This document shows positions 1 through 64,000 of a stretch of DNA of 64,000 nucleotides, in pieces (position 1 is the stretch's first letter; each line of letters starts with the position of its first letter). The stretch is taken from positions 2,752,001 to 2,816,000 of the forward strand of contig OY776510.1 in the NCBI GenBank assembly GCA_963675665.1, in the 5' to 3' direction. The position numbers were made by a program, and so were the translations under genes. The notes under the pieces were generated by a model. It was not told the DNA's origin. It saw only the letters and a list, made by a program, of their open reading frames with translations, and ran no database searches. The stretch is from Spirochaetia bacterium (GTDB lineage Bacteria; Spirochaetota; Spirochaetia; UBA9216).

Positions 1-181
1 GAACATTATGGTGTACCGGGAAGGTGGGAACCCTGAAGCTTTTACCGCATTCAATAAAAGCATCCTCATTCTGATTAAACCGTATACTGTAGCCGGTTTT
101 CTGATCACTGATGTCTGCAAGCAATGCTGAAATCTCCGGATCAGAATACTTAAAATTTATAGTATCAAGCAACTTTTCCAT
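1..181 (-). CDS. Hypothetical protein, 5' part only (runs off the left edge)
   Basis: Open minus-strand frame from ATG at 181 (MEKLLDTINFKYSDPEISALLADISDQKTGYSIRFNQNEDAFIECGKSFRVPTFPVHHNV...) with no stop before position 1. An upstream in-frame ATG is also possible. Confidence 0.55.
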   Translation of the reverse strand, partial: MEKLLDTINFKYSDPEISALLADISDQKTGYSIRFNQNEDAFIECGKSFRVPTFPVHHNV

Positions 182-323
182 ATATAGATCAAAAATATAC
201 AACCATACTGAATTGAAATCAAGCCTGCTTTTAGTACTTGAAACAATTGATGTTTTCATGCATAATCGGACAACTACTTTTAACATTAATTTGGTTAACT
301 ATATCATTTTAAAGGAGCTCAGG

Positions 324-413
324 GTGCCCTGCGGAAGAAAACGAAAAAGACACAAGATAGCCACTCATAAAAGAAAGAAGAAACTGAGAAAGAACAGACA
401 CAAGAAGAAATAG
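324..413 (+). CDS. Small basic ribosomal protein bS22 / AURKAIP1-COX24 (mS38-like) family, 29 aa
   Basis: GTG start preceded by AAGGAG at 312-317. Product MPCGRKRKRHKIATHKRKKKLRKNRHKKK matches the bS22/COX24 pattern. Confidence 0.85.
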   Translation: MPCGRKRKRHKIATHKRKKKLRKNRHKKK

Positions 414-505
414 TTTTTAATATACTTTTTTAATGAAACTTTCAGTTGACATGTAGGTATTTGAGTACTATTATTCTGTTGAAATCTAATGTGGAGGGAC
501 AGTAA

Positions 506-676
506 ATGGCCTATAAAATCACAGATGAATGTTCCAATTGTGGCGCCTGCGAAGCAGAATGCCCAATGGAAGCAATCAGCGAAAAAGACGATATCAGATG
601 GATTGATCCTGATGTATGTACCAGTTGTGGTGCCTGCGCGGATGTTTGTCCTGTAGATGCAATCCTCGCTGACTAA
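506..676 (+). CDS. 2[4Fe-4S] clostridial-type ferredoxin, 56 aa (absent from ORF track)
   Basis: GGAGG RBS. MAYKITDECSNCGACEAECPMEAISEKDDIRWIDPDVCTSCGACADVCPVDAILAD has two CxxCxxCxxxCP motifs. Confidence 0.95.
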   Translation: MAYKITDECSNCGACEAECPMEAISEKDDIRWIDPDVCTSCGACADVCPVDAILAD

Positions 677-710
677 TCCCAATCAGGCCCTTTACGGGTC
701 ATAAATTATA

Positions 711-758
711 GAGCTGCCTATGCAATACTTTAAGTAATGCTTCAGGCGGCTTTTTTTA
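711..758 (+). terminator. Intrinsic terminator after ferredoxin
   Basis: GAGCTGCCT...AGGCGGCTT stem followed by a T-run. Confidence 0.6.
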
Positions 759-805
759 TTAACAATGAAAAATTATAAAAAATGATTCTGATACAGTGCT
801 GATGA

Positions 806-1696
806 TTAATCAGCGGTCTGAAGCTTTTTTAGAAGACGGTTGAAAGCTTCTGAACAGCTGAAAGTCAATATAAAGTACAGCCCGGTTATGACAATCCAAG
901 TTTCAAATGTAGCATAGGTAGAAGCCATAACCTGCATTCCCTGGAAAGAAAGTTCCGGCACCGATATTACGGATACAATCGCCGAATCCTTTATTGTTGA
1001 GATAAATTGCCCGGAAAGGGGCGGAAGAACATTTTTAAGGGCCTGGGGCAGAATAATATGCCTGAACTGGCACATCCTGGATAATCCTATTGAGTGGGCG
1101 GCTTCCCACTGGCCGCGCGGAATACTTTCAATACCCGATCTGACAATCTCGGTTATATAAGCGCCTTCATAGATGGCTATGCTTAATACTGCCGATGTAA
1201 ATTCATTTAACAGCTGCGGACGAATAAAAACAATTTTTATGAAGACCTGAAAGGCCGGGCCGGATCTGAGCACAGCTTCTTCAATTCCGAGATTATCAAG
1301 TATCTGGCTGCTGAAAAAAAAGTAAAATATAAATACAAGAACCAGAGGCGGTATGTTTCTGATAGAATTGACATACAGTCTTGCTATAAATCTTCCGAAG
1401 ACCCCGTTGTGCACCCGGAGAATCCCCATAAAGATGCCGAAAACACTGCCTGTGATGATTCCCCAGATGCTGAGTTTTATCGTCATCAGAAATCCGTTTA
1501 TGATTGCAGAAGAGGCAAGTCTGCCGGTTTTACTGTCAATACGGAACAGGTATTTGGGAATAATATCCCAGGACCATTCATAACGGATGTTTACCCTTAC
1601 CCTGTAAACGATGTAAATAATTGCAGCGGTAATACAGGCGATAATAATGAGGTCGATTAATTTAAACTGCTTTTTTTTTATTTGAGTCATGTACAC
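806..1696 (-). CDS. Polar amino-acid ABC transporter permease
   Basis: Hydrophobic, with RNIPPLV and the EAA loop (GQWEAAHSIGLS). HisM/GlnP-like. Confidence 0.92.
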   Translation of the reverse strand: MYMTQIKKKQFKLIDLIIIACITAAIIYIVYRVRVNIRYEWSWDIIPKYLFRIDSKTGRLASSAIINGFLMTIKLSIWGIITGSVFGIFMGILRVHNGVFGRFIARLYVNSIRNIPPLVLVFIFYFFFSSQILDNLGIEEAVLRSGPAFQVFIKIVFIRPQLLNEFTSAVLSIAIYEGAYITEIVRSGIESIPRGQWEAAHSIGLSRMCQFRHIILPQALKNVLPPLSGQFISTIKDSAIVSVISVPELSFQGMQVMASTYATFETWIVITGLYFILTFSCSEAFNRLLKKLQTAD

Positions 1697-1726
1697 CGCT
1701 TTCCGTATTGATACGGTTGTTATTAT

Positions 1727-2605
1727 CTAATCTGAGCCCAGATCTACCTGGTCCATCCAGTCTTCTCCCATGAACCAGTAGCGGTACCGGGAATCAAGAA
1801 AGCTGTCGGCCCATTTAAGCTGGATCCAGTTGTTCAGGAAATTCATAAAATCGTGCTCTCCCTTTCTGACGGCAAAAGCGATCGGCTCATTCCTGAAGAT
1901 TTCCGGATCGATTGGAATATAAAGCTTGTCAGGGTATTTTTCGGCCTGAAGCTGCGGGAAAGGAAAAGACGATACCCATGCATCGACGCGGCCGTTAAGA
2001 AGCTCCTGAATGCCCTGCGGTTCATCCTCAAAGAGCCTTACTTCGGCATTGGGCATAAACTGTTCTATGGCTACAGCTCCGGTGCTTCCTGTTCGTGTCG
2101 CAAGTATAATATCTTTCCTGTTAAAATCATCAAGCGATGAAAGCCCTCCTGCCCGATCTTTATTTGCAACAATCGATTGCCCGCTGTATTCATATGCATC
2201 GGAGAAATTTACCGAAATATTGCGCTCCGGCGTTATCGACATTCCGCCGATGATGATATCGAATTTTCCCGTCAGAAGGGCGGGGATTATTCCCGACCAT
2301 TTTGTCTGAATAAATTCTATCTCAACACCCATGTCCGCGGCAAGCTGTTTTGCAACGTCAACCTCAAAGCCGATCAAATCACCGTTTTTATCGATCATTG
2401 CCCAGGGAACAAATGTGGAGAGGCCTACCTTCAGAGTGCCCCTCCTTATGATATCATCAAGCTGACCAACCGCAGCATTTTCCGCGTTGCCGTTTTTTTC
2501 GACGGTTTCCGTATCGGACTTTCCGCCGCATGACATAAATACAGCAATGAATACCATTGCAAGAAATAGAGCCGTAAATTTAAATATTGTTTTTTTCATT
2601 AACAA
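1727..2605 (-). CDS. Polar amino-acid ABC transporter substrate-binding lipoprotein (family 3)
   Basis: Lipobox-like [27 protein letters not shown] motifs. Confidence 0.93.
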
Positions 2606-3366
2606 CCTCCGTTATCAAGAATTTTACTTAAAAACAGCCTAGTCCGTTCCTTTTCAGGATTTTCAAAGAAGCGGTCAACACTGTTCTGTTCTACAATTTT
2701 ACCTTCATCCATAAAAATTATTCGATCTCCGACTTCGCGGGCAAACCCCATCTCATGGGTGACGACAAGCATTGTCATGCCTTCATGGGCAAGTTCCTTC
2801 ATGACCTCAAGGACCTCTCCGACCATTTCAGGATCAAGCGCGCTTGTTGGTTCGTCAAACATCATTACAAGGGGTTTCATTGCAAGCGCCCTTGCAATGG
2901 CGACTCGCTGCTGCTGTCCTCCGCTTAACTGACGCGGGTAGGCATCGATTTTATCCATGATTCCCACTTTTTCGAGCAGCTGTCCGATATGTTTGTCTAT
3001 ATCGGCAAGTTCCTGCTTTCTGGCATACCTTGGGCCTGTTCTGATATTGTCGCGTACAGTCATATGAGGAAAAAGGTTGAAATTCTGAAATACCATTCCA
3101 ACTTCGGTACGGATTTTCAGCCTGTTGCGTGCATGCTCATCGAGGGGAGTATTATCAATTACTATTTTGCCGCTGTCTGTTTCTTCGAGTCCGTTAAGGC
3201 AACGCAGCAGGGTTGATTTGCCTGAACCCGACGGACCGATTATTACGACAACTTCTTTTTGTTTTATCTCCAGAGAAAAATCCTGGAGGGCCCTGATGTT
3301 TTTACCATATGTTTTATTGATTGAGTCTATACTGATGATAGTTTTACCAAGGACTTTTTTTATCAT
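2599..3366 (-). CDS. Polar amino-acid ABC transporter ATP-binding protein (GlnQ-like)
   Basis: GPSGSGKS Walker [10 protein letters not shown] signature, [11 protein letters not shown]. Confidence 0.95.
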
Positions 3367-4208
3367 ATTTCAACCTTTTTGAGGTTAATTTCGATTTTTT
3401 GAATTATTATTGAAAGCACTATATTAACTATAAGATAAACTGCTGCAACAGTAAACCAGATTTCAAAAGTCAGGAAGGTTTTTGCTATTGCAACCTGCCC
3501 CCGCATGGTCAGTTCGTAGATTGCTATTGTGGAAACGAGAGCTGAATCCTTTACAAGCGAAATCGCCTGGCTTGCAAGCATCGGTAAAACCTGCCTGAAA
3601 GCCTGCGGCAGAATGATCTGCTGATATGTCTGTCGGCGGCTGAGTCCTATGCTGTATGCAGCTTCCCACTGGCCCTTGTCTATTGAGATAATGCCGGAAC
3701 GGATAATCTCGGATGCATATGCACCCTCAAAAAGGCTTAAAGCCAGTACTGCTGATGCTATTCTACCTGTCCCGAGAATCGGTGCGATTACAAAATAGAT
3801 AAGAAAAAGCTGGATTAACAGCGGTGTGTTTCTGATAATTTCAAGATAAAATCTTGATACAAGGTTTGCCGTTACTGAATCTGAAAGCCTGAAGATAGCG
3901 GTAATAAAACCGAAAATTATCGCTAACACAAGAGAAACGGCTGATATGGCAAGCGTAACTGCAAGTCCGGTCAAGAGAGGTCCCGGCTTTATTCCTGATT
4001 TATCAAGAACTATCAGGTAGTCGGGAATCCTGTACCATTGCCAGCGATATTTTAATCCTTGTATTCCGTTGGAAACAAGAATTATAATTATCAAAGAAAA
4101 AACAAGGAATTTAACTGTTTCAAAAATTGCGGGATTTTTTATTCTCAGCACATGGAGTTTGTGCCTGAAGATTTCCACTTTTTCAGATATAATCTGAATC
4201 AAGATCAT
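3363..4208 (-). CDS. Polar amino-acid ABC transporter permease
   Basis: [10 protein letters not shown] and [12 protein letters not shown] motifs. First gene of a 4-gene ABC operon. Confidence 0.92.
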
Positions 4209-4280
4209 AAAGAAATAGTAAATAAGCAGACTGTTTTAGTCAAGCTTTTATAATGCTAAATTATTACGGGACATTTATTT

Positions 4281-5627
4281 ATGTTAATGAAAGTACTGAG
4301 CAATGAAAACAGCAGCCGTATTTTTGATACTGCCTGTAAAATCCTCCATCTAAAAGGGATCCGGGTTGATAATCATGAAACAACGGAAAGGCTGAAAAGC
4401 GAAGGATGCAGGCTTTCAGAAAAAGGAAGGCTGCTTTTCCACGAAGGCCTTGTGCATAGGGTGATAGAAACGGTTCCATCGGAGATTGTTTTACACAACA
4501 GCAGCGGAAATCCAGCAGCCAGGATAAAAAAAAGGTGCGGCGATGCAGACTCCCGGTGTGAGCGGAGATATCTTGCCGCAGGACTGAATTGCATTGATAT
4601 GTACGACCGGCATGACGGAAGCCGTCGCCCCGGCACGCTCTTCGATGTGGCTGAAGCTGCGACAGTCTGTGAGAGTCTGGATCGTATTGATATTGCCGCG
4701 CCTCTGTGCACACCTTCTGACATCCCCCCGGACCTGCAGGCCCTGGAGGCGGTGAAGGCTGTAACACGTAATACCGGCAAGCCTGTGGCTTTTACTGCGC
4801 ACGATAATTCCGAGGCGGAATCAATATGGCGGCATCTTGCTGATGAAGCCGGCGGAATGTCCGCCCTGTCAGTCAAACCCTGCGGGCTGGATTTAACCGG
4901 ACCTACATCTCCTCTTTATATCGGGGAAGAAGCTGTTCTTCGCCTCCGGTTTGCCGCACGGCATAATCTGCCTGTAGTCTGTTACCCCGGAATAATTCCC
5001 GGCGCCGCTTCGCCTGTAACCCTTTCAGGGGCGCTTGCGCAGTCTGGAGCGGAAATACTTGCCGGCATTGTAATCCACCAGCTGGAAAATCCCGGCGCCC
5101 CGGTAATGTCCGGTTCGGCGATACTCCCGATGGATATGCGTACAGGCTCTATAACATACGGTTCGCCGGAGTATGCGCTTGCATGTGCTGCGGCAGTAGA
5201 CTTTTTCTCGTTTATTGGGATTCCGTCCTGGACCGGCGGCGGCTGTTCCGATTCGGCTTTGCCGGACGCCCGGGCTGCAGCCGAAGCCCAGCTGACAATG
5301 AATGCGGCGGTTTTCTCGGATACAACCCTTATTCATAATGCCGGATACCTGGCGTCGGGTCGGTGCGGGTCTCTAGAGATGCTTGTGCTTGCCGACGAAC
5401 TGATTAAATTGAACGAAAGAATGGAAACAGGAATTGACTGTTCTGAAAATGCAATAGGGTTTGATTTGATAATGAGCGCAGAATGCGGTGATGATTATAT
5501 GGGCAGCGGGCATACAATAGAGCGAATGCGCTCTGAAATGTATTATTCACCGTTTTTCACCAGGGGGACGGCAGAAAGCCCGGATATCTGGAAAAAGGCA
5601 GTAGAAAAGCTTGAGTCTATTCTTTGA
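4281..5627 (+). CDS. Trimethylamine methyltransferase (MttB) superfamily protein, non-pyrrolysine
   Basis: SPL, GAASPVTLSGALAQ, AEILAGIV, PGAPVMSG, DMRTGSITYGSPE, GCSDS motifs. No in-frame amber codon. Confidence 0.85.
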   Translation: MLMKVLSNENSSRIFDTACKILHLKGIRVDNHETTERLKSEGCRLSEKGRLLFHEGLVHRVIETVPSEIVLHNSSGNPAARIKKRCGDADSRCERRYLAAGLNCIDMYDRHDGSRRPGTLFDVAEAATVCESLDRIDIAAPLCTPSDIPPDLQALEAVKAVTRNTGKPVAFTAHDNSEAESIWRHLADEAGGMSALSVKPCGLDLTGPTSPLYIGEEAVLRLRFAARHNLPVVCYPGIIPGAASPVTLSGALAQSGAEILAGIVIHQLENPGAPVMSGSAILPMDMRTGSITYGSPEYALACAAAVDFFSFIGIPSWTGGGCSDSALPDARAAAEAQLTMNAAVFSDTTLIHNAGYLASGRCGSLEMLVLADELIKLNERMETGIDCSENAIGFDLIMSAECGDDYMGSGHTIERMRSEMYYSPFFTRGTAESPDIWKKAVEKLESIL

Positions 5628-6474
5628 GTTGCGCCGGATTTAGCCTGTCAACCGGGCCGCGGTAAGGAACTTCTCTTCCACCGGTTTTCGGCCTGAAAGG
5701 TTTTGAGTTATACATTATTGCCTGGGTTGGGCAGAAATTATAGCAGCGCATACAGAAATTACAGCTGTCCTGAAACTCCGGAAAACCGCCGCAGTCTTCA
5801 TTGCCGAAAATTATATTTTCTACCGGGCAGAGTTTAATACATTGCCCGCATCGGGTACATTTATCTGGGGCAATGCTGAAGAGGTTCTGATACGCCGGCA
5901 GCATCTTTCGAAAGGGCGCTCGCTGCATCAGTCCCAAAAGATTCGACACAAAGGACGTGCCCTGCAGAAACTGCCTGTTTCGGGATACCATCCCGGCCAG
6001 TGTTTCAAGCCTTGATTCTGAACGGTTCAGAGTTTTTGAGAGTTTGGCGGTATTATTTGAAAAACTGAAAATAAAACCCGGGACGGATATATTGTTCGGC
6101 ATCTTAAGATGAAGAGCCCAGTTGATTTTATATCCCCTGTTTTCTATTAACTGGTGTTCCATCCATGCCCCGTCTCCTGAGAAGAGCAATTGAGTACATA
6201 CTATTCCGAATTGTTTTGGTCCGGATTCTTTCGGAACATCGGGTAGTCTGCTTATAAATTCTTTTATAATTTCCGGCCTGTCTGAACCGTATATTGGATA
6301 GAACAGGAAAATAATATCTGATTTCGCGCAAGTATCTGCTGTCAGTTCCTGTTTATGCTCTACTGATATCGTCTTAACACTGAATCCTGCACCGGCCAGT
6401 TTTCCGGCAAACCTGTTTGCAGCCCACCAGGTGTTTCCTGTTCCCGAGAAATAGAAAATTGATATATTTTTCAT
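5617..6474 (-). CDS. EFR1-family flavodoxin-ferredoxin fusion protein
   Basis: YFSGTGNT flavodoxin loop, MPNN motif, two CxxCxxCxxxCP clusters. Confidence 0.88.
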   Translation of the reverse strand: MKNISIFYFSGTGNTWWAANRFAGKLAGAGFSVKTISVEHKQELTADTCAKSDIIFLFYPIYGSDRPEIIKEFISRLPDVPKESGPKQFGIVCTQLLFSGDGAWMEHQLIENRGYKINWALHLKMPNNISVPGFIFSFSNNTAKLSKTLNRSESRLETLAGMVSRNRQFLQGTSFVSNLLGLMQRAPFRKMLPAYQNLFSIAPDKCTRCGQCIKLCPVENIIFGNEDCGGFPEFQDSCNFCMRCYNFCPTQAIMYNSKPFRPKTGGREVPYRGPVDRLNPAQLKE

Positions 6475-6536
6475 AATGTAAGCTTACCATGGAAAACTCA
6501 TAATGGTATATTAGTAAAGTACAAGGAATTATAATT

Positions 6537-7973
6537 ATGAGAGGTGCTATGAAAAAGCAGACAAAGATTGTTGCGACAATCTCGGACAGGCATTGTGATA
6601 TTGAATTTATCAGAAAGCTGGTTGAAAGGGGAGTGGATGTCTTCAGGCTTAATACGGCACATCAAAGCCCTGATGATTCGATAAAGGTTATAAAAAATAT
6701 CCGGGCAGTATCGGATTTTACCGGTATATTAATTGATACGAAGGGGCCGGAGGTTAGAACGTCCGGAATATCTAAAGAGATAGAGGTGAAAACCGGAGAC
6801 AGGGTAGTGTTTACTGCATCGGAAATTCAGACTTTAAATGATGATTCAACTGATGCCCATATACCTGTTTCATACGAAAGAATTGCCGAAGATGTGCCGC
6901 CGGGCTCGACAATTCTTATTGATGACGGAGATATTGCTTTCAGTGTTACAGAAAAAATAAACAGCAGATTATATGCAACAGCGGAAAATGACGGAACGGT
7001 TAAAAACAGGAAAAGCGTCAATATTCCGGGGGTACATTTGAATCTGCCTGCACTTACCGAAAAGGACAGGGAGTACATCAGGTTTGCCGCTGAAAACGGG
7101 GTGGATTTTGTAGCTCATTCGTTTGTCAGAAATGCTGAAGATGTTAAAGAAATCAGGGAAATTCTTGATGCATACAACAGTACTGTGAAGATTATTGCAA
7201 AAATTGAAAACCGGGAAGGTGTTGATAATGCGAAGAGTATTCTCAAAGTCTGTCGCGGACTAATGGTTGCCCGTGGAGATCTCGGAATAGAGATTCCGGC
7301 GGAAGAAGTTCCGGCCATACAGAAAAGACTGATCAAATATTGTGTAAAAAGGGCGAAGCCGGTAATTACAGCTACCCAGATGCTGCAATCGATGATTGAT
7401 AACCCTCGTCCTACCAGGGCTGAGGTAAGCGATGTCGCAAATGCTGTTCTGGACGGCAGTGCGGCGTTGATGTTGAGCGGCGAGACCGCCTACGGTAAAT
7501 ACCCGCTTGAAGCGGTAGAAACAATGGTAAAGGTGGCTCAGGCTGCAGAGAACAGTCGTAAAGGATTATGGAAGCATGATCTTGTTGAGAAGTCCGGAAC
7601 AGTCAGGAAATTTCTTGTTCACTCGGCAATCGAGGCATCGGAGCAGCTTCCGATTAAGGCAATTATTGTTCATACCTATTCAGGGCTGACGGCAAGGCTG
7701 ATTTCATCATTCAGGGGCCGTATCCCCATCTTTGTCCGTTGTCATGAACAGAGAATCGCGCGGGAACTTTCACTTTCCTACGGCTTGTATCCTGAAATAA
7801 TAGAACTGCCGGAATCAACTGATGATCTGATTTCAAGTTCGGTCAGCCCTCTGCTTGAAAAAAAAGTGCTTGAAGGTGATGATATGATTGTTGTTCTTGC
7901 AGGAAGTCCCCCGCTTAACACAAACGAATCAAATATGATTGAGATAAACACCGTCTCAAATTTTATTTTATAG
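6537..7973 (+). CDS. pyk: Pyruvate kinase
   Basis: TKIVAT, DTKGPEVR, IIAKIE, MVARGDLG, ATQML, PTRAE, MLSGETA. Confidence 0.97.
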   Translation: MRGAMKKQTKIVATISDRHCDIEFIRKLVERGVDVFRLNTAHQSPDDSIKVIKNIRAVSDFTGILIDTKGPEVRTSGISKEIEVKTGDRVVFTASEIQTLNDDSTDAHIPVSYERIAEDVPPGSTILIDDGDIAFSVTEKINSRLYATAENDGTVKNRKSVNIPGVHLNLPALTEKDREYIRFAAENGVDFVAHSFVRNAEDVKEIREILDAYNSTVKIIAKIENREGVDNAKSILKVCRGLMVARGDLGIEIPAEEVPAIQKRLIKYCVKRAKPVITATQMLQSMIDNPRPTRAEVSDVANAVLDGSAALMLSGETAYGKYPLEAVETMVKVAQAAENSRKGLWKHDLVEKSGTVRKFLVHSAIEASEQLPIKAIIVHTYSGLTARLISSFRGRIPIFVRCHEQRIARELSLSYGLYPEIIELPESTDDLISSSVSPLLEKKVLEGDDMIVVLAGSPPLNTNESNMIEINTVSNFIL

Positions 7974-8000
7974 AAGATGTGAATTTACAGGAGGCATATT

Positions 8001-8975
8001 ATGAAAAAACTAAATTGGGGTGTTCTCGGTATCAGCAATCATTACAGGTTGAGAATCCACCTGCCGCTTTCCGGGTATGACGGTGCCCTGCTTTATGGAA
8101 TTGCGTCCCGCGACGGTAAGCGTGCCGCTGAAGCGGCAGAAAAACTCGGTTTCAGCCGTGCTTTCAGCAGCTACCAGCAATTGCTTGATGACGACAACAT
8201 AGACGCTGTATACCTGCCGCTTCCGAATCATCTGCACCTCGAATGGATTAAAAAGGCTGCTGATGCGGGGAAACATGTTATATGCGAAAAACCGCTATGC
8301 CTTTCTGCAGAAGAGGTCGATGAAGCCTTTGCATATTGTGCCGACAGGGAAGTGTTTCTTATAGAAGCTTTCATGTTCAGGTTTCATCCTCAATGGGAAA
8401 GGGTTAAAGATATAATTAATACCGGAGAAATAGGAACTGTTAAATCGATTCAATGTATTTTTTCATATAATAATACAGATCCCGGGAATATCCGGAACCA
8501 GGCAGCTGCCGGAGGAGGTGCATTGCGTGATATAGGCTGTTATGGAATAGCAGTTTCCCGATTTGTAATGGATCGGGAACCGTCAGGGGTACAGAGCCTG
8601 ATTGTCAGGGATCCTGTTTTTAAAACCGATGAACTGACGTCTTTCATGCTTGATTATGGTAACTGTCACAGCCTTGTCACGGTTTCAACCCAGCTTAATT
8701 CGGCCCAGAATGTCCGGATCACCGGTACCGGCGGCAGTATAGAGGTCATGATTCCGTTCAACATTTATAATGATGTTCCGGCCGAAGTAAAGGTCATAAC
8801 AGGTGTGGGCGAGAGGATTGTCCGTACTGAAGCAGTCGATCAGTATCGTTGTGAGTTTGAGAATTTCACAAACGCAGTATTGAAAAACGACACTGGTTTT
8901 TTTTCCATGATGGAAACATTCTCAAAGCAAATTCAAAGTATAATGGATTCTGTTTTTAAAGCCGGAAAACAGTGA
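8001..8975 (+). CDS. Gfo/Idh/MocA family oxidoreductase
   Basis: AVYLPLPNHLH, GKHVICEKP, GGGALRDIGCY. Confidence 0.92.
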   Translation: MKKLNWGVLGISNHYRLRIHLPLSGYDGALLYGIASRDGKRAAEAAEKLGFSRAFSSYQQLLDDDNIDAVYLPLPNHLHLEWIKKAADAGKHVICEKPLCLSAEEVDEAFAYCADREVFLIEAFMFRFHPQWERVKDIINTGEIGTVKSIQCIFSYNNTDPGNIRNQAAAGGGALRDIGCYGIAVSRFVMDREPSGVQSLIVRDPVFKTDELTSFMLDYGNCHSLVTVSTQLNSAQNVRITGTGGSIEVMIPFNIYNDVPAEVKVITGVGERIVRTEAVDQYRCEFENFTNAVLKNDTGFFSMMETFSKQIQSIMDSVFKAGKQ

Positions 8976-9910
8976 TAGAGAAGAATTTACTATCCAAAAT
9001 TGCTTATTATTATTATAAACTTGAACTGACGCAGAATGAAATAGCAGCAAAGCTTGGAATGTCCAGACAAAGGGTAAACAGGCTGCTAAAACGGTGCCGT
9101 GATGAAGGTATTGTGGAGATTCGGATTTCAGGGTTTAACGAGAGCTATATCGAACTTGAAGGCAGAATAGAGACAGTTTACGGTTTAAAACAGGTGATAA
9201 TTACTCCCGAGGCTGAACCCGGTCAGCTTTATGATGTTCTGGGAGTTGCCGCTGCCGGCTATATACGTCAATCTGTCGGCAGCCAGAAGATAATCGGGAT
9301 ATCCTGGGGCAGAACAATGTATTCGATGGCCCAGCATCTGCCTGAGACGGCAGGAGTCTTTCCTGAACTGAAGGTGGTGCAGCTTGTCGGCAACATGGGG
9401 TCGCTCAATCGTGACGTCCAGCCTGATGAGGTTACAAGATTGCTGGCTGCAAAGCTTGGCGCTGTTCCGGTTTTGCTTTACGCTCCGGTTTATATGAAAA
9501 ACAAGGTCGCCAAATTTACGCTGGTTCATGAAGAGAGTATTAAATCCGTACTTGATCTGATGCCGCAATGCGAGTCCATGTTCTGCAGTGTGTCGGGAAT
9601 TGATCACAATTACCGGTGGCTAAACCAGACAGTAATAGAAGAAAGTTTTATTGAGGAACTGCAGTCAAAAAATGCAGTGGGCAATATATGTTTGAGATAT
9701 TTCGATATAAACGGAAACTGTATTGATTCCGAACTTCACAGGCTTGAAGTAGGAATAGACGGACAGACAATAAAGAGTATTCCGAATGTTGTATGCGCCG
9801 CCGGCGGGCCTGAAAAACGGCAGGCGATCCTGTCCGCGATCAGGGGCGGTTTCATTGATACGCTGATAACCGACAAGGGTACAGCCGATTTTCTTGTTAA
9901 GCAGGGTTAA
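8972..9910 (+). CDS. SorC/DeoR-type sugar-binding transcriptional regulator
   Basis: N-terminal HTH (TQNEIAAKLGMSRQRVNRLL), ISWGRT, GNICLRYFD, LITD. Confidence 0.92.
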   Translation: MIEKNLLSKIAYYYYKLELTQNEIAAKLGMSRQRVNRLLKRCRDEGIVEIRISGFNESYIELEGRIETVYGLKQVIITPEAEPGQLYDVLGVAAAGYIRQSVGSQKIIGISWGRTMYSMAQHLPETAGVFPELKVVQLVGNMGSLNRDVQPDEVTRLLAAKLGAVPVLLYAPVYMKNKVAKFTLVHEESIKSVLDLMPQCESMFCSVSGIDHNYRWLNQTVIEESFIEELQSKNAVGNICLRYFDINGNCIDSELHRLEVGIDGQTIKSIPNVVCAAGGPEKRQAILSAIRGGFIDTLITDKGTADFLVKQG

Positions 9911-9938
9911 AAAAGCTGCCCGGCTTCCGCCGGGCAGC
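9909..9938 (-). terminator. Intrinsic terminator at convergent gene ends (PTS operon)
   Basis: Perfect GCTGCCCGGC-TTCC-GCCGGGCAGC stem, with an A6 run on its left giving a U-tract on the minus strand. Confidence 0.75.
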
Positions 9939-9964
9939 ACTGGTTTTGCAACAAAGTCGGGGAA

Positions 9965-10249
9965 TCAGATTTTTACAGCTTCATTGATTTTTTCAAAATC
10001 TGATTCGATTAAAAGCTTCAGTTCTTCTATCGCCGCATCCTCATCGGCGCCTTCTGCGGAAATTCTGATCGTATCATTCTGAGACACATTCAGAAGTATC
10101 ACCTTGATAATGTTTTTGGCATTAGCTGTTTTTTCATCTTTTGATATCTTTATGTCGGATTCAAAGAGTTTTGCAGTTCTGACAAAAACATCTGCAGGCC
10201 GGGAATGCAGGCCTGTTTCGTTTTTGACCGTTATTTCAAGTTCTTTCAT
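9965..10249 (-). CDS. HPr-family phosphocarrier protein
   Basis: GLHSRPA (His15 motif), ISAEGADE. Confidence 0.93.
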   Translation of the reverse strand: MKELEITVKNETGLHSRPADVFVRTAKLFESDIKISKDEKTANAKNIIKVILLNVSQNDTIRISAEGADEDAAIEELKLLIESDFEKINEAVKI

Positions 10250-10252
10250 TCA

Positions 10253-10423
10253 TTATTTCTCCTGTAAATCGGCAGCACGCTTTTTTTTCCGCCTGTTAAT
10301 AACAATCATGACTATTCCCCAGGCAACCACCGCGATACTGATTATCAGCTGGTGACTGAGTATAAAATTCAGTAATACTGAGCCCCAGTCTCCCAGCAGT
10401 TCCTTTATAATATTTTCAAACAT
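10253..10423 (-). CDS. Small single-pass membrane protein, 56 aa (absent from ORF track)
   Basis: MFENIIKELLGDWGSVLLNFILSHQLIISIAVVAWGIVMIVINRRKKKRAADLQEK fills the gap between the DeoR gene and HPr with 3-nt spacers. Hydrophobic stretch followed by RRKKKR. Confidence 0.7.
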   Translation of the reverse strand: MFENIIKELLGDWGSVLLNFILSHQLIISIAVVAWGIVMIVINRRKKKRAADLQEK

Positions 10424-10426
10424 ATT

Positions 10427-11194
10427 TCATACCGTTATAATTTCAATTCCACTGGAAACAAATGATTTCTTAACGCTTTTACTGATTTTGTCGTCAGTGA
10501 TTATTTTTGTTATTTTGGAAATGTCGTCCAGATAGTTAAAACAGACGTTTCCGAATTTTGTCGAATCAGCAATCAGATAAGTTTCTTTTGCAATTTCCAT
10601 CATCGCTTTAATTACCGGAACGTTTGATGCTTCGTAATATGTCAGTCCGTATTCGGCATCAATTCCGTCTGCCGTCATAAACAGCTTGTCGGCATATTGA
10701 ATACCTGACAGAGGATCCCGGTTGAAATTACGTATTGTTGAATACTGCTTTTCAATCTCTCCGCCCAGCATGAAAAGGCTGATATTATCAAGTTCGGAAA
10801 GTTCAAGAGCCAGGGAGAGCGAATTTGTTATAACCCTGAATTCAAAATCAAGTCCGCTGAAGATTCGTCCTGCCAGCATTGTGATTACGCCCGGGCCTAT
10901 CAGGATTGTTTCTTTTTTTTGAACCAAAGTTGAGCAGTATTCTGCAATCCTGATCTTTTCATTTATAGCTTTACTGAGCAGCGCTTCACGGGTAGGTCCG
11001 GGATAATCCTTTTTATAAAAGACCTCGCCGCCCTTGCCCTGTAGTACTTGTCCTGAATCTTCGAGAAGCTTGATGTCTCTCCGGATTGTGGCTGTAGAAA
11101 CCTTGAATTTTGCAGAAAGTTTTTTTAGAGTTGTTTTTTCTTTCAATCGCAGAATTTCAGTGATTCCTGCCAGCCGCTCTCTCTTGTTTTTCAT
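10427..11194 (-). CDS. DeoR/GlpR family transcriptional regulator
   Basis: VSTATIRRDI HTH, VITNSL, LGGE, IADSTKF. Confidence 0.93.
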   Translation of the reverse strand: MKNKRERLAGITEILRLKEKTTLKKLSAKFKVSTATIRRDIKLLEDSGQVLQGKGGEVFYKKDYPGPTREALLSKAINEKIRIAEYCSTLVQKKETILIGPGVITMLAGRIFSGLDFEFRVITNSLSLALELSELDNISLFMLGGEIEKQYSTIRNFNRDPLSGIQYADKLFMTADGIDAEYGLTYYEASNVPVIKAMMEIAKETYLIADSTKFGNVCFNYLDDISKITKIITDDKISKSVKKSFVSSGIEIITV

Positions 11195-11213
11195 GCTGTA
11201 TACCGGAGGCTGC

Positions 11214-11549
11214 TTAAAGCAGGTGAAAAAGCCCTACTGTTTTCTTTTTAGGCAGGTATTTGTTGAAAATCTCAGCAGCTTTTTCTGTTTTTTCAATAAA
11301 AACCTCAATGCCTTTTTCTTTAAGTGCGTGAACCGCCGAATCGCTTATTTTTATTGGCATCATAAAGCCGAGGCCGACTACAACAACTTCGGGTTCAGCT
11401 TTGAAAACATCATCCAGATCTCCCGGTTCTATGCTGTTGCGGCTTTCAATCCACCATTTTGTATTCATATGATCGCTGTAAACAATAGTGTCGGAGCGCG
11501 AGACCTTGCCCCGAAACAAAAGCTTTCCCAGAGATACTGATTCTATCAT
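11214..11549 (-). CDS. Mth938-like (DUF498) domain protein
   Basis: PEVVVVGLG, KGIEVF, TEKAAEIFN and C-terminal GLFHL pattern. Confidence 0.75.
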   Translation of the reverse strand: MIESVSLGKLLFRGKVSRSDTIVYSDHMNTKWWIESRNSIEPGDLDDVFKAEPEVVVVGLGFMMPIKISDSAVHALKEKGIEVFIEKTEKAAEIFNKYLPKKKTVGLFHLL

Positions 11550-11552
11550 TAA

Positions 11553-11834
11553 TTATTCCTTAACATATGAAATTATTTTCTCCATGTCGGCTTCCATTCC
11601 GATTCCTGTAAGAAAGGAAAGAGTTTGAATTACCGGTATGTCTCCGACATCGCCGACAGGAGTTGTTGTAACTATCAGATCCACACCGTCAAGTTTTGAC
11701 GGGACTTCAGCCGCTTTGCACTGAATAAGATTGACTTTAATTCCTTTCTCCTCGAGATGTTCTTCAATTTTCCTCAAAACTACAGTTGACGTCGCCACTG
11801 CTGTTCCGCATGAAACAAGAATTTTTTTTGCCAT
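11553..11834 (-). CDS. PTS galactitol-family IIB component
   Basis: ILVSCGTAVATS phospho-Cys loop, DLIVTT, FLTGIG. Confidence 0.92.
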   Translation of the reverse strand: MAKKILVSCGTAVATSTVVLRKIEEHLEEKGIKVNLIQCKAAEVPSKLDGVDLIVTTTPVGDVGDIPVIQTLSFLTGIGMEADMEKIISYVKE

Positions 11835-11896
11835 TTAACACTCCTATAAAAAGTCAACCACAAGCTAAAAATATAAGCTTATGATCTAGTCGGATA

Positions 11897-13009
11897 TCAA
11901 CCGACCATTACAGCTTCCCATGCTGCTGCCTGCATTTCCCTGTATTCTTTTCTAAAAGCCATTTTCATCGGATCAAACGGCTCTCTGGTTTTTAAAATTG
12001 TATATACCAAAGTGCTCATCTTGCGGGCGGCAGCTATTACACTCTTACCCGAGCCTTTCTGCTTCTTCATCGCTGCATACTTCGTCATTATTCGGTACGT
12101 CCCGGTCTTCTTTTGCATACGAACCATTCCCATCACCATCTGTACGAAGGCTGTCCTCAGTTCTACAGGCCCACGCTTTGTTATATGTCCATGATGTATT
12201 GTCATATTTGAGTTCTGCACCCATGGCACAAGCCCGGCGTTTGCTGCATATTTCTTCGCACTATCATATCTGCCGATATCGTCTGTATAGGCTCTTACTG
12301 TTGCTGCTGTTATTAGACCCACGCCTGGTATTGTCTGCAGAAGCTCAACATCTTCATCGTCCTCCACAAGCTCAGCCAAAACCTTTTCAAGCTGCTTGAC
12401 TTGCGATGCCTGATTATCTATCATATCCAGTAACGGTATTACCGTTTTGGCAGCGCTTCCGTAAAAGTCGTGGTCCTCGAGACCGTTCAGGATTCGCTGC
12501 CTTTCTTTTTTACTCTGCAGCTGTCCGCGTTTGGTCTCTATTCCATAACCAAGTAATAAGCCATGCACCTGGTTCTTTAACGACACAACAGATTTTACCA
12601 GTATCGACCTGGATTTCAGCACCCTTCGAATATCCTCACTCTCTTGGGAACATAATATCGATTCAGGCAGCATGTCTTTCTCAAGAAACTCCGCCAGGGT
12701 GCGTGCATCATGTTTGTCTGTCTTTTTTACAGATTCATTCACTACCTTGAATTTCAAAGTATTCACTACAACCACTTCGACTCCAGCCTTTAACAGTTTA
12801 TTGCGGAAATAACGGGCATTCCCGGTTGTTTCCACCGCTGCTCTCAACTCATATTCCTCTTCACAATATTCATCCAGCATTTTCAGAAATGCTCCATAAC
12901 CATTTCCGCTGGTCGGATACATTCCCAATTGATCAATTTTTCGGTCTTCACTTAAAAGGCATACTGTAAACTGCGTTTTGTGAAGATCCACGCCAATACT
13001 CATCTTCAT
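11897..13009 (-). CDS. IS110 family transposase/recombinase
   Basis: RuvC-like DEDD residues (GVDLHK, AVETTG, KTDKHDA). C-terminal Tnp domain TIPGVG...GLVPWVQNSN...ITKRG with the conserved Ser. GGAG RBS. Confidence 0.96.
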   Translation of the reverse strand: MKMSIGVDLHKTQFTVCLLSEDRKIDQLGMYPTSGNGYGAFLKMLDEYCEEEYELRAAVETTGNARYFRNKLLKAGVEVVVVNTLKFKVVNESVKKTDKHDARTLAEFLEKDMLPESILCSQESEDIRRVLKSRSILVKSVVSLKNQVHGLLLGYGIETKRGQLQSKKERQRILNGLEDHDFYGSAAKTVIPLLDMIDNQASQVKQLEKVLAELVEDDEDVELLQTIPGVGLITAATVRAYTDDIGRYDSAKKYAANAGLVPWVQNSNMTIHHGHITKRGPVELRTAFVQMVMGMVRMQKKTGTYRIMTKYAAMKKQKGSGKSVIAAARKMSTLVYTILKTREPFDPMKMAFRKEYREMQAAAWEAVMVG

Positions 13010-13039
13010 GTTCTATCTCCAATAGTTTGAAGCAGTGCC

Positions 13040-13205
13040 TATACGGTGAATTGTTCCATTCTCCTATCCGGTCTCGCAGACCATTGAATGTTTCGGTTAC
13101 GGCTCTTCAATCTCCTAAACGGTCTCGCGGACCAGTAAAAATGTCGAACAGTAACCTTACTGCCTCAATTAAAGTTAAGGCAGTATATCAATTCACCAGC
13201 TCATG
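13040..13205 (-). ncRNA. Putative IS110 bridge/seek RNA in the upstream non-coding end
   Basis: Nested helices: 13189-13197 with 13045-13053, hairpin 13158-13185, 13151-13156 with 13095-13100. Two 24-nt modules (13060-13083, 13111-13134; 21/24 identical), each a GGUC...GACC hairpin followed by UAGGAG matching the element junction. Ends are approximate. Confidence 0.72.
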
Positions 13206-13296
13206 AAGACTTTTTATCATTCCTCCTATAAAAGTTTACCGCCAAAAAGCTGCAAAGCAGCCCGGATGGCGGGGATTGCATCCTGATGATATATCA

Positions 13297-15033
13297 TCAT
13301 TGTACATCTGCATACTTTTGAAGAAAAGACTTAATTTCTTCTTCTGTCTTAAATTTTAAAATATCATCAGCTGCTTTTTTACAATCCTGATAACTGACGG
13401 ACCTGATAATTGAAACAGCTTCCGGCAGCATTTGTCCACTCATGCTTAATTCATTGATACCAAGTCCGATTAAAGCGGGAATTGCAGCCGGAATACCCCC
13501 GAGCTCGCCGCAGATTCCCGCCCATCTGTTATTTTTATGAGCATTATCGACAGCAGTTTTTAATGAACGAAATACTGCCGGGCTGAAGAGCCTGTAATAT
13601 TCTGAAACATTCTCATTGATACGGTCCGCGCAGAGGGTGTACTGCGTAAGATCGTTTGTTCCAATGCTGATGAAATCACATTCTTCCGTAAGGATGTCGG
13701 AAATCATGACTGCAGCAGGGGTTTCTACCATAACGCCGACTTCGATATCACCGTTAAAAACAGCGTTCTCATTTTCCAGTTCAGAAATGCATTCGGATAT
13801 TACTGCCCTGGCGGCACGAAATTCCGTTACGTCAGCTACCATCGGGAACATGATCTTTATATTGCCGAAGGCCGCCGCCCTTAGTATTGCCCTAAGCTGA
13901 GTCTTGAAAATATTCCTGTATTTAAGAGAAACTCTGAGTCCCCTTAACCCAAGGAACGGATTATCTTCTTCAGGAAGATTAAAACATTTTACTTCTTTAT
14001 CTCCTCCGATATCAAGAGTCCTGATAATCACCATCCCGGGGTTAAGCTGTTCAGCTACTTTTTTATAGAAATAATATTGCTTTTCTTCATCCGGTAAATT
14101 AACTGTATCAAGAAAAAAGAATTCTGTTCTGAGCAGTCCGACGCTCCGGGCACCGCAGCCGACTGCATTCTGAAGATCCTCAAGCGACCCTATATTTGCT
14201 GATAATTCAATCGTTCGTCCGTCGATTGTAACCGGCTCAAGGTTTCTGACTGCATTAAGGTGTTCTGTTCTCAGGCGGTATTTTTCTTTTTCAGTCATGA
14301 ATTCTGATCTTTCATCATCATTCGGTGAAATCCAGATTTTGGCCGTTTCAAAATCACGGGTGTCGAGAAGAACCTCTGATTTCGGTTCCGTTTTACTCAG
14401 GGCTCCTGCAGCACCGACCACCGCCGGGATGCCGAGCGTTTTAGCCAGAATGGCGACATGCGAGGTCACTCCGCCCTGTTCGGTGATTAATCCTTTTACG
14501 TTATTTTTATTCATCAGGGCCGTATCGGAAGGCATGAGATCCGCTGCAATTACAATAGAATTTTCAGGTATGTTCGAAAGATCCCGGCTTTCCATCCCCA
14601 GCAGGTTTCTGAGAATTCTATTGTATACATCGGTAAGATCAAGAAGCCTTTGCCGGTTGTAATCGTCCTCACCGAGCGCGGTAAAAAGATCGGCGTAGCC
14701 GGTGAAAACTGTCTTTAAAGCTTCTTCGGCACAGACTTGTTTGTCTTTGATTATCTCCCTGATTTCAGTTGAGAACTCCTCATCTTCAATCATCGTCATC
14801 TGAGCCCTGAAGATGTGCCCGAATTCCTTACCGAGAGCACCGGAAAGATTGCTTTTTAAATTTTCAAGTTCCGATCTCGCTGCTTTAAATGCAGCTTCAA
14901 TCCTGTTGTATTCAGCTTCACTGTTTTCAGTTTTTTTACTGCTGAATGAAAGATCCTGTTCCTGGTAGATGAAGGCATAACCGTAACTGATGCCGGGAGA
15001 AGCGCTTCGACCTGTTAGCTGTCCCATACTCAT
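13297..15033 (-). CDS. ptsI: PTS enzyme I (phosphoenolpyruvate-protein phosphotransferase)
   Basis: GGVTSHVAILA (phospho-His), GLLRTEF, RTLDIGGDK, NPFLGLRG, SIGTNDL, GICGE. Confidence 0.96.
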   Translation of the reverse strand: MSMGQLTGRSASPGISYGYAFIYQEQDLSFSSKKTENSEAEYNRIEAAFKAARSELENLKSNLSGALGKEFGHIFRAQMTMIEDEEFSTEIREIIKDKQVCAEEALKTVFTGYADLFTALGEDDYNRQRLLDLTDVYNRILRNLLGMESRDLSNIPENSIVIAADLMPSDTALMNKNNVKGLITEQGGVTSHVAILAKTLGIPAVVGAAGALSKTEPKSEVLLDTRDFETAKIWISPNDDERSEFMTEKEKYRLRTEHLNAVRNLEPVTIDGRTIELSANIGSLEDLQNAVGCGARSVGLLRTEFFFLDTVNLPDEEKQYYFYKKVAEQLNPGMVIIRTLDIGGDKEVKCFNLPEEDNPFLGLRGLRVSLKYRNIFKTQLRAILRAAAFGNIKIMFPMVADVTEFRAARAVISECISELENENAVFNGDIEVGVMVETPAAVMISDILTEECDFISIGTNDLTQYTLCADRINENVSEYYRLFSPAVFRSLKTAVDNAHKNNRWAGICGELGGIPAAIPALIGLGINELSMSGQMLPEAVSIIRSVSYQDCKKAADDILKFKTEEEIKSFLQKYADVQ

Positions 15034-15509
15034 ACCCTGAGATTTTTCCCGACATTATCACGGAGGATATTATAAACTTCATTTTCATCTTCCGCGTAAA
15101 GGAGAGCTTTCAGAACTTCATTATCCTGATATGTTGTAATCAGGGTTTCCAGAAGATCTCCTATTTTCTTCTTTTCTTTCAGGGCAAACATGGAAATAAG
15201 TTGAACAGGGATTTTTTCTTCGGGAGCTCCCATAACCGAGAATTCAACAGAGTCGGACAGTCGGGCAAAACAGATAACCGATTGGTTTACATGATCTGCA
15301 TCGGTGTGGGGTATGGCGATTTTCAGATCTTCCATCGGGAGCCCGGAAGGGTAACTTGATTCTCTGTCCTGAATTGCCTGGATATAGGATTTTTTAACAT
15401 AACCAAGGTCGTAAAGTCTTTCCGCCATAACTTGCAGGGCGGTTTCTTTTGAAGCAGCATCAATGTTGATAAGGATGCATTCAGTCTTAAGTATGTCTTC
15501 AATTTTCAT
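15030..15509 (-). CDS. PTS IIA component (GatA/Fru-Mtl-like)
   Basis: DRESSYPSGL and IAIPHTD phospho-His motif. Confidence 0.92.
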   Translation of the reverse strand: MKIEDILKTECILINIDAASKETALQVMAERLYDLGYVKKSYIQAIQDRESSYPSGLPMEDLKIAIPHTDADHVNQSVICFARLSDSVEFSVMGAPEEKIPVQLISMFALKEKKKIGDLLETLITTYQDNEVLKALLYAEDENEVYNILRDNVGKNLRV

Positions 15510-15530
15510 GTGATGTTTTCCTTTTGATTA

Positions 15531-15565
15531 TTTATTTCCCGGACAGGTTATGTCCGGGAAATAAA
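15531..15565. repeat. 15-bp perfect intergenic inverted repeat between IIC and IIA
   Basis: TTTATTTCCCGGACA-GGTTA-TGTCCGGGAAATAAA. No U-tract follows on the coding (minus) strand. Confidence 0.7.
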
Positions 15566-15571
15566 AACTAA

Positions 15572-16972
15572 TTATTTCTCAGCATTTTCCGGTTTGTAAC
15601 CAGCTACCTTATGCCATGCTTCCGGGTTTTTCTTGAACAGAATCCAGAGTACGGCAATTACCACTGCAACAATTATATTCCCGAGCCAGAAGTTTTCTGA
15701 TATTTTCAGGAACATCGCAGGAATCCAGTTTCCTCCGTCGCAAATTGACGTAATAAGATTTGCGCCTTCCGGTAGTGCAAAATCAGCTGCAAGAGCTGCC
15801 GCTGTTGTACCTTCGGCGAGGAAATTCATGATGTAAAGCGACGGAATCATAAATATCGTTGAGATTACAATCGATCTGAAGACGTTAGCTTTAACAATCG
15901 GAATAACTATTGCAACAAGGAAAGGAATTACTGCGAGATCGCCGAAAGGAATTACCTTGTTTCCGGGAAGAATTATTGCAAGAATAAGGGTGATCGGCAC
16001 CATTACAAGACCGGTTGCAATTGCCGTGGGATGCCCTACAAGAATTGCCGAGTCGAGACCGATGTATATTTCCCGATCGCCTGCTTTTTTCTGCAGGAAG
16101 TCGCGGGCCGCGTCCGAAAGAGGAATAAGTCCTTCCATTAAAAGCGAAACCATTCTCGGCATAAGTACCATAACTGCGCCGAGAGAAATAGCCGTCGACA
16201 GCATCTTGCCGAGCCAGCTGGTCCATGGCCCGTCGCCGATGTAAGCTACTGCAGCAAGAATTAAACCGATAACTACACCCATTATAAGCGGTTCGCCCAT
16301 AAGACCGAATTTTTTCTTTACGGTGTCGGGGTCCCCTTCAATATTCTTTATTCCGGGTATTAAATCGATAACTTTGTTGATGATGATTGCGAACGGAACC
16401 GGTGCTGCTGAAAAGCCGTGGGGGATTGAGATACCCGGAAGCCCCATGGTCTGCTGGATTGCAGGGCCTGTCCAGTCTGCAAAGAACAGCATTGCTGCTG
16501 CAAACAGGAGTGCAGAAATGAGTCCGTACCAGATATTGCCTGTTGCCCATTGAACAAGTCCTCCTACAAAAGCGAAATGCCAGAAATTCCAGATATCGAT
16601 GTTTATCGTTTTTGTGACTCTGGTGAACAGCAGAAGAAGGTTGAGCAGAATTCCTGCCGGAATAATAAGGGTGGAAAGCCTGGACCCGAACGCAATGGAA
16701 GCGCAAGCCGGCCAGCCTACGTCTATTATATCCAGCTGAAGGCCGAACCTTTCTACCATCGCCTGTGATACCGGACCTATGTTACTGGATAATACGCCGA
16801 TAACAAGATTCAGACCGATGAATCCAACGCCGAACATCAGCGAGGATCTGAGTGCCTTTCCCGGTTTTGCTCCAAATATCAGTGAGAGTATAAAGAGTAT
16901 AATCGGGAGAAGGACTGATGCGCCCAAGCCGAGAAAAAAATCTACGACTGATTGTAATACACCAAGTTCCAT
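15572..16972 (-). CDS. PTS galactitol-family IIC component (GatC-like)
   Basis: IIDVGWP, TINIDIWNFWHF, YIGLDSA, LPGN..PFGDL. Start placed at MELG (16972) after the AAGGAG RBS. Confidence 0.93.
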   Translation of the reverse strand: MELGVLQSVVDFFLGLGASVLLPIILFILSLIFGAKPGKALRSSLMFGVGFIGLNLVIGVLSSNIGPVSQAMVERFGLQLDIIDVGWPACASIAFGSRLSTLIIPAGILLNLLLLFTRVTKTINIDIWNFWHFAFVGGLVQWATGNIWYGLISALLFAAAMLFFADWTGPAIQQTMGLPGISIPHGFSAAPVPFAIIINKVIDLIPGIKNIEGDPDTVKKKFGLMGEPLIMGVVIGLILAAVAYIGDGPWTSWLGKMLSTAISLGAVMVLMPRMVSLLMEGLIPLSDAARDFLQKKAGDREIYIGLDSAILVGHPTAIATGLVMVPITLILAIILPGNKVIPFGDLAVIPFLVAIVIPIVKANVFRSIVISTIFMIPSLYIMNFLAEGTTAAALAADFALPEGANLITSICDGGNWIPAMFLKISENFWLGNIIVAVVIAVLWILFKKNPEAWHKVAGYKPENAEK

Positions 16973-17001
16973 AATTTCTCCTTTTCCAATAATTTTGCAT
17001 A

Positions 17002-17030
17002 AGAATATAACAAAATATGCCACTTGTCAA
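17002..17030 (-). promoter_or_regulatory. Sigma70-type promoter of the PTS operon
   Basis: TTGACA-17 bp-TATTCT on the minus strand, ~30 nt upstream of the IIC start. Confidence 0.6.
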
Positions 17031-17159
17031 AATAAAAATGAAAATATATTATTAAAAAATGCAAAAAATTTGCAAAAAAACCATGCTGTTAAAATTTGTT
17101 CGCAGAGTATTATCAATATAAGGAATAATGTGTAGAACTAAGGTATACCGGAGTTGTAA

Positions 17160-18155
17160 ATGAAGAAATTTAAATGGGGTATTATCGGGACCGGAAAAAT
17201 AGCAAACCGTTTTGCATCGGCTCTTAATAATATTTCTGCGGAAGCAGAGCTTTATGCGATTGGTTCCCGCAGCAGAAATAAGGCTGAAGATTTTGCAGCC
17301 AGATACAATGCTGAAAAAGCTTATGAAGGTTATTCAAGGCTTATGGCTGATCCCGGGATTGATATTGTTTACATAGGCACACCTGGAAAATGTCATCATG
17401 ATGATGTTGTAATGGCTCTTAATGCGGGAAAACATGTTCTTTGTGAGAAAACTCTTACATCCAATGCCACGGAAGCGGAAGATCTGATCAGTCTTGCGCG
17501 GGAAAAGAATCTTTTTTTAATGGAAGCAATGTGGACAAGGTTTTTCCCTTTGCATGTGCGAATTCGTGAATTGACAGAAAACGGAGCAATAGGCGATGTG
17601 CGCGGGCTTGTTGCAAATTTCAGCGCGACAGCACCCGGGAGCTCCTCTGATAAAAACCGCTTCTGGGATGTTGATATGGGGGCAAGCGCGCTTCTGGATA
17701 TAGGCGCCTACGGAGTATCGTTTGCTTCAAGCCTTTTCGGCAAGCCTGAAGAAATTTCCGGTACTGCATACATGGGCAGCGCCGGTTTTGATTATCAGAA
17801 CTCCTGTTCGATAAGATATTCCGGCGGAAGAATAGCAACAATCATGTCGTCACAGGTTTCATATGATGTAAAAGAATGTGTTGTATTCGGAACAGGCGGG
17901 AAGATAGAGATAGAAGACCCCTGGTATAAACCTGTTGCAATGACTGTGACCCAGGCGGGAAAAGAAGCCCAAAGACTGGAATTTCCGCTGAACAGATTCA
18001 ACGGGTATGAATATGAAATCAGGGAAGTGATGAGCAGAATAGAAAAAGGCGAGAAGGAATCACCGGTAATGCCGCTGGATGAAACACTTCAGGTTATTCG
18101 AACAATGGATGAGTTGAGAGCTCAATGGGGATTTAAATTCCCTTATGAGGTTTAG
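17160..18155 (+). CDS. Gfo/Idh/MocA family oxidoreductase
   Basis: WGIIGTGKIA Rossmann motif, GKHVLCEK, MEAMWTRF, ALLDIGAY. Confidence 0.93.
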   Translation: MKKFKWGIIGTGKIANRFASALNNISAEAELYAIGSRSRNKAEDFAARYNAEKAYEGYSRLMADPGIDIVYIGTPGKCHHDDVVMALNAGKHVLCEKTLTSNATEAEDLISLAREKNLFLMEAMWTRFFPLHVRIRELTENGAIGDVRGLVANFSATAPGSSSDKNRFWDVDMGASALLDIGAYGVSFASSLFGKPEEISGTAYMGSAGFDYQNSCSIRYSGGRIATIMSSQVSYDVKECVVFGTGGKIEIEDPWYKPVAMTVTQAGKEAQRLEFPLNRFNGYEYEIREVMSRIEKGEKESPVMPLDETLQVIRTMDELRAQWGFKFPYEV

Positions 18156-18163
18156 GACTGATT

Positions 18164-18907
18164 ATGAGTTTGGCAGAAAGAGTAATTGATTCAAAAAAAC
18201 TCGGAAAACGTAACAGCGTAAGGATTTTTATTCCGGATTCAGGCGGCACCAGGTTTCCCGTTGTTTATTTCCATCATGGGTTGGGATACGACAGCCTGAC
18301 ACCCTGGGCAAAAACAGATTTCCCTGTTATTGCTGAAAACTACAATATTATCATAGTAACTTCCGATGCATACGACAGCTGGTTTGTTAACGACATAACC
18401 ACCGGACGGTTATGGGAAGATTATTTTGCCAATGAGCTTCCTGATTATATAGAAAAAGAATTTCCTGCCGCTTCAGGACGGACGGCCAGGGGACAATGCG
18501 GTTTCAGCATGGGCGGATACGGAGCTATGATGCTGACGTTGCTTCATCCTGATCGTTTCTGTGCTGTTTCAACCCACAGCGGCTCCTTTGTTTTCGGTCA
18601 TGAGTACAGAAAGGACAGACCCGAGAGAGCGGTGTATATGAAAGCGGTTGCGCCTCCGGGCGGACGGTACGATTTGTTCAGACATATAAAGGATTTTCCG
18701 TGGAATGAAGATAATCTTCCTGCTATCCGTCTCGATATCGGTAAGGATGATTACCTTATTGACCAGAATCGGAGATTCCATTCCTGCCTCAGTGAAAACG
18801 GGATAAAACATTATTATTCAGAAAACAGCGGAACGCACTCCTGGGATTATGTAAATGAGCATCTGAAAGACAGTCTCGATTTTTTTTCAGCGCAGCTATC
18901 CTGCTGA
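18164..18907 (+). CDS. Alpha/beta-hydrolase esterase (S-formylglutathione hydrolase/tributyrin esterase-like)
   Basis: FPVVYFHHG, GFSMGG nucleophile elbow, DIGKDD, GTHSW. Confidence 0.88.
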   Translation: MSLAERVIDSKKLGKRNSVRIFIPDSGGTRFPVVYFHHGLGYDSLTPWAKTDFPVIAENYNIIIVTSDAYDSWFVNDITTGRLWEDYFANELPDYIEKEFPAASGRTARGQCGFSMGGYGAMMLTLLHPDRFCAVSTHSGSFVFGHEYRKDRPERAVYMKAVAPPGGRYDLFRHIKDFPWNEDNLPAIRLDIGKDDYLIDQNRRFHSCLSENGIKHYYSENSGTHSWDYVNEHLKDSLDFFSAQLSC

Positions 18908-19018
18908 AAAAGAGGCTGCATGATTACGGGATTGAAACGCTCTTGACGTAAGAATTAAACTATGATACTTTATATATACTAAAGTAGCTTAAATATAATT
19001 AAATATACAGGGGGAAAT

Positions 19019-20101
19019 ATGGCTAATACTTATAAAATTGCGGTTATACCTGGAGACGGCACCGGCCCGGAGGTAGTTGCTGAGGGTAAAAAGGTTCTTG
19101 ACGTTGCTGCAAGGAAATTCGGTTTCAAACTGGATATGCATGATTTTGATTACGGTGGCGACCGTTTCCTGAAAACGGGTGAAGTGCTTCCCGATAGTGC
19201 ATCGGAAGAACTCAAACAGTTTGATTCGATATATCTGGGAGCCATAGGACATCCGGATGTTAAGCCCGGTATCCTTGAAAAAGGGATTCTGCTTCGGCTT
19301 CGTTTTGAGCTTGATCAGTATATTAACCTCAGACCTGTGAAGCTGTATCCCGGTGTTGAGACGCCGCTGAAAGATAAAGGCCCTGAGCAGATTGATTATG
19401 TAGTAGTTCGTGAAAACACCGGAGGTATATATACCGGAACCGGAGGATTTTCAATGAAAGGAACCGAACATGAAGTTGCTACCCAAAGCATGGTTTACAG
19501 CAGGCACCAGGTTGATCGCTGTTTAAAGTATGCATTTGAATATGCTCAGAGACATGGTAAGAAAGCAAGAGGCAAGGGAGATGCCAATACCCTCGGCCTG
19601 GTTGGAAAGACGAATGTTCTTACCTATGTATTTGATCTCTGGGAACGGGCTTTCCATGAGATCGGAGCAGAAAAGTATGCGGATGTTAAACGTGAATACT
19701 ATCATGTTGATGCAACTTGTATGTGGATGGTTAAAAGTCCGGAATGGTTTGATGTTCTTGTAACCAGTAACATGTTTGGAGATATAATAACGGATCTCGG
19801 TGCTATTACCCAGGGCGGTATGGGAATAGCTGCCGGCGGAAACATCAACCCCGAAGGCGTATCCATGTTTGAGCCGATAGGCGGTTCAGCTCCGAAATAT
19901 ACAGGACAGGGCATTATTAATCCGCTTGCATCGATTGTTGCCGGTTCGATGATGCTCGATACGCTGGGAGAAGCCGAGGCCGCAGTAGCTATTGAAAATG
20001 CAGTTATGGAAGTCACCGGCAAAAAACTGAAAAGCCTTTCTGCCGGAAATATGGGTTATTCGACAAGTGAAGTTGGCGATCTGGTTGCAGAATTGCTATA
20101 G
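19019..20101 (+). CDS. leuB: 3-isopropylmalate dehydrogenase
   Basis: IPGDGTGPEV, NLRP, VVRENT, NMFGDIITD, FEPIGGSAP. Confidence 0.88.
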   Translation: MANTYKIAVIPGDGTGPEVVAEGKKVLDVAARKFGFKLDMHDFDYGGDRFLKTGEVLPDSASEELKQFDSIYLGAIGHPDVKPGILEKGILLRLRFELDQYINLRPVKLYPGVETPLKDKGPEQIDYVVVRENTGGIYTGTGGFSMKGTEHEVATQSMVYSRHQVDRCLKYAFEYAQRHGKKARGKGDANTLGLVGKTNVLTYVFDLWERAFHEIGAEKYADVKREYYHVDATCMWMVKSPEWFDVLVTSNMFGDIITDLGAITQGGMGIAAGGNINPEGVSMFEPIGGSAPKYTGQGIINPLASIVAGSMMLDTLGEAEAAVAIENAVMEVTGKKLKSLSAGNMGYSTSEVGDLVAELL

Positions 20102-20240
20102 CTCTGGATTTAATTCAGTAAATGTGATATATTATCAATAAGATAAGTTTTTCGGTAACAGTTATACTGTTTTTATCTGCAGAGATTGCCGGAAAATATA
20201 AAATTGTTTACATCGGTTGGATTTTTCCACTGATATTATT

Positions 20241-20268
20241 GCCCCGGACAGAGGTTTCGGGGTTTTTT
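20241..20268 (+). terminator. Intrinsic terminator
   Basis: GCCCCGGA...TTTCGGGGT stem followed by a T-run. Confidence 0.7.
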
Positions 20269-20309
20269 ATTTGATTCAATATATAAATTGTACATACAAA
20301 CAAAAAAAC

Positions 20310-20338
20310 TTGCACAGAATTGAATTCGGCATTAAACT
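20310..20338 (+). promoter_or_regulatory. Sigma70-type promoter ~200 nt upstream of the saccharopine dehydrogenase-family gene
   Basis: TTGCAC-17 bp-TAAACT. Confidence 0.45.
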
Positions 20339-20536
20339 ATATGCGAATTTACTGAACTGATTGTTGAATTGATCATTTTTCAATCGGTTTTGAGGTTCTC
20401 TTTTACTGTTTCAGCAGATTGAGGGCTCTCGCAAATCGGCCATACGGGATTCCGGGGGTTTCCAGGGAGGATGATGGAAAATAACTTCACCATAAATATT
20501 CTAAATTATTATTAAAATTTTCAGGGAGAATAAATT

Positions 20537-21763
20537 ATGAAAAGAATACTGATTCTTGGTTCCGGAGCTCAGGGAAGTACGGTTGCCAAGCGAATGGATG
20601 AAGAACCCGATGTTGCCGAAATTATTTGCGCAGATTACGATAGAAAGGCTGTCGATGATTTGACCGGGATGCTTAAAAAGGCCAGACCACTTCAGATAGA
20701 TGCCCAAAAAGTTGAAAATATTGTAAAAGCTGCAGCAGGAGTTGATCTTATAGTTAATGCCTTGCCGATGGCTTTCGGCCGAATAGTGTTAGAAGCTGCA
20801 CTGCAGGCAAAGACTAATTATCAGGATTTTGCTGCAGCGGATGATCCGGCAATTGACTGGGTAGAGGGTATCCGGGTAATGCTGACGGAAACATCTGAAA
20901 GATTCAAAGCAATCGGGAAAACTGCCCTTATCAGCACCGGATCCGCTCCGGGGATTATCTGTGTAACTGCCCGGGATGCAATGCGCTCTCTCGACTCCTG
21001 TGAAACCATAAGCATGTTTGTATGGGAAGGGGTTAAGGCAAAACGGTTTCTGCCGTTCTGGTGGTCGCCGGAAGTCGCCTATGCGGATATGGCTGATGAA
21101 GCTTTTCCATACATTAACGGACAGATTGTTGCCTCGCAACCGTTTGAGCTTCCTGTCACCCGCAGGATAAAGGGTACTGATCGCGAAATCCGTTTTGTAG
21201 AGCATGCCCATGATGAGACAGTCCTGATGGGGTTGAATTCCGGGAGATTCTTTAAGGGTGTTAAAAATGTATTTTTCAAATATGGCGGGTACGGTGTGGA
21301 TTTTGCAGAAAATCTGTATCGGATGGGCCTGCTTTCCGAGATTCCGATAGAGGTTGACGGCCAGATGATCGTTCCCCGCAGGGTGGCGCTCAGGCTGACT
21401 CCGCCTGCGCCGAAATATCATGACGAGATTAAGGAGATACTCGATGAAGGTCTTCTTGATGATTCAGGCGCAATGATAGTTGAGGCTGTCGGAACGAGCG
21501 GCGGGAAAAAGGTTAAAGTGGAATCCTGTGTAAATGCTCCCGGATGCGTTGAAGCTTTTCAGAAATCCGGACTGACCGGGGAAACCTATTTTACCGGTCA
21601 GGGCGGAGCGCTTTTTACCAAACTGTTTGTTAACGATAAAATCTACCAGAAAGGGCTAATCTCTTCCGATATGCTGGAATATGATCAGGTTGATTATTAT
21701 CTGCAGGAAGCTGCAAAGCTTGGGATTACAATAGACACAGTTATCGAGGAATTTAAACCTTAA
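20537..21763 (+). CDS. Saccharopine dehydrogenase family protein (carboxy(nor)spermidine dehydrogenase-like)
   Basis: LILGSGAQG Rossmann motif, NYQD, TGSAPG, EHAHDE. Confidence 0.82.
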   Translation: MKRILILGSGAQGSTVAKRMDEEPDVAEIICADYDRKAVDDLTGMLKKARPLQIDAQKVENIVKAAAGVDLIVNALPMAFGRIVLEAALQAKTNYQDFAAADDPAIDWVEGIRVMLTETSERFKAIGKTALISTGSAPGIICVTARDAMRSLDSCETISMFVWEGVKAKRFLPFWWSPEVAYADMADEAFPYINGQIVASQPFELPVTRRIKGTDREIRFVEHAHDETVLMGLNSGRFFKGVKNVFFKYGGYGVDFAENLYRMGLLSEIPIEVDGQMIVPRRVALRLTPPAPKYHDEIKEILDEGLLDDSGAMIVEAVGTSGGKKVKVESCVNAPGCVEAFQKSGLTGETYFTGQGGALFTKLFVNDKIYQKGLISSDMLEYDQVDYYLQEAAKLGITIDTVIEEFKP

Positions 21764-21775
21764 TAATACGGTTCA

Positions 21776-21807
21776 GCGGCCGGTAAGCAGCCGGCCGCCT
21801 TTTTTTT
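21776..21807 (+). terminator. Intrinsic terminator
   Basis: GCGGCCGG...CCGGCCGC stem followed by a T-run. Confidence 0.8.
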
Positions 21808-21859
21808 CATAAATTTTGATATTTGACATACTATCTTTGAGTTATTATACTCCGTGTAA

Positions 21860-23611
21860 ATGCATGGAAAAATCAGTATAAAGCGAATTTCCGGCCTCCT
21901 TCCTATGTTGATATTGCTCCTGATACTTGTCAATCTGGCAGCCATTTCGTTTATAGGGGTTATTTATTACAGAATTGACATGTTCGAAAATGCCACAGGC
22001 AATTATTTCAGAATGATTAATGAATATGCCATTAGTGTTCTAAACAGCGACGGAAATATATCTGCATTGCTGGAAGAGAAATATACCAATTTGGAAAATG
22101 AGTTTAACAGGATGAATAAGCTGCTGCGCAACGGGACGGTTTTAAAGCCGCCTGAGTTTACATCAGTTGCAGAAGTTGAAGTTTACAGGGCCCATATCAG
22201 GGAGAATGCGTCAATTGTCCGGACTAATCTTTCGAATGTGATACAGAGGTCCTATATTCATATCGGATTTATGCTTGCAATTTCTGCGGGAGCGAGTATA
22301 TTTCTCCTTTTATCCATTCTTGCCGGCAGGTATGCAATCAGGAAATACGGAAAGGAAATTACTGCAGGTCTTGAATACATGGAGAAGATTCTGAAGTTTG
22401 AAATGCACCCGGATTTTGTAAAAACAGATACAAATATTGTAGAAATCGAACAGCTTCAGAATTCCCTGCTTAATCTGTCGAGCGACGTACTGTTTAATCG
22501 AAAGCTGATTGAAAAGGGTGTTCACGGTAATCTGGATATCCTGTTGTCCGAGATAATGGACAGTTTCAGAAAAAGGATGCCGTGTGAAAGGATCGCGCTG
22601 TCTTTTCTTTCGCCGACAGGTAATCTTGTTGCTGAAACTGCTGTTACCACATATAAAACCATATTCCTTAATCCCGGGTTTACAGAACCGATAGCCAGCA
22701 CGAGTCTTGCCGATGTTATCAAAAGCGGAGAACCAAGAATAATCAATGATTTAGATTCTTATTCGCTGAATAAAAGAATATCAAGATCCACTTATTTTGT
22801 TCTCAAGGAAGGTATTAAATCGAGTATTACTATTCCCATGCTGTTCAACGGAAAATGTCTTGGATTCTTTTTTGTCTCAAGCAGGCAGAAAAACGCATTT
22901 ACTATGGAAATGATGCATTATTCTCACAGAATTCTGAACCTGCTTAAACAGAAGTTTTATATTGAGTATCTTTTACAGCAGGTAGTTTCTGAAACATCAA
23001 ATGCGTTTATTTTACTTATGGAGGAAAAGGATAACGAAACATCAGCTCATATTGCACGAATGTCGCGGTATTCATATACGACCGCAATGTTTTACCATGA
23101 CAATGTAAAACCGCTTGAACCGAGATTCATGAGAGAGATTTTATGGTATTCTCCTTTGCATGATATCGGGAAAGTCGGAATTCCCGATTCAATTCTTTTA
23201 AAAGAAGGGCCTCTCTCCCCGGATGAAATGCAGGTGATGAAGAATCACGTAAATATCGGTTCTCGTGTTATGGAAAAAATGAACGCCAGTCTTCTCGAAA
23301 GAGTATCTTTTCCATTAATGCAGACTGCGGTGGAGATTATAAAGGGACATCATGAAAAATATGACGGAAGCGGATACCCTGAAGGCTTAAGCGGCGAAGG
23401 TATTCCTCTCGCAGGCCGAATTGTTGCTGTGGCTGATGTTTTTGATGCGCTCACATCACGACGACCGTACAAGCGGGCGCTGCCTGTAGAGGAAGCATTG
23501 AATATTATGGAGAATGATATGGTCGATAGTTTTGATCCTGAAGTTATGATGGCTTTTAAATCAGGATTTCCTGAAATATTGAAGACTTTTGAAGAATTGA
23601 AGGAAATATAA
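21860..23611 (+). CDS. Membrane-bound GAF + HD-GYP phosphodiesterase
   Basis: Two TM helices, GAF-like region, LHDIGK, HHEKYDGSGYP, VADVFDALTSRRPYK. Confidence 0.92.
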   Translation: MHGKISIKRISGLLPMLILLLILVNLAAISFIGVIYYRIDMFENATGNYFRMINEYAISVLNSDGNISALLEEKYTNLENEFNRMNKLLRNGTVLKPPEFTSVAEVEVYRAHIRENASIVRTNLSNVIQRSYIHIGFMLAISAGASIFLLLSILAGRYAIRKYGKEITAGLEYMEKILKFEMHPDFVKTDTNIVEIEQLQNSLLNLSSDVLFNRKLIEKGVHGNLDILLSEIMDSFRKRMPCERIALSFLSPTGNLVAETAVTTYKTIFLNPGFTEPIASTSLADVIKSGEPRIINDLDSYSLNKRISRSTYFVLKEGIKSSITIPMLFNGKCLGFFFVSSRQKNAFTMEMMHYSHRILNLLKQKFYIEYLLQQVVSETSNAFILLMEEKDNETSAHIARMSRYSYTTAMFYHDNVKPLEPRFMREILWYSPLHDIGKVGIPDSILLKEGPLSPDEMQVMKNHVNIGSRVMEKMNASLLERVSFPLMQTAVEIIKGHHEKYDGSGYPEGLSGEGIPLAGRIVAVADVFDALTSRRPYKRALPVEEALNIMENDMVDSFDPEVMMAFKSGFPEILKTFEELKEI

Positions 23612-23625
23612 ACCGGGAGATTTCG

Positions 23626-24318
23626 GTGATTAATAATCAGGTATTTGAAAAGTTAACAAAGTCGGAGCTTTTCAACGGAGTTTTGCATAATGTAATTTCG
23701 GACTATCTGGAGAAAAAACGTTTCAAGGTACGATGTTATCCTGCAGGCAAGCTGATAATGCTCAGGGGTGAAGTTATTGATTCACTGATGCTTCTGATTG
23801 AAGGAAGATTACAGGCCCAAATACAGGGCGGCGGAGGCAAAACTTTACGTATTGAAGTACTGAAAGCACCGCAGGCAGTAGCGGCAGGGGTGCTTTTTTC
23901 TCAGGATAATCGTCTTCCTGTCAGTTTGTGTTCACTTGTTGATGTAAGTATTGTTTTTATTCCGAAAAATGATGTTTTTATGCTTTGCTCCCAGGACAGC
24001 AGATTTATGCAGAATTATTTTACCGATATGGGCGACAAGATTTCGATTCTGGCCGAGAAGATAAGACTATACCAGTTCAACACAATAAAGCAAAAACTTG
24101 CCGGTTATATACTTGGATTATCAGGGGATATGAAGCTTAGAACGGTTAAACTTGTTTACAGCAAAGAAGTTTTGTCGGAAATTATGGGCGTCGCCCGTCC
24201 CTCATTGTCAAGGGAGTTCTCAAACCTTGTATCATACGGATATATTGAAACCTCAGGGAAAACAATACGTATCATAAACCGCAATGCCATGGAGGAAATT
24301 CTCAAAAATGGTGATTAA
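23626..24318 (+). CDS. Crp/Fnr family transcriptional regulator (HcpR-like)
   Basis: cNMP-binding fold plus C-terminal HTH GVARPSLSRE. Confidence 0.88.
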   Translation: MINNQVFEKLTKSELFNGVLHNVISDYLEKKRFKVRCYPAGKLIMLRGEVIDSLMLLIEGRLQAQIQGGGGKTLRIEVLKAPQAVAAGVLFSQDNRLPVSLCSLVDVSIVFIPKNDVFMLCSQDSRFMQNYFTDMGDKISILAEKIRLYQFNTIKQKLAGYILGLSGDMKLRTVKLVYSKEVLSEIMGVARPSLSREFSNLVSYGYIETSGKTIRIINRNAMEEILKNGD

Positions 24319-24408
24319 GAAGCCGGAAATTACTAATCTTGATTTTGCGGAAGCGTTAAATTTCGAAATGGTGTTTTTTATCTTTTTGAAAAATTACTGT
24401 AACGGAGG

Positions 24409-24996
24409 GTGTGTATGAACCTGGAAATCCAGAAGCTGTCGAAAAAAAATGTTGATGATTTCCTGAATTTCTTTGATGAGCGGGCATTCTGCGACAATCC
24501 CGACTGGGCGGACTGTTATTGCCGTTTTTTTTATTTCTCTGATGAGCGAAAATGGGAAGCCTGTACGTCGGAGCAGAACCGTGCCGAAGCAGCCTCTGAA
24601 ATTACCTTCGGACGTATGAATGGTTATCTTGCATATGAAAACGGCAGAACTGTCGGATGGTGCAATGCAGACGATATTATGAATTATTCACGTATTCTGG
24701 CTGATGAGGATATTCCAAATGAAAAAGGAATAAAAAAAGCGGCTGTAGTGTGTTTTGTTATAGATCCCGATTTCCGGAGAAGGGGTGTTGCTTCCGGGCT
24801 TCTGACTGCTGTATGCAATGATTTTGCCGGGACTGGTTATGACTATATTGAGGCATATCCGCAGAAGCATGCAGACAGTAACGCGGGAAACTATCATGGT
24901 CATCTGAAAATGTACCAATCCGCCGGGTTTGAAATATCCGGCGAGACGAATGATTTTTACATTGTCGGAAAAAAACTGCAGCAGGCTGCAATATAA
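24409..24996 (+). CDS. GNAT family N-acetyltransferase
   Basis: CYC, VGWC, CFVIDPDFRRRGVA, IEAYP, MYQSAGF. Confidence 0.88.
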   Translation: MCMNLEIQKLSKKNVDDFLNFFDERAFCDNPDWADCYCRFFYFSDERKWEACTSEQNRAEAASEITFGRMNGYLAYENGRTVGWCNADDIMNYSRILADEDIPNEKGIKKAAVVCFVIDPDFRRRGVASGLLTAVCNDFAGTGYDYIEAYPQKHADSNAGNYHGHLKMYQSAGFEISGETNDFYIVGKKLQQAAI

Positions 24997-25013
24997 AAGG
25001 AGGAACTGAACTG

Positions 25014-25478
25014 ATGCAAAAATACAATATCAAAGTAACCGACGGACAGGATCATGATTTTATTGATCTATGCAGACTGCTTGATTTCAATCTCGATGAA
25101 ATTGTCGGAGAGACTTTTCAGCGAGAAAAATATCAACAGTACAACACACTGGATGATATTCATGATGTAATTATGATTTACCAGGATCGGTTGCCAGTCG
25201 CCTGCGGAGGTTTTAAATATTATGATGATCTGACTGCCGAAATAAAACGTGTTTTTGTGAAAAAGGAACTTCGAAGGCACGGTCTGGCAAAAATTCTTAT
25301 GAGAGAACTTGAGAACAGGGCTATTGAGAAGGGCTTCTCCAGATTGATTCTTGAGACCGGCGAGCCGCTGAAAGCCTCAATGGGATTATACAGAAGTATC
25401 GGCTTTACGATAATTGCCAACTACGGCCAATACCGAGAGATGAAAGAATCAATCTGCATGGAAAAGATCCTTGCTTAA
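25014..25478 (+). CDS. GNAT family N-acetyltransferase
   Basis: ACGG, EIKRVFV..RRHGLA, LILETG, LYRSIGF. Confidence 0.92.
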   Translation: MQKYNIKVTDGQDHDFIDLCRLLDFNLDEIVGETFQREKYQQYNTLDDIHDVIMIYQDRLPVACGGFKYYDDLTAEIKRVFVKKELRRHGLAKILMRELENRAIEKGFSRLILETGEPLKASMGLYRSIGFTIIANYGQYREMKESICMEKILA

Positions 25479-25492
25479 AATTACAGCTATAA

Positions 25493-27220
25493 TTATTTAA
25501 TCGAATACAATGTAATCGGTTTGGATTTTCCCCTTACAATAACCGGATCATTTTTTAATGTTTTTATACTGCCGATGAATTTTTGATCAAGTTGGCTGTA
25601 AGTTGATTCGCTTATCAGAATATCAGTTTCATATACCTTTGTCTGGCTTTCAATTCTTGATGCAAGGTTAACTGTATCCCCGATTACCGTGTATTCCTTT
25701 CGGTCTTCAGACCCGACATTTCCCGCGATCAGAAAACCCGTATGAATTCCTATTCCATGGCGTATCGGCGGATATTTTGCTGCAGCATTGAAATCATCAA
25801 GCTCCTTTCTCATTTCAAGCGCGGCCTTCACAGCAGCTTCTGCATGATTTTCAAGTCCGAACACCGGAGAAAAAACAGCCATTATGCAGTCGCCGATAAA
25901 TTTGTTGATAACGCCCTGATGAAGCGATATAGGTTTGACCATATATGAAAAATAATCATTAAGGAACTCGATAAGCTCGCGCGGGGTGTACCCTTCGCTG
26001 ATTGTGGTAAAACTTCGTATATCGGCGAACATTACAGTTGTTTCAATTTCCTCGCCGGCGAGATCAATTTCATGAGTATCAATAAGTTTTTTGGCTATTT
26101 CGATTGAAACAAATTTTCCAAAGGTATCACGAAGCTTTTCCCTTTCCTCAAGTCCCTCAACCATGGTGTTAAAATGTCCTTTCAGTTTTCCTATTTCATC
26201 TGACGACAGTACGGACGACCTGGTTGTAAAATCACCCTTTGCAACGTCCTGCATTCTCTCTATGAGTATGTTCAGGGGACCCTGGATGTTTTTTCGGAAA
26301 GAGAAAATCGAAAACAGCTGTGCCGTCAGGAAGAACAGGCTGACTATGGTAGTAATAAGCAAGGGACCGAAAATCTGACCCACAGTTACTATATCCAGTT
26401 CCTCTCCGGCTGCCAGGGATTTGAACATCCATGAGTTGAATACAGCCGGAATATAGATACTCAGAAGCAGCGGAATCATGCCGATCGAGATAATCATCAG
26501 CAGAATTCTTGCTGTAAGGTTCATTGTAACCCCGTTTTTTAGGGAGTAAAGTTTGTATTCACGAAAAATCTGGCGTGCTATACCGTTATTAATATATCGG
26601 GTTGTGTACCATGAATTAATAAACCCGGCCAGACTGCCGTACATAAGGAAAGAAGCTATAAGATTGGCTGTAAGCTTTCCGGTTATTTCGATACCGTCAA
26701 TGTCGCGAACCAGCAGTTTTAAGAATAATCCCCAGAGTCCTCCCGCCCAGGGGAGAATGAATATGAATACGGGAAGGTTAAGTACCCGTTTGATTGTTTT
26801 ATCATCGGGTTCATTTTTTCCTTTAAAATTGAATCTGTACACAGGTACAAGGTAAATTATGATGGCAAGAAGCATGAAGAAAGCGGGATTACGCGTGCTG
26901 TAAATCCAGTATTTTTCCTGAAGCCGTTCATCCCATGATTTATCATCTTCAAAACCGAACTTTATTTTAAGTTCATTTTCAAGCTGAAGTTCGGATTTCC
27001 GTATTTCCCCGTGGAACCCCCTGTCTTTTTCCTGGTTTATATCATTTACAAACGGTTGAAGTTTATCGGAATTATCTCTTACAAATTGCACAAGTTCTTC
27101 AAACGGCATGTTTGAATAATGTTCAAATGCTCCTGAAAGGAATGAGCTTGCAATAATTGACAATAGAAAAAAAATGTACAAAGGAATAAACAGTTTCTTC
27201 AGGAATATTTTAATTTTCAT
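25493..27220 (-). CDS. Membrane-anchored HAMP + class III adenylate cyclase
   Basis: Multiple TM helices, HAMP (DEIGKL..FNTM), FADIRSFT, KFIGDC, YTVIGDTVNLASR. Confidence 0.93.
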   Translation of the reverse strand: MKIKIFLKKLFIPLYIFFLLSIIASSFLSGAFEHYSNMPFEELVQFVRDNSDKLQPFVNDINQEKDRGFHGEIRKSELQLENELKIKFGFEDDKSWDERLQEKYWIYSTRNPAFFMLLAIIIYLVPVYRFNFKGKNEPDDKTIKRVLNLPVFIFILPWAGGLWGLFLKLLVRDIDGIEITGKLTANLIASFLMYGSLAGFINSWYTTRYINNGIARQIFREYKLYSLKNGVTMNLTARILLMIISIGMIPLLLSIYIPAVFNSWMFKSLAAGEELDIVTVGQIFGPLLITTIVSLFFLTAQLFSIFSFRKNIQGPLNILIERMQDVAKGDFTTRSSVLSSDEIGKLKGHFNTMVEGLEEREKLRDTFGKFVSIEIAKKLIDTHEIDLAGEEIETTVMFADIRSFTTISEGYTPRELIEFLNDYFSYMVKPISLHQGVINKFIGDCIMAVFSPVFGLENHAEAAVKAALEMRKELDDFNAAAKYPPIRHGIGIHTGFLIAGNVGSEDRKEYTVIGDTVNLASRIESQTKVYETDILISESTYSQLDQKFIGSIKTLKNDPVIVRGKSKPITLYSIK

Positions 27221-27427
27221 TCAGTTATCGACCTCATTGAGTAATATTATAGACTGTAAAACTATTTAACGACAATAACAAAAACTCTGTCGCCTGCAAG
27301 GCTGAAGTCTGCAGGCGCAAAGTTTCAGGACCGGTCGATAAAGCGTTTATCTAAAATGGTCAAATAATATTTTCAAAGTATAATATCGCTTTTTTATGGT
27401 ATAATGGGCTTAAAATAACAGGAAATA

Positions 27428-28975
27428 ATGGAAATAAAAAAATTATTAAAAGAAGATGTTTCAAATGCCATGGAACTTGTCTCTGAAGCTGCAGCGGCTT
27501 TGTCTGAATCGGGTATTGATCAATGGGATGAGCAATACCCCTCAAATACGGATATAGAATCTGATATCGTAAACGGAGAAGCTTTCGGTCTTTTTGAAAG
27601 CGGAAGGTTGACATCTTACATGGTTTTAAACCAATACAATGACCCACAGTATATTGATATAAAGTTTAAGAGTGATGATACTGGAGCGCTGACCATGCAC
27701 CGTCTGGCCGTGGCTCCTGACAGGCAGCGGCAGGGGCTGGCCGACCGGATGATAAATTTTGCCGAGGATTATGCACGCTCAAACGGTTATGTCAGTATCA
27801 GGCTTGATGCGTTCAGTCTCAACCCGGCAGCGCTCGGATTGTATGAAAAACACAATTATCAGCAGGTGGGGACTGTTTTATTTCGCAAGGGAAGTTTTCA
27901 TATATTTGAAAAGATACTCTCTGAAATAGAATACCGCGATATGTGTGAAGAGGAATCTTCTGTTGTCTTAAAACTTGCCAGATCGGTTTTCCCTTTCTTT
28001 TACCGCCTGTTTATGCGGCATTTCAAAAATGCTGTAATTGCAGTTGAAAACGGCCGGATTATCGGGGGGGCTGTCTGGCACAGGTTCCGGGCTGGAAAAA
28101 ATATTTTCGGATATCTTGATTTTGGTTTCACCGAGAAAGGTCAGCAGGGCCGGGGTATAGGACGGGAAACATATACCCGGGCCATTAATAAAATGAAAGC
28201 GGAAAAATGTAAAACTCTGGGGGCCCTGGTTCTTTGTGATAACACATCATCATGGAAACTGCTTGCCGATAGAGGTTTTGTACGGGCTGACAGAAAAACC
28301 CTGGTAGAAAGACACGGTTGGACCGGTGCAATAAAAATCTTTTTTGAAACCGCATTTGCTTTCTCTCCGGGGGCGGACATCTGGATAACCGAGGCGGAGG
28401 AAAAGAAAAGGTCTTCCGTTTCCGAGATGATGTTACTGGTATTATTGTCCGCATTTATTGCGCTGGCACAGGGACTGTATCTTTACAGGCAGTCCGCCTT
28501 TTACACAGCTGCGGCTGTTTTGACCGTTTATGCTTTCAGGATTTTGCTGTCATATCTTTTTTCGATAAAAATCAGGAAGAACCTGACTTTCCGTTTCTGG
28601 CGAAGCGGCTTGCTGATAACTGCAATTGTCTTTTTTGCCGGGGGCGTATACCCGCCGGGTGGAGATTTCTATCCGTCGGACGTGCGCTGGAGCTATAGTA
28701 AGCACAGAAAACAGCTGGGGCTGATCGGTTTAGGCGGATGGCTTGCAGTGATAATTCTTGCGGCTGTTTTCCTGACAACGGAAAAACTGTTTCCCGGCTT
28801 CAGCCTGATGGTTTCCGGAGTCGAAAAATGGCTTTACATGTTGCTGATAATTAACTGTGTTCCGTTTATAATGGAATCATGGTCCGGGGCCCGCGTCTGG
28901 AAGTGGAATAAAATTGTATTTACAGCTATGGCTTCGGTTTCAATTGTTTTGCTTATCTTCATTTTTACAAACTGA
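27428..28975 (+). CDS. Double-GNAT protein fused to a multi-pass membrane domain
   Basis: GNAT1 (HRLAVAPDRQRQGLA), GNAT2 (QQGRGIG), ~6 C-terminal hydrophobic segments. Confidence 0.78.
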   Translation: MEIKKLLKEDVSNAMELVSEAAAALSESGIDQWDEQYPSNTDIESDIVNGEAFGLFESGRLTSYMVLNQYNDPQYIDIKFKSDDTGALTMHRLAVAPDRQRQGLADRMINFAEDYARSNGYVSIRLDAFSLNPAALGLYEKHNYQQVGTVLFRKGSFHIFEKILSEIEYRDMCEEESSVVLKLARSVFPFFYRLFMRHFKNAVIAVENGRIIGGAVWHRFRAGKNIFGYLDFGFTEKGQQGRGIGRETYTRAINKMKAEKCKTLGALVLCDNTSSWKLLADRGFVRADRKTLVERHGWTGAIKIFFETAFAFSPGADIWITEAEEKKRSSVSEMMLLVLLSAFIALAQGLYLYRQSAFYTAAAVLTVYAFRILLSYLFSIKIRKNLTFRFWRSGLLITAIVFFAGGVYPPGGDFYPSDVRWSYSKHRKQLGLIGLGGWLAVIILAAVFLTTEKLFPGFSLMVSGVEKWLYMLLIINCVPFIMESWSGARVWKWNKIVFTAMASVSIVLLIFIFTN

Positions 28976-29687
28976 GCTCCTGGGCTGATAACCGGGCAGT
29001 TTTTCGGTATTTCAGCAGATTGGCGGCAATATTTAAATGCCATATAACAGTAAAAGGCGCTGCGAATACTATTGCCAGGTATCTTAATTCACCGATAACC
29101 AGTCCGGCAGGAAAATACAGCAGGCCGGTAATGTTGGTAAGCAAACCGAAAGCAAAGGTGTACCCTGAGAAAATATTCAGCCGCCTCATTATGATTGTTA
29201 TAAACAGGCCGAATGAATAAAGCAGCAATACTGAAATCTCGCCTAGAATGAAACAGAAATCCGATCTCAGCAGAATTAAATTCAATTGGTCAATATTTTC
29301 GCGGCCAAAAAACAGGGCCAGGGTCTGGTTGGACGCAATATAAAAACAAAAGCAGCCGGCAATAAGAAGCGCTCCGGTTATGCCGGCCCGTTTATCATGT
29401 TTGTAACAGAAATATAAAACCGGAATGAACATAATCGTAATTAATGCTACGTTTATAATATCAAAGAAATCAAAATATATGAAACCTGCAAGCGGGTTGC
29501 TGAAAAGATCGGTTACAACTGTAGCCGAAACCGGTGCATTAAGCACTTCCTTTGAGATATATCCGAAATACCCGAGCATTGAAGCTTCAGCTGCCAGATT
29601 TCTGCGGAATACAAAAACGGCAATTATTCCGGCGATAGCGCCAGCCATTAAAACTGGTTTAAATTTCTTTCCATGTATATCCATCAA
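28965..29687 (-). CDS. Hypothetical multi-pass membrane protein (DUF4386-like)
   Basis: About 6 hydrophobic segments. Similar layout to the 32503-33228 protein. Confidence 0.7.
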   Translation of the reverse strand: MMDIHGKKFKPVLMAGAIAGIIAVFVFRRNLAAEASMLGYFGYISKEVLNAPVSATVVTDLFSNPLAGFIYFDFFDIINVALITIMFIPVLYFCYKHDKRAGITGALLIAGCFCFYIASNQTLALFFGRENIDQLNLILLRSDFCFILGEISVLLLYSFGLFITIIMRRLNIFSGYTFAFGLLTNITGLLYFPAGLVIGELRYLAIVFAAPFTVIWHLNIAANLLKYRKTARLSAQELSL

Positions 29688-29717
29688 TATCCCTCAAGGC
29701 TGACAGGTTGAAATTAA

Positions 29718-29917
29718 CTATTCGGTAATTATAAGTTTTGCATAACCCTCGGAAAGGATTATAGCTCCCGGGTCTGTTTCTGCACCGCTGAATGTCGCTC
29801 TAAAATTGTCACCTGCATCTCCGAATTCGGTTATTGTAAACATCAGTTCAAATTCTATAATGGTTTCTTCGGAATAATCAGAGAATGTAAACTCGCCACT
29901 TTGTTTCTCCCCACCTT
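29718..29917 (-). pseudogene. Possible start-less gene remnant (~66 codons)
   Basis: Open frame KGGEKQSGEFTFSDYSEETIIEFELMFTITEFGDAGDNFRATFSGAETDPGAIILSEGYAKLIITE* directly preceded by a stop codon. Confidence 0.3.
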
Positions 29918-29992
29918 TTTATTAATTTATCATATCATTAATTATGTAATGGGGCTTTCCAAAAACTGCAGTTTTTAGATATTCCCTATAAT

Positions 29993-30021
29993 AAAAAAGC
30001 CGCATCCGAAACCGGAAGCGG
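29993..30021 (-). terminator. Intrinsic terminator of hcp
   Basis: GCCGCTTCCG...CGGATGCGGC stem followed by T6 on the minus strand. Confidence 0.65.
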
Positions 30022-30071
30022 CCCGTATCGGCACTTGCCTTAACGTATGTAAAATCCTGTCTGCGGCAGAG

Positions 30072-31715
30072 TTATGCACCCATAAACATCTTAATATCAT
30101 CTTCAACGTTGCCGATTCCGGCAATACCGAAGTTTTCGACAAGGATCTTTGCCACGCCCGGGCTGAGGAAAGCAGGGAGCGTGGGTCCAAGGTGAATGTC
30201 TTTTACACCGAGGTACAAAAGCGCAAGCAGTACTATTACAGCCTTCTGTTCATACCATGCAATATTATATGAAATCGGCAACTCGTTAATATCGTTAAGC
30301 CCGAACACTTCTTTCAGTTTAAGCGCGATGACGGCAAGCGAATATGAATCGTTGCACTGTCCGGCATCAAGAACTCTTGGAATGCCTCCTATATCGTCGA
30401 GCTGAAGCTTGTTGTAGCGGTATTTGGCACATCCTGCAGTCAGTATAATGGTATCGGCAGGAAGTTGTTCTGCAAAATCGGTGTAATAATCCCGGCTTTT
30501 TATCCTGCCGTCGCAGCCTGCCATTACAAAAAATCGTTTGATTGCTCCGGATTTTACTGCGTCAACAACCTTGTCGGCAAGCGCAAGTACCTGGGCGTGC
30601 GCAAACCCGCCTATAATTTCTCCCGATTCAATTTCTAACGGGGGTTCACAGGTTTTGGCCATCTCTATAATTGCGCTGAAGTCCTTTTTGCCCGGTTCGC
30701 CCTGGATATGTTTAACTCCCTCAAACCCTGAAGCTCCGGTTGTAAAAACCCGGTCTTTATAGCTTTCTTTAGGCGGGGTGATGCAGTTTGTTGTAAAAAG
30801 GACAGGCCCGTTAAATGATTCAAACTCTGTATTCTGTTTCCACCAGGCATTGCCGTAATTCCCGATAAAGTGTGTGTAGTTTTTAAAGGCGGGATAATAG
30901 TTGGCAGGCAACATTTCCGAATGGGTATACACATCCACACCTGTTCCCTCAGTCTGCTCGAGCAGTTGTTCCATATCCTTCAGGTCATGACCGCTGATAA
31001 GTATACCGGGATTTTTACCGGTGCCTATATTGACATTTGTTATTTCGGGGTTGCCGTATGTTGCGGTATTTGCCTTGTCCAGCAATGCCATTACATCAAC
31101 CCCGTATTTTCCGCATTCAAGAACAAGAGCCGTCAAATTGTCGGCGTCAAGACTGTCGTCAACCGTGGATGCCAGTCCCCGGTATATAAATCTGAAAATA
31201 TCAGGGTTTTCATAACCGAGGTTTGCGGCATGTTCAGCATAGGCAGCAATTCCCTTAAGGCCGTAAGTCAACAGCTCTCTCAGGGATCTAACATCCTCAT
31301 TTTCTGTTGCAAGAACGCCTACTGTTGCTGCTTTTATATCATATTCAGCTTCAGAACCGGCAGTCCATACTGCGCAATCAGGCAGCCGTTTGCTGAAGTC
31401 GGCTCCGGCATCGACAACACTTTTTTTTAATTTGTCACGAAGCTTGAGCCCTTCGGTGATGTCCTTTACAAAAACGCTTTTATCAAAGTTCGCGTTTGTT
31501 ATAGTTCTGAATAGCCCGTTATATACAAACCTGTCCATATCATCGGTTTTAACCCCGGTTTTTTCGGCTTCAACGGCATAATATGAAATACCCTTAAGCA
31601 CGAAAATTAAAAGATCCTGCATTCCTGCAACATCATCTTTTTTACCGCAGATACCGACTTTGGTACAACCGGTACCTTTTGCAGCTTCCTGACATTGAAA
31701 ACAAAACATCGACAT
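30072..31715 (-). CDS. hcp: Hybrid cluster protein (hydroxylamine/NO reductase)
   Basis: [10 protein letters not shown]...[43 protein letters not shown]. Confidence 0.97.
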
Positions 31716-31797
31716 GAATTATTCTCCCTGAATAAAATTTTTGTTTCATCCCTGAACAAGGATATATCCAGGGTAATCATTATTTGCAGAAAAATCG

Positions 31798-31811
31798 GTA
31801 ACATATGTTAC
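31798..31811. promoter_or_regulatory. HcpR-type (Crp/Fnr) binding site upstream of hcp
   Basis: Perfect palindrome GTAACATATGTTAC ~85 bp upstream of hcp. Resembles the GTAAC-N4-GTTAC type motif of HcpR regulons. Confidence 0.65.
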
Positions 31812-31864
31812 AGAAGGTGAAAATTATTTTTTTAAAAAAAGGCGCCTTATATTATTCAAAGGAC

Positions 31865-31895
31865 TTGACACTAAAAGTATAACGCTGTTATACAT
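31865..31895 (+). promoter_or_regulatory. Promoter with overlapping TetR operator
   Basis: TTGACA at 31865-31870. Palindrome GTATAAC-GCT-GTTATAC at 31877-31893 overlaps the -10 region. ATG follows at 31901 with no SD. Confidence 0.65.
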
Positions 31896-31900
31896 GACTA

Positions 31901-32503
31901 ATGAAACGTGAGGTTAAAGCGCAGCAGATAAAGAACTCATTTATTGCAGAGGCGTTCGATATGATCCGGCGGAACGGTCCGGAAAGCGTATCCGCCCGTA
32001 AGCTGGCGGAAGAGGCAGGGTATTCTCTCAGGACTCTTTACAAGCATTTCCGCAATATGGATGAGCTCTTCTGGCTTGTCAGAAATGCTGTTATTGAGGA
32101 TTTTGTTGTGTATTTATCAGGTTTCAGCGAAAAAGAGGAAAACGGGAGTATAACTGATCCGGTGGAGAATTTAAAAAAGCAGTTTCACCGTTATATGGAT
32201 TATTTCCTGAAAGAACAGAATTTTTACAGGTTTTTATACTTTTACAGGCTTGATTCGGAATATAAAACGGATCCTGCATATCATGAAACTCCGGATTTTC
32301 CTGAAAAGATGGATACAGCGTTCAGGGATCTGATCTCATCCGGTAATCTCAAGGAAAAAGATATCCCTGCTGTTTCCGCAACCCTGATTCTTACGATTCA
32401 GGGGCTTCTGACGTTGTTGTTGTCCGGTACTGAAGAACTGACTGATAATGAGGCCCGGATGCAATTAAATATGATTATACATTTTTTATTGGAGAAAAAA
32501 TAA
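31901..32503 (+). CDS. TetR/AcrR family transcriptional regulator
   Basis: SARKLAEEAGYSLRTLYKHFRNMDEL HTH. Confidence 0.93.
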   Translation: MKREVKAQQIKNSFIAEAFDMIRRNGPESVSARKLAEEAGYSLRTLYKHFRNMDELFWLVRNAVIEDFVVYLSGFSEKEENGSITDPVENLKKQFHRYMDYFLKEQNFYRFLYFYRLDSEYKTDPAYHETPDFPEKMDTAFRDLISSGNLKEKDIPAVSATLILTIQGLLTLLLSGTEELTDNEARMQLNMIIHFLLEKK

Positions 32504-33228
32504 TGGAAAAAATGAACAAAGTAATGGAAAAACAGGCAAAAAAAATATTTTATGCGGGAGCGGTAACCGCATGTCTTTTTCTGGCGTATTCGGCGGCATC
32601 TATATTGATAATGATATTTCTCGAAGGCGGTTACCCGGAAACAGCCAAGGAATGTTTCCTGATGATTGAAGAAAACAGGCTGCTTGCACTTCTGCGGCTG
32701 GATATTATCTCGGTTGCAGTTCTCCCGTTTTATGCGGTCTTGTTCTTCAGTATATATTATGCTGTTAAAAAAGATAGTCAATTAGCTTCGGGGGTTGCCC
32801 TTTTCCTGGTGTTGGGCGGGATTATAGTCTTCATGTCGACTGTAAATCTTGCATCGATTTTAAATATAGCGGAAAAATATTTAAATACAGAATCAGAGGA
32901 AATGCGAAACCTTTACCTGGCAGCCTGCGAAGGCATGCTTGCCGATGATATGTGGATTAACACGGGATATGTGTATAGAGGTCTTATGATTGAACTCGGA
33001 GCTATAATATTTTCGGTAATGATGATTCGCAGCTCATTATTTACGAAACCTGTCGGCTGGATTGGACTTGTTACACACTGTTTTGATTTCGGAAGCGTAG
33101 TTATGGGGTTATGGTTTCCTGCTGTTAAAAACATTTTTATTATAATTGCAGGTCCATTATATATCGTATGGTTTATACTGCTTGTTTTACAGCTGTCGAG
33201 ACTGCCTGAAAGAATGCAGACAGAATAA
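32503..33228 (+). CDS. Multi-pass membrane protein (DUF4386-like)
   Basis: About 6 TM segments. Translationally coupled to the TetR gene (TAATG). Confidence 0.72.
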   Translation: MEKMNKVMEKQAKKIFYAGAVTACLFLAYSAASILIMIFLEGGYPETAKECFLMIEENRLLALLRLDIISVAVLPFYAVLFFSIYYAVKKDSQLASGVALFLVLGGIIVFMSTVNLASILNIAEKYLNTESEEMRNLYLAACEGMLADDMWINTGYVYRGLMIELGAIIFSVMMIRSSLFTKPVGWIGLVTHCFDFGSVVMGLWFPAVKNIFIIIAGPLYIVWFILLVLQLSRLPERMQTE

Positions 33229-33375
33229 CAGGTTGCAGGTATCTTTTAAAATCTGATTTCAGTGAAAATCCGTGGAAGTTGAAATTAATCCGCAAATATG
33301 CGATTATCAGCCGAAGTTGAACATTTAAAATCGGAGCTTATATAATAAGGCTTCATTTGCCCAAGGAGACAATTA

Positions 33376-35151
33376 ATGCGGTTTTCCCAGATTTTCGGAC
33401 ACACCCTGAAGGAAGCGCCGTCAGATGCACAGGCGGTTTCTCATCAGTATCTTATACGCGGCGGCTATATTCACCAGGTTGCGGCAGGCCTTTTTTCGTA
33501 TCTTCCACTTGCCCGCAGGGTCCTGAACAAAATAGAAGGCATACTGCATGAAGAGATGGCCATGATTGGAGGACAGGAGGTTACAATGCCTGTTGTTCTT
33601 CCGGCTGATATGTGGCAGGAATCGGGGCGCTGGTATCAGATCGGTTCCGAGATGACCAGGCTGAAAGACAGAAAAGACCACGATATGGTTCTTGCAATGA
33701 CTCATGAAGAGGCATTGTGTGATCTTGCCCGCAAGTATATCCGTTCTCATAAGGAATTGCCGCAGCTTGTATATCACATACAGACAAAGTGGCGCGATGA
33801 TCCCAGGCCGAGGGCGGGGCTTATACGTGTGCGCGAGTTTAAAATGAAAGACTCATACAGTCTTGATACAAGCTGGGAAGGTCTGGATAAGCAGTACAGG
33901 GCCCATTACCAGAGTTATTTCAATATTTTCAATCGCTGCGGTTTGGATGTTCTGGCTGTAAAGTCCGATACCGGGATGATGGGCGGCAAAGTGGCCCATG
34001 AGTTTATGTATCTCACCCCGATTGGTGAAGATACAATCATATACTGCGACAGCTGCGGGTATAATTCCAACCGCCAGGTAGCCGAGTTCATGAAACCGGA
34101 AGCGGTTAAGGAAGAACCTGCCGAGATTGAAAAGGTTAAAACTCCGGATTGTAAAACAATTGAGGATCTTGCAAAATTTTTGAGTATTCCTGAAAGCAAA
34201 ACCGCCAAGGCGGTTTTTATGGTTGCAACCATACAGGAAGATAATAACACCGAGATTGAAAAATTTATTCTGGCCATACTCCGCGGGGATATGGATCTTA
34301 ACGAAACCAAGCTGTCCAATGCCGTAAAGGCAAAAGAGCTCAGACCTGCACATGAAGACGAAATCAAGGCTGTAGGCGCAGTTCCGGGTTACGGATCGCC
34401 GGTCGGCGTAAAAAATGCGTTTGTTGTTGTCGATGAACTGGCGGCTGAATCGACAAATCTTGTCGGCGGAGCCAATGAAGAGGGTTATCACCTTCTCAAT
34501 GTAAACTGCGGACGGGATTTTAAACCGAATCTTGTTACTGATATAGCTGCAGCCGAAGCAGGGTATAAATGCATCAACTGCGGTTCCGAACTGAAGTCGG
34601 AGAAAGCTGTAGAGGTTGGAAATATCTTCAAGCTCGGCACCCGGTATTCCGAGGCCATGAACGTTACTTACCAGGATGAAAACGGCAAACTGCTGCCCGT
34701 GATTATGGGTTCTTACGGAATAGGAGTCGGCCGGCTGCTGAGCTGTGTTGTCGAGCAGCATCACGACGACTACGGTATTATCTGGCCTGTCAGTATTGCC
34801 CCTTTCCATGTGCATATTGTACTGCTGCATGATAAAAAAGGTACGGAGGCCCAGGAGACAGCCGAAGCTCTTTATTCTGATCTGCAGGCTGCCGGAATTG
34901 AAGTTCTTATCGATGATCGAAAGGAAAGCCCCGGTGTGAAATTCAACGATGCTGATCTTGTCGGAATTCCGGTGCGACTTACCGTCGGACGCCGTTCGCT
35001 TGATAATGGCGGGGTAGAATTCAAAATTCGCGGAGAGAAAGACAGTGAAATTATTCCGGTAGACCAGGTTGTTGATAAACTCCAGGGTGTGCTGGACATG
35101 CTGAAAAATGATATACGCGACAGGATTAAAACCGTAGAATATAAAGATTAA
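33376..35151 (+). CDS. proS: Proline--tRNA ligase (with editing domain)
   Basis: WQESGRW, THEE, RDDPRPRAGLIRVREF, EVGNIFKLG, MGSYGIG, PGVKFNDADL. Confidence 0.97.
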   Translation: MRFSQIFGHTLKEAPSDAQAVSHQYLIRGGYIHQVAAGLFSYLPLARRVLNKIEGILHEEMAMIGGQEVTMPVVLPADMWQESGRWYQIGSEMTRLKDRKDHDMVLAMTHEEALCDLARKYIRSHKELPQLVYHIQTKWRDDPRPRAGLIRVREFKMKDSYSLDTSWEGLDKQYRAHYQSYFNIFNRCGLDVLAVKSDTGMMGGKVAHEFMYLTPIGEDTIIYCDSCGYNSNRQVAEFMKPEAVKEEPAEIEKVKTPDCKTIEDLAKFLSIPESKTAKAVFMVATIQEDNNTEIEKFILAILRGDMDLNETKLSNAVKAKELRPAHEDEIKAVGAVPGYGSPVGVKNAFVVVDELAAESTNLVGGANEEGYHLLNVNCGRDFKPNLVTDIAAAEAGYKCINCGSELKSEKAVEVGNIFKLGTRYSEAMNVTYQDENGKLLPVIMGSYGIGVGRLLSCVVEQHHDDYGIIWPVSIAPFHVHIVLLHDKKGTEAQETAEALYSDLQAAGIEVLIDDRKESPGVKFNDADLVGIPVRLTVGRRSLDNGGVEFKIRGEKDSEIIPVDQVVDKLQGVLDMLKNDIRDRIKTVEYKD

Positions 35152-35166
35152 TCAAGGTCGGTTGTA

Positions 35167-36279
35167 TCAGCCGGTCTCGATATCGTCGAATGATATGCCT
35201 TCGCCGGATTCAACCCGGCGGACAAGACGGCGCCCTAACAGGGCATCATAGAACTCAGGTCTGATTCCGGGCCTGAGTTTTTTTTCTGTTCTAAGCAGGG
35301 CTGTATTTTCAGCAGTAAGCGCAGTTCCTGCCGGCAGTTCAAACAGCGCGTGGATTGAACGGTTTGTCCGCCCGTAGCTGTCTCTTTCAGACGGGGTCAG
35401 TTTCTTTATCCCGTCGCCCAGAATTTTTGCTACCCGCTCAGGGCCGAATTCAATTCTCAGTCCGGCAAGAGGATCCGGAGATTTTTCAGTTTCTCGAATT
35501 TTTCTGACCATTTTTTTAAAATCGTCAGGTTCAAGGGCAATCGGATCATCCAGACCGCTGTCGCGATTGTCAAGCGTTATATGTTTTTCTATACATACGG
35601 CCCCGAGGGCAGTCGCAATTGCGGGGACACAAAGCGGATCACGGCTGTGATCGGATACGCCTGTTTTTATGCCGAAAGTTTCACAGAGTACAGGAAGTAA
35701 TTTAAGGTTATATTCTTCTTCAGGAGCAGGGTAGGCCGTAATACAGTGCAGCAGAATGAGGTTTTCATCGGAAGCTTCAGGAACCCTCAGTATTACATTA
35801 AGGGCGGCTTCAATATCATTAAGGCAGGAAACCCCGGAAGATAATATAATGCTCTTTCCCGTTGCCGCGGCTGCTTTCAGAAGAGGAAAATGGTTCAGCT
35901 CCGGAGAAGCTATTTTTATTGAATTGCAACCGGTCTTTAAAAGCCATTCGAGGCTCTTCAGTCCGAACGGGGAGGCAAGAAACTCAAGGCCGGCCTGTTC
36001 GGCAAGCTCTTTCAGTCTGAGATAAAAATCAAAATCCTGTTCAAGTTCCCTGAATCTGTCGTAAAGTCTTATCCGGCCTCCGGGCAAATCCACTTCACCG
36101 GTGGCCGGATGAATAATCTCATCAGCAAATACAATCTGGGTTTTTATGCAGTCGGCCCCGGCAGAAGCCGCTGCATTTACCAGTTCAGCAGCCCTGTTCA
36201 GGCTGCCTTCGTGGGAAGTCCCGATTTCGGCTATAATATAAGTCCGATCAGCCGCCATTGGATTCTGCCCGTTCATCAA
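35167..36279 (-). CDS. N-acetylneuraminate synthase family protein (NeuB/SpsE)
   Basis: YIIAEIG, IKIASPE, LLHCITAYP, GVSDHS, IEKHITL, C-terminal SAF domain. Confidence 0.9.
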   Translation of the reverse strand: MMNGQNPMAADRTYIIAEIGTSHEGSLNRAAELVNAAASAGADCIKTQIVFADEIIHPATGEVDLPGGRIRLYDRFRELEQDFDFYLRLKELAEQAGLEFLASPFGLKSLEWLLKTGCNSIKIASPELNHFPLLKAAAATGKSIILSSGVSCLNDIEAALNVILRVPEASDENLILLHCITAYPAPEEEYNLKLLPVLCETFGIKTGVSDHSRDPLCVPAIATALGAVCIEKHITLDNRDSGLDDPIALEPDDFKKMVRKIRETEKSPDPLAGLRIEFGPERVAKILGDGIKKLTPSERDSYGRTNRSIHALFELPAGTALTAENTALLRTEKKLRPGIRPEFYDALLGRRLVRRVESGEGISFDDIETG

Positions 36280-37684
36280 GCATGGAGAATTTTAATTCCG
36301 CGAGATTTTCGGAAAGCGCCACCTTGTAGATATGCGGGTTGATAAGTCTTTTAAATGTACGATCAAGGCCGGAAATATCTGAAATAACATTATTCCGTAT
36401 ATGTTCGATGTCCGGAAGATCACAGCAGATACGTCCGTTTTCAAGGCATTTAACAAGAAGCGGTTTTACCGTTGCGTGCTCTCTGCTGACGAATGATCTG
36501 TACCTGTACATCGGGTGTACGAAACGGTAGGATTTTCCCGTAGTAATTTCATCTTCAAAAAAAGTCATAAGATCCGCAAGCGGCGACTGCTGGCAGTCGT
36601 AAAAACGGTAAACCTGTTTGAATCCGGGATTTGTGGTTTTTTCAGGATTATTGGAGAGTTTGATTGTAGGAACCATTGAATCTCCCTGCTGGCGCGCTAC
36701 CATTTTATATACGCCGGTAAGGGAAGAATCTTCTCCGCCTGTAACAAGCTGCGTCCCTACGCCCCATGAGTCAATCGGGGCTTCATCCCTGACAAGTTGT
36801 CTGATTATATGTTCATTAAGATCGTTCGACACGGCAATCAGGGCATCCGGCAGTCCGGCGGCATTAAGCTTTGCTCTTACTTTTTCGCTGAGGTACTGCA
36901 GGTCTCCGCTGTCCAGCCTGACTCCGAAATTAAGGCCTTTCTTCTGAAGTTCTTTTCCTACAATAATTGCATTGTCGATGCCGCTGCCCAGGGTGTCGTA
37001 TGTATCTATCAGCAGTATTACCTTTTCCGGGTAAAGCTCGGCATATTTTCTGAACGCTTCCAGTTCGGATTCAAACGACATTATCCATGAGTGCGCCATG
37101 GTCCCGGTTACGGGTATCCCGAATTTCTGTCCGGCCAGCGTATTCGAGGTGGCTGAAGCCCCGCCTATATAGGCAGCGCGTGAAGCCGATAGTGCTCCGT
37201 CGATTCCCTGGGCCCGTCTCAGTCCGAATTCCATAATATTTGCGCCGCCGCTTGCCGCAAAAATGCGGGCAGCCTTGGTCGCTACAAGTGTCTGAAAATT
37301 CACTGTATTCAGAAGCATACTTTCAATAAGCTGTGCTTCCATCAGATTTGCTTTGACAGTGATGAGCGGCTCGTAAGGGAAAACAATCGTTCCTTCAGGC
37401 ATTGCATAGATATCACCGCTGAATTTGAAATCTTTGAGATAATCAAGAAAGCTGTTTTTAAATATTCCCGTGCTGCGAAGGTATTCAATTGCTTCATCGG
37501 AAAATGCAAGATTTTCCAGCCGTTTAAGAAGATCTTCAAGCCCGGCAAAAACAGTGTACCCTCCGTTAAACGGATTGCGCCGGAAAAACATTTCAAAAAC
37601 AACATCGGGGTTATTCTGTTTATAAAAATACCCCTGCATCATGGTCAGTTCATAAAGGTCGGTCAACAGGGCGGAATTGTACAT
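36248..37684 (-). CDS. pncB: Nicotinate phosphoribosyltransferase
   Basis: LLTDLYELTM, EFGLRRA, GTMAHS, LIDTYD, VRLDSGD, GVYK. Confidence 0.96.
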   Translation of the reverse strand: MYNSALLTDLYELTMMQGYFYKQNNPDVVFEMFFRRNPFNGGYTVFAGLEDLLKRLENLAFSDEAIEYLRSTGIFKNSFLDYLKDFKFSGDIYAMPEGTIVFPYEPLITVKANLMEAQLIESMLLNTVNFQTLVATKAARIFAASGGANIMEFGLRRAQGIDGALSASRAAYIGGASATSNTLAGQKFGIPVTGTMAHSWIMSFESELEAFRKYAELYPEKVILLIDTYDTLGSGIDNAIIVGKELQKKGLNFGVRLDSGDLQYLSEKVRAKLNAAGLPDALIAVSNDLNEHIIRQLVRDEAPIDSWGVGTQLVTGGEDSSLTGVYKMVARQQGDSMVPTIKLSNNPEKTTNPGFKQVYRFYDCQQSPLADLMTFFEDEITTGKSYRFVHPMYRYRSFVSREHATVKPLLVKCLENGRICCDLPDIEHIRNNVISDISGLDRTFKRLINPHIYKVALSENLAELKFSMLDERAESNGG

Positions 37685-37685
37685 A

Positions 37686-38963
37686 TTATTTTCGCTTTAT
37701 GGTATCGAACCCGGTATAGGGTACGAGTTTTTTCGGAATTCTGATTGAACCGTCTTCAGTCTGGAAATTTTCCATAACTGCAATTATGGCCCTTGAAACA
37801 GCAATGGCGGTGCCGTTAAGCATGTGAACATTTTTATTCTTCCCGTCATCATCCTTGAAGCGCACGCCGAGGCGTCTTGCCTGATAATCGGTACAATTTG
37901 ATGTTGAAGTAACCTCTCCCCATTCTCCGTTTTCTCCCCGGCCGGGCATCCATGCTTCAAGATCATATTTACGGTATGCAGGGGCTCCCAAATCTCCGGT
38001 GCAGGTGTCTACTACGCGGTACGGTATCTCAAGGCCGGTAAAAAGTTCTTCTTCAATGGCAAGAAGCTCCTGGTGAATCTTTCCGGAGTCTTCCGGTCTG
38101 CAGTAAACAAACATTTCAACCTTTGAAAACTGGTGAACACGATAGAGTCCTCTTGAATATTGCCCGGCGGCGCCTGCTTCACGTCTGAAGCAATGTGAAA
38201 GACCGGCCATCTTTACCGGCAGCTTTTCAGCATCGATTATCTGCCCGGCATGGTAGCCTCCGAGAGTTATTTCCGCCGTTCCGACAAGACAGGTCCCTGT
38301 ATCTTCGATGTTGTAAATATTGGATTCGTCTCCGCGCGGGTTAAACCCTATTCCTTCAAGAATCTCCTCTTTTGCAATATCCGGGGTAATGGTGGGCATA
38401 AATCCCTTGCTTATAAGCAAGTCAATAGCATAACGGCTGAGCGCCAGTTCAAGTATGACTGCTTCGTTTTTAAGATAATAAAACTTGGTGCCTGAAACCC
38501 TTGCCGCCGTATCAAAATCAATTAAATCAAGTTCCTCGCCCAGTTCTACATGATTTTTAGGAGTAAAACCGAATTCCGGAATTTTGCCGGAACGACTGAT
38601 TTCAAGATTATCTTTGTCCTCTTTTCCTACAGGCGCATCCGGATGCGCCATATTGGGGACCCGCGAAGCTTCGGCATTGAGGTGCGTCTCTACAGAAGAA
38701 TATTCTTCTTCCAGGGCTGCTATATCCTCTTTAAGCTTTTTACCTTCATCGATAAGTTTTGTACGCTCATCCTGATCCATCGGCCCTTTCATTTTTTTTG
38801 CGTTTTCATTACGACGCTGCCTGAGGGCATCTATATCACTTATAAGAACATTACGTTTGTCATAAAGTGCAATTACACGATCTACATCAACCGACATGAA
38901 ACGATCTTTAACATTTTGCCTGACCGCATCGGCATTTTCCTTGATAAATCTTAAGTCCAACAT
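37686..38963 (-). CDS. serS: Serine--tRNA ligase
   Basis: Start at [45 protein letters not shown]. Confidence 0.97.
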
Positions 38964-39036
38964 GGTTAGAGGATACAAGAGTAAGCATTTCCAGTCAATA
39001 TGGTCAAAAAATGACAACTATGATAAGCTTAATCTG

Positions 39037-39492
39037 ATGATTAAGCTTAAAGCAGAAGATGTTATAAAAAAACTGAAACTGGCTCCTCTTCCTGTTGAAG
39101 GCGGATGGTTCAGACGAACATGGGCGGACAACTCAGGCACTGTCATTTACTACCTGATAACGCCGGAAACCTGGTCGGCATTTCACAGGCTGACTATTTC
39201 CGAAACCTGGCATTTCTATGCAGGAGATTCGGTCAGACAGCTGCAGCTGTTCCCCGACGGCAACAGTAAAATTATGGAACTGGGCTGCAGACTGGAAGAG
39301 GGTGTAATGCCCCAGCTTGTTTGTCCTGCAGGCGTCTGGCAGGCTACCAGGCTGTCCGAAGGCGGCGAATGGGCACTTATGGGAACGACAATGTCCCCTC
39401 CGTACACCGATGATTGCGTGGAATTTACAATGCTTGATGATTTGAAAAGAAAGTATCCCGATAAAACGGCATTAATAGAGGAGTTTGAATGA
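39037..39492 (+). CDS. Cupin domain protein (DUF985-like)
   Basis: LAPLPVEGGWFRRT, IYYL, SAFHRL..ETWHFYAG, PAGVWQA. Start trimmed to avoid overlap with serS. Confidence 0.85.
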   Translation: MIKLKAEDVIKKLKLAPLPVEGGWFRRTWADNSGTVIYYLITPETWSAFHRLTISETWHFYAGDSVRQLQLFPDGNSKIMELGCRLEEGVMPQLVCPAGVWQATRLSEGGEWALMGTTMSPPYTDDCVEFTMLDDLKRKYPDKTALIEEFE

Positions 39493-40322
39493 AGCATTTA
39501 AATCTGAATTCAGGAATGGGAGAAAATCTCAATCTGGCCGGAAAAACTGCGGTTATTACCGGTGGAGCTGTTAATATCGGAAAGGCTGTAAGTACCCGGC
39601 TTTCAACGCTTGGAGTGAAGACGGTAATAGTCTACAACCACTCGGCAGCTGAAGCTGTTGAATTATCGAAAGAGATAAATTTTTCCGGCGGCACATCAGC
39701 TGCTTTTCAGGCCGATATAAGCGATGAGTTTCAGGTAGAAGCACTTTTTAAATCAATTTCACAGGATGATCGTTTCGGCAGGGTGGATATTCTGGTGAAC
39801 AATTCCGGAGTCTTCAGCCTGTCGGAACAGATTGATTTGCCGGCCTCAGAATGGCAGAGATTATTTAATATTAATGTAATGGGAACGTTTCTCTGTTCCC
39901 GTGAAGCCGCAAAGCTGATGAAAATGCAGCCGGTTCTTGAAGACGGGAACTGCAGGGGTTCTATAGTTAATATAGCGAGCATAAATGCCGTTCATCCGGG
40001 ATTCGGCAAAACGGTACATTATGATGCGACAAAAGGCGCAGTTCTGTCGTTTACAAAATCACTGGCTGCCGAACTCGGACCTGAAGGAATAAGGGTTAAT
40101 GCGGTTGCTCCCGGACTGGTGGATTCCGCAACTCTCAGGAAAGACTCTGCGCCGCTTGCAGAGATGGTGGAAACACGGAACCCTCTTGCATCTCCCGACG
40201 GAACCAGCAGGCTTGTTGAGACCGGCGATATTGCCGACACGGTAGTATTCCTGGTATCAAATCTTTCAACATCGATAACAGGCGAGATGATTACAGTTGA
40301 CCGGGGATATTTACTGACCTGA
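39489..40322 (+). CDS. SDR family oxidoreductase
   Basis: TGGAVNIG, LVNNSG, YDATK (YxxxK), RVNAVAPG. Confidence 0.92.
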   Translation: MKHLNLNSGMGENLNLAGKTAVITGGAVNIGKAVSTRLSTLGVKTVIVYNHSAAEAVELSKEINFSGGTSAAFQADISDEFQVEALFKSISQDDRFGRVDILVNNSGVFSLSEQIDLPASEWQRLFNINVMGTFLCSREAAKLMKMQPVLEDGNCRGSIVNIASINAVHPGFGKTVHYDATKGAVLSFTKSLAAELGPEGIRVNAVAPGLVDSATLRKDSAPLAEMVETRNPLASPDGTSRLVETGDIADTVVFLVSNLSTSITGEMITVDRGYLLT

Positions 40323-40327
40323 CATGG

Positions 40328-41383
40328 TCAGCTGTTCTGGGCGCGGTGTCTGAGAATATGGTCGACAATTACAATTGCCGCCATTGATTCGACGACCGGT
40401 ACGATTCTGGGCGTAAGACACGGATCATGCCTGCCTGTAGTGCTTATCTCGGTTTCTTCGCCGTTAATATCGACAGTCTGCTGAGGATGTTCGATTGAAG
40501 AGGTCGGTTTAACGGCTATTCTGAATAATATATCCTGCCCGGTGCTTATTCCTCCCAGAACTCCGCCTGCATTGTTTGTAATAAAACCGTTTCTGTCCAT
40601 CCAGTCATTGTGGAAGCTTCCCAGCATTTCTGCAGCCGCGAACCCTGAGCCGAACTCAATCCCCTTGACTCCGCCCAGTGAAAGAACTGCTTTTGCAAGG
40701 TCCGCATCAATTTTATCAAAAACAGGTTCTCCGAGGCCGGCCGGAACACCCTTGATTATGCATTCAATGATTCCGCCAGCGCTGTCGCCTTCCTCAGCCA
40801 GCTTTTCTATTTTTTCAGTCATCTTCCAGGCAGCCGACGCATCGGCGGCCCGCATGGGATTATTTTCAATGATATCAAGATCGATAGTCTCACAGCGGAT
40901 TCCGGCGGCTTCTAGCGTATACGCCTTTATATCTATCCCTTCCGCAGACAGGATTTTCTTCGCTACTGCTCCCGCAGCCACCCTTCCGGCAGTTTCCCGT
41001 CCTGAGGCCCTGCCGCTTCCGCGGTAATCTCTGATTCCGTATTTATGATGGTAGGTAAAGTCGGCATGTCCCGGACGATAAAAATCCTTGATATTGGTAT
41101 ATGCCGACGGATTTGCATCTTTATTGTATAGTATTACGGCAAGAGGAGTACCGGTTGTTTTTCCTTCAAAAACTCCCGAGACAATGGTAACCTTGTCGCT
41201 TTCTTTTCGCGGTGTTGTAACAGTTGACTGACCGGGTTTCCGCCTGTTCATTTCAATTTGAATTTCTTCATCCGAAATCTCAATTCCCGGAGGTGTTCCG
41301 TCGATTATCACTCCCACGGCTGTTCCGTGGGATTCTCCAAAAGTGGTGATCCTGAATGCATACCCGAAACTGTTACCAGGCAT
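40328..41383 (-). CDS. aroC: Chorismate synthase
   Basis: FGESHG, RPGHAD, RASGRET, GGISTG, GRHDPC. Confidence 0.97.
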
Positions 41384-41921
41384 AATCTGTTTCCTCCAGC
41401 TGTTTGATAATTTCGCTGCAAATTTCGGTAGCGGATCTCCGCTTTGAAATTATTTTCATATCAGATATTTTATCATAAATTGAGGTGCGCGTTTCAAATA
41501 AATGTTTAAACTCATCAAATGGATTATTACCGGACAAAAATGCCGGTATGCCTTTCTTTATAATACGGTTATAAAGAATTTCAGCTTCTTCATAAATGTA
41601 AATAATATAAAATGATTTACCCAGTATTTCGACAGCCTTTGGATTATCACATATTCCGCCGCCTGCAGCGCAGATTATTGATGATTCCGCAGCGGTTGAA
41701 ACGCATTCCTGTGAGGCCTTGTATTCATATTCCTGAAACAGCGATCTTCCTTTACGGTATATACCGCGCGAGTCTGACTTTTCGCCTGTTTCCTTGAAGT
41801 ATATATTTTCCAGTATAAGATCTATATCTGTAAATGGAAGTGAAAGTTCTTTAGACAGCATTTTCCCCAGAGTACTTTTACCACAGTGTTTCATGCCGGT
41901 TAATAACAGTGATTTTTTCAT
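41373..41921 (-). CDS. aroK: Shikimate kinase
   Basis: GMKHCGKST P-loop, DID, AGGG. Coupled to aroC. Confidence 0.88.
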   Translation of the reverse strand: MKKSLLLTGMKHCGKSTLGKMLSKELSLPFTDIDLILENIYFKETGEKSDSRGIYRKGRSLFQEYEYKASQECVSTAAESSIICAAGGGICDNPKAVEILGKSFYIIYIYEEAEILYNRIIKKGIPAFLSGNNPFDEFKHLFETRTSIYDKISDMKIISKRRSATEICSEIIKQLEETDYAW

Positions 41922-41936
41922 TGTTTCCCGAAGCTT

Positions 41937-43049
41937 TTAATGCACCTTTTTATGAAGATCGGGGTGGGGATATATGACGCCGACTCTCAGTTCTTTATGA
42001 TCAAGAAGATCATCAGGTCTGAGTTTGATATGCACGTTCTTTCGGGGATAAGTGCACGACTCGCGTTCGATAAACTCGGTGTCCATCATTATCCTTTCCT
42101 TCGGTACGTCCGGATTTTCAATATTTTTAATAAGCAGTTCAACAGCCTTTTCTCCGATTGCTTCAAGCGGTTGTTTCATTGTGGACAGCGGGGGATTCAG
42201 GTATCCTGAATAGATAATATCATTATAGCCGAAAATTGAAAGATCTCGCGGTATTTCAAGGTTGTTTATAAATGCGGAACGCATTACACCCAACGCCATA
42301 TGGTCGTTGGCGCAGAATATTGCTGTAGGGGGGTCTGCAAGACCGAAAAAATAATTAAAAGCGCGTTGCCCGCTTTCAGGCTGCCAGTTTCCGTAATAGA
42401 TCAGTCTCTTGTCAATTTCCATTTCATTCTCTTCAAGAGCTTCAAGGTACCCGTTGATTCTGTCGCGTCCGCAAATCAGGGTAGTACTTCCGGTTATCAT
42501 TCCTATCCGTTTATGTCCAAGTTTTACCAGATAGTTGATTATTCTTTTTGCGCCGTTATGGTTGTCGGCATCAATGTAGTTAATGTCGATTTCATCATCA
42601 CGGCCGTAAACAACAACTGAAGGAACTTTGTCTGTTATAAGCTTTTTAAGCAGCCATTGATCTACCGAGGGCGCAAGAACTATTACGCCGTCCACCTTTC
42701 TTTCCATGTACAACTGTGAATAGTATGCCTCGCTTTTCATCGAAGCGGGAAGTTTGAAAACAAGATGATAGCCTTTTTTGTCAATATTATGCTCAAGACT
42801 TGTGATCAGATCCAGAAAATAGGGTGCAACGGTCATAAACTCCGCATGGGGAATAATAATGCCTATACCGTCGGTTTTATTATTGTTAAGGGCCCGTGCC
42901 GCTGCATTGGGGTAGTATCCAAGTTGTTCAATTGCTTTAAGTACCCTCTGACGGGTTTCTTTTTTAACGTTTTCCTTGCCGTTGATAACCCTGGAAACAG
43001 TCATAAAGGACACGTTGGCAAGTTTCGCAACGTCTGATTGTGAAGGCAT
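41937..43049 (-). CDS. LacI family transcriptional regulator
   Basis: DVAKLANVSFMTVSRVIN HTH, YYPNAAAR, PTAIFCAND, PPLSTM. Confidence 0.95.
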   Translation of the reverse strand: MPSQSDVAKLANVSFMTVSRVINGKENVKKETRQRVLKAIEQLGYYPNAAARALNNNKTDGIGIIIPHAEFMTVAPYFLDLITSLEHNIDKKGYHLVFKLPASMKSEAYYSQLYMERKVDGVIVLAPSVDQWLLKKLITDKVPSVVVYGRDDEIDINYIDADNHNGAKRIINYLVKLGHKRIGMITGSTTLICGRDRINGYLEALEENEMEIDKRLIYYGNWQPESGQRAFNYFFGLADPPTAIFCANDHMALGVMRSAFINNLEIPRDLSIFGYNDIIYSGYLNPPLSTMKQPLEAIGEKAVELLIKNIENPDVPKERIMMDTEFIERESCTYPRKNVHIKLRPDDLLDHKELRVGVIYPHPDLHKKVH

Positions 43050-43116
43050 TTTTTCCTCTACTCCCTTTTCATTTTATGTAATTCTAATGTAGTATTATAT
43101 CCTAAAAGGAATAGAT

Positions 43117-44424
43117 ATGAAAGCAAATGAGTTTGATGTAACACAATTTTTAGACAGATATCATATTAGTTTGAATAATTACAATTTCAACAAAATCCTT
43201 GAAGAATACATAGATGAAATGCAGAAGGGGCTGGACGGTGAATCCTCAATCCCTATGCTTCCGACATATATTGAAGAGAAGGGTGAGATCCCTGCAGGAA
43301 AGCCGGTTCTTGTTCTTGATGCAGGAGGAACGAATTTCCGGGCTGCAATTGTCGAGTTTTCCGAAAGTAACAAGGCTGTAATAAGCAATTATCGAAAAAG
43401 AAAAATGCCGGGGCTTGAAAAGGAACTTGGTCGTGAAGAATTCTTTGATGCCATTGCGGATTTTGCTGCTGATCTTGCTGCTGATGTAGACCGGATAGGT
43501 TTCTGTTTTTCGTATCCGATGATAAAGACCTATGATAAAGACGGCAGGCTTATGAAATTCAGCAAGGAGATTAAGGCCCCGGAGGTAGAAGGCGAACTTA
43601 TCGGCGCCGGCGTTTTGGCAGCGCTGCGAAAGCGGAATATTAAAAATATTAAAAAAATAGTACTGCTGAATGATACGATTGCAACCCTGCTTGCGGGCAA
43701 GACTGCCGGAGATTCCGGTGTTTACGGAGCGTATATAGGATTAATTCTGGGAACAGGCGTGAATGCAAGTTATAATGAATCAAATTCCTGTATCGGCAAG
43801 GTGGACAATCTTCCCGGAAACGGGTATCAGCTGATAAATATGGAAGCCGGATCATGCGCTGTTTTCCCGTCCGGCAATATAGATGAGAAATTTCGCTCCG
43901 AAACTGCAAATCCCGAAGCATATAAATTTGAGAAAATGGTTTCTGGCGGTTATCTGGGGGCGTTGTGGATAACGGTTCTGAAAAGTGCGGCGGAAAACAG
44001 CGCTTTTTCCGAACAGTTCGGTGATGCGCTTAATGAGAATTATAAAGACGGTCAGGGTTATGATGCGTCCGTACTCAGCAAGTTTCTTGCTGAAGGGGTT
44101 TTGCCGGAGCCGCTGGCTGTCCCGGCGACGAAACCGGACACGGAGATTGTCCGGAAACTCAGCGAAGCAGTAGTAAGCAGAGCGGCATATCTTGCCGCAA
44201 TAATGCTTGCCGGGATAATCCGGAAATCCGCCGCCGCCTGCAGGTCGGACAAGCCTGTCTGCATTTGTGCAGACGGTTCCACCTTCTGGAAGCTGCATGG
44301 TCTTAAAGAGCAGATAGAAGAAAATTTACAGAAGTTTTCGGAACAATCGGGGCTGAAATATAAAATAACGGGAATAGATGATGCTCCGATAATAGGCGCC
44401 GCCGTGGCCGGGCTGACAAACTGA
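43117..44424 (+). CDS. Hexokinase (eukaryote-like Hexokinase_1/2 family)
   Basis: PMLPTY, LDAGGTNFR, GFCFSYP, LNDTIA, ILGTGVN, INME, FEKMVSGGYLG, ADGS. Confidence 0.92.
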   Translation: MKANEFDVTQFLDRYHISLNNYNFNKILEEYIDEMQKGLDGESSIPMLPTYIEEKGEIPAGKPVLVLDAGGTNFRAAIVEFSESNKAVISNYRKRKMPGLEKELGREEFFDAIADFAADLAADVDRIGFCFSYPMIKTYDKDGRLMKFSKEIKAPEVEGELIGAGVLAALRKRNIKNIKKIVLLNDTIATLLAGKTAGDSGVYGAYIGLILGTGVNASYNESNSCIGKVDNLPGNGYQLINMEAGSCAVFPSGNIDEKFRSETANPEAYKFEKMVSGGYLGALWITVLKSAAENSAFSEQFGDALNENYKDGQGYDASVLSKFLAEGVLPEPLAVPATKPDTEIVRKLSEAVVSRAAYLAAIMLAGIIRKSAAACRSDKPVCICADGSTFWKLHGLKEQIEENLQKFSEQSGLKYKITGIDDAPIIGAAVAGLTN

Positions 44425-44440
44425 TTTAAACGAGGCTGTT

Positions 44441-46528
44441 TTATTTAACCAACAGGGGAATAGGGGTGGCTATTTCATACCCCTGTGCAAAATCGATGCC
44501 GAATTCTTTCAGCATCTCAATTATTCTGGCATTACAGACGAACTCAGCTATAGTTTTCTTTCCCATGATATGGCCCATCGTGTTGATTGCCTCAACCATA
44601 GCCCTGTTTTCATCATCTTCGTGCATATTCTTGACGAACATGCCGTCTATTTTTAGATAATCGACAGGAAGGTTTTTCAGATAATTGAACGATGAAAAAC
44701 CGCTTCCGAAATCATCAAGCGCAAAGGTGCATCCTGTCTGTTTAAGATCATTTATAAATTCGTGTGCGGACGACATATTGCTGATTGTAGCGGTTTCCGT
44801 TATCTCAAAGCAGACTGCTTCAGGTGAAATCCCGGAGGTTCTGAATGAGTTTTTAATGAATTCAAGAATACTGTCGTCCGAAATTGACTGGGCTGAAAGG
44901 TTAACTGATATTTCACGAATATGGTTAAGTTTTCCCTTCGCTTTGTTTTCCTGATACAGACGGATGGAATTCGAAATTACCCATCGGTCAATCTGGGGCA
45001 TCATGTTATACCGCTCGGCTGCCGGAATAAAATCGGCGGGCATTACCAGATTGCCTTTCTCATCCTTCATTCTTATCAGAATTTCACCCTTGCTGTAGGA
45101 AGAGTCTGTTTCTTTCAAGGGTTTGATTTCCTGAATATAGAGTTCAAACTGGTTTGAATCAAGGGCTTTCGAGAGTTTGCTTACCCATTCCATCTCGCCG
45201 CGCCGCTGCTGAAACTGGTTGCCTTTTCTGTCATAAAGTTTAATCCGGTTCCCGCCTTCTTCCTTGGCAACAAGGCATGCGTCATCAGCCTCGGCAAGGG
45301 CCTCTGATACGCTCTCTGAAGAATCATCGAGAAAAGTAATACCGATACTTGCGTCAAACGGAAAGACCTTCCCGTCCCATTTGAGTTTTTTGTTATGGAA
45401 TTGGGAATGAAGGTCTTTAATTTTTTCGAGTGCTTCCTTCCTGTTTTCGGTTCGTATAATAAGTCCGAACTGATCTCCTCCGAGCCGGGCGCTGTGATTG
45501 GTGTCTGAAGAAAAAGCCTTGATGATTGATGCAATTTCCACAAGCATGGTATCGGCGGTTGTATGGCCGCAGGTATCGTTAATTATCTTGAATCTGTCTA
45601 TATCAATGTATGCCAGCGCGGAACACTCCTTGCCGGTTGAAGGTTTTTCCAGTATCTGCTCAAGCTGAACAGAAAAGATTTCCCGGTTGGAAAGACCGGT
45701 CAGTTTGTCGTGGCTGGTATGATATTCCACTGCTTCGGAAAGTTTACCGACTGTCGTCATATCCCTGATTGCCAGAACAAGTCCTTCAAAATTGCCGGTT
45801 TTATCTGTTATCGAAGCAAGGCTTCCTTCAACCTGCAGTTTTTCACCGAATCTGTTGGCAAGATAGCAATTTTTAAAGGTGAAAGGTCTTTTCCTGATGA
45901 GAGAGTCGTCTCCCTGGGGCAGTACAAGTTGTGCATGGTTCGGATCACGCATGTCTTCAAGGGTTATTATATCCGAAATGTGTTTTCCAAGAAGATCCTG
46001 CTGAACCCACCCGACGATTTTTTCAGCAATCGGATTCAGTAGAATAATCCTGTCATCGGTATCAGTTGCAATGATGCCGTCACCGATGGAATGCAGAATG
46101 GCTGTTGACCAGCGCTGCTGGCGTTTAAGTTCCTGATCAACCCGGTATTTATAAAGGGAGATATCAATTGTTGTATAAAGTTCTTTGTCTTTGAAAGGTT
46201 TCAGGATATAACCGGAGGGTTCGGCAATCTTGGCACGCTCAAGTGTCTTTTCATCCGAGTATGCAGTAAGAAAAATGACCGGTATGGCATATTCATTTTT
46301 TATTATGGTGGCAGTTTCTATGCCGTCGATATCGCCGACAAGCATGATGTCCATTAAAATAATGTCCGGAGAATGCTGTTTGACTAGTTCGAGGGCCTGT
46401 GCTCCTGCTGCCGCTATAGCAACGACGGTGTAACCGAATCTTTCAAGTCTTCGCTGGAGATCAATTGCTATAATACGCTCATCTTCTACGACTAAAATTT
46501 TCTCATTTTTCATACGTTGCCATTCCAA
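44441..46528 (-). CDS. REC-PAS-GGDEF-EAL signalling protein
   Basis: Receiver (VVED, LMD, FLT, KP), PAS, GGDQF, EIL...DDFGSG...KID...QGY. Confidence 0.93.
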   Translation of the reverse strand: MEWQRMKNEKILVVEDERIIAIDLQRRLERFGYTVVAIAAAGAQALELVKQHSPDIILMDIMLVGDIDGIETATIIKNEYAIPVIFLTAYSDEKTLERAKIAEPSGYILKPFKDKELYTTIDISLYKYRVDQELKRQQRWSTAILHSIGDGIIATDTDDRIILLNPIAEKIVGWVQQDLLGKHISDIITLEDMRDPNHAQLVLPQGDDSLIRKRPFTFKNCYLANRFGEKLQVEGSLASITDKTGNFEGLVLAIRDMTTVGKLSEAVEYHTSHDKLTGLSNREIFSVQLEQILEKPSTGKECSALAYIDIDRFKIINDTCGHTTADTMLVEIASIIKAFSSDTNHSARLGGDQFGLIIRTENRKEALEKIKDLHSQFHNKKLKWDGKVFPFDASIGITFLDDSSESVSEALAEADDACLVAKEEGGNRIKLYDRKGNQFQQRRGEMEWVSKLSKALDSNQFELYIQEIKPLKETDSSYSKGEILIRMKDEKGNLVMPADFIPAAERYNMMPQIDRWVISNSIRLYQENKAKGKLNHIREISVNLSAQSISDDSILEFIKNSFRTSGISPEAVCFEITETATISNMSSAHEFINDLKQTGCTFALDDFGSGFSSFNYLKNLPVDYLKIDGMFVKNMHEDDENRAMVEAINTMGHIMGKKTIAEFVCNARIIEMLKEFGIDFAQGYEIATPIPLLVK

Positions 46529-46582
46529 ACCTAATGATATAAACTTTAAGTTGAAAAAGCAACAAAGTTTTCAGGATTTTTT

Positions 46583-47719
46583 ATGAACGGTCTATTTTTC
46601 GAGAATAAGATTCCGAATTCGGATTTAACTGCAAGGAAAACGGCAAGAAGCCGTGACCTTCGCTCTTCATACTTTCGGGACACCACCGCAATCATTCACA
46701 GTTATCCTTTCAGGAGGCTGAAGCACAAAACGCAGGTTTTCTTCTCTCCTCATAATGATCATATCTGTACCCGTATTGAGCATGTGATGCATGTAGCTTC
46801 TATTGCCGCGACTATCTGCAGGGCGCTTGATCTGGATGCAGACCTTGCCTGGGCAATAGGGCTTGGACATGATCTGGGACATACGCCCTTCGGTCATGTC
46901 GGCGAAACAATCTTGTCTTCAATGATGAAAGAGCAGGGCGGGTTCAAGCATGAGATATATTCCCTCAGGGTTGTGGATTACCTGGCAAATTACGGCAAGG
47001 GTCTTAATCTGACCTATGCTGTGCGTGACGGCATTCTCAATCACTGCGGTGAGAAATTCGAGCAGTCTATTGTTCCCGACCCGGAATTGAAGAACCTGTC
47101 CGGGATAACCACAAGAGAATATTATCCGGCAACATGGGAAGGCGTTGTAGTACGTGTTTCCGACAAGATTGCCTATATGGGACGCGATCTTGAAGATGCG
47201 CTTCAGCTAAAAATTATCAGCCGTGACGAACTGCCAGAAAATATTATCAGGGTATTGGGCAGCAGTAACAGTGAAATTATAAATACAATGGTGAACGACC
47301 TTATAACGACATCACTTGAAACAGGACGTATAGGATTCTCCGATGATGTTTTCAGCATGATGATAGCCCTTAAGGACTTTAACTACAGCAGAATATACAA
47401 GAACCCTATGCTTTCGTCATACCATCGCTATTTTGAAAGGGTGCTGACAACACTCTATAATTATCTTGATGATCTTTTCAGGACCGGCGGAGATGATGTC
47501 TCCGTTTACATGTCTGAAAATAATTTTCTTGCCGCCAGGTTTTGTGATTATTACCAGAAGATGAAACATTTCTACAATGAAGTTGACGGCGGTTATGATA
47601 TGATGATTTATGATTATATTGCCGGTATGACCGACAAGTATGCACTCAGCTGTGTAAACGAGGTAATGATTCCCAGAAAATTTGAATATCAGTTTAACGA
47701 GATTTTTCTTGATAATTGA
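46583..47719 (+). CDS. Deoxyguanosinetriphosphate triphosphohydrolase-like HD protein
   Basis: FRRLKHKTQVF, TRIEH, GHDLGHTPFGH, DYIAGMTD. Confidence 0.9.
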   Translation: MNGLFFENKIPNSDLTARKTARSRDLRSSYFRDTTAIIHSYPFRRLKHKTQVFFSPHNDHICTRIEHVMHVASIAATICRALDLDADLAWAIGLGHDLGHTPFGHVGETILSSMMKEQGGFKHEIYSLRVVDYLANYGKGLNLTYAVRDGILNHCGEKFEQSIVPDPELKNLSGITTREYYPATWEGVVVRVSDKIAYMGRDLEDALQLKIISRDELPENIIRVLGSSNSEIINTMVNDLITTSLETGRIGFSDDVFSMMIALKDFNYSRIYKNPMLSSYHRYFERVLTTLYNYLDDLFRTGGDDVSVYMSENNFLAARFCDYYQKMKHFYNEVDGGYDMMIYDYIAGMTDKYALSCVNEVMIPRKFEYQFNEIFLDN

Positions 47720-47746
47720 GGCTCTTTAAAACTCGTTCAGTAGTTT

Positions 47747-48448
47747 CTAATTATTATACCTGAGTTCGCAGGAGATTCCCTGTTTCTCAAACAGGTCTTT
47801 CATCTCTTCAAGAAGAGCAGGCGGCGGCGCGGGAAGCTCTGAAAAAGCGGGATCATAGGTGATTCCGGGTCTGAAGCCCTGCAGAACGAATTTTTTCTCT
47901 CCTTCGATCATGCCGATTATTTCTTTTATCACATCAATATCCACAAATCCCGGAACTACGGTTGTTCTAAAGTGATGCGGAATTCCCGACTCCTTGATAA
48001 TACGTATCGATTCGGTAATTCTTCCGCCTATCTCTGAATTATCCCCTGTAAATCCCAGCCTGGAGTATTTATTAAGTGAAGTCTTTATATCCATTGCAAT
48101 ATAGTCTGCTTTCATTGTCCGCAGTTTTTCAGGCAGCGCGCCGTTTGTATCGAGCTTTACGGCCAGGCCCAGGCTGTGTATATCATGTATTCTGTCCGGC
48201 AGATCATCATGAAGAAGCGGTTCGCCCCCTGTGATGCATACCCCGCCGAGAAGGTGCGCCCGTTTCTGAAGGTAGTCCGTAATCCCGGTCCAGGTAAAAA
48301 GATCCGGAACTTTGGAATTTTCGATAAATTCGGGGTTGTGGCAGTACGGGCAGCGCATATTGCATCCCCGGGTGAAGATTGTTGAAGCAACCTTCCCGGG
48401 GAAATCAATCAGGGTAGTTTTATTCAGTCCGTAAAGCTTTTCAGCCAT
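47747..48448 (-). CDS. nrdG: Anaerobic ribonucleotide reductase activating enzyme (radical SAM)
   Basis: IDFPG, GCNMRCPYCHN, TGGEP, KLDTNG. In the nrd operon. Confidence 0.93.
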   Translation of the reverse strand: MAEKLYGLNKTTLIDFPGKVASTIFTRGCNMRCPYCHNPEFIENSKVPDLFTWTGITDYLQKRAHLLGGVCITGGEPLLHDDLPDRIHDIHSLGLAVKLDTNGALPEKLRTMKADYIAMDIKTSLNKYSRLGFTGDNSEIGGRITESIRIIKESGIPHHFRTTVVPGFVDIDVIKEIIGMIEGEKKFVLQGFRPGITYDPAFSELPAPPPALLEEMKDLFEKQGISCELRYNN

Positions 48449-48454
48449 TGGAAA

Positions 48455-48985
48455 TTAAACCGGAACTTTGGAAAAAAGCGCATCAAGCGCATCGATGTTT
48501 GTTGCCCTGTACATCTCACGGCCTTCGTTGTCAAGAAAGATGACGGTGGGAGAAACAAAAATCTGATATGAAGCTGCAAGCGCAAAGCCTTCCTTTTTAT
48601 CGACATTTACAGCTTCACCGTTTAGATGCGAGTTATCAAGCCAGTTTCTTACCGGAGGACAATTAGGGCATGTTGTCCGGTAAAAATAAATATATTCGGC
48701 CGGGTCGCTTGTGCTGTCCGAAAGGATGGCCCGTTTGGGTTCAGGGGTATCGTTAAAGGTTGCAGTACTTACCGCAGATTCTGCAACCTCTCTGAGCGAA
48801 ACTTTACCGGGCTGGGTGAACAGCTTTCTTTTATTGTACTCGTCTCTCTTGCCCTTGTTCCAGTTTTTTACCGCACGGTAATAACCTACTATTCTTGTGT
48901 AAACTTCGGTTTCAGTTCCCTTTACCGATGTCATTCGTTCCCTGAGCTCTTTGATTTCGTTATCGATTGTTTCAACAGTTCTCAT
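48455..48985 (-). CDS. Stand-alone NrdD glycyl-radical segment fused to a glutaredoxin/thioredoxin-like domain
   Basis: TEVYTRIVGYYRAVKNWNKGKRDEYNKRK is the NrdD C-terminal glycyl loop. C-terminal half has CPNC and SPTVIF (cis-Pro). Own GGGAG RBS and TAATG coupling. Confidence 0.88.
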   Translation of the reverse strand: MRTVETIDNEIKELRERMTSVKGTETEVYTRIVGYYRAVKNWNKGKRDEYNKRKLFTQPGKVSLREVAESAVSTATFNDTPEPKRAILSDSTSDPAEYIYFYRTTCPNCPPVRNWLDNSHLNGEAVNVDKKEGFALAASYQIFVSPTVIFLDNEGREMYRATNIDALDALFSKVPV

Positions 48986-51090
48986 TAATTTTCTCCCAGT
49001 TTAATTTTTTCTTTTTCCAGTTTTTCTATTTGAGCTGCAATAGCAGCCTTTTCTTCATCGGCGCATTTTGGGCAGTTGAAATGTTCGCCGTTCAGATAGC
49101 CATGTTTCGGACAGACTGAAAAGGTCGGCGATATTGTAAAAAACGGCAAATGATAGTTCGATGCAATGGTTTTTACAAGGTTCATGCAGGATTCCCAGTC
49201 TTCTACAGCTTCGCCGAGGAAGCCGTGGAACATTGTTCCGCCGGTATACTTCACCTGCAGTTCGTCCTGCAGATCCAGGGCCTCAAAGATATCGGCCGTA
49301 AAATCAACAGGCAGCTGCGACGAGTTGGTATAAAACGGCGCGTCTGTGCCTGAAGTAATTATGTCGGGGTATTTGTCCCTGTCGTGTTTGGCCAGCCGGT
49401 AACTGGTGCTCTCTGCCGGAGATGCTTCAAGGTTGTAAAGATCTCCTGTTTTTTCCTGGTAATCAGCAAGGCGGTTCCTCATGAAATCCAGAACCTCAAG
49501 TGCAAAATCCCTTCCTTCGTCGGCGACAATGTCCTTGCCGAGGAAATTAAGAAGCGCTTCATTCATGCCGCAAATGCCGATTGTCGAAAAGTGATTATTC
49601 AGGTGGGAAAGATATCGTTTTGTATACGGAAACAGCCCTGCTTCCATCAGCCTGTTGATAACCTTGCGTTTGATCTGCAGCGATTCGGCGGCAAGGTCCA
49701 TCAGGTTGGCAAGCCTGCTGTAAAAATCCTGTTTCGAATTGGCAAGATAGCCTATTTTGGGCAGATTAAGCGTGACTACACCTATTGAACCGGTAAATTC
49801 ATCTGAACCGAACAGACCTCCGCCCCGTTTGCGAAGTTCCCGCTTGTCAAGCTGAAGTCTGCAGCACATTGAGCGCACGTCGTTCGGATCAAGATCGGAA
49901 TTAATGAAGTTCTGGAAATTCGGAGTGCCGTATTTTGCGGTCATTTCAAAAAGCAGTTTGGAATTCTGGGTAGTCCAGTTGAAATCGCGCGTGAGGTTGT
50001 AGGTAGGGATAGGGTACTGAAATCCACGGCCGTTTGCATCACCGGTGAGCATGAGTTCAATAAATGCCTTGTTTATGATGTCCATCTCTTCCTGGCAGTC
50101 GCCGTAAGTGAAATCAAGTTCTTTTCCGCCGACTATAGCTTTTTTATCCTCAAGATCATGCGGGACCGTCCAGTCGAGAGTAATATTGGTGAAAGGAGCC
50201 TGGCTTCCCCACCTTGATGGTGTGTTAACGCCGAATATAAAACTTTGCAGCCCCTGTTTGACTTCCTTGAAGGAAAGCTGATCGGATTTTACAAAGGGTG
50301 CAAGGTATGTGTCGAAGCTCGACAGCGCCTGAGCGCCCGCCCATTCATTCTGCATTATGCCCAGAAAATTAACGATCTGCTGAATGAGGGTGGACAGATG
50401 GGCCGCAGGAAGCGAAGTGATTTTATCGGGCACGCCCCCCAGGCCTTCCTGGATAAGCTGCCTGAGCGACCAGCCTGCGCAATAGCCTGAAAACATGGAC
50501 AGGTCGTGAATATGGAAATCTGCATTCCTGTGTGCTTCGGATATTGCTTCGGAATAGATGTTCTTTAGCCAGTAGTTTGCCGTTATTGTCCCCGAGTTAT
50601 GAAGAATCAAGCCTCCCAGAGAGAAGTTGACGTTTGCATTCTCATTTACGCGCCAGTCGGACTGCTGAAGATAGCCGTCCATTGTTCCGTTAATATCAAG
50701 CATGAGTTTTTTCGTGTCACGCATTACCTCATGCCGGGCGCGGTAAATGATATATGCCTTGGCAATCTCAACTTCGCCTGATTCTATAAGTATCGATTCG
50801 ACAATATCCTGAATCTCTTCGATAGCGGGGGCCGAATTAGGGTGTCTCCCGCTCATGAATTCCGTCAGTGCGGTCTCTACCTTGACTGTTAAAGCCTCTA
50901 CAAGATCAAGATCTTCACTGTTTCTTGCTGCATGAATAGCCCGACCGATAGCGCTTGCAATTTTCCATCGATCGTATTTTTCAGTAGAACCGTCACGCTT
51001 AATTATCTGTCGTACGACGGATCTTTCAGCGGGCTTGTGTTCGACTCCCAGAAACTCTTTCCAGTCGTTGTCAGTCTGCCTGAAATCCAC
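48985..51090 (-). CDS. nrdD: Class III ribonucleoside-triphosphate reductase catalytic subunit lacking the glycyl-radical loop
   Basis: N-terminal ATP cone, HIHDL, GYC, QYPIPT, SMCCRL finger loop, YNLEASPAES, YTGGT, CPKHGY...CPKC zinc site, then stop. Confidence 0.95.
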   Translation of the reverse strand: MDFRQTDNDWKEFLGVEHKPAERSVVRQIIKRDGSTEKYDRWKIASAIGRAIHAARNSEDLDLVEALTVKVETALTEFMSGRHPNSAPAIEEIQDIVESILIESGEVEIAKAYIIYRARHEVMRDTKKLMLDINGTMDGYLQQSDWRVNENANVNFSLGGLILHNSGTITANYWLKNIYSEAISEAHRNADFHIHDLSMFSGYCAGWSLRQLIQEGLGGVPDKITSLPAAHLSTLIQQIVNFLGIMQNEWAGAQALSSFDTYLAPFVKSDQLSFKEVKQGLQSFIFGVNTPSRWGSQAPFTNITLDWTVPHDLEDKKAIVGGKELDFTYGDCQEEMDIINKAFIELMLTGDANGRGFQYPIPTYNLTRDFNWTTQNSKLLFEMTAKYGTPNFQNFINSDLDPNDVRSMCCRLQLDKRELRKRGGGLFGSDEFTGSIGVVTLNLPKIGYLANSKQDFYSRLANLMDLAAESLQIKRKVINRLMEAGLFPYTKRYLSHLNNHFSTIGICGMNEALLNFLGKDIVADEGRDFALEVLDFMRNRLADYQEKTGDLYNLEASPAESTSYRLAKHDRDKYPDIITSGTDAPFYTNSSQLPVDFTADIFEALDLQDELQVKYTGGTMFHGFLGEAVEDWESCMNLVKTIASNYHLPFFTISPTFSVCPKHGYLNGEHFNCPKCADEEKAAIAAQIEKLEKEKIKLGEN

Positions 51091-51113
51091 AGATACCTCC
51101 CAGTATGTTTTTA

Positions 51114-51566
51114 TTATTTAAGCTTTTTAATCTCATCAATGAATTCCTGTACATCGCCGTAAGAACGATAGACTGATGCAAAACGAATATACGCCACACT
51201 GTCTATCCTGTAAAGTTTTTCAAGTACAATCTCACCGAGCTCTGCAGCCAAGATTTCATGTGTACTCTTTCCAATCATATAAGCCTGATCCTCGATATCT
51301 GCAAGAATTTCGCTGACTGTTTCGGCGGAAACAGGTCTTTTTTCAAGCGAACGCTCAAGCCCCCTCGAAATCTTGGTAATATCGAAAACTTCCCTGATGC
51401 CGCTGCGTTTTACAACCATCAGAGGGCGTTCTTCAATCCTCTCATAAGAAGTAAATCTGTATGAGCAGGCGCAGCATTCACGTCTTCTTCTGATTGAGGT
51501 TCCTGACGATGATTGTCTGGATTCTATAACTTTATCGTTATCTTCTCCGCACCGCGGGCATCTCAT
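51114..51566 (-). CDS. nrdR: Transcriptional repressor NrdR
   Basis: MRCPRC, IRRRREC..C..RFTSYE, ATP cone, AYIRFASVY. Confidence 0.97.
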   Translation of the reverse strand: MRCPRCGEDNDKVIESRQSSSGTSIRRRRECCACSYRFTSYERIEERPLMVVKRSGIREVFDITKISRGLERSLEKRPVSAETVSEILADIEDQAYMIGKSTHEILAAELGEIVLEKLYRIDSVAYIRFASVYRSYGDVQEFIDEIKKLK

Positions 51567-51602
51567 TTAATTAATCCTCTATTTTTATAATCGGATAAAA
51601 CA

Positions 51603-51661
51603 GCTCTACATATAGTGTTTTTAGACGATATGTTGACATTTTACCACGCAATATATGGTGT
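51603..51661. promoter_or_regulatory. Tandem NrdR boxes upstream of nrdR-nrdD operon
   Basis: GCTCTACATATAGTGT (51603-51618) and ACGCAATATATGGTGT (51646-51661) fit acaCwAtATaTwGtgt. A weaker copy lies at 51623-51638. Confidence 0.78.
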
Positions 51662-51821
51662 GGCAATGATCAGGGACGTAAAAAATCCAAAAAACGGAAA
51701 AATAAATTCGGGGTCGAAGGCGAATACAAAAAGGATAACCTTTTAATTATTGCACATCGCTGCGGGGATTTCAGGAAAAAAGAAAAAAGTTTTTAAAAAA
51801 ATTATTCAGCTTTTATTTCGG

Positions 51822-53438
51822 TCAAACAAGGGCTTTCGCCGAGCTCTCAAAGGCGGTGGAAGCAGGTCTGAACGGAAAACCGACAACAATTCCAAGGCCG
51901 CTGTTTATTGAATTATGAAGAAAGGTTGAAAGAAGTTTCAGATAAACATCCTTCTGAATTCCTTCGGCATTGTTAAAAAGAAGGCCTGCAATATTGAATG
52001 TTTCAACGACTGCGGCAATCTGCCTGAGCACAACAGGAAATAGAACGTCTATAAGTCTGAGATATTCCTTTTTATATGATGATTCCTCTTTTACCAGCTG
52101 AAGAATCTGGCTGTGCTTGTCGCGGATCTCTTCGCCGCGGTTGTTTGTTCTGACGGGTATAAATCCTTTAATGAGATCAGTAACGGTTTTTGATGAAAAT
52201 AATTTATAAAGCGAAAAGTCGAACAGAAGCAGCCCGGCAGTGCTTTTTATATATGTATTGTGATTGTTGCGTTCAGAGTGCAGGACCTCCAGCAGTCTGC
52301 TCAGGCGCTTATCAACCGCCTTAAGGCTTGTGGAGTCCGGGTTGGAAAAGAACAGTCTTGTAGAGTTACTCTGATCATCTACAGCAATTTTAAGCTGCGC
52401 TGAAGTTTTTATAAGTTCGGACATCAGTGCGTCTGCATGGAGCGATTCAATAAGCGCGGTAATCCTCTTTTTTTCTTCGTCCGAAAAGACATTCAGACCG
52501 CCGTTGACGATTTCGCTGAAATAATTTTCGGAACTGCGAAGAGTATTCGTATTCATGATAATGAAAATATATTCCGACAGTTTTCTGAAGGTGGTTTCAA
52601 TATCCCTGATATACGGATTGAGGTGGAGATAATGCCTTATCAGGCTTCCGGAAGGGCCCGGCAGAGATGCTGAAAAAGACAATTCGTCAATACGCTGTTC
52701 GATAAGAAAATCGAGTCTTTCACTCATTTGCGCAAGGATATTTACAGTTAAAGACGGATTGCTCTGAAGCAAATCCATAGCCGGATCATTCGGAATATAG
52801 GCAGCATCAGTCATACTTATTCGGGAAAAATCAAATTTATCTTCATCCGGGACGTTTTTATTATAGTTTCCCGGAAGATCATGGGGATCAAAGCCGGCTG
52901 TTGTTATTCCGGCGTATTTATTATGCCAGAGAAGATACTCAAGCTCGTTTCCACTGCTGTGGGCCTGTTTTATATAGTAACCTGAGGCGGTGTGCGAGGT
53001 GGGTTCATCGTTTGTAACAATAACAAGTTTCCCCGTATATTGCAGAAAAACAAGGTTTTCCTCATAAAGGCTGCCGGCCGGAAGATCCAGAATCAGTTTA
53101 TCGTATTCCGTTTCAAGTTCCGGGCTGAATTTAACAAGTTTTTCGTAAGAACCTGATTCCCTGTTTTCAAGAATTGAATCGGGAAAGATTAAATCCAGAT
53201 TCGGAAGGACACGTATCCGGTGCGAGTTAAAATCATCACTATCATCGGTTAATTCTGCGTTTCCCGCCTCGGTTATATCCAGAAGAGTGGCAATATCGGA
53301 AAGCGGATCAAGATCTATCAACCCGGTTTTAAGCCCGCTTCGGGCAAAGTAAACAGCAAGATTCACGCATGTTGTGGTTTTCCCGACGCCGCCCTTTCCA
53401 GAAGCAACAGCTATTGATTTGGTTTTAATAGAATCCAT
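51822..53438 (-). CDS. MinD/ParA-family ATPase with long C-terminal extension
   Basis: [10 protein letters not shown] deviant Walker A, IDLDP, ILDLP. About 300 extra helical residues. Confidence 0.8.
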
Positions 53439-53583
53439 TATCCCCTCCGATGAAATTGAGTTCCGGACAGACCATAGTAAATCTCTAATAACCCTGAAGT
53501 GGGGTTATTAGAGATACTCCATATTTTATTATCGGTACGGAAAACTGCTTTTTTCAGTTAAGCTTTTATATTATAATATCCTT

Positions 53584-54753
53584 ATGAGAAAATTTATCGG
53601 GGTTTTGATGATTCTGATACTATGTGTTCCGGTTCTGATTGCTGCAGATGCAGATGTCTCTGCAGATTCGGTGTCGGTGTATTCCGGGGCTTCCGCTGGA
53701 AAAGCCGGCCGGGCGCTTGACCGTCAAAATGTTCTGGAAATCTCACTTGAAGAGTTTCTCGGCAGCAGATCTGTTCGTACGGGTTCAGACGGTATTGCCA
53801 CGGCGATAATCGTTGACGAAAAGGTTAAAAATGCAGTTGAAAAGCTTCTGGATAAAAGTGATTACACGATTATCGAGGGGTCGGTTTTGGCCCGTAATTC
53901 GGATTATGATCGTGTAACATACAGTTTTATCTGGGAACAGTACGGGTTCGAGATTGAATTTGCCTTTGAGAAGGCCGACAAACTCCTGCTGGCCGAAATA
54001 GAAAAGGTATACGGTGATGACGCCTGGCTTTACGGCGAGTTGATGCGCAGTTATGATGACAATTACGTAATAAGGGTTTTTAAAGCGGAAAACCTGATTG
54101 ATCCTGAAGAGGATAAAATAGATTTTATCGAAGCAATGATATCGGCAACAGTAATAGGAAGTACTTTTCAGCCTTTGCTGGGCATTCACGACGGATTGGG
54201 AGTTCTTGATGATCTCGGGCTTGCCGTTGCAAGAAGCGACGTTATCGAGAGTGATGACTATATCGAATATCGCAGGTATGAATCGAACTCTGAAGAGCTG
54301 CAGTCGTTTATGCACACAATTAATGGTATGAGCGGTGATTTTATCGATAATCTTTACTCTTCCGTCGCCAGTATCAGTAAAAAGCATTCGGAGGATAACA
54401 AAATTCTGCTTCCGGAGGATTTTTTCAGTATGCGTGAGGGCGACAACACCGATTTTGCCTTTTTTTATTACGATATACTGAAACGAAACGGTTATCAGGT
54501 GAAATTTGTTGTAATTGATTCAGGCAGCGGAGAACTTTACAGTACGGTTTTTTTCAGAGAAAAGGGTACGGATCTCTGGGGCATAATTGACGGGAACACC
54601 CTGGAACGTGAAACGGCTGAAAACTGGCGCAGGCTTCCCGCACTTGTTTTTACTGCATCGGTTCAGTATTTTGAACCGGATTTGGAAGATATAATCGCGA
54701 AAGGAAAGATTGACCTGCCGTTGCCGTCCGCCTGGAATTCTTCGCTGTATTAA
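53584..54753 (+). CDS. Secreted acidic hypothetical protein
   Basis: N-terminal signal peptide, 389 aa. C-terminal part loosely resembles a transglutaminase-like fold. Confidence 0.7.
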   Translation: MRKFIGVLMILILCVPVLIAADADVSADSVSVYSGASAGKAGRALDRQNVLEISLEEFLGSRSVRTGSDGIATAIIVDEKVKNAVEKLLDKSDYTIIEGSVLARNSDYDRVTYSFIWEQYGFEIEFAFEKADKLLLAEIEKVYGDDAWLYGELMRSYDDNYVIRVFKAENLIDPEEDKIDFIEAMISATVIGSTFQPLLGIHDGLGVLDDLGLAVARSDVIESDDYIEYRRYESNSEELQSFMHTINGMSGDFIDNLYSSVASISKKHSEDNKILLPEDFFSMREGDNTDFAFFYYDILKRNGYQVKFVVIDSGSGELYSTVFFREKGTDLWGIIDGNTLERETAENWRRLPALVFTASVQYFEPDLEDIIAKGKIDLPLPSAWNSSLY

Positions 54754-54763
54754 AGGACCATAA

Positions 54764-55636
54764 ATGGATAACTATTCGCTGAAACTGTTTCTTACCCTGG
54801 CTGAAAATCTTCATTTCGGCCGGACAAGCCAGCTGTGCAACATAAGCCGCTCTGCTTTAAGCCGGCAGATACAGAGGCTTGAAGATGAGGTGGGTCAGAA
54901 GCTGTTTGAGCGTGATAACAGAATGGTTTCGCTTACGACAGCAGGCGTCAGGTTTGCCGAATATGCTTCACAGGCAGTTGATCTCTGGAAGGAGATGAAT
55001 GAAGAGCTGCTCGAGGAGAAAACGGTTTTGAAAGGTGAGCTGAGTCTCTATTGTTCAGTCACTGCATGCTACAGTATTCTGCCCGACATTCTGACGAAAT
55101 TCCGGCGTAAATATCCCGAAATACATATAAAACTGAAAACCGGAGACGCTGCTGTTGCCGTTTCAAATGTTCAGGAAGGCAAGAATGATATTGCCATTGC
55201 AGCGAAACCCGACAGGCTTGCGTCAAGTATCGGTTTCAGGCAGATCACGGAAACTCCGCTGGTTTTTATTGTCCCGACCTGCGACTGGGCTTTTTCAGGA
55301 TATCTACCGGAAGACCTGCCCTGGGACAGGGTTCCCATGATCCTACCGGAGCGTGAACTTGCAAGACGAAGAATAGACCTGTGGTTCAGGGGGAAGGGGA
55401 TACGGCCCAATGTATACGCACAGGTGTCGGGTAATGAGGCAATCCTGGCAATGGTAAACCTGGGATGCGGCGCCGGAGTAATTCCGGAACTTGTGTTTGA
55501 TAAAAGACCGTTCGAGGTGGATGTCCGGCCCATAAAAGTAACGCCTCCGCTGAAACCCTATTCAGTAGGGCTTTGTGTTCAGCAGAGGCGGTTGAATTCG
55601 CCGTTGATAAAAGCTTTCTGGCAGATAATCAGGTAG
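54764..55636 (+). CDS. ilvY: LysR family regulator, IlvY-like
   Basis: LHFGRTS..CNISRSALSRQIQRLE, LYCSVTACYS, KTGDA, PNVYAQVSGNEAI. Confidence 0.82.
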   Translation: MDNYSLKLFLTLAENLHFGRTSQLCNISRSALSRQIQRLEDEVGQKLFERDNRMVSLTTAGVRFAEYASQAVDLWKEMNEELLEEKTVLKGELSLYCSVTACYSILPDILTKFRRKYPEIHIKLKTGDAAVAVSNVQEGKNDIAIAAKPDRLASSIGFRQITETPLVFIVPTCDWAFSGYLPEDLPWDRVPMILPERELARRRIDLWFRGKGIRPNVYAQVSGNEAILAMVNLGCGAGVIPELVFDKRPFEVDVRPIKVTPPLKPYSVGLCVQQRRLNSPLIKAFWQIIR

Positions 55637-57626
55637 CCGGTTCAGATTCGGAGTCTTTGCCGCTGTCGGCAGAACTCTCTTTTTGAATTCCTGCTATTGC
55701 AAGGAATTCGGCTGCGGATATGGTTTCCTGGTCAAGCAGCCTGATTGTGATTTTTTCAAGGATATCCTTTTTGTCTCGAAGCATATTCAAAACCCTTTCA
55801 TAGCTGCTGCTGATAATGCGGGCTACTTCCTCGTCAACATACTGCTGCGTGGTCTCGGAATATTCGCGTGAAGACATCCCGGATTCCTGACCCAGAAAAC
55901 TGGCGGCCCGTTTTGTAAGAACCATATTCTCAAATTTATCACTCATGCCGAATTCCGTTATCAGGCTGCGGGCTATATCGGTCGCACGCGTTATATCGTT
56001 TGCCGCGCCGGTTGAAACTTCGTTAAAAATAATTTCTTCGGCAGCCCGCCCCCCGAGCAGCACGTCAATCTTGCCGAGCAGCTCGTCTTTGGTCATCAGA
56101 AAACGGTCTTCGGTAGGCGTCTGAATAGTATATCCCAGGGCCCCTATTCCACGGGGGATAATACTGATTTTCTGTACCGGATCAGAACCTTCGGTGAGCG
56201 CGGCAGTCAGGGCATGTCCGGTTTCGTGATAGGCTACTATTTTACGCTCTTTTTTGTTGATCAGCTTGTTCTTTTTCTGAAGCCCCGCAATGGCTTTTTC
56301 GATTGCTTCTTCGAGGTCCTGCTGTTCAACTTCTTTTCTTCCGGCCCTTACAGCCAGCAGAGCGCTTTCGTTGATTATGTTTGCAAGATCGGCTCCGACA
56401 AAGCCCGATGTGGCTTTTGCTATTTCATGCAGATCTACATTGCCGCCCATCTTTACATCAGTTGAATGAATTCTCAGAATTGCTTCCCGTCCGGTCAGGT
56501 CCGGTTTGTCGACTACAACCTGGCGGTCGAAACGTCCGGGTCTGAGCAGGGCCGCATCAAGAACTTCCGGCCTGTTCGTAGCGCCCAGGATAATAACTCC
56601 CGATTTTGCGCTGAATCCGTCCATTTCCACAAGCAGCTGGTTAAGCGTCTGTTCGCGTTCGTCGTTGCCCGCGGCAACGTTAAGACGGCTTTTACCTATT
56701 GCGTCCAGTTCGTCGATGAAAATAATACAGGGAGCTTTTTCCCTGGCCTGTTTGAACAGATCCCGTACCCGGGCTGCTCCCACGCCGACAAACATTTCGA
56801 CAAAATCGGCGCCGCTTATCCTGAAAAACGGTACGCCGGCGCTGCCTGCTACCGCTCTTGCCAGCAGGGTTTTTCCTGTTCCCGGGCTTCCGACCAGCAG
56901 TACTCCCTTGGGAATCTTGCCGCCGATATCCAGGTACTTCTTGGGAGTTTTAAGGAAGTCGACAACTTCGACAAGTTCTTCCTTGGCTTCATCCGCCCCG
57001 GCTACATCATCAAATGTCGTTCCGGTGTCTCCTTCGGCAACAAGCTGGGCGTTGTTTTTTCCGAAATTCATTACACCTGAACCTGTTCCGCCCATTTTAT
57101 TGAGCATGAATCTCCATACAATAAGTATTAATGCAAACGGAATTACCCAGCCGAGAAGCGTGCTTATCATATTGCCGGTGCGTTCCGATGCCGCGCTGTA
57201 TTTAACACCCTTGCTGTCAAGAAGGGGAATAAACCCGGAATCATCTACGGGAACGGTTCTGTATATTTTTATTGTTCCTCCGGGGATTTGCCCGTCGGCT
57301 GCGGCAACGCCAAGATAGTAATCGGATCCTATCTGTACTTCGGTTATCGTGCCGTTTGAGATCAGTTCCTTGAAAGCACTGAAGGATACAAGTTCCGAGG
57401 AATTTGTACTTACAAAAGAATTAATAAGCATAATGATTATTAAAGCGGCAATAAAATACCATAAGGAAAATTTAAACTGGCCTTTATTGAATTTGAAAAT
57501 AGGCTGCTGGTGATCATGATTCGGTCCGCTCTTTTTTTTATCGCAGTCCTCATCCCAGCAATCGTCTTTTTTCTTTTTACCGGCCATGTTCAGCTCATCC
57601 TTGTCCATTTCGTCATGTGAAGGCAT
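55629..57626 (-). CDS. ftsH: ATP-dependent zinc metalloprotease FtsH
   Basis: Two TM helices, [27 protein letters not shown]. Confidence 0.97.
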
Positions 57627-57718
57627 AAATAACTCCTGTTTCTTAAAAAATAAACAGGATAACGTTCAAAGTAAAGTAAAAGAGTATAAACAGAAAATTT
57701 ATAATTGCCGCATGAATA

Positions 57719-58999
57719 TCAGGCTGTTTTGTTGAAAAAATCAGAGGCGATGGTGAAAACCTCATCAAATCCGCGGTTAACAGCCTCCCTGTCTCCTTCT
57801 GTGAGCGGAAACGGTTCTTCATGACAGTACTGGTAGGGAAAATCAAGTCGTTCCGTTTTTATATCAATATCGCCTTTAAAGCCTTTCAGTGTTCTGGATG
57901 TTGTTTCGGGCGGGAAAACGGTATCTTTTTCCAGGCCGGTTTCCATTATCATTCCGCCCGACCGTTTGAGCGAAGCTTCCCTGTGCTGCTGCATCTTGTC
58001 GTAAAAAAGAAAACTCTTAAAATTAACGATTTCGGGCAGTTCCTGAAAGAATATCTCTTTTACCCTTCTGCCCATATCCGTTACCGATTCGAAAAGGCTT
58101 CCAAGCCAGCTGAAAAGTTCGACATATGCTTCCTTGTCTATTATAGTTCTGCTGACCGGATCGGCAGTATCCAGGGCTGCCCCTCCGCAGAAAAGAAATG
58201 CCTTTGAGTCGGAAAAGTAGCTGTTAAAGTTACTTGTAAGAAGGACCTCGGTCAGAGATGCTCCTATTGAATATGAAAAGAAATCGAAACGGCAGTTTTT
58301 ATTGATAAACGGATGGCTGCCGAGTCTTATTTCATCAATAAACCTGATTATATCGTAATAGGTTTGCATTCCTGAAGAAAAGAACCGGTGGGGCGCAAAC
58401 TGGATTCTGTGGCTGATTGCGGCATTTACAAAACTTGTTTCGCCGCCTTCGGCTACAAACTTTTTCCTTTCGGCGGCTACCCGTATCATATCGCGGGGGC
58501 TGCTCCATGCTTCAGGGGCCCGGTTCATATGAAACGCAATAGGAAAGAGTATTACCGGCGAATCAGTTTCTTCCATTATCCGGAGAGCCCAGGGCAGGTA
58601 TTTTGTCCAGTGTTTTTCATTAAGTCCGTGAAGCAGGAATACCGCATTTGAAAAGGAACGGTTTCCGGCAGGCTTGAAGATGGGAATTCTGAACTTCATG
58701 TTTTCGGTTATTTCCCGGTCGGTATATTCAAGAGCGTTAAAGATAAAGTCATTGCTGTATTTATTGTTGCTGCAATAGTAACGCAGCAGAGATTTAAAAG
58801 TATTTCCTTTGCTTGCATAGTCTCCAGTTTCGGGGTAGACAAAATCAGCCTTGCTCAGGAAAGGGCAGGACACCAGTTCAAAATCCCGGTGACCATTCAG
58901 GCTTATGCATTTTTCGGTGATATTTAAATCAAAATCAGAAGCCAGCGCCCTGAAATCATATATGTAATCAGTTTTCATCTGTTTCTCCTCTGTTGACAC
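57719..58999 (-). CDS. Alpha/beta-hydrolase-like protein (DUF6051-like)
   Basis: LLHGLNE..W.KY, LFPIAFHMNR, FSYSIG, FLFCGG, HEEPFP. Confidence 0.75.
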   Translation of the reverse strand: MSTEEKQMKTDYIYDFRALASDFDLNITEKCISLNGHRDFELVSCPFLSKADFVYPETGDYASKGNTFKSLLRYYCSNNKYSNDFIFNALEYTDREITENMKFRIPIFKPAGNRSFSNAVFLLHGLNEKHWTKYLPWALRIMEETDSPVILFPIAFHMNRAPEAWSSPRDMIRVAAERKKFVAEGGETSFVNAAISHRIQFAPHRFFSSGMQTYYDIIRFIDEIRLGSHPFINKNCRFDFFSYSIGASLTEVLLTSNFNSYFSDSKAFLFCGGAALDTADPVSRTIIDKEAYVELFSWLGSLFESVTDMGRRVKEIFFQELPEIVNFKSFLFYDKMQQHREASLKRSGGMIMETGLEKDTVFPPETTSRTLKGFKGDIDIKTERLDFPYQYCHEEPFPLTEGDREAVNRGFDEVFTIASDFFNKTA

Positions 59000-59684
59000 G
59001 CTTTTTGTTTTTTTCTTTCAGTGCGGATATCTGTTTTCGCTGCTTTTTCAAAAGGTCTTCCCATCTCCTGATTCCGTTTTTAAGCTGCCCGGTTTTTTTA
59101 AAAAGAAGTTGAATCTCATTCTCCATGGCTTCGAGTTTAAAATCTACAGTCTCGGTATCGGCAACTTCCATGTTGTCCCTGATGCCTATGAAATCTCGGA
59201 AAAAATCGGAGATGGTTTTTATCTGTTCCAGGCTGTAACCGAAAAGCTGAAGATCCTTTATCAGATTACAGAAAAGAACATAGTAATCCCTGTAAAGTCT
59301 GAATCCTCCCTGACTGCGGAGATCCGGTTCGATTATACCTTTTTCTTCCCAGTGCTTAATGGTCCTCGGACTGACATCGATCTTTTCCGCAAGAGTCCCG
59401 ACAGTAAGATAACTATTTTTCTCGTTTGAGGTTTTTTTCGGGTTTTCAGACGGAAGGCCTACTTTCCTGATTATTTTTTTTATTTCCGGGTTGTCATATC
59501 CTACATCAATAAGAGATTTTATCTTTTCAATTGTTTTAAGACTTTCAATTGAAAAAATCGGGGTTGAATCGGAGGCTTTTCCGTCGGGAATGAAAATCCC
59601 GTCGGAGACCCATGCTTCGATTGTTGAAAGGGGCGTACCGCTTTTTTCAGCAAGTTCGTCGATATGAAAAAAATTGATCTTCAA
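58968..59684 (-). CDS. MerR family regulator with two HTH domains
   Basis: Two MerR-type HTH repeats (IDELAEKSG..W; VGTLAEKIDVSPRTIKHWEEKG..GGFRLY) plus coiled coil. TTG start. Confidence 0.85.
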   Translation of the reverse strand: MKINFFHIDELAEKSGTPLSTIEAWVSDGIFIPDGKASDSTPIFSIESLKTIEKIKSLIDVGYDNPEIKKIIRKVGLPSENPKKTSNEKNSYLTVGTLAEKIDVSPRTIKHWEEKGIIEPDLRSQGGFRLYRDYYVLFCNLIKDLQLFGYSLEQIKTISDFFRDFIGIRDNMEVADTETVDFKLEAMENEIQLLFKKTGQLKNGIRRWEDLLKKQRKQISALKEKNKKRVNRGETDEN

Positions 59685-59709
59685 AATGTACCTGCACGTA
59701 TACTAAATA

Positions 59710-59739
59710 TTATAACTAAACGTATACGTATAGGTTAAT
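59710..59739 (-). promoter_or_regulatory. Promoter/operator of the MerR gene
   Basis: Dyad AACGTATACGTATAGGTT (core ACGTATACGT) lies just upstream of a minus-strand TATAAT. Confidence 0.5.
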
Positions 59740-59764
59740 ATTGTTTAATATTTATGTCAAGGTC

Positions 59765-60188
59765 TTAATTCTTTTTATTCATATTGGAGCAGTATACGGC
59801 AATTGAATCGCGCATAAATACTGCAAGCCCGGGCTTGATTTTATCTATATTTTCAGTAAAACGTTCATCTTCAGCGTACATCTGTCCAGGACCTTTTAAA
59901 ACATCAGGGCTGCAATCTCGCCGAGAACAGCATTGCCGCTTTCTGTAATACGGGTCCAGTCCGCGTCCGTATATTTTGATGTTTTTTTATACTCTCCGTC
60001 CATGCATCGGTTCCGGCATATTTGCTTTCGGCTTCGACTGCGTATTTCTTTTTGTGCGTTTCTATTTCCAAGTTGTCGAAGGCTTTAAATCTCTCACTGT
60101 TAGTTACTGGTTTTCCCTTCATCATTGACTGTATTTTTTTCCATGCCCGGATTATAGCCGCGGGAATACCAGGAATCCGCCATTTCAT
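59765..60188 (-). pseudogene. Decayed TipA/Mta (TipAS domain) gene remnant
   Basis: YAVEAESKYAGTDAWTES, then a frameshift in an A7 run, continuing as TSKYTDADW...GQMYAEDERFTENIDKIKPGLAVFMRDSI. HTH is missing. Confidence 0.72.
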
Positions 60189-60735
60189 CGGTTTTTAGAA
60201 ACATGGTAATTATAAGAGGGACTGAAGATATTTTTATTGTTCGGAAAGGGTTCTTCCCCGGTCTGAAGCAGCGGGAATACCCGGCTTCGCTTTGTTCGCT
60301 GATTGTCCTGAAAATTATGGGAAGCACAGCGATTGCCATAACGGAAAGCTCTGTAAGCCTTGTCTTCGGAAGATTTCTCCGCAGATTCGACAGTCTTGTG
60401 CTGGTGTAAAAAAGCAGCCCGCTGTAGGTCATGCCGAGCATTCGCATTGCAAGCGCGGCGCCTTCGGAAAAGAACCCGGATGTCAAATACCTGATTAAAC
60501 CCGTAACCAGGAAGAAGATGTAGATCTTCCATAATGCAACAAGCTGAAACTTTACCGCAGAAGGGGAAGACAGAAGCAGCGGAATCAGTACTGCAAACGG
60601 AATCCATAAAAATCCGAACGGCAGTAAAGCCAAAGCAATACAGAATATAAAAAGAAAAACCAGCTTGATTGCCGGGTTCAGTCTGTACAGAATTGACTTG
60701 CTGTGGATAAATTCAAAAAGGCAGACTTCTTTCAT
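60100..60735 (-). CDS. ECF transporter transmembrane T component (BioN-like)
   Basis: LYRLNPAIKL, TM helices, two SR-type motifs (YSRC, YSRG). Follows bioY and the ATPase gene. Confidence 0.85.
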   Translation of the reverse strand: MKEVCLFEFIHSKSILYRLNPAIKLVFLFIFCIALALLPFGFLWIPFAVLIPLLLSSPSAVKFQLVALWKIYIFFLVTGLIRYLTSGFFSEGAALAMRMLGMTYSGLLFYTSTRLSNLRRNLPKTRLTELSVMAIAVLPIIFRTISEQSEAGYSRCFRPGKNPFRTIKISSVPLIITMFLKTDEMADSWYSRGYNPGMEKNTVNDEGKTSN

Positions 60736-61505
60736 CTAAGCCAGCTCATTCTGTTTATTTCGCAGCCTGAAGGAATACGAAGTTCATGCTCTTTTGCGGT
60801 ATCGAGCAGTTTCCCGGGATCCCCGTCGGCAACAATGTTTCCGCCGGACAGAATAATAAGGCGATCCGCGTGCGCAAGAACCTTTTCCAGATCATGAGTT
60901 ATTACAATTACCGATGTGCCGTTTTTATGAACTTCAAGCATTTTTTTCAGAAGTATCTTTACGCCGCTGTAATCAAGGCCGGTGAACGGTTCATCAAATA
61001 CAATCAGTTCCGGATCCATCGCAATTATTCCCGCAATGGAAACCCTTTTTTTTTCACCTCCGGATAAACGGTGAGGCGAATGTTCCAGTATATGGCTGAT
61101 GTCCATTGCGGTTGCGGCAGCATTTACCGTTTCGGCAGTTTCAGTTCTGCCGTACCCGAGGTTTTCCGGACCGAATGCTATATCATCTCTGACGGTCTGG
61201 GCTACAATCTGCGTGTCGGGATTCTGGAACACAAAGCCTATCCTTCGCCGGGCGTTCCACGGATCTTTTTTTACATCGATCCCGCAAACCGATACTGTGC
61301 CCGAAGTGGGGGCAAGAATGCCGTTCAGGTGTTTCATCAGCACAGTTTTTCCGCTGCCGTTTTTCCCTGCAATTACTGTGAAGCTTTCCTTCTCTATCTC
61401 AAGATTGATGCCGTTAAGCGCGGTAGTTCCGTCGGGAAAGCGGTGGCAGAGATTTGAAATGCTGATTAATGGATTTTCGTCTGCCTGTTTCATATGATTT
61501 TGCAT
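60732..61505 (-). CDS. ECF transporter ATP-binding protein (BioM/CbiO-like)
   Basis: GKNGSGKT, FQNPD, FGPENLG, LSGGEKKR, FDEP. Confidence 0.92.
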   Translation of the reverse strand: MQNHMKQADENPLISISNLCHRFPDGTTALNGINLEIEKESFTVIAGKNGSGKTVLMKHLNGILAPTSGTVSVCGIDVKKDPWNARRRIGFVFQNPDTQIVAQTVRDDIAFGPENLGYGRTETAETVNAAATAMDISHILEHSPHRLSGGEKKRVSIAGIIAMDPELIVFDEPFTGLDYSGVKILLKKMLEVHKNGTSVIVITHDLEKVLAHADRLIILSGGNIVADGDPGKLLDTAKEHELRIPSGCEINRMSWLR

Positions 61506-62089
61506 TATTCTGTGCTTTCGGCCGCCCGATGTTTACGCCGGGGCAGCAGTTCTCCTGCCCTGCGGACGAGTATCTGCCTGATTATTACAGCCGACGCAGC
61601 TTTCAGCGCGTCTCCGGGTAAAAACGGCAGCATTCCTGCTGAAAAAGCACTGCTCCATTCAAGTCCAAGCCTCCACTTAAGCCATGGAACGCCTGCAGCG
61701 TACAGAATCAGGGTGGCAGCAGTAACGGCTGCAATATCGCGGGCGGATATCCGTCCGGACAGGACCCTGTCGGTATCGGCCGACAGCAGTCCGCAAACAA
61801 GGGCGGCCGGAATATAACCGATCAGAAAGCCCCCGGTAGGCCCGGCAAAGACGGCGGGCCCGCTGCCTCCGGCAAAAGCCGGCAGACCTGCCGTGCCTAT
61901 AAGCATGTAAACAACAACTGAGAGTACACCCCCGAAAGGGCCGGCAAGAAGAGCGCTCATAAGCAGGAAAAAAGTGGTAAGCGTTACAGGAACCGGTCCG
62001 ACAGGTATTCGGATAAAGGCTCCGGCCGCCATCAGTGCGGCGAACAATGCTATTATCAGATTTCTTTTAATTGCGTCTTTGGTATTCAT
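61505..62089 (-). CDS. bioY: Biotin transporter S component
   Basis: PVPVTL, GLPAFAGG, PTGGFLIG, PFLPGD.LK. Confidence 0.93.
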   Translation of the reverse strand: MNTKDAIKRNLIIALFAALMAAGAFIRIPVGPVPVTLTTFFLLMSALLAGPFGGVLSVVVYMLIGTAGLPAFAGGSGPAVFAGPTGGFLIGYIPAALVCGLLSADTDRVLSGRISARDIAAVTAATLILYAAGVPWLKWRLGLEWSSAFSAGMLPFLPGDALKAASAVIIRQILVRRAGELLPRRKHRAAESTE

Positions 62090-63035
62090 ATTTAATTATA
62101 TCTCCTGAATATACCGAAACAACAGCCTGACCGCGTACGTCAAGCCTGACCGAACCGTCCCGGTTTAAACCCGAAGCTGTTCCGTTAAGTATTGAATGGT
62201 CTGAAAATCTGACTTCAATTTTCTTTCCCATAAAGGTTAGGTTTTTCCCGCATTTGCTGATAAGAGAATCGACTTGCCACGGAATTAAACGATCGTATTG
62301 TTCTATTAACTCAATAATCCGGGCTGTAAGTTTCCGGACTGACAGTGTACAGCCTGCAAGTTCGCATATGCCGGCAGCACCGGCGGGAAGGAAGGTTTTT
62401 TCAGTATTGATGTTCAGCCCGACTCCTGCAGCAACTGAGGTGGTCATACCGTTTTTACCCCTGAACTCGGTAAGCACCCCTCCGACTTTTTTCCCGTTTG
62501 AACAGATTTCTGCAGGCCACTCAATTCCGGTTTCAATTCCTGACTGTTCACGGATTGCATCCAAAACAGCACAACAAACGGCAAGCGGATATAATCCGGA
62601 AAAAGCAGCGGGAAAGGGTATAGTCCGTATCCTGGTAAAATAAAGCCCGCCGTCGGGAGAGCTCCATCCGCGGTCGTATGAAGCCCTTCCCGCGGTCTGG
62701 GTTCCTGCTATTACGGTGGTACCGTCGGCACAGCCGGATTCGATCAGCACGGCTGCCCTGGCCATGGTGGAATCAAGTTCTGTGAAGTATTCAATCTCGG
62801 CTCCTGTACCCGCCATTTCCCACGGAAGCGGTATATCAGCAGATGATACAAGCCTGTAGCCTGATTTTGAAGATTCGATTATATAGCCTTTTTCATTGAG
62901 CCTGCTGATAATCTTCCATACGGCAACCCTTGAAACTCCTATTGCTTCTGCCATCCTTTCACCTGAAACCGTATCCGGTGCATTTTTGAGAATATTCAGT
63001 ACTTTCGTTATTTTAGCAGTACTATCGTTAACCAT
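62067..63035 (-). CDS. birA: Bifunctional biotin ligase/repressor
   Basis: SGERMAEAIGVSRVAVWK HTH, LDST, QTAGR, WSSP, GKKVGGVLTE, GVGLN. Start placed at MVNDS. Confidence 0.9.
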   Translation of the reverse strand: MVNDSTAKITKVLNILKNAPDTVSGERMAEAIGVSRVAVWKIISRLNEKGYIIESSKSGYRLVSSADIPLPWEMAGTGAEIEYFTELDSTMARAAVLIESGCADGTTVIAGTQTAGRASYDRGWSSPDGGLYFTRIRTIPFPAAFSGLYPLAVCCAVLDAIREQSGIETGIEWPAEICSNGKKVGGVLTEFRGKNGMTTSVAAGVGLNINTEKTFLPAGAAGICELAGCTLSVRKLTARIIELIEQYDRLIPWQVDSLISKCGKNLTFMGKKIEVRFSDHSILNGTASGLNRDGSVRLDVRGQAVVSVYSGDIIKYEYQRRN

Positions 63036-63074
63036 TGTAATACGGAGGTTAACGAAATGGACATACCGTGTCAA
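63025..63074 (-). promoter_or_regulatory. BirA operator overlapping promoter and start codon
   Basis: TCGTTAACC-N13-GGTTAACGA (63025-63055), i.e. GTTAAC-N15-GTTAAC. Promoter TTGACA-17-TAACCT at 63074-63046. Confidence 0.8.
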
Positions 63075-63106
63075 GCGGAGGTTGGAAAAGCTGCCTGCCT
63101 GCAGGT

Positions 63107-63649
63107 TTATTTAACTGAACAGATAAAGTCGGCAGCGGTGATGATGTCGTCCCGGTGAATCAGAATCCTGTGCTTTTTTTTCGTTGTTTTCCCATCCGCC
63201 GGGTTGGTTTCCGATAGCATTTCGATCAATTTATCATTAGCGCAGACAATAATATCAGCTTCGGATGCCGGATTTTTCATTTCTTCGGTAGAGGCAGCTT
63301 CGCCCGCAACCTCGATTCTTAATGCTCCATCCGCCTTGAACCCTTCGGCTATTATGAAGTCGGCTCCGGGGAAAATAGCCGGCAGCTCATCTCCCGACTC
63401 GATTCTGCGGTGAAAAAAAAGCGTCATTGAGTTGTCCGCATTAAGGCAGACCGATTCGGCCCCGGCATCAAAAAAACGTTTGCTGTCGCTGCCGGGCTTG
63501 TCCGTCTGAAGACTGCGGTGCGAGTTTTTGGCTGCAGCGGTTTTAAATCCCCGGCCGGCAAGCTCGGCGATCAGTTTCTCGCAGAAGGTCGTTTTCCCGC
63601 TGCCCGACCAGCCGGTGACGGAAATAATCAATGGGCTGTTGTTTTTCAT
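63107..63649 (-). CDS. mobB: Molybdopterin-guanine dinucleotide biosynthesis protein B-like
   Basis: GWSGSGKTT, DKPGSDS.RF..AGA, IIAEGFK. Confidence 0.82.
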   Translation of the reverse strand: MKNNSPLIISVTGWSGSGKTTFCEKLIAELAGRGFKTAAAKNSHRSLQTDKPGSDSKRFFDAGAESVCLNADNSMTLFFHRRIESGDELPAIFPGADFIIAEGFKADGALRIEVAGEAASTEEMKNPASEADIIVCANDKLIEMLSETNPADGKTTKKKHRILIHRDDIITAADFICSVK

Positions 63650-63671
63650 GATTAAATTATATTATCAGCTT

Positions 63672-64000
63672 ATGGCTTTAGTAAAGATTATTACAGGTGA
63701 AAATGATTCGGGAAAAACAACAACAGCGGAAAAAATCATAGCTGAATGCAGAGCTTCGGGGCAGCGCGCCGCCGGTTTTATTTCCGAAGCAGAATATATT
63801 GAAGGTAAAAAGGACGCATATTTTATACGCGATATTACAACCGGGCGGCGGGTTGCGGCCGTCAGTGCGGTTAATCCCGGCAACAGCGGCTGGCGAAAAT
63901 ATGATTTCAGCAGGTTCTGGTTTTCTGATCAGGCCTTCGCGTTTTCTGCGGAGATAATAAAAGGAATAATCAGTGATTGTAAATCCGGCGCAGGGCCTGA
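63672..64000 (+). CDS. P-loop NTPase (THEP1/NTPase_1-like), partial
   Basis: MALVKIITGENDSGKTT...AAGFISE. Frame stays open to the window edge. Confidence 0.65.
   Translation, partial: MALVKIITGENDSGKTTTAEKIIAECRASGQRAAGFISEAEYIEGKKDAYFIRDITTGRRVAAVSAVNPGNSGWRKYDFSRFWFSDQAFAFSAEIIKGIISDCKSGAGP

Follow-up and report, generated by a model that had tools for sequence, protein, structure and literature searches.

An IS110-family insertion sequence at Shine-Dalgarno sites of a spirochaete genome and its predicted bridge RNA

The element and the operon that it interrupts

The window analyzed here is a 64,000-nt stretch of the genome of a Spirochaetia bacterium (contig OY776510.1, positions 2,752,001 to 2,816,000), in which a minus-strand operon is interrupted by an insertion sequence lying on the same strand. 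The upstream gene of this operon is ptsI, encoding enzyme I (13297..15033; PF02896, PF05524 and PF00391), and a PTS IIB gene (11553..11834; PF02302) now lies downstream of the element. The insertion sequence spans 1382 nt (11841..13222), its right-hand TTTTATAGGAG being counted as element DNA. It is composed of a non-coding left end of 213 nt (13010..13222), which contains the right-donor sequence GAATG, a -10-like TGATAAAAA and a putative bridge-RNA gene, a recombinase gene (11897..13009), and a right end (11841..11896), in which a -35-like TTGACT (11857-11852) is followed by the element's own Shine-Dalgarno (SD) sequence, TTTTATAGGAG (11851-11841). A 10-bp subterminal inverted repeat links the two ends, with GACTTTTTAT in the right end matching ATAAAAAGTC in the left end. 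On the host side the element is bordered on the left by the original SD region of the gene, likewise TTTTATAGGAG (13223..13233), and on the right by the spacer TGTTAA (11840-11835) and the ATG (11834-11832) of the IIB gene, which together form the right target (11832..11840).

The 370-aa recombinase matches the N-terminal RuvC-like DEDD domain (PF01548, E 9e-18) and the C-terminal Tnp domain (PF02371, E 1e-17), scores 216.8 bits against the model NF033542 'IS110 family RNA-guided transposase' with its cut-off of 140, and recovers the solved recombinases ISCro4 (E 7e-16) and IS621 (E 6e-15). Its catalytic residues D8, E60, D98, D101 and S267 are unchanged in 10 relatives. D8, D98 and D101 align with residues 13, 104 and 107 of the IS621 chain, which correspond to the native D11, D102 and D105 after a two-residue offset; S267, within the motif VPWVQNSN, aligns with the serine of IS621 ...RRYESGSS... 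(chain 243, native S241). A replacement of the catalytic serine by threonine (ITKRG as against MSKAG) was also considered and rejected, the catalytic serine being that of YESG, which aligns with the invariant S267. The element has neither terminal inverted repeats nor a fixed target duplication, and its ends and target have a short core in common. It belongs to the IS110 family, that is, to the elements with DEDD/Ser bridge recombinases.

Fifteen copies with at least 99.6% identity were recovered from the source genome by blastn, and in run X1 the depth is 227-232 within the element as against 15.5-17.2 in its flanks. The empty site with a single TTTTATAGGAG, which the initial annotation had reconstructed on paper, exists in a 17,114-nt contig of run X5 from a related organism: this allele lacks the element and fuses 11840 to 13223, so that 1382 nt are missing, and at the joint 11 letters are common to both sides. 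In 4/4 informative genomes of the same genus, and also in run X5, the IIB gene directly follows ptsI; G002, in which the ptsI query matches only stretches of 32-38 nt, was excluded from the empty-site count, and in runs X3 and X4 the locus is covered piecemeal, so that uncovered bins were not interpreted. Runs X1 and X3 contain in addition a second joint, 11860->13190, with 6 extra letters.

On the minus strand the same 11-mer is present at both junctions of the window copy (13233-13223 on the left, 11851-11841 on the right), as the initial annotation had noted, and the remaining copies show that the two have different origins. The right-hand 11-mer, like the right end as a whole, is identical in 15/15 copies, and a right end of the form TTGAC(T/A)TTTTATAGGAG recurs in relatives from four other organisms. 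The left-hand 11-mer equals the right one in just 6/15 copies; in the others its variation extends to the base preceding AGGAG, so that the left junction is variable, the right end is fixed, and AGGAG is the sequence shared between them in the source genome. The right-hand repeat is thus element sequence and the left-hand one host sequence, and since the former is element-borne and constant while the latter varies there was no target duplication. In other words, the end of the element is itself an SD sequence that replaces the SD of the host gene. Because the right end is TTTTATAGGAG, the gene keeps an AGGAG at an unchanged distance from its ATG, and the claim that the IIB gene retains an AGGAG 6 nt ahead of its ATG (right-hand TTTTATAGGAG, then TGTTAA, then ATG) proved correct. 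The host's own SD stays in front of the element after insertion.

The predicted bridge RNA and the Shine-Dalgarno half of the target

The non-coding left end is predicted to fold with a z-score of -4.45, and an alignment of 16 relatives supports 42 predicted pairs, 14 of them with compensatory changes, the stems of both internal loops co-varying; no Rfam family was detected in 11700-13400 at E up to 1. The leader has the two modules first described for it, ACAUUUUUAC-hairpin-UUUAGGAGAU and ACAUUCAAU-hairpin-GAUAGGAGAAUGG. Module 1, the predicted target-binding loop (13095..13156), is closed by an outer stem GGUUAC/GUAACC, for which alignment columns 83/141 show the co-varying pairs CG (9), UA (5) and UG (2). 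Within it a 5' strand CAUUUUUACU (13143-13134), the candidate right guide, and a 3' strand UUUAGGAG (13119-13112), the candidate left guide, are separated by the hairpin GGUCCGCGAGACC. Module 2, the predicted donor-binding loop (13054..13094), has the 5' strand CAUUC (13090-13086), complementary to the first bases of the element, GAATG, and the 3' strand AUAGGAG (13067-13061), which equals its last bases. None of these strands or element ends varies among the aligned relatives (16/16), and hence they yield no co-variation signal.

All 15 copies in the source genome lie at AGGAG-N5-7-ATG, reading TTTTATAGGAG, 5-7 nt and ATG at their right ends, and are co-directional with an ORF of 93-729 aa; at least 5 of them are 3-20 nt past an upstream ORF on the same strand. 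The initial annotation had named copies at sites unrelated to SD sequences as grounds for abandoning its proposal, and the flanks revealed none. Among relatives of the AGGAG type an ATG follows the junction after 4-9 nt in 79/84 de-duplicated sites. Identical end sequences combined with SD-ATG flanks were found in relatives whose recombinases are 52-88% identical, in records titled Spirochaetota, Syntrophales, Desulfobacterales, Treponema and Dysgonamonadaceae as well as in metagenomes. A Lentisphaeria group with recombinases of 33-35% identity has other end sequences and flanks of the same kind.

Evidence that the SD is recognized by the RNA comes from the variation of the left guide across relatives (94 insertion sites/pairs with 32 distinct left guides). 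At -5, -6 and -7 from the junction the identity between left guide and host flank is 0.96, 0.94 and 0.80, as against 0.80, 0.50 and 0.40 for shuffled pairs, and 0/2000 shuffles reach the observed values; at -8 the 94 pairs are without signal. The two guide letters before AGGAG thus track the host flank, which indicates that the SD is read by the RNA. Flank variation in the relatives also enters AGGAG itself, and never the final GAG, which is invariant in 94/94 guide/flank pairs. Furthermore, 11 of 57 distinct guide RNAs are without an AGGAG left guide: one of these, L085, is a degenerate copy, and the other 10 belong to relatives that have been retargeted by guides such as CCACGGAG or GGCGCAGAG, with the flank matching the guide wherever the left flank is known. 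Two features of the source genome speak against this reading, namely that T predominates in the left flank at -8 to -11, positions without pairing to the guide, and that the -7 flank is A in 10/15 copies although the guide has U. The location of 5/15 copies at the ends of mini-elements (see below) accounts for part only of this flank bias.

Based on these observations we propose, with a probability of about 0.88, that this is an active IS110-family element whose target is chosen by a bridge RNA that the left end encodes. According to the proposed mechanism the 3' strand of module 1, which reads NN-AGGAG in the sense of the SD, would pair to the bottom strand at the gene's SD, a step shown by the co-variation described above. 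The crossover would fall inside the SD's closing GAG, and there probably at AG, as suggested by the point at which flank variation ends, and these final bases of the left target would constitute the core. Module 2 would in turn recognize the joined ends of the element, ...TATAGGAG|GAATG..., a role suggested by complementarity between two partners that are both invariant. The joined ends may also form a promoter, TTGACT-17 nt-TGATAAAAA, as in other members of the family. Because insertion is always co-directional with the gene, and because no terminator-like site was found within 11500-13400, host transcription should cross first the RNA gene, then that of the recombinase and finally the host gene.

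The element resembles IS621 in its protein family and catalytic residues, in a predicted RNA of the left end whose two internal loops would serve the target and the joined ends respectively, and in that each loop would pair with one strand on either side of a short core. Unlike IS621, which targets REP-like ATCGGGCCTAC with a CT core and whose loops are arranged as left guide, stem-loop and right guide, both loops here have the order right guide, stem-loop, left guide. The sense (left) guides are accordingly 3' of the stem-loop in both, which departs from the IS621 layout, and it is the 3' guide that is long and strongly matched. The probable core AG on the element strand corresponds to CT on the other strand. 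Given this inverted order of the guides, the mechanism solved for IS621 may not apply in its details to this element. A reversed guide order does exist in nature, since the consulted portion of a study of seekRNAs describes the target-strand segments of IS1111-type RNAs as reversed relative to those of IS110-type RNAs (PMC11187229). The IS1111 type has its RNA region downstream of the recombinase gene and long subterminal repeats, whereas here the RNA lies upstream and the repeat is of 10 bp.

The start-codon half and the role of selection

The distribution of the copies raises the question of whether the RNA reads the SD only or the start codon as well. Under an account by selection only the guide reads just (T/A)AGGAG, the element inserts wherever this sequence occurs, intragenic copies are lost by selection and the start codon is never read. 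The left guide by itself indeed accounts for positions -1 to -7, the relatives have spacers of 4 to 12 nt, much like natural SD-ATG distances, and the composition of the spacers at occupied sites is near background. Against it stands the fact that only 143 of the 765 IS-masked TAGGAG sites (19%) precede such a gene start. The other 622/765 (81%) do not, and most genes are dispensable, yet 0/15 copies occupy them; moreover, the copies, being near-identical, must be recent. The 6-nt spacer found in front of the IIB gene is shared by 12/15 sites, compared with 28% of 961 background SD-ATG sites (P = 4e-5), an excess that cannot derive from selection on the host gene because insertion leaves the spacing unchanged.

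The RNA itself offers further evidence. CAU is present in 46/46 guide RNAs of the AGGAG type and in 0/11 of the non-AGGAG type, so that its loss coincides with that of the SD guide, which speaks against selection alone. In a quick tree this association amounts to about two evolutionary changes and not to 57 independent cases (rows L024, L034, L048, L061 and L064, with a branch length of 10 caused by a wrong ORF under the longest-ORF rule, were disregarded). CAU could also be retained by pairing within the RNA, as its CA is able to pair with an invariant UG. The complementarity beside the ATG is position-specific, which again runs counter to selection as the sole cause: in 48% of 79 sites the letters that follow CAU and precede ATG are complementary to each other, as against 31% in shuffled sets (p = 0.0002), a figure that drops to 40% vs 28% with one site per guide (median p = 0.075). 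ATG-anchored complementarity at ATG-2 gives p = 0.007, and guides of the G class have C before the ATG in 10/31 sites, compared with 12/93 at three positions further upstream (p = 0.018). Base composition contributes to the ATG-anchored signal, slid controls reaching +0.06 to +0.08 where the diagonal has +0.17. A contiguous pairing of the right guide outward from the core, which would predict AGGAG-TAAAA-ATG, is not supported, with T at +1 unenriched (3/15 copies) and a 5-nt spacer in 2/15. As to the register of the right guide, offsets of 0, +1 and +4 each suit some of the retargeted elements.

Taken together, these data give moderate support to a reading of the start codon by the guide, and it is probable, if by no wide measure, that the 5' strand of module 1 (CAU and 6 nt) adds recognition of the start codon and of the 2-3 bases preceding it. 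The initial annotation had proposed a guide programmed for both the SD and the start codon; the co-variation of guide and flank establishes the SD part, and the start-codon part may stand at the more modest level just given. Such SD-start sites may also serve, as it suggested, as an intergenic 'safe harbour'. As a tentative extension, to which we give somewhat less than even chances, a widespread clade of bridge recombinases would use a two-part address of SD plus start codon, with reversed guide order in a left-end RNA and a donor end that has evolved into a working SD. Here the 3' guide would read NN-AGGAG and the 5' guide NNN-ATG, the latter at a variable 4-9 nt from the crossover, which would call either for DNA that loops out or for an additional, more flexible step of pairing that IS621 does not show. 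That selection alone shaped the distribution we consider unlikely.

IS900 parts the host ribosome-binding site from the ATG, and the host signals serve its hed gene, which is encoded opposite to the transposase on the other strand. From this arrangement the present element differs in that the crossover would lie inside the SD, the recombinase gene is co-directional with the host gene and the element end is a replacement SD. Insertion of IS900 and IS901 of the Mycobacterium avium group in one orientation between SD and start codon is described in a later article (PMC2942039) with reference to Inglis 2003 and to Doran 1997, 'IS900 targets translation initiation signals...'. Targeting of the SD and start codon has already been published for these elements; what the present case appears to add is an RNA in which the logic of this targeting can be read. 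Both elements are included in the IS110 recombinase tree of Supplementary Table 1 of PMC11208160. In the readable parts of those supplements they figure solely as tree entries, and a table of AGGAG-class motifs may lie in the remainder. The searched passages of preprints, including the Evo-PIN preprint, do not mention SD or RBS targets, and literature searches returned no guide-RNA account of IS900 targeting.

If the proposed bridge-RNA reading is right, a guide RNA that itself carries the SD would offer a sequence-level reason for the behavior of IS900 and IS901 reported in 1997 and 2003. By ending in its own SD the element mends what it interrupts, which would account for the presence of 15 copies, and of mini-elements by the dozen, within operons. 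Insertion immediately ahead of start codons with translation signals kept could also make the enzyme a convenient tool for tagging or promoter trapping in laboratory strains, and the natural series of 46 SD-type and 11 non-SD-type guide RNAs provides test material for the reading of the right half and the flexibility of the spacing. The two-part address, if true, would further imply a natural tool for inserting before any gene without silencing it, and an element from which a whole family of mini-elements, each with an SD, has arisen and rewrites 5' leaders.

Mini-elements with the ends of the full element

Non-autonomous copies, about 110 nt long, share both ends with the full element, have no recombinase gene and are represented by 78 profile hits, of which 38 are full length (75-157 nt). 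They start with the right-donor sequence of the element, GAATGATAAAA, and finish with TTTT(A/T)(T/C)AGGAG. Among the 38 full-length mini-elements GGAG is present on the left in 29 and an ATG at N4-9 on the right in 30. They thus have the shared ends, multiple copies, absent recombinase gene and target kind that are typical of MITE-like derivatives, and they are most likely moved by the enzyme of the full element, to which they in turn supply more landing sites. IS110-family elements are already known to have a MITE-like partner in one case, MITEPpu9 of Pseudomonas putida, which, according to PMC12288879, is small, flanked by ISPpu9-like ends and thought to use the ISPpu9 recombinase in trans. 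MITEPpu9 carries an sRNA gene and has 8 copies located in REP sequences, whereas the present mini-elements form arrays, occupy SD sites and each add a new SD.

Alternatively, these repeats might be 5'-leader modules of the host that the element imitates and targets, and not mobile derivatives of it. In keeping with such an origin they are old and diverse (~70-80% identity), are predicted to fold into three hairpins, are located in front of genes and do not have the TTGAC that marks the right end in the full element. We nevertheless regard this origin as improbable. Besides the match of their ends to those of the element and the MITEPpu9 precedent, the second GGAG in front of 29/38 gives the signature LT-core-element-core-RT, and 8/38 are directly followed by another copy, in head-to-tail arrays of 2, 3 and 5.

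The least tenable alternative, in which staggered cutting in the manner of DDE transposases would have produced the 11-nt repeat as an ordinary target-site duplication, finds its sole basis in the identical junctions of the window copy and of 6/15 copies overall, and is refuted by the comparison of copies, in that the left and right 11-mers differ in 9/15, the right one is always the same and is common to relatives in other phyla, and the protein is a DEDD/Ser recombinase and not a DDE enzyme.

Free TTTTATAGGAG sites are in excess, with 33 occurrences as against ~4 expected from base composition. Their interpretation as excision footprints was rejected in favor of the ends of mini-elements, which fit better and, as judged by the profile, account for 13/33 of these sites.

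The insertion and its effect on the host gene

On the minus strand ptsI (13297-15033) is followed by a 63-nt spacer, the left TTTTATAGGAG (13233-13223), a 213-nt non-coding leader starting with GAATGATAAAAAG, the ORF of a 370-aa recombinase with PF01548 and PF02371 domains (13009-11897) and a 56-nt right end terminating in GTGGTTGACTTTTTATAGGAG at 11841, directly past which come TGTTAA and the ATG of the PTS IIB gene. The 370-aa ORF scores 216.8 bits (cut-off 140) against the NCBIfam model NF033542 'IS110 family RNA-guided transposase' and matches the solved ISCro4 and IS621 recombinases. Residues D8, E60, D98, D101 and S267 are unchanged across ten relatives, with D8, D98, D101 and S267 aligning with the catalytic residues of IS621. 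The disrupted operon (9965-15509, minus strand) comprises a PTS IIA-like gene, ptsI, the insertion, IIB, DUF498, a DeoR-family regulator, a small membrane ORF and HPr, so that expression of the five co-directional genes downstream of the element may depend on read-through.

A whole-genome blastn search recovered 15 copies with at least 99.6% identity. The right end of every copy is an identical TTTTATAGGAG, and after 5-7 variable bases comes an ATG opening an ORF of 93-729 aa; at no fewer than 5 of the 15 sites an upstream same-strand ORF ends 3-20 nt before the site. The left junctions vary (TCTTATAGGAG, TATTATAGGAG, TTTTAAAGGAG, TTTTTAGGAG, ACATTTAGGAG, ATAATAAGGAG and CTAATTAGGAG), their constant part in this genome being AGGAG only, and the left 11-mer equals the right in just 6 of 15 copies. 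This implies that the left TTTTATAGGAG is host DNA and the right one element DNA, with the exchange occurring inside AGGAG; varying left against constant right 11-mers also rule out the 11-nt repeat as a duplication. Among relatives the flank variation extends into AGGAG itself (TGGAG, CGGAG, AGAG), the final GAG being constant throughout.

The initial annotation, whose coordinates and motifs for the locus are correct as read from the sequence, had predicted an empty allele with a single TTTTATAGGAG. Such an allele is present on a 17,114-nt contig from sequencing run X5, in which 11840 directly abuts 13223 and the two sides share 11 letters; labelled as another organism, this contig departs from the window at 16 of ~920 flanking bases. 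Likewise, four same-genus genomes (G001, G003, G004 and G005) have ptsI, one Shine-Dalgarno (SD) sequence and then the IIB gene directly. Depth in run X1 is 227-232 in the element and 15.5-17.2 in the flanks, a ratio in line with about 15 copies. Runs X1 and X3 additionally contain, on a 24,328-nt contig of lower depth (7.9) with 4 mismatches, a joint of window positions 11860 and 13190, in which the left end's initial ~33 nt and the right end's final ~20 nt are linked by 6 other letters. It represents an internally deleted relative of ~60 nt that the assembled genome lacks.

With the copies masked the genome holds 765 TAGGAG sites, of which 143 (19%) have within 3-11 nt an ATG opening at least 80 codons. 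The insertions lie at TAGGAG in 13 cases and AAGGAG in 2, and all 15 are at gene starts. The earlier observation of an IS110 element at an SD is confirmed. Occupied sites have T at -1 in 13 of 15 cases, against 0.15 among 961 background AGGAG-ATG starts, and compared with the same background they are T-rich at -3 to -6. Insertion between SD and start codon has been published for IS900 and IS901 (PMC2942039), both placed in the IS110 tree of PMC11208160, and targeting of this region is a behaviour that they share with the present element. Thus, the latter is a genuine, well-supported instance of known SD-targeting behaviour. The literature searched, which under-covers subscription papers and supplements, yielded no guide-RNA account of it; what is new here is the readable RNA logic, the SD-regenerating end, the reversed loop layout, the naturally retargeted relatives and a large family of mini-elements.

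Upon insertion the gene gains the element's TTTTATAGGAG as its SD at an unchanged distance. The host SD remains at the left junction, where it now precedes GA-ATG and a short ORF within the left end of the element (13186-13222, minus strand; 10 codons, MIKSLHELVN). The resulting 2-nt spacing is poor for initiation, and the ORF's length is not conserved, being 8 codons in a Syntrophales element. No terminator-like site was found in 11500-13400, so host transcription could cross the element and would thereby express both RNA and recombinase. The joined ends read TTGACT, 17 nt, TAAAAA, with TG before TAAAAA, a plausible promoter of the joined form; a junction promoter of this kind has been described for the IS110 family, and the four further main-clade relatives with multiple copies retain TTGAC.

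The predicted bridge RNA and its left guide

The 213-nt leader has a predicted folding z of -4.45 and contains two similar modules. Module 1, the target-binding loop, reads ...GGUUAC UGUUCGA CAUUUUUACU [GGUCCGCGAGACC] G UUUAGGAG AUUGAAGAGCC GUAACC, and module 2, the putative donor-binding loop, ...A CAUUC AAU [GGUCUGCGAGACC] G GAUAGGAG AAUGG. We collected relatives at 160 loci (80 from one genome per species and 80 from metagenomes); 94 of these loci had a locatable left end and 127 a locatable right end. Recombinases of the main clade are 52-88% identical to that of the window, their record titles including Oceanispirochaeta, Marispirochaeta, Treponema, Syntrophales, Desulfobacterales, Dysgonamonadaceae and others, and the ends are GAATGATAAAA at left and TTGAC(T/A)TTTTATAGGAG at right. 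A Lentisphaeria group (33-35% identical) has other end sequences, yet shows the same AGGAG|...AGGAG-N-ATG arrangement. When 16 distinct leaders were aligned, 14 of 42 predicted pairs showed compensatory changes, which occur in module 1's outer stem and in the two hairpins.

The letters preceding AGGAG in the 3' strand of module 1 differ between elements, and the host left flanks track them. An Oceanispirochaeta element with the left guide UACAGGAG is flanked by ACAGGAG in 8 of 10 copies (CAGGAG in 9 of 10), a Syntrophales element with CAAAGGAG by AAAGGAG in 8 of 9, and a Marispirochaeta element with UUAAGGAG by TAAGGAG in 5 of 6. Across 94 de-duplicated pairs with 32 distinct guides, guide and flank agree at -5, -6 and -7 from the junction with frequencies of 0.96, 0.94 and 0.80 versus 0.80, 0.50 and 0.40 in shuffles, none of 2000 shuffles reaching the observed values; at -8 these pairs show no signal. 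The left guide is accordingly 7 nt long, NN-AGGAG in the SD sense, and is predicted to pair with the bottom strand. In module 2 (G/A)AUAGGAG repeats the sequence of the element's right end, and CAUUC is the complement of GAATG, the bases with which the element begins; as these strands and the ends are invariant, the donor-end match is read from sequence and not from co-variation.

In each IS621 loop the left guide, which pairs with the bottom strand, precedes the stem-loop and the right guide follows it (PMC11208160, PMC11208158), whereas both loops of our element carry the sense (left) guide on the 3' side of the stem-loop. Viewed on the opposite strand the element has the IS621 order and its AG core reads CT, as in IS621; relative to the genes of the element, the recombination site thus appears inverted. 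IS1111-type RNAs, which unlike this one are located downstream of the recombinase gene, are reported to have their two target-matching segments in reversed order (PMC11187229), and a 2026 preprint describes many bridge-RNA models departing from the IS621 structure. Hence, we take the reversed guide order as a variant that is not unheard of.

In three relatives, L063 (a Treponemataceae MAG) and L079 and L083 (Lentisphaeria), replacement or truncation of the left end has removed module 1 but spared module 2, the recombinase gene and the right end; either decay or partial transfer may account for such copies. Gracilibacteria and Dysgonamonadaceae make little use of SD sequences. Copies were seen in records of both, L013 (titled Candidatus Gracilibacteria MAG; 2.7 kb) and L062 (Dysgonamonadaceae MAG, Bacteroidota; 3.0 kb); given these short contigs, mis-binning is as likely as a real host range.

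Probable reading of the start codon

The initial annotation had suggested that the guide may be programmed for an SD plus start codon, the second half tentatively. The SD half is supported; for the other half the odds are slightly better than even. The spacer between AGGAG and ATG is exactly 6 nt at 12 of the 15 sites. In the 961 background AGGAG-ATG sites this spacing has a share of 28% (P = 4e-5), which rises to 33% if TAGGAG sites alone are counted (P = 2.5e-4) and to 44% if spacers are restricted to 5-7 nt (P = 5e-3). As insertion leaves the spacing unaltered, selection on host genes should not be the source of this excess. In relatives the spacer measures 4-12 nt with a mode of 6 (42/84 overall, 30/69 without the source genome), and the three sites without ATG include GTG and TTG at 6 nt.

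Among 57 distinct guide RNAs, CAU occupies the same place in the 5' strand in all 46 with an AGGAG left guide and in none of the 11 with another. One of the latter (L085) is a degenerate copy. The other ten, from metagenome loci L139, L143, L145, L149, L152, L153, L157, L158, L171 and L175 (recombinases 53-57% identical), carry left guides such as CCACGGAG, GGCGCAGAG, CAGGGGAG and CUAGGGAG with which the left flank, where present, agrees; some flanks resemble short tandem repeats (...GGCGCAGAG|ACGCAGAGACGCAGAG in L171), and none of the ten targets has a start codon at the usual distance. These relatives are cases of natural retargeting away from SD sites. They form one subclade in a quick tree, requiring about two changes, so the association of CAU with AGGAG does not amount to 57 independent observations. 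The loss of CAU where the AGGAG guide is absent does show that change is tolerated at these positions, whose role is hence not merely structural, although RNAalifold pairs the CA of CAU with an invariant UG.

At 48% of 79 sites the base preceding ATG is complementary to the guide letter that follows CAU, versus 31% in shuffles (p = 0.0002), and the next ATG-anchored position gives p = 0.007. With G-class guides C precedes ATG at 10/31 sites versus 12/93 at the next three positions (p = 0.018); with U after CAU it does so in 1/36. Slid controls show an excess of +0.06 to +0.08 versus +0.17 at the ATG anchor, and taking one site per guide gives 0.40 versus 0.28 (median p = 0.075). In a core-anchored register the right guide fits best with one extra target base (z = 3.6, 0/1000 shuffles); for the retargeted elements offsets of 0, +1 or +4 fit. 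The signal is modest, and judged from these sequence comparisons the guide somewhat more probably than otherwise reads the start codon together with two or three bases ahead of it.

A family of mini-elements

Several left flanks with a common hairpin led to recognition of a family of ~110-nt repeats, which start with GAATGATAAAA, are predicted to fold into three hairpins and end in ...TTTT(A/T)(T/C)AGGAG. Inserted at SD sites, they have the end sequences of the IS at left and right, and each brings a new SD. A profile built from 11 copies gave 78 matches, 38 of them full length (75-157 nt). Among these 38 a second GGAG precedes the mini-element in 29, and what follows is an ATG after 4-9 nt in 30, another mini-element in 8 (match coordinates giving arrays of 2, 3 and 5) and a full IS element in 3. 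Examples on contig C1 of the source genome are a single copy (2400712-2400821, plus strand), three in tandem (2973058-2973366, minus), five in tandem (1652333-1652891, minus) and one directly upstream of an IS copy (3764695-3764802, plus). They are most simply explained as non-autonomous derivatives that would be moved in trans and may be likened to MITEPpu9, described as such a partner of ISPpu9. Five of the 15 full elements lie directly behind a mini-element, and of the genome's 33 free TTTTATAGGAG sites 13 are ends of mini-elements, which explains part of the T-rich left-flank consensus beyond the guide.

Follow-up and report, generated by a model that had tools for sequence, protein, structure and literature searches.

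The left end of a spirochaetal IS110-family element probably encodes a two-loop bridge RNA that would steer insertion into ribosome-binding sites

The element and its recombinase

An IS110-family element of 1382 bp lies at positions 13222..11841, on the minus strand of the window (the whole stretch of 64,000 nucleotides that was analysed), the shared AGGAG being counted once, at the right end. The genome contains 15 identical copies, each of 1382 bp, whose flanks diverge exactly at the element ends. The non-coding left end measures 216 nt and the right end 56 nt; the RNA region lies upstream of the recombinase gene. The element and its surroundings comprise the following features.

11841..13222, minus strand: whole insertion sequence (copies of identical length; flank divergence)
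11897..13009, minus strand: recombinase gene, 370 aa (Pfam PF01548 and PF02371, NCBIfam NF033542, weak matches to solved transposases)
13223..13231, minus strand: left target flank (LT + core) of the window copy, TTATAGGAG (flank comparison of the 15 copies)
13218..13222, minus strand: RD bases GAATG, the first 5 nt of the element (co-vary with the module 2 5' strand in relatives)
13208..13217, minus strand: left subterminal inverted repeat ATAAAAAGTC (direct reading; kept in all relatives)
13216-13211, minus strand: -10-like TAAAAA, with TGn before it, inside the left subterminal repeat (direct reading; putative promoter element)
11841..11857, minus strand: right-end terminus TTGACTTTTTATAGGAG (hardly or not at all variable among relatives of 49-88% identity)
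11832..11840, minus strand: right target flank TGTTAA followed by ATG, the start of a PTS IIB gene (ORF 11834..11553)

The right-end terminus contains a -35-like TTGACT, the right subterminal inverted repeat GACTTTTTAT, and the left donor plus core, ATAGGAG. The two subterminal repeats (ATAAAAAGTC and GACTTTTTAT) match perfectly over 10 bp. The terminal extensions total 10 nt (GAATG + AGGAG); their boundary slides within the shared AGGAG, so that a division into 7 + 3 is also possible.

In the recombinase ORF, DEDD_Tnp_IS110 (PF01548) is followed by Transposase_20 (PF02371), with E values of 9.3e-18 and 1.4e-17, both above the gathering scores. The protein scored 216.8 bits (cut-off 140) against the NCBIfam equivalog NF033542, 'IS110 family RNA-guided transposase', over profile positions 2-343 of 343. 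It showed weak sequence similarity to the solved IS621 and ISCro4 transposases (IS621 phmmer E = 5.6e-15, chiefly in the C-terminal domain). At the G(L)xPxxxxS motif, the serine of its GLVPWVQNSN is aligned with that of GLTPRRYESG in the solved IS621 transposase and is a candidate counterpart of the catalytic S241; the next residue is N rather than G. By BLASTP, which was run against few named references, the recombinase was nearer to the protein of IS4321, which we take to be a member of the IS1111 group (67.8 bits, 235 aa aligned), than to that of ISEc21 (27.3 bits); the score between IS4321 and ISEc21 was 32.7 bits.

None of the 10 same-family genomes searched held the recombinase (E <= 1e-30), and relatives were therefore drawn from wider collections. 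The covariation sample consisted of 138 related loci with 91 distinct left ends and 49-88% protein identity. Left out were 24 of the 80 genome loci, namely L094-L106 and L108-L112 (protein identity 32-41%) and L061, L068, L084, L089, L092 and L093 (left end interrupted or missing), together with 13 of the 80 metagenome loci, in which the left end was lost at a contig end. A tblastn search against plasmids gave matches named just 'IS110 family transposase'; among the plasmids, NZ_CP035808.1 of Thiospirochaeta perfilievii carries a copy whose protein is 76.6% identical. In four DNA runs, the contigs broke at the element ends, and neither an empty site nor a circle junction was seen. One joint in the DNA runs linked 11860 to 13190 with 6 other letters between them; its short side was 21 nt long with 4 mismatches, and its likely source is a different locus whose ends resemble those of the element.

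The left end folds into two related modules

The original prediction described this left end as a guide-like RNA with two modules, enclosed by a 9-bp outer helix and preceded by an 11-bp hairpin. The outer helix, formed by GGUGAAUUG (13197-13189) and CAAUUCACC (13053-13045), is indeed present, and the 5' hairpin was found at 13185-13158. The two tandem modules (13134-13111 and 13083-13060) are identical at 21 of 24 positions, each being a U-GGUC...GACC-G hairpin followed by NNUAGGAG. A degenerate pattern of this module occurred twice in the window, compared with 0.00 times expected from 100 shuffles. It had also been noticed that TAGGAG stands at both junctions and that module 2 carries the reverse complement of GAATG. 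We located the former before the left end (13228-13223) and at the end of the right end (11846-11841); the latter is CAUUC at 13090-13086, complementary to the first five bases of the element (13222-13218). The features of the RNA are listed below from 5' to 3'.

13189..13197, minus strand: outer helix 5' strand GGUGAAUUG (pairs with CAAUUCACC; 88% of cells paired in 91 left ends, 5/9 pairs compensatory)
13158..13185, minus strand: 5' hairpin (hp0), 11 bp (MFE fold; 8/10 pairs change on both sides)
13146..13156, minus strand: stem P2 5' strand GGUUACUGUUC, closing the target loop (RNAalifold consensus; 90% paired, 4 pairs compensatory)
13134..13145, minus strand: target loop 5' strand GACAUUUUUACU, putative right-target guide (ATG-anchored covariation; CAU and the next 3 nt would pair with NNN-ATG)
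13120..13134, minus strand: hairpin 1, U-GGUC CGCGA GACC-G (99% paired, 3/5 pairs compensatory; 97% paired on alignment A1)
13112..13119, minus strand: target loop 3' strand UUUAGGAG, putative left-target guide (sequence of the top strand of LT + core; flank covariation)
13095..13105, minus strand: stem P2 3' strand GAGCCGUAACC (RNAalifold consensus and pair counts)
13086..13090, minus strand: donor loop 5' strand CAUUC, putative right-donor guide (complement of GAATG; 7 co-varying versions)
13069..13083, minus strand: hairpin 2, U-GGUCU GCG AGACC-G (98% paired, 4/6 pairs compensatory)
13061..13067, minus strand: donor loop 3' strand AUAGGAG, putative left-donor guide (same letters as the right-end terminus)
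13045..13053, minus strand: outer helix 3' strand CAAUUCACC (RNAalifold consensus and pair counts)
13027..13036, minus strand: tail segment ACUGCUUCAA, complementary to the hp0 3' strand (88% paired, 9/10 pairs compensatory in 91 left ends)

Folding had been proposed as a check of the RNA. A 231-nt stretch gave a minimum free energy of -64.9 kcal/mol, compared with -49.4 +/- 3.9 for shuffled sequences (z = -4.0), none of the 200 shuffles being as good. Conservation in homologues, the second check, was found in both sets of left ends (29 and 91), where the helices are kept with compensatory changes. In the 29 left ends, 85.5% of the cells could pair, against 79.0 +/- 0.5 in shuffles (0/500) and 26-45% with slid partners, and 22 pairs change on both sides. 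In the set of 91, pairing reaches 99% of the cells for hairpin 1 and 98% for hairpin 2, with swaps among GC, AU, CG and UA. The U-G pairs that close the hairpins are invariant, and a transcript of the other strand would have A-C mismatches at these positions; it is therefore the sense strand that folds. In cis, AUG or UUG of the 3' strands offers the CAU of both 5' strands a further partner; being invariant, this pair is uninformative.

The original prediction had called the duplication unusually clear. The duplication itself was borne out; it is no peculiarity of the window copy, being the conserved scaffold of both loops in the whole lineage. A scan of positions 11700-13400 against Rfam 15 (E up to 10) gave no match in the structured region, and four chance-level snoRNA or lncRNA matches elsewhere.

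The tail helix, in which 13027-13036 pairs with the 3' strand of hp0, was 80% paired on alignment A1, with 9 of 10 pairs compensatory. As judged from these alignments, the pairing is an alternative helix or a pseudoknot that competes with the 5' hairpin. The fold is thus incompletely understood, because a competing helix is conserved.

Module 2 co-varies with the start of the element

Module 2 had been proposed to be the donor loop, with the caveat that CAUUC could merely pair in cis with GAAUG. Across the sample, the 5' strand of module 2 tracked the first five bases of the element. Seven versions were found (GAATG/CAUUC, GCACG/CGUGC, GTATG/CAUAC, GCATG/CAUGC, GAACG/CGUUC, GAGTG/CACUC and GTACG/CGUAC, given as RD/guide), all of them perfectly complementary. 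Complementarity was perfect in 127 of the 138 loci, broken by wobble pairs only in 5, and by one mismatch in 6. In the variants, the cis partner is mismatched, and it shows no covariation. The data thus speak against the caveat, and cis pairing, for which no compensatory change was found, was rejected as an explanation of module 2. As CAUUC co-varies with the element's start in seven versions and the cis partner does not, CAUUC most plausibly pairs with DNA.

On the 3' side of hairpin 2, AUAGGAG is as constant as the right end that it resembles. It was present in 134 of the 138 loci and was mismatched to the right end in two; the right end is almost invariant, so that no covariation is possible there. 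GGAG ends the left flank, the right end and both 3'-strand guides, and the core dinucleotide is not fixable within these shared bases. We also considered a role as 'handshake guide' for the AAUG that is conserved after both GGAG guides, and rejected it, since by eye this motif stays constant when the first bases of the donor change.

Insertion sites lie between a Shine-Dalgarno sequence and a start codon

Each of the 15 copies is preceded by N-AGGAG and followed, after 5-7 nt, by the start codon ATG of an ORF 93-729 aa long. T was present at -6 in 13 of the 15 insertion sites of the element's own genome, compared with 17% of 884 background AGGAG-N3-10-ATG starts, and the spacing was 6 nt in 12 of the 15 sites, compared with 30% of the background starts. 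Judged from these flanks, the lineage inserts into Shine-Dalgarno sites in the sense orientation and regenerates the site.

No paper retrieved in literature searches connects Shine-Dalgarno or start-codon targets with a bridge RNA; supplementary material to the bridge-RNA papers may list this lineage. A single match on ribosome-binding-site targeting was discarded because the term there denotes a riboswitch.

Module 1 co-varies with both flanks of the insertion site

The loop bases had been expected to co-vary with the target and donor flanks if module 1 were the target loop, and in the related loci they did. The bases 3' of hairpin 1 (NNN-GGAG) vary among elements, and the left insertion flank varies in step with them at positions -5 to -7. 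In 121 insertions, the left-target guide matched the flank at -5, -6 and -7 with frequencies of 0.98, 0.91 and 0.77, compared with 0.86, 0.50 and 0.36 in shuffles (0/2000); here, as throughout, the guide-DNA shuffle statistics ignore relatedness and host base composition, and all support is comparative. With one insertion per distinct guide (27 guides), the values were 1.0, 0.93 and 0.78, compared with 0.68, 0.45 and 0.31 (0/1000 in each of 20 resamplings). For example, in one genome, 9 of 10 copies combine the guide UACAGGAG with the flank TACAGGAG; the guide CCACGGAG goes with CACGGAG. In the genome studied here, the guide has U at -7 but the left flank has A there at 10 of the 15 copies, and nine of these flanks are TTATAGGAG, identical to the donor's own end. 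This indicates that -7 is not strictly read or that donor-like sites are favoured for another reason.

These data bear on the idea that the modules are double-stranded recombinase sites, like the subterminal repeats, and that the flank match reflects a preference read by the protein combined with selection for a kept ribosome-binding site. The modules are repeated and conserved, the lineage's 10-bp subterminal inverted repeats probably do serve the protein or synapsis, and selection after insertion could favour sites that regenerate a Shine-Dalgarno sequence. Yet compensatory changes preserve the hairpin stems, as do G-U pairs, which are possible on just one of the two strands. This argues for a folded single strand, and the target preference shifts among close relatives in step with the RNA loop bases, over 27 guide versions, for which selection alone is insufficient. 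We therefore consider this idea extremely improbable.

The 5' strand of module 1 (CAU-NNN) tracked the NNN-ATG of the downstream gene, which points to a second target guide that the original prediction had missed. Counted back from the ATG, positions -1, -2 and -3 matched the guide with frequencies of 0.46, 0.60 and 0.55, compared with 0.29, 0.42 and 0.45 in shuffles (reached by 0, 0 and 7 of 5000). Total matches were 273, compared with 231.8 +/- 8.3. With one insertion per guide (57 guides), there were about 70 matches, compared with 42.5 +/- 4.4 (0/1000, 20 times). The pairing is statistical, and an unread gap of variable length separates it from the core, the spacing being 3-9 nt. Four junction-anchored registers gave no clean signal for this guide, which was weak or absent at the first two flank positions, and contiguous pairing from the core was accordingly dropped.

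A bridge RNA might instead carry the donor guides and the Shine-Dalgarno-side guide only, the apparent reading of NNN-ATG arising incidentally from host composition and from the location of insertions beside start codons. The modest size of the signal (0.46-0.60 matches), its gap from the core with variable spacing (3-9 nt) and the weak junction-anchored registers fit this explanation, and A-rich spacers and U-rich guides could be correlated through the AT content of the host. We nevertheless judge it unlikely: the signal persists with one insertion per guide, it is complement-specific (a guide G faced a target C 11 times and a target G 5 times), and the spacing is narrower than in the background, as described above. 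Moreover, elements without CAU in the 5' strand (L184, and L192 with GGGAA) sit at sites other than start codons, and these sites match their new 5' strand. In L184, this strand is the reverse complement of the core plus 7 nt of the right flank, and 9 contiguous pairs are found.

Taken with the donor data, this covariation supports the assignment of module 1 as the target loop and module 2 as the donor loop. It also bears on the possibility that the left end is a mere 5' untranslated region of the recombinase mRNA, controlling translation or stability and playing no role in the choice of DNA sites. The region lies directly upstream of the recombinase's ribosome-binding site, the conserved alternative helix, which connects a segment 10-20 nt ahead of this ribosome-binding site with the 5' hairpin, has a switch-like look, and both modules contain a Shine-Dalgarno-like GGAG. 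Three observations are left unexplained in this way: the variable module 1 bases are identical to the left flank at each element's insertions, the 5' strand of module 1 tracks the neighbouring gene's NNN-ATG, and module 2 tracks the first five bases of the element, a stretch situated upstream of where transcription presumably starts. We hold it to be highly improbable, while the tail helix may have a regulatory role alongside the guide function.

Model for a probable guide RNA that would direct insertion

The left end very probably encodes a two-loop bridge (seek) RNA that steers insertion into the ribosome-binding site upstream of a start codon. What we observed is the sequence anatomy, the conservation of structure and the guide-DNA covariation; we infer transcription, a circle-junction promoter, protein binding, the chemistry of strand exchange and the neutrality of the insertions. 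The RNA would be about 150-175 nt long, running from near 13203 to near 13045 or 13027, and would share its direction of transcription with the recombinase gene. When the linear element was scanned for promoters, its left end showed no sigma-70-like site on the minus strand; terminator-like sites were likewise absent. Joining of the ends in a circle gives TTGACT, 17 nt and TAAAAA, with TGn upstream of the latter, and a promoter formed at the circle junction is possible.

In the predicted RNA, the outer helix would enclose the 5' hairpin, a target-binding arm (stem P2, internal loop and hairpin 1) and a donor-binding hairpin, hairpin 2, whose flanking single strands would lie in the multiloop. 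Because UUUAGGAG, the 3' strand of the target loop, repeats the top-strand sequence of left target and core, it would form 7 base pairs (NNN-GGAG) with the bottom strand; the 2-5 nt that adjoin the core would be left unread by the target loop. In the donor loop, AUAGGAG would correspond to the right-end terminus and CAUUC would pair with GAATG, with which the left end begins. The recombinase-RNA complex would then recombine the circular element (junction ...TTTTTATAGGAG|GAATGATAAAAAG...) with a Shine-Dalgarno/start-codon region, with a crossover inside the shared GGAG. The element would land in the sense orientation in a 5' untranslated region, and its right end would supply the host gene with a new ATAGGAG ribosome-binding site.

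Comparison with known systems

The IS900/IS901/IS902/IS116 group of the IS110 family inserts between a ribosome-binding site and a start codon, in one orientation. IS900 sits opposite to its target gene, unlike the elements studied here, which are in the sense orientation. In IS900, an ORF on the opposite strand has no ribosome-binding site or start codon of its own (PMC8141618). A literature search found no bridge RNA analysis of this group.

IS621 targets repetitive extragenic (REP) sequence; the target here is a ribosome-binding site, and the two recombinases match weakly. Bridge or seek RNAs have one guide per DNA strand, with the core included (PMC11208160, PMC11208158, PMC11187229). As in IS621 (PMC11208160, PMC11208158), the RNA comes from the left end, upstream of a DEDD/Ser recombinase, and is ordered as 5' stem-loop, target loop and donor loop. 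The left guides include the core, a sigma-70-like promoter (here predicted) is split between the two ends, and the core reads CT on the opposite DNA strand, although the exact dinucleotide here slides within the shared bases. In contrast with IS621, both loops have their guides in the reverse order, the top-strand guide on the 5' side and the bottom-strand guide on the 3' side. The donor guides are placed in a multiloop, where IS621 has an internal loop with a closing stem of its own. Unread bases intervene between the right-target guide and the core, and the subterminal inverted repeats measure 10 bp instead of 2-3 bp.

Several of these differences are likenesses to IS1111-type elements (ISEc11, ISKpn4 and ISPa11; PMC11187229, PMC11208160), in which the complement of the top strand also lies 5' of the match to the bottom strand and the donor-binding bases are in a multiloop. 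The subterminal repeats are also long, 7-17 bp according to Durrant 2024 (PMC11208160), while the 10 bp found here is just below the 11-13 bp of Siddiquee et al. 2024 (PMC11187229). The terminal extensions likewise sum to 10 nt, which in IS1111 are 7 bp left and 3 bp right (PMC11187229). The position of the RNA differs, being upstream in the left end here and downstream in the right end in IS1111, with rare exceptions such as ISMtsp17 (PMC11187229). ISEc21, of the IS110 type, shares with the present element an upstream non-coding region, matches to both target strands and natural reprogramming among relatives; it differs in that the bottom-strand match comes first and in that its target lies inside IS3-family transposase genes (PMC11187229).

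Wider reading

Bridge or seek RNAs are already established for IS110 and IS1111 elements, so that a bridge RNA in the left end of an IS110 element was to be expected. The present case contributes a well-sampled natural series, with 27 versions of the left-target guide and 7 of the donor guide, and a scaffold mixing hallmarks that separate IS110 from IS1111, which bears on the evolutionary move of the RNA between element ends. It also contributes a right-target guide that tolerates an unread gap, a feature that the IS621 model lacks, and a target loop fixed on a universal site, Shine-Dalgarno plus start codon, which would allow low-cost insertion in almost any bacterium. For recombinase engineering, the element would offer an alternative scaffold with a different guide topology; for genome annotation, it would account for clusters of elements and tandem mini-elements directly before start codons.

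We tentatively propose, as a possibility that we still regard as doubtful, that these elements form a distinct RNA-guided lineage, spread across several phyla and a mosaic of IS110 and IS1111. The mosaic layout may consist of a left-end RNA, 10-bp subterminal repeats, donor guides in a multiloop and the top-strand-first order. The target loop of the lineage may read the translation-initiation region in two pieces, Shine-Dalgarno plus core (7 nt) and NNN-ATG, with an unread gap between them. If this proposal is true, each insertion would lie in sense in a 5' untranslated region, could be transcribed from a host promoter and would provide the host gene with a new ribosome-binding site. The mutually exclusive conserved helices formed by the 5' hairpin or with the tail segment may then toggle the transcript between a guide-RNA fold and an mRNA fold.

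The lineage may also have left gene-less derivatives of about 100 nt, which retain only the ends for donor recognition and pile up in tandem before start codons. In the relatives at 32-41% protein identity, the terminus likewise reads ...ATCATAGGAG and is followed by a start codon.

Anatomy and ends of the element

The ends of the IS110-family insertion sequence were fixed by comparing the flanks of its 15 copies in its own genome, every one of which is 1382 bp long. Its parts are as follows.

Features of the insertion sequence in the window
13222..11841, minus strand: insertion sequence, 1382 bp (sequence reading)
Upstream of the recombinase ORF, minus strand: non-coding left end, 216 nt (sequence reading)
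13009..11897, minus strand: recombinase ORF, 370 aa (Pfam DEDD_Tnp_IS110 and Transposase_20)
Downstream of the recombinase ORF, minus strand: right end, 56 nt (sequence reading)

The 370-aa ORF scored 216.8 bits with the NCBIfam equivalog 'IS110 family RNA-guided transposase' (cut-off 140). A PTS enzyme I gene lies on one side of the element and a PTS IIB gene on the other. In the 15 copies, variable DNA finishing with (T/A)(T/A)AGGAG precedes the element start (GAATGATAAAAAGTC...), while the terminus (...GGTTGACTTTTTATAGGAG) is followed by 5–7 variable bases and then, in all 15 cases, by the ATG opening an ORF of 93–729 aa. The subterminal inverted repeats (ATAAAAAGTC / GACTTTTTAT) are 10 bp long, and the terminal extensions total 10 nt. 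Contigs of the DNA runs X1–X3 contained a joint between window positions 11860 and 13190, with 6 extra letters in between, a shorter side of 21 nt and 4 mismatches. This probably represents another locus with element-like ends, not a deletion of the window's copy.

A conserved RNA structure in the left end

The original prediction was that the left end encodes a guide RNA built from an outer helix of 9 bp, an 11-bp 5' hairpin (hp0, 13185–13158) and two modules identical at 21 of 24 positions (module 1, 13134–13111; module 2, 13083–13060). All were found at these positions. Each module is a GGUC...GACC hairpin followed by UAGGAG, TAGGAG is present at both element junctions, and CAUUC stands opposite GAATG, as claimed. 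Two occurrences of the module pattern were counted in the 64-kb window (0.00 expected), and the region indeed folds better than 200 of 200 shuffles (z = -4.0).

Relatives were collected in two protein-seeded scans, of species genomes and of metagenomes, with 80 loci from each. We kept 56 of the 80 species-genome loci (identity of at least 49% and a recognisable left end) and 67 of the 80 metagenome loci (left end not lost at a contig end). Added to the 15 own copies, these loci amount to 138, with 91 distinct left ends; the hosts recorded for the relatives include Spirochaetota, Syntrophales, Desulfobacterales, Dehalococcoidales and others. All relatives share the left-end start G-N-N-N-G-ATAAAAAG and the RNA scaffold, and their right end is nearly invariant (TTGACTTTTTATAGGAG), followed mostly by a short spacer and ATG.

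The RNAalifold consensus of 29 left ends comprised the outer helix, an 11-bp stem (P2) around module 1, hairpin 1 and hairpin 2. In the full model 85.5% of cells were paired, as compared with 79.0 ± 0.5 in shuffles (0 of 500 as high); pairing fell to 26–45% when the partners were slid, and 22 pairs showed changes on both sides. In a MAFFT alignment of the 91 left ends, hairpins 1 and 2 were paired in 99% and 98% of cells, respectively, with GC/AU and UA/CG swaps. Since the closing U-G and other G-U pairs are possible only on the recombinase-coding strand, the sequences indicate that the folded molecule is the sense transcript. With these predicted helices, module 1 would therefore be an internal loop bounded by P2 and hairpin 1; in the model, the strands flanking hairpin 2 sit in a multiloop closed by the outer helix. 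The scaffold itself carries a duplication in L090 (12 nt, hairpin 1 plus guide) and insertions in L122 (18 nt, within hairpin 1) and L188 (21 nt, within module 2 on its 3' strand); these may mark tolerant positions or dead copies.

The 3' strand of hp0 (13168–13159, minus strand) is also complementary to 13036–13027, a segment that follows the outer helix and precedes the ribosome-binding site of the recombinase gene. This pairing is better conserved than hp0 itself (88% versus 74% of cells paired), with compensatory changes in 9 of 10 pairs. As modelled, either hp0 and this tail helix would be mutually exclusive, or the tail helix and the outer helix would together make up a pseudoknot. The tail helix may let the transcript alternate between a guide-RNA and an mRNA fold.

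Predicted target guides and site choice

The left-target guide, G-NNN-GGAG on the 3' strand of module 1, has the same sequence as the left flank. Over 121 insertions it matched flank positions -5, -6 and -7 in 98%, 91% and 77% of cases, versus 86%, 50% and 36% when guides were shuffled among insertion sites (0 of 2000 reaching the observed values). With one insertion per distinct guide (n = 27), the values were 100%, 93% and 78% versus 68%, 45% and 31% (0 of 1000 in 20 resamplings). Match counts gave no guide signal at -8. The right-target guide, on the 5' strand of module 1, reads G-N-CAU-NNN-NNN-U in 99 of 105 distinct guide/flank pairs. The three bases past CAU were complementary to target positions -1, -2 and -3, counted from the ATG, in 46%, 60% and 55% of cases (shuffles: 29%, 42% and 45%; 0, 0 and 7 of 5000 as high), and no signal was found at -4, -5, +4 and +5. 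With one insertion per guide, the sum was about 70 versus 42.5 ± 4.4.

Elements from termite-gut metagenomes have lost CAU, carry CCACGGAG as 3' guide, and occupy CACGGAG sites with no start codon after them. The new 5' strand of L184 is exactly complementary to the core plus 7 flank bases.

Both target guides are rewritten in eight loci from termite-gut and similar contigs (L170, L178, L184, L186, L187, L190, L192 and L193), for example to 3' guide CCACGGAG with 5' strand GCGUCUGUGCCU; these loci sit at non-ribosome-binding sites. In L171, the left end of a second element comes immediately after the first element.

Distances of 5, 6, 7 and 8 nt between GGAG and the ATG were found in 15, 50, 16 and 8 of 99 typical insertions, respectively, and 6 had no ATG nearby. 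IS900-type elements of the older literature insert between ribosome-binding site and start codon. Compared with 884 gene starts of the form AGGAG-N3-10-ATG in the same genome, the own insertion sites were enriched in T at -6 (13 of 15 versus 17%) and in 6-nt spacing (12 of 15 versus 30%). The fit was poor at -7, where 10 of the 15 own left flanks have A and the guide U. Nine of these flanks are TTATAGGAG, identical to the donor's own end.

In more distant relatives (32–41% identity; L094–L105 and L108–L112, from Lentisphaeria, Victivallales and Clostridia), the terminus ...TTTATCATAGGAG is followed by 5–8 nt and ATG. Their left ends carry, by eye, ...AAAGGAG / ...UAUAGGAG segments, and also segments ...GGAAAGGAG and ...GUAUAGGAG. 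Because these relatives keep right ends of the ribosome-binding-site type, targeting of such sites seems older and wider than the analysed clade.

Predicted donor guides

In module 2, the 3' strand is the left-donor guide; in 134 of 138 loci it reads AUAGGAG, as the right end does. The 5' strand is the right-donor guide and complements the first five bases of the element: pairing was perfect in 127 of 138 loci, with wobbles only in 5 and one mismatch in 6, and seven perfectly complementary versions occur. It had been cautioned that CAUUC could instead pair in cis; the candidate partner, GAG-A-N-UG, does not track the guide through these versions.

The observation is confirmed. The structure is kept in relatives, and loop bases track flanking target and donor sequences; these comparative data support the guide-RNA interpretation, with module 1 as the putative target loop and module 2 as the putative donor loop.

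Proposed mechanism

By analogy with IS621 and ISEc11/ISEc21, the element would leave the donor site as an excised circle. The joined ends contain TTGACT-17 nt-TAAAAA with TGn upstream and could plausibly act as the promoter of both RNA and recombinase; a promoter scan of the linear left end found no such site. In the recombinase-bound RNA, the donor strands would pair with the junction and the target strands with the Shine-Dalgarno/start-codon region, strand exchange taking place within the shared GGAG. Insertion would always be sense-oriented inside the 5' UTR, the right end giving the host gene its Shine-Dalgarno sequence back. The element would presumably be transcribed from the host promoter, and insertion would probably cost little.

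Comparison with known systems

The recombinase scored 67.8 bits with the protein of IS4321, an IS1111-group member, and 27.3 bits with that of ISEc21; it matched the solved proteins of IS621 and ISCro4 weakly. The RNA appears to be functionally a bridge/seek RNA, with a layout unlike that of IS621. According to passages in PMC11208160 and PMC11187229, the bottom-strand guide comes first within the loop in IS621 and ISEc21. Here the order is reversed, the top-strand guide coming first, as in the IS1111-type RNAs described by Siddiquee et al. in a passage of PMC11187229. The multiloop donor bases and long (10 bp) subterminal repeats also resemble the IS1111 group, for which part of PMC11208160 lists both traits, while the position of the RNA upstream of the recombinase gene is as in the IS110 group. 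With a CT core, the site fits the IS621 rule when read on the opposite strand; the difference from IS621 can thus be described as an inversion of the transcription unit relative to the crossover site. In our literature searches, no paper linked bridge RNA to Shine-Dalgarno or start-codon targets. In a 2026 preprint, 32,190 bridge RNAs are covered by 86 covariance models, many deviating from the IS621 fold, and the lineage may therefore already be catalogued, though undescribed.

Mini-elements

About 16 mini-elements of 100–157 bp are present in the same genome. They start with GAATGATAAAA... after N-GGAG and end with ...TTTTATAGGAG, followed by a spacer and ATG.

Mini-elements on the genome contig (G000:C1)
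2973164-2973366: three in tandem
1652400-1652850: five in tandem, diverged
2291903, 2400712, 2525930, 3764695, 4930167, 894937 and others: further mini-elements

They consist of the insertion sequence's donor-recognition ends without recombinase or RNA, and their interior holds three hairpins with a T-run after the last. A mini-element immediately precedes at least 3 of the 15 full-length copies, and more by eye. A 16-nt internal motif had 11 and 7 exact matches in same-genus genomes (controls, 0–1), and the recombinase was not found in these genomes. Mini-elements may be non-autonomous derivatives mobilised in trans.

The left flank that separates the element from the enzyme I stop codon (13232–13300, minus strand) contains a short palindrome (TGATGATATATCATCA), a GC-rich hairpin, then a T-rich stretch and TTATAGGAG, and in this it resembles mini-elements in their 3' half. 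The region may be a mini-element that has decayed, or else the gene's own terminator and ribosome-binding-site region.

Follow-up and report, generated by a model that had tools for sequence, protein, structure and literature searches.

In the textbook class III ribonucleotide reductase (RNR), the glycyl radical sits on the catalytic chain itself. The locus described here, found in a window of 64,000 nucleotides from a Spirochaetia bacterium (the whole stretch of DNA that was analysed), raises the question of how such an enzyme can be built when its catalytic chain stops short of the radical glycine. Our answer is that the core and the small protein encoded next to it are almost certainly two obligate subunits, and that together they probably form a functional two-polypeptide class III RNR, laid out as a core, a radical partner and a tethered redoxin.

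Two chains from two genes

The genes lie on the minus strand, as do all the features given below, in the order nrdR, NrdD core, small radical-loop open reading frame (ORF) and nrdG. The first, at 51114..51566, encodes the 150-residue transcriptional repressor of RNR genes (Pfam Zn_ribbon_NrdR, E 2.3e-17; ATP-cone, E 1.2e-16), and the last, at 47747..48448, the 233-residue activase, a radical SAM protein (TIGR02495 NrdG2, 186 bits against a cut-off of 131). Between them, the core gene (48985..51090) encodes 701 residues and the small gene (48455..48985), recognized by Pfam and by homologue search, 176 residues. The TAA stop of the core and the ATG of the small ORF overlap at 48985, sharing one A, and a GGGAG ribosome-binding site, read from the sequence at 48993..48997, lies 7 nt ahead of that ATG. 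Directly downstream of the small gene, nrdG is found in 79 of the 80 best-matching related loci. An NRDD profile search of the organism's own genome gives no further match outside these two ORFs, and thus the two-piece enzyme is the only class III RNR of this genome, with one small gene per core.

The core covers positions 1-532 of the 562 in Pfam NRDD (PF13597; E 1.3e-172), scores 1079 bits with NCBIfam NF006126 (cut-off 548; profile positions 2-652 of 684) and matches the T. maritima NrdD structure 4COI (E 4.5e-37). It comprises an ATP-cone (residues 28-121, 50728..51009; Pfam PF03477, E 1.1e-20), a catalytic barrel and a Zn ribbon, and has no glycyl loop. In the alignment with the T. maritima enzyme, Cys204 (50479..50481) corresponds to C125, the active-site cysteine of strand beta-A, and Glu555 (49426..49428), a putative active-site proton source, to E495. 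Both are invariant in 40/40 cores, as is the finger loop M408-C409-C410-R411-L412 (49855..49869), which is of the MCCR type and lies within SMCCRL at residues 407-412. The Zn ribbon, also read from the sequence, consists of C660, H663, C673 and C676 (49063..49113); the first three are invariant in the 40 compared cores, and the His occupies the site of the second Cys of many NrdDs. The chain ends with CPKHGY...CPKC and then ADEEKAAIAAQIEKLEKEKIKLGEN, where heptad conservation and the complex model described below point to a putative C-terminal docking helix (residues 677-699, 48994..49062).

The RxxGY...WNxGK radical loop is not on the core chain; it is found, invariant, on the next ORF, that is, only in trans. 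This small ORF begins MRTVETIDNEIKELRERM and carries RIVGYY...WNKGKRDEY, and its residues 25-56 match Pfam NRDD positions 532-562 (E 6e-8), from the very position at which the core stops. A putative N-terminal docking helix (residues 3-21, 48923..48979), proposed from heptads, from a helix at residues 4-19 of the structure model and from the complex interface, precedes the glycyl radical loop (residues 23-56, 48818..48919), in which Gly34 (48884-48886), within RIVGYY, is the predicted radical residue. There follow a variable linker (residues 58-95, 48701..48814), which has a pLDDT below 50 at residues 66-87 and is not conserved in the small-protein alignment, and a thioredoxin-fold domain (residues 96-171, 48473..48700), recognized from the structure model, Foldseek and profile matches. 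Across 26 aligned small proteins spanning 43-76% identity, the loop residues G23, T26, E27, Y29, R31-R37, W42, N43, G45, K46, E49 and R53 are invariant in all 26. No NCBIfam model attains its cut-off on the small subunit; of 1591 candidates scored against the small ORF, 1540, with lengths of 96-308 aa, reach E <= 0.001. A small radical protein is present in extra copies only in a different spirochaete lineage.

These results bear out all that the first-pass annotation of this DNA had read from the sequence, namely an NrdD ending after its zinc site with a helical tail, a missing glycyl loop in the next gene, a small gene made up of heptad helix, linker and CPNC thioredoxin-fold domain, a GGGAG site of its own with coupled stop and start, and a vicinal Cys-Cys finger loop. 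It had also proposed a survey of the architecture across genomes and had argued against a frameshift.

The split is real and is conserved in many Treponema relatives. Among the 80 loci that best match the full-length small protein, 78 show a core end upstream of the small ORF, and all 78 have the two-gene layout, a uniformity that is not an unbiased frequency, since the loci were picked by their match to the full small protein. In none of the 78 do core and small ORF form one frame; the frame offsets 0, 1 and 2 are represented by 22, 27 and 29 loci, and the gaps between the genes run from -26 to +346 nt. In one genus (genome G015) the two genes are separated by 600 kb, and a 3326-nt contig of a second strain, from another sample, spans the junction, where it shows 10 substitutions but is free of indels. 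More broadly, of the 131 spirochaete genomes with a listed match, 118 have the radical loop in frames of at most 238 aa and 13 in frames of at least 700 aa. Among the named carriers are Treponema bryantii, T. porcinum and T. lecithinolyticum. From their conservation, the radical loop, CPNC, the cis-Pro, C204, MCCR and E555 all appear to be under purifying selection.

That a single chain has been broken by a sequencing frameshift, by pseudogenization or by programmed recoding, as the one-base overlap of two frames differing by one position might suggest, is virtually inconceivable and is ruled out by the 78 two-gene loci with every frame offset and gaps of up to 346 nt, by the unlinked halves of one genus, by the indel-free contigs of other runs and by the separate start of each ORF, the small one with its own GGGAG site. 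Nor is there any sign of an intein or intron at the cut, where the gaps keep to the range given above and the core tail is a helix of 23-38 residues. Two contig alignments that skip 391 and 206 nt were taken as fragments of other organisms; each is one contig with 23-30 letters on its short side, at a likeness threshold below 95.

Probable docking of the radical subunit

The two terminal helices are conserved in pattern, with strict heptads on both sides in 78/78 pairs. Counted from the last Zn cysteine, the core helix is hydrophobic at +8, +12 and +15 in 78/78 loci. In the helix of the small protein, the heptad sites at -2, -12 and -16 are hydrophobic in 100% of these loci, that at -5 in 96% and that at -19 in 95%. 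In 26 of 27 fused relatives (24 aligned sequences plus L029, L030 and L127), the spacing is short, as is canonical, and the helices are missing. The exception, P0122, has both of them in one chain, and in its structure model helices 675-694 and 701-716 are connected by a 6-residue turn (pLDDT 81-95), giving a helix-turn-helix.

A model of the complex of core and small protein reaches an ipSAE of 0.81 (0.82, 0.81 and 0.80 in the individual runs) against 0.00 for the best of three controls; among 157 solved complexes, 116 attain the mark applied, and among 215 mismatched pairs only 2 do so. At least 71% of the contacts are common to the runs, and the pLDDT of the partner is at least 68. In the modelled interface, core residues 676-699 meet partner residues 2-21 at every third or fourth residue, with the helices side by side, and the Zn ribbon (652-674) meets partner residues 21-37, pairing with residues 24-30. 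The barrel interface is like that of the solved one-chain NrdDs (4COI, 8P23, 1H78), so this part may be memory; as far as the barrel is concerned, the pass of the model shows likeness and not binding. Docking through the two paired helices is very probable, and topology, rather than coordinates, leads us to propose an antiparallel coiled coil as the form of their pairing. The coiled-coil docking put forward at first reading thus agrees with the heptads, with the modelled interface, with the absence of the helices from fused relatives and with the helix-turn-helix of P0122.

In the enzyme that we propose, the core would contribute the ATP-cone, the barrel with Cys204, the Met-Cys-Cys-Arg loop, Glu555 and the Zn ribbon, without a radical glycine, and its partner would provide the glycyl radical loop with Gly34. 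The loop would enter the barrel in the manner of the C-terminal domain of one-chain enzymes, its first strand joining the Zn ribbon of the core, and two amphipathic helices, formed by the last 25 residues of the core and the first 21 of the partner, would bridge the cut. The neighbour-encoded NrdG would install the radical at Gly34. Through a flexible linker, some 40 residues long, the CPNC thioredoxin-fold domain would be tethered where the radical loop exits, and this redoxin could re-reduce the active-site disulfide after each turnover, to be recharged in turn by the thioredoxin reductase of the genome.

The tethered redoxin and the reductant

In the structure model, the C-terminal domain folds as beta-alpha-beta-alpha-beta-beta-alpha (pLDDT 85-91), with C106-P-N-C109 (48659-48670) where helix 1 begins and cis-Pro146 ahead of strand 3. 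Both CPNC and P146-T147 are invariant in 26/26 proteins; over the 80 best-matching loci, CPNC is present in 78 and CPSC in the other two. Foldseek returns 140 matches at E <= 0.001 with thioredoxins on top (E about 1e-4, probability 1.00), and profile matches are to small archaeal Trx/Grx-like proteins. Pfam matches at residues 99-159 are weak and lie below the gathering cut-offs, with 19.1 against 22.9 bits for Glutaredoxin (PF00462) and 17.4 against 27 for Thioredoxin_2 (PF13098), and some homologues of the small ORF carry precomputed matches to PF00462, PF13098, PF00085 or PF13192. The confident contacts of the complex model include none from the redoxin domain (95-176), a result that is neutral as to where this domain sits. 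A thioredoxin reductase gene is present elsewhere in the source genome (388 bits, curated cut-off 343).

On balance, we consider it slightly more likely than not that the tethered redoxin is the reductant in turnover. The Cys-Cys loop, the beta-A cysteine and the glutamate of the core would fit thiol-dependent reduction. The thiol-only signature of class III enzymes of the N. bacilliformis / T. maritima type is partly present: C409/C410, C204 and E555 are there, while the Met whose absence belongs to that signature is here invariant (Met408). The class III RNR of Neisseria bacilliformis is said, after Wei et al. 2014, to be thioredoxin-dependent. As far as the available part of its description goes, it has the Cys-Cys finger loop, the beta-A Cys and the active-site Glu in common with our enzyme, but has SCCR without Met and a free thioredoxin in place of MCCR and a tethered domain.

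Alternatively, formate could be the reductant, with the redoxin maintaining cysteines of the active site or Zn site in reduced form after oxidative stress, or serving regulation; we regard this as possible, if on the unlikely side. The retained Met408, a residue required by enzymes that use formate, speaks for it, as the finger-loop motif classes are defined in PMC9669993, the available part of which credits MCCR enzymes having the Glu with parts for reduction by either formate or thioredoxin, so that the formate-dependent route would still be possible. Formate may be supplied by the enzymes of ten PFL-like genes that this genome carries. Moreover, relatives of a second type (type B; one genus, 9 genomes) have the helices and the radical loop and do without the redoxin domain, which makes the redoxin dispensable for the two-piece design. 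Against a route by formate stand the invariance of CPNC and the cis-Pro across the family, the suitability of Glu555 and the Cys-Cys loop for a thiol route, and the occurrence of this same domain as a fusion with one-chain NrdDs of several further lineages, for which a direct catalytic tie would be the simplest explanation. A tethered reductant would bear on how MCCR-type enzymes, with parts for both formate and thiols, are reduced.

Origin of the split and related enzymes

Why the chain is cut has two explanations to which we give the same limited weight. One, a doubtful proposition and the reading of the first-pass annotation, is a spare-part design: oxygen cleaves the polypeptide at its radical glycine, and only an exchangeable protein of 20 kDa is lost. 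In another spirochaete lineage, one genome (G203) has one core and four small genes, two more (G160 and G253) have one core and three small radical-loop genes each, and some of these small genes are far from any nrdD or nrdG, as would suit spare parts. The accessible parts of two papers point the same way, describing the rescue by GrcA of pyruvate formate-lyase (PFL) that oxygen has damaged (PMC8683613) and the radical domain of one-chain NrdD as a mobile body (PMC11226230). In our genome, however, the single small gene per core, overlapping the core stop, suggests synthesis at 1:1 rather than in surplus; exchange would be slowed by the coiled coil and the strand pairing; and a core that itself lacks a radical loop leaves the small protein no spare in the sense of GrcA.

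The other explanation, no less doubtful, is neutral gene fission, in which the radical module was autonomous, the insertion of a helical hairpin happened to keep the two parts joined and the cut became fixed with no benefit. Split and fused sequences are interleaved in the core tree, where well-supported branches force at least 3 changes and the best tree has 7, so the state changes readily; P0134, which is fused and lacks the helices, adjoins a split Treponema sequence. On the other hand, the split state is dominant in the count of spirochaete genomes given above, it is found in two separate lineages, and the tree was obtained by a quick search, has no support values other than SH-aLRT and leaves many forks open. 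With a midpoint root, and with 48 of the 72 type A cores dropped by thinning, this tree cannot order split and fusion events.

A stronger version of exchange, in which the small protein is a diffusible cartridge, activated by NrdG away from the core, docked by its coiled coil with radical and reductant on board and swapped after oxygen damage, strikes us as rather improbable. Were it true, class III RNR would resemble class I in having a catalytic and a separate radical-carrying subunit, and the tiny radical genes that other spirochaetes have in multiple copies would represent spare cartridges.

The likeness to GrcA, drawn in the first-pass annotation, stands in one respect and fails in another. 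GrcA/YfiD of PFL is likewise a small separate protein with a glycyl radical loop, homologous to its enzyme's C-terminal domain, and ours is a small stand-alone radical-loop protein. PFL, however, has its own loop, which GrcA replaces after damage, whereas the core here (NRDD 1-532) has none to be replaced, and the small protein is therefore an obligate subunit and not a spare. To our knowledge, GrcA has neither a coiled-coil helix nor a redoxin domain.

The one-chain NrdD/NrdG systems of T. maritima (4COI/4U3E), P. copri (8P23) and phage T4 (1H78) share with this one the barrel, the finger-loop Cys, the Zn ribbon, the RxxGY loop, an adjoining NrdG and the ATP-cone. The differences are that the chain is here cut between Zn ribbon and radical loop, with two docking helices at the cut and a thioredoxin-fold domain after the loop. 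A literature search found no paper on a split class III reductase. A close counterpart among RNRs is of class II, the split NrdJa/NrdJb of Pseudomonas aeruginosa (PMC4520616), in which, according to the available part of PMC9669993, a C-terminal functional module is likewise a separate polypeptide and an additional element terminating the large piece is proposed to join both pieces; the detached piece as described there carries reducing cysteines and a Zn finger rather than the radical. A built-in redoxin also has precedent: the part of PMC6187632 at hand reports that in Grx::NrdB of Facklamia ignava it was shown to be the reductant, and lists, without studying it, a grx::nrdD in Lachnospiraceae bacterium TWA4. 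The F. ignava redoxin is N-terminal on a class I NrdB in that account, in contrast to the small Trx/Grx-like domain here, which is C-terminal and belongs to a detached radical subunit.

The two-chain, helix-plus-redoxin layout is a real variant of a known enzyme. It would give the activase a substrate of 20 kDa, allow the radical domain to be labelled or mutated separately and offer a direct test of the exit of that domain from the barrel and its re-entry. In the sampled spirochaetes, the split design is the usual one, and as rumen, gut and oral Treponema are among its carriers, it bears on the supply of DNA precursors in a large group of anaerobes.

A two-gene class III reductase

The locus encodes a genuine and conserved class III ribonucleotide reductase (RNR) of two subunits, equipped with its own docking device and with a thioredoxin-fold domain on a tether. 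Its genes form a row of four on the minus strand, in which nrdR (51566..51114) is followed by the gene of the 701-residue NrdD core (51090..48985), a small ORF of 176 residues (48985..48455) and, last, nrdG (48448..47747). The 562-position Pfam model NRDD is shared out between the two middle genes, with positions 1–532 in the core and 532–562 at residues 25–56 of the small protein. NCBIfam NF006126 makes the same cut (positions 2–652 and 648–682, respectively, of 684), confirming the first-pass annotation, in which NrdD ended after its zinc site with the glycyl loop on the next gene. No further NRDD match was found in the organism's own genome. The core ends in a zinc ribbon (C660, H663, C673, C676) and a charged tail of 25 residues, and the small protein runs from a helix through an invariant radical loop (RIVGYY, Gly34) and a poorly conserved linker to the CPNC domain. 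The GGGAG site and the stop/start overlap that had been proposed at the junction are both read in the sequence, as GGGAG, 7 nt and an ATG whose A is common to the TAA stop.

Of 1591 candidates, 1540 (96–308 aa long) are relatives of the small ORF at E ≤ 0.001, and the 120 listed show 41–99% identity at about its length. Among the related loci from named genomes, the 80 best, a sample biased by its selection for likeness to the whole small protein, include Treponema bryantii, T. porcinum, T. lecithinolyticum, and Marispirochaeta and Oceanispirochaeta MAGs. The end of a core gene lies upstream of the small ORF in 78 of the 80, at gaps of −26 to +346 nt and never in the same frame (core-to-small offsets 0, 1 and 2 in 22, 27 and 29 loci), and nrdG lies downstream in 79; 78 loci have CPNC as redoxin motif, the other 2 CPSC. 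An 18,251-nt contig from a public run is identical in sequence and may stem from the source sample, while a 3,326-nt contig from another sample and study has 10 substitutions and no indels over 48341–49400. A frameshift or sequencing error is thus ruled out by the absence of in-frame loci, the varied gaps and the indel-free contig. Neither relatives nor contigs yielded one fused ORF at these loci: all 78 pairs are two-gene, and this state is conserved.

Full-text searches of the literature turned up no account of a class III RNR in split form, nor is there one in the accessible parts of PMC9669993, PMC9531940, PMC11528403, PMC11226230 or a 2026 review of glycyl radical enzymes (PMC13450708). 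A database survey, in its accessible text, reports Grx fusions in all RNR components, one grx::nrdD included (PMC6187632). The small protein has no NCBIfam model of its own, and members of its family go under different names in source databases (anaerobic ribonucleoside-triphosphate reductase, glutaredoxin, hypothetical protein).

Helices that would dock the subunits

Heptads were counted over the 78 pairs, in the core tail from the last zinc Cys and in the small protein backwards from the invariant Gly23. In the core tail, every pair has hydrophobic residues at +8, +12 and +15, as do 86% at +22 and 74% at +23, and Lys/Arg occupies +19 in 96%; in the small protein, hydrophobic residues occupy −2, −12 and −16 in every pair, −5 in 96% and −19 in 95%, and −9 is Thr in 50% and hydrophobic in 45%. 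The hydrophobic spacing is a clean 3-4-3-4.

In a joint model of core residues 125–701 (from an alignment of 40 rows) and the small protein (26 rows), ipSAE reached 0.81 (0.82, 0.81 and 0.80 in the separate runs), and the best of the three controls gave 0.00; among the tool's calibration cases, 116 of the 157 solved complexes and 2 of the 215 mismatched pairs attained the mark. The runs have at least 71% of contacts in common and partner pLDDT of at least 68. In the confidently predicted interface, core 676–699 meets partner 2–21 at every third or fourth residue, the zinc ribbon (652–674) meets partner 21–37, and barrel segments meet partner 41–60, a part that the predictor may have reproduced from solved one-chain NrdDs, which it resembles. 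The helix pair, which is not known to have a counterpart among solved structures, would be antiparallel by topology, the ribbon-proximal ends of both helices being those joined to the ribbon. The coiled-coil docking proposed earlier fits the heptads and the predicted complex, with the interface itself a modelled one.

Natural controls point the same way. Among one-chain redoxin relatives, 23 of 24 align with the canonical short CPxCG-E-EVYTRIVGYY spacing and lack the helices, which are absent from the one-chain relatives L029, L030 and L127 too. The exception is the one-chain relative P0122, with both helices on one chain (modelled at 675–694 and 701–716, with a six-residue joint, pLDDT 81–95). 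All split members of the redoxin clade examined have the helices, two redoxin-less ones included.

The redoxin domain and the reductant

The first-pass annotation ended the small protein in a CPNC thioredoxin/glutaredoxin fold, and the model agrees: residues 97–171 form beta-alpha-beta-alpha-beta-beta-alpha (pLDDT 85–91), with CPNC opening helix 1 and Pro146 ahead of strand 3, after a linker (66–87) of pLDDT below 50. Foldseek matches thioredoxins (E about 1e-4, probability 1.00), including 9BXS_E, which is the thioredoxin in an RNR complex from Bacillus subtilis, and the family profile matches small Trx/Grx-like proteins of archaea (1A8L at 5e-6, followed by 1J08, 7C10 and 1FO5). The 26 sequences show no variation at CPNC, Pro146-Thr147 and several further positions; we take the Pro-Thr pattern to be thioredoxin-like rather than glutaredoxin-like. 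The genome has an unlinked thioredoxin reductase gene above the curated cut-off.

In alignment with T. maritima NrdD, C204 corresponds to C125, MCCRL to SCCRL and E555 to E495, and all three are invariant in 40 cores. According to the accessible text of PMC9669993, thioredoxin use accompanies Cys-Cys loops with Glu, and those loops that keep a Met are equipped for either formate or thioredoxin; the core here also retains Met, so its sequence allows a thiol route without proving it. The redoxin would be the reductant, and the split may be of benefit in recovery from oxygen.

The same genome has ten PFL-like glycyl radical enzyme genes, all one-piece (frames of 759–852 aa), NrdD alone being split. 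It also carries a second RNR barrel gene, probably class II, without any NrdB.

Distribution and history in the phylum

The small protein has matches at E ≤ 1e-5 in 144 of 301 sampled genomes of the phylum. Survey of the architecture rests on 131 genomes with a listed row, sorted by eye: 40 have the full design of loop plus redoxin (frames 162–235 aa), 9, all of one genus, have helix and loop without redoxin (105–148 aa), about 65 have only a tiny loop ORF (≤ 112 aa), 4 are fragmentary or of uncertain size, and 13 have the loop within a frame of at least 700 aa, 3 of these with a redoxin as well. The order core-small-nrdG holds in 11 of 11 full-design loci checked (L004–L014), and core-tiny ORF-nrdG in 12 of 12 tiny-ORF loci, one of which has a tandem pair of tiny ORFs; another three tiny ORFs stand alone as orphans. 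In the redoxin-less genus (L124, L015), the small protein is helix and loop only, and 600 kb of the same chromosome separate nrdR-core from small ORF-nrdG (G015:C1:712268-713863 and 1315639-1315731).

A quickly built tree with 69 cores (LG+G4 on 547 columns, midpoint-rooted, with SH-aLRT as its one support measure), thinning for which dropped 48 of 72 type A cores, separates the tiny-ORF and redoxin lineages (support 100 and 93). One-chain redoxin forms are the first branches of the latter. In a 45-row clade (support 100), split and one-chain forms are mixed, well-supported branches forcing at least 3 state changes, and the redoxin-less genus is nested amid full-design sequences (support 98). 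The one-chain, helix-free P0134 adjoins a split Treponema sequence. We infer that redoxin fusion came first, that a helical hairpin would then have been inserted and cut, that some lines may later have re-fused through helix loss, and that one genus would have lost the redoxin.

The one-chain, helix-free NrdD-redoxins of P0134 and the P0124 and P0147 groups stand amid split sequences, as if re-fused through loss of the coiled coil. The second split lineage, in other Spirochaetota genomes (L017–L024, L028, L032–L034), has cores of ~690–710 aa ending in a Cys/His zinc site (CPVHGY...CPYEH), then an ORF of 50–60 aa, hardly more than the radical loop, and nrdG, with neither docking helices nor redoxin. 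At L033:5442-6584, ~1.1 kb separates core stop from tiny ORF, against 40–350 nt elsewhere. Three genomes of this lineage (G203, G160, G253) have one core and 3–4 tiny radical-loop genes; these tiny genes (also L025–L027), some tandem and some distant from any nrdD or nrdG, are possibly spare radical subunits. Nested within it are the one-chain NrdDs L031 and L128 (829 and 813 aa, hit to stop), with a ~100-residue low-complexity insert between zinc site and radical loop. Two Treponema-type loci labelled Collinsella sp. (L055, grouped with a Treponema MAG in the tree) and Bacteroidaceae bacterium (L109) are probably mis-binned contigs.

Elsewhere in the window, the protein encoded at 53584–54753 (plus strand) is 389 aa long, begins with a signal-like stretch and matches nothing in Pfam at E ≤ 0.001. 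An HD plus HD_assoc protein, a dGTPase-like dNTP triphosphohydrolase (46583–47719, plus strand), is convergent to nrdG, so that genes for dNTP synthesis and breakdown adjoin.
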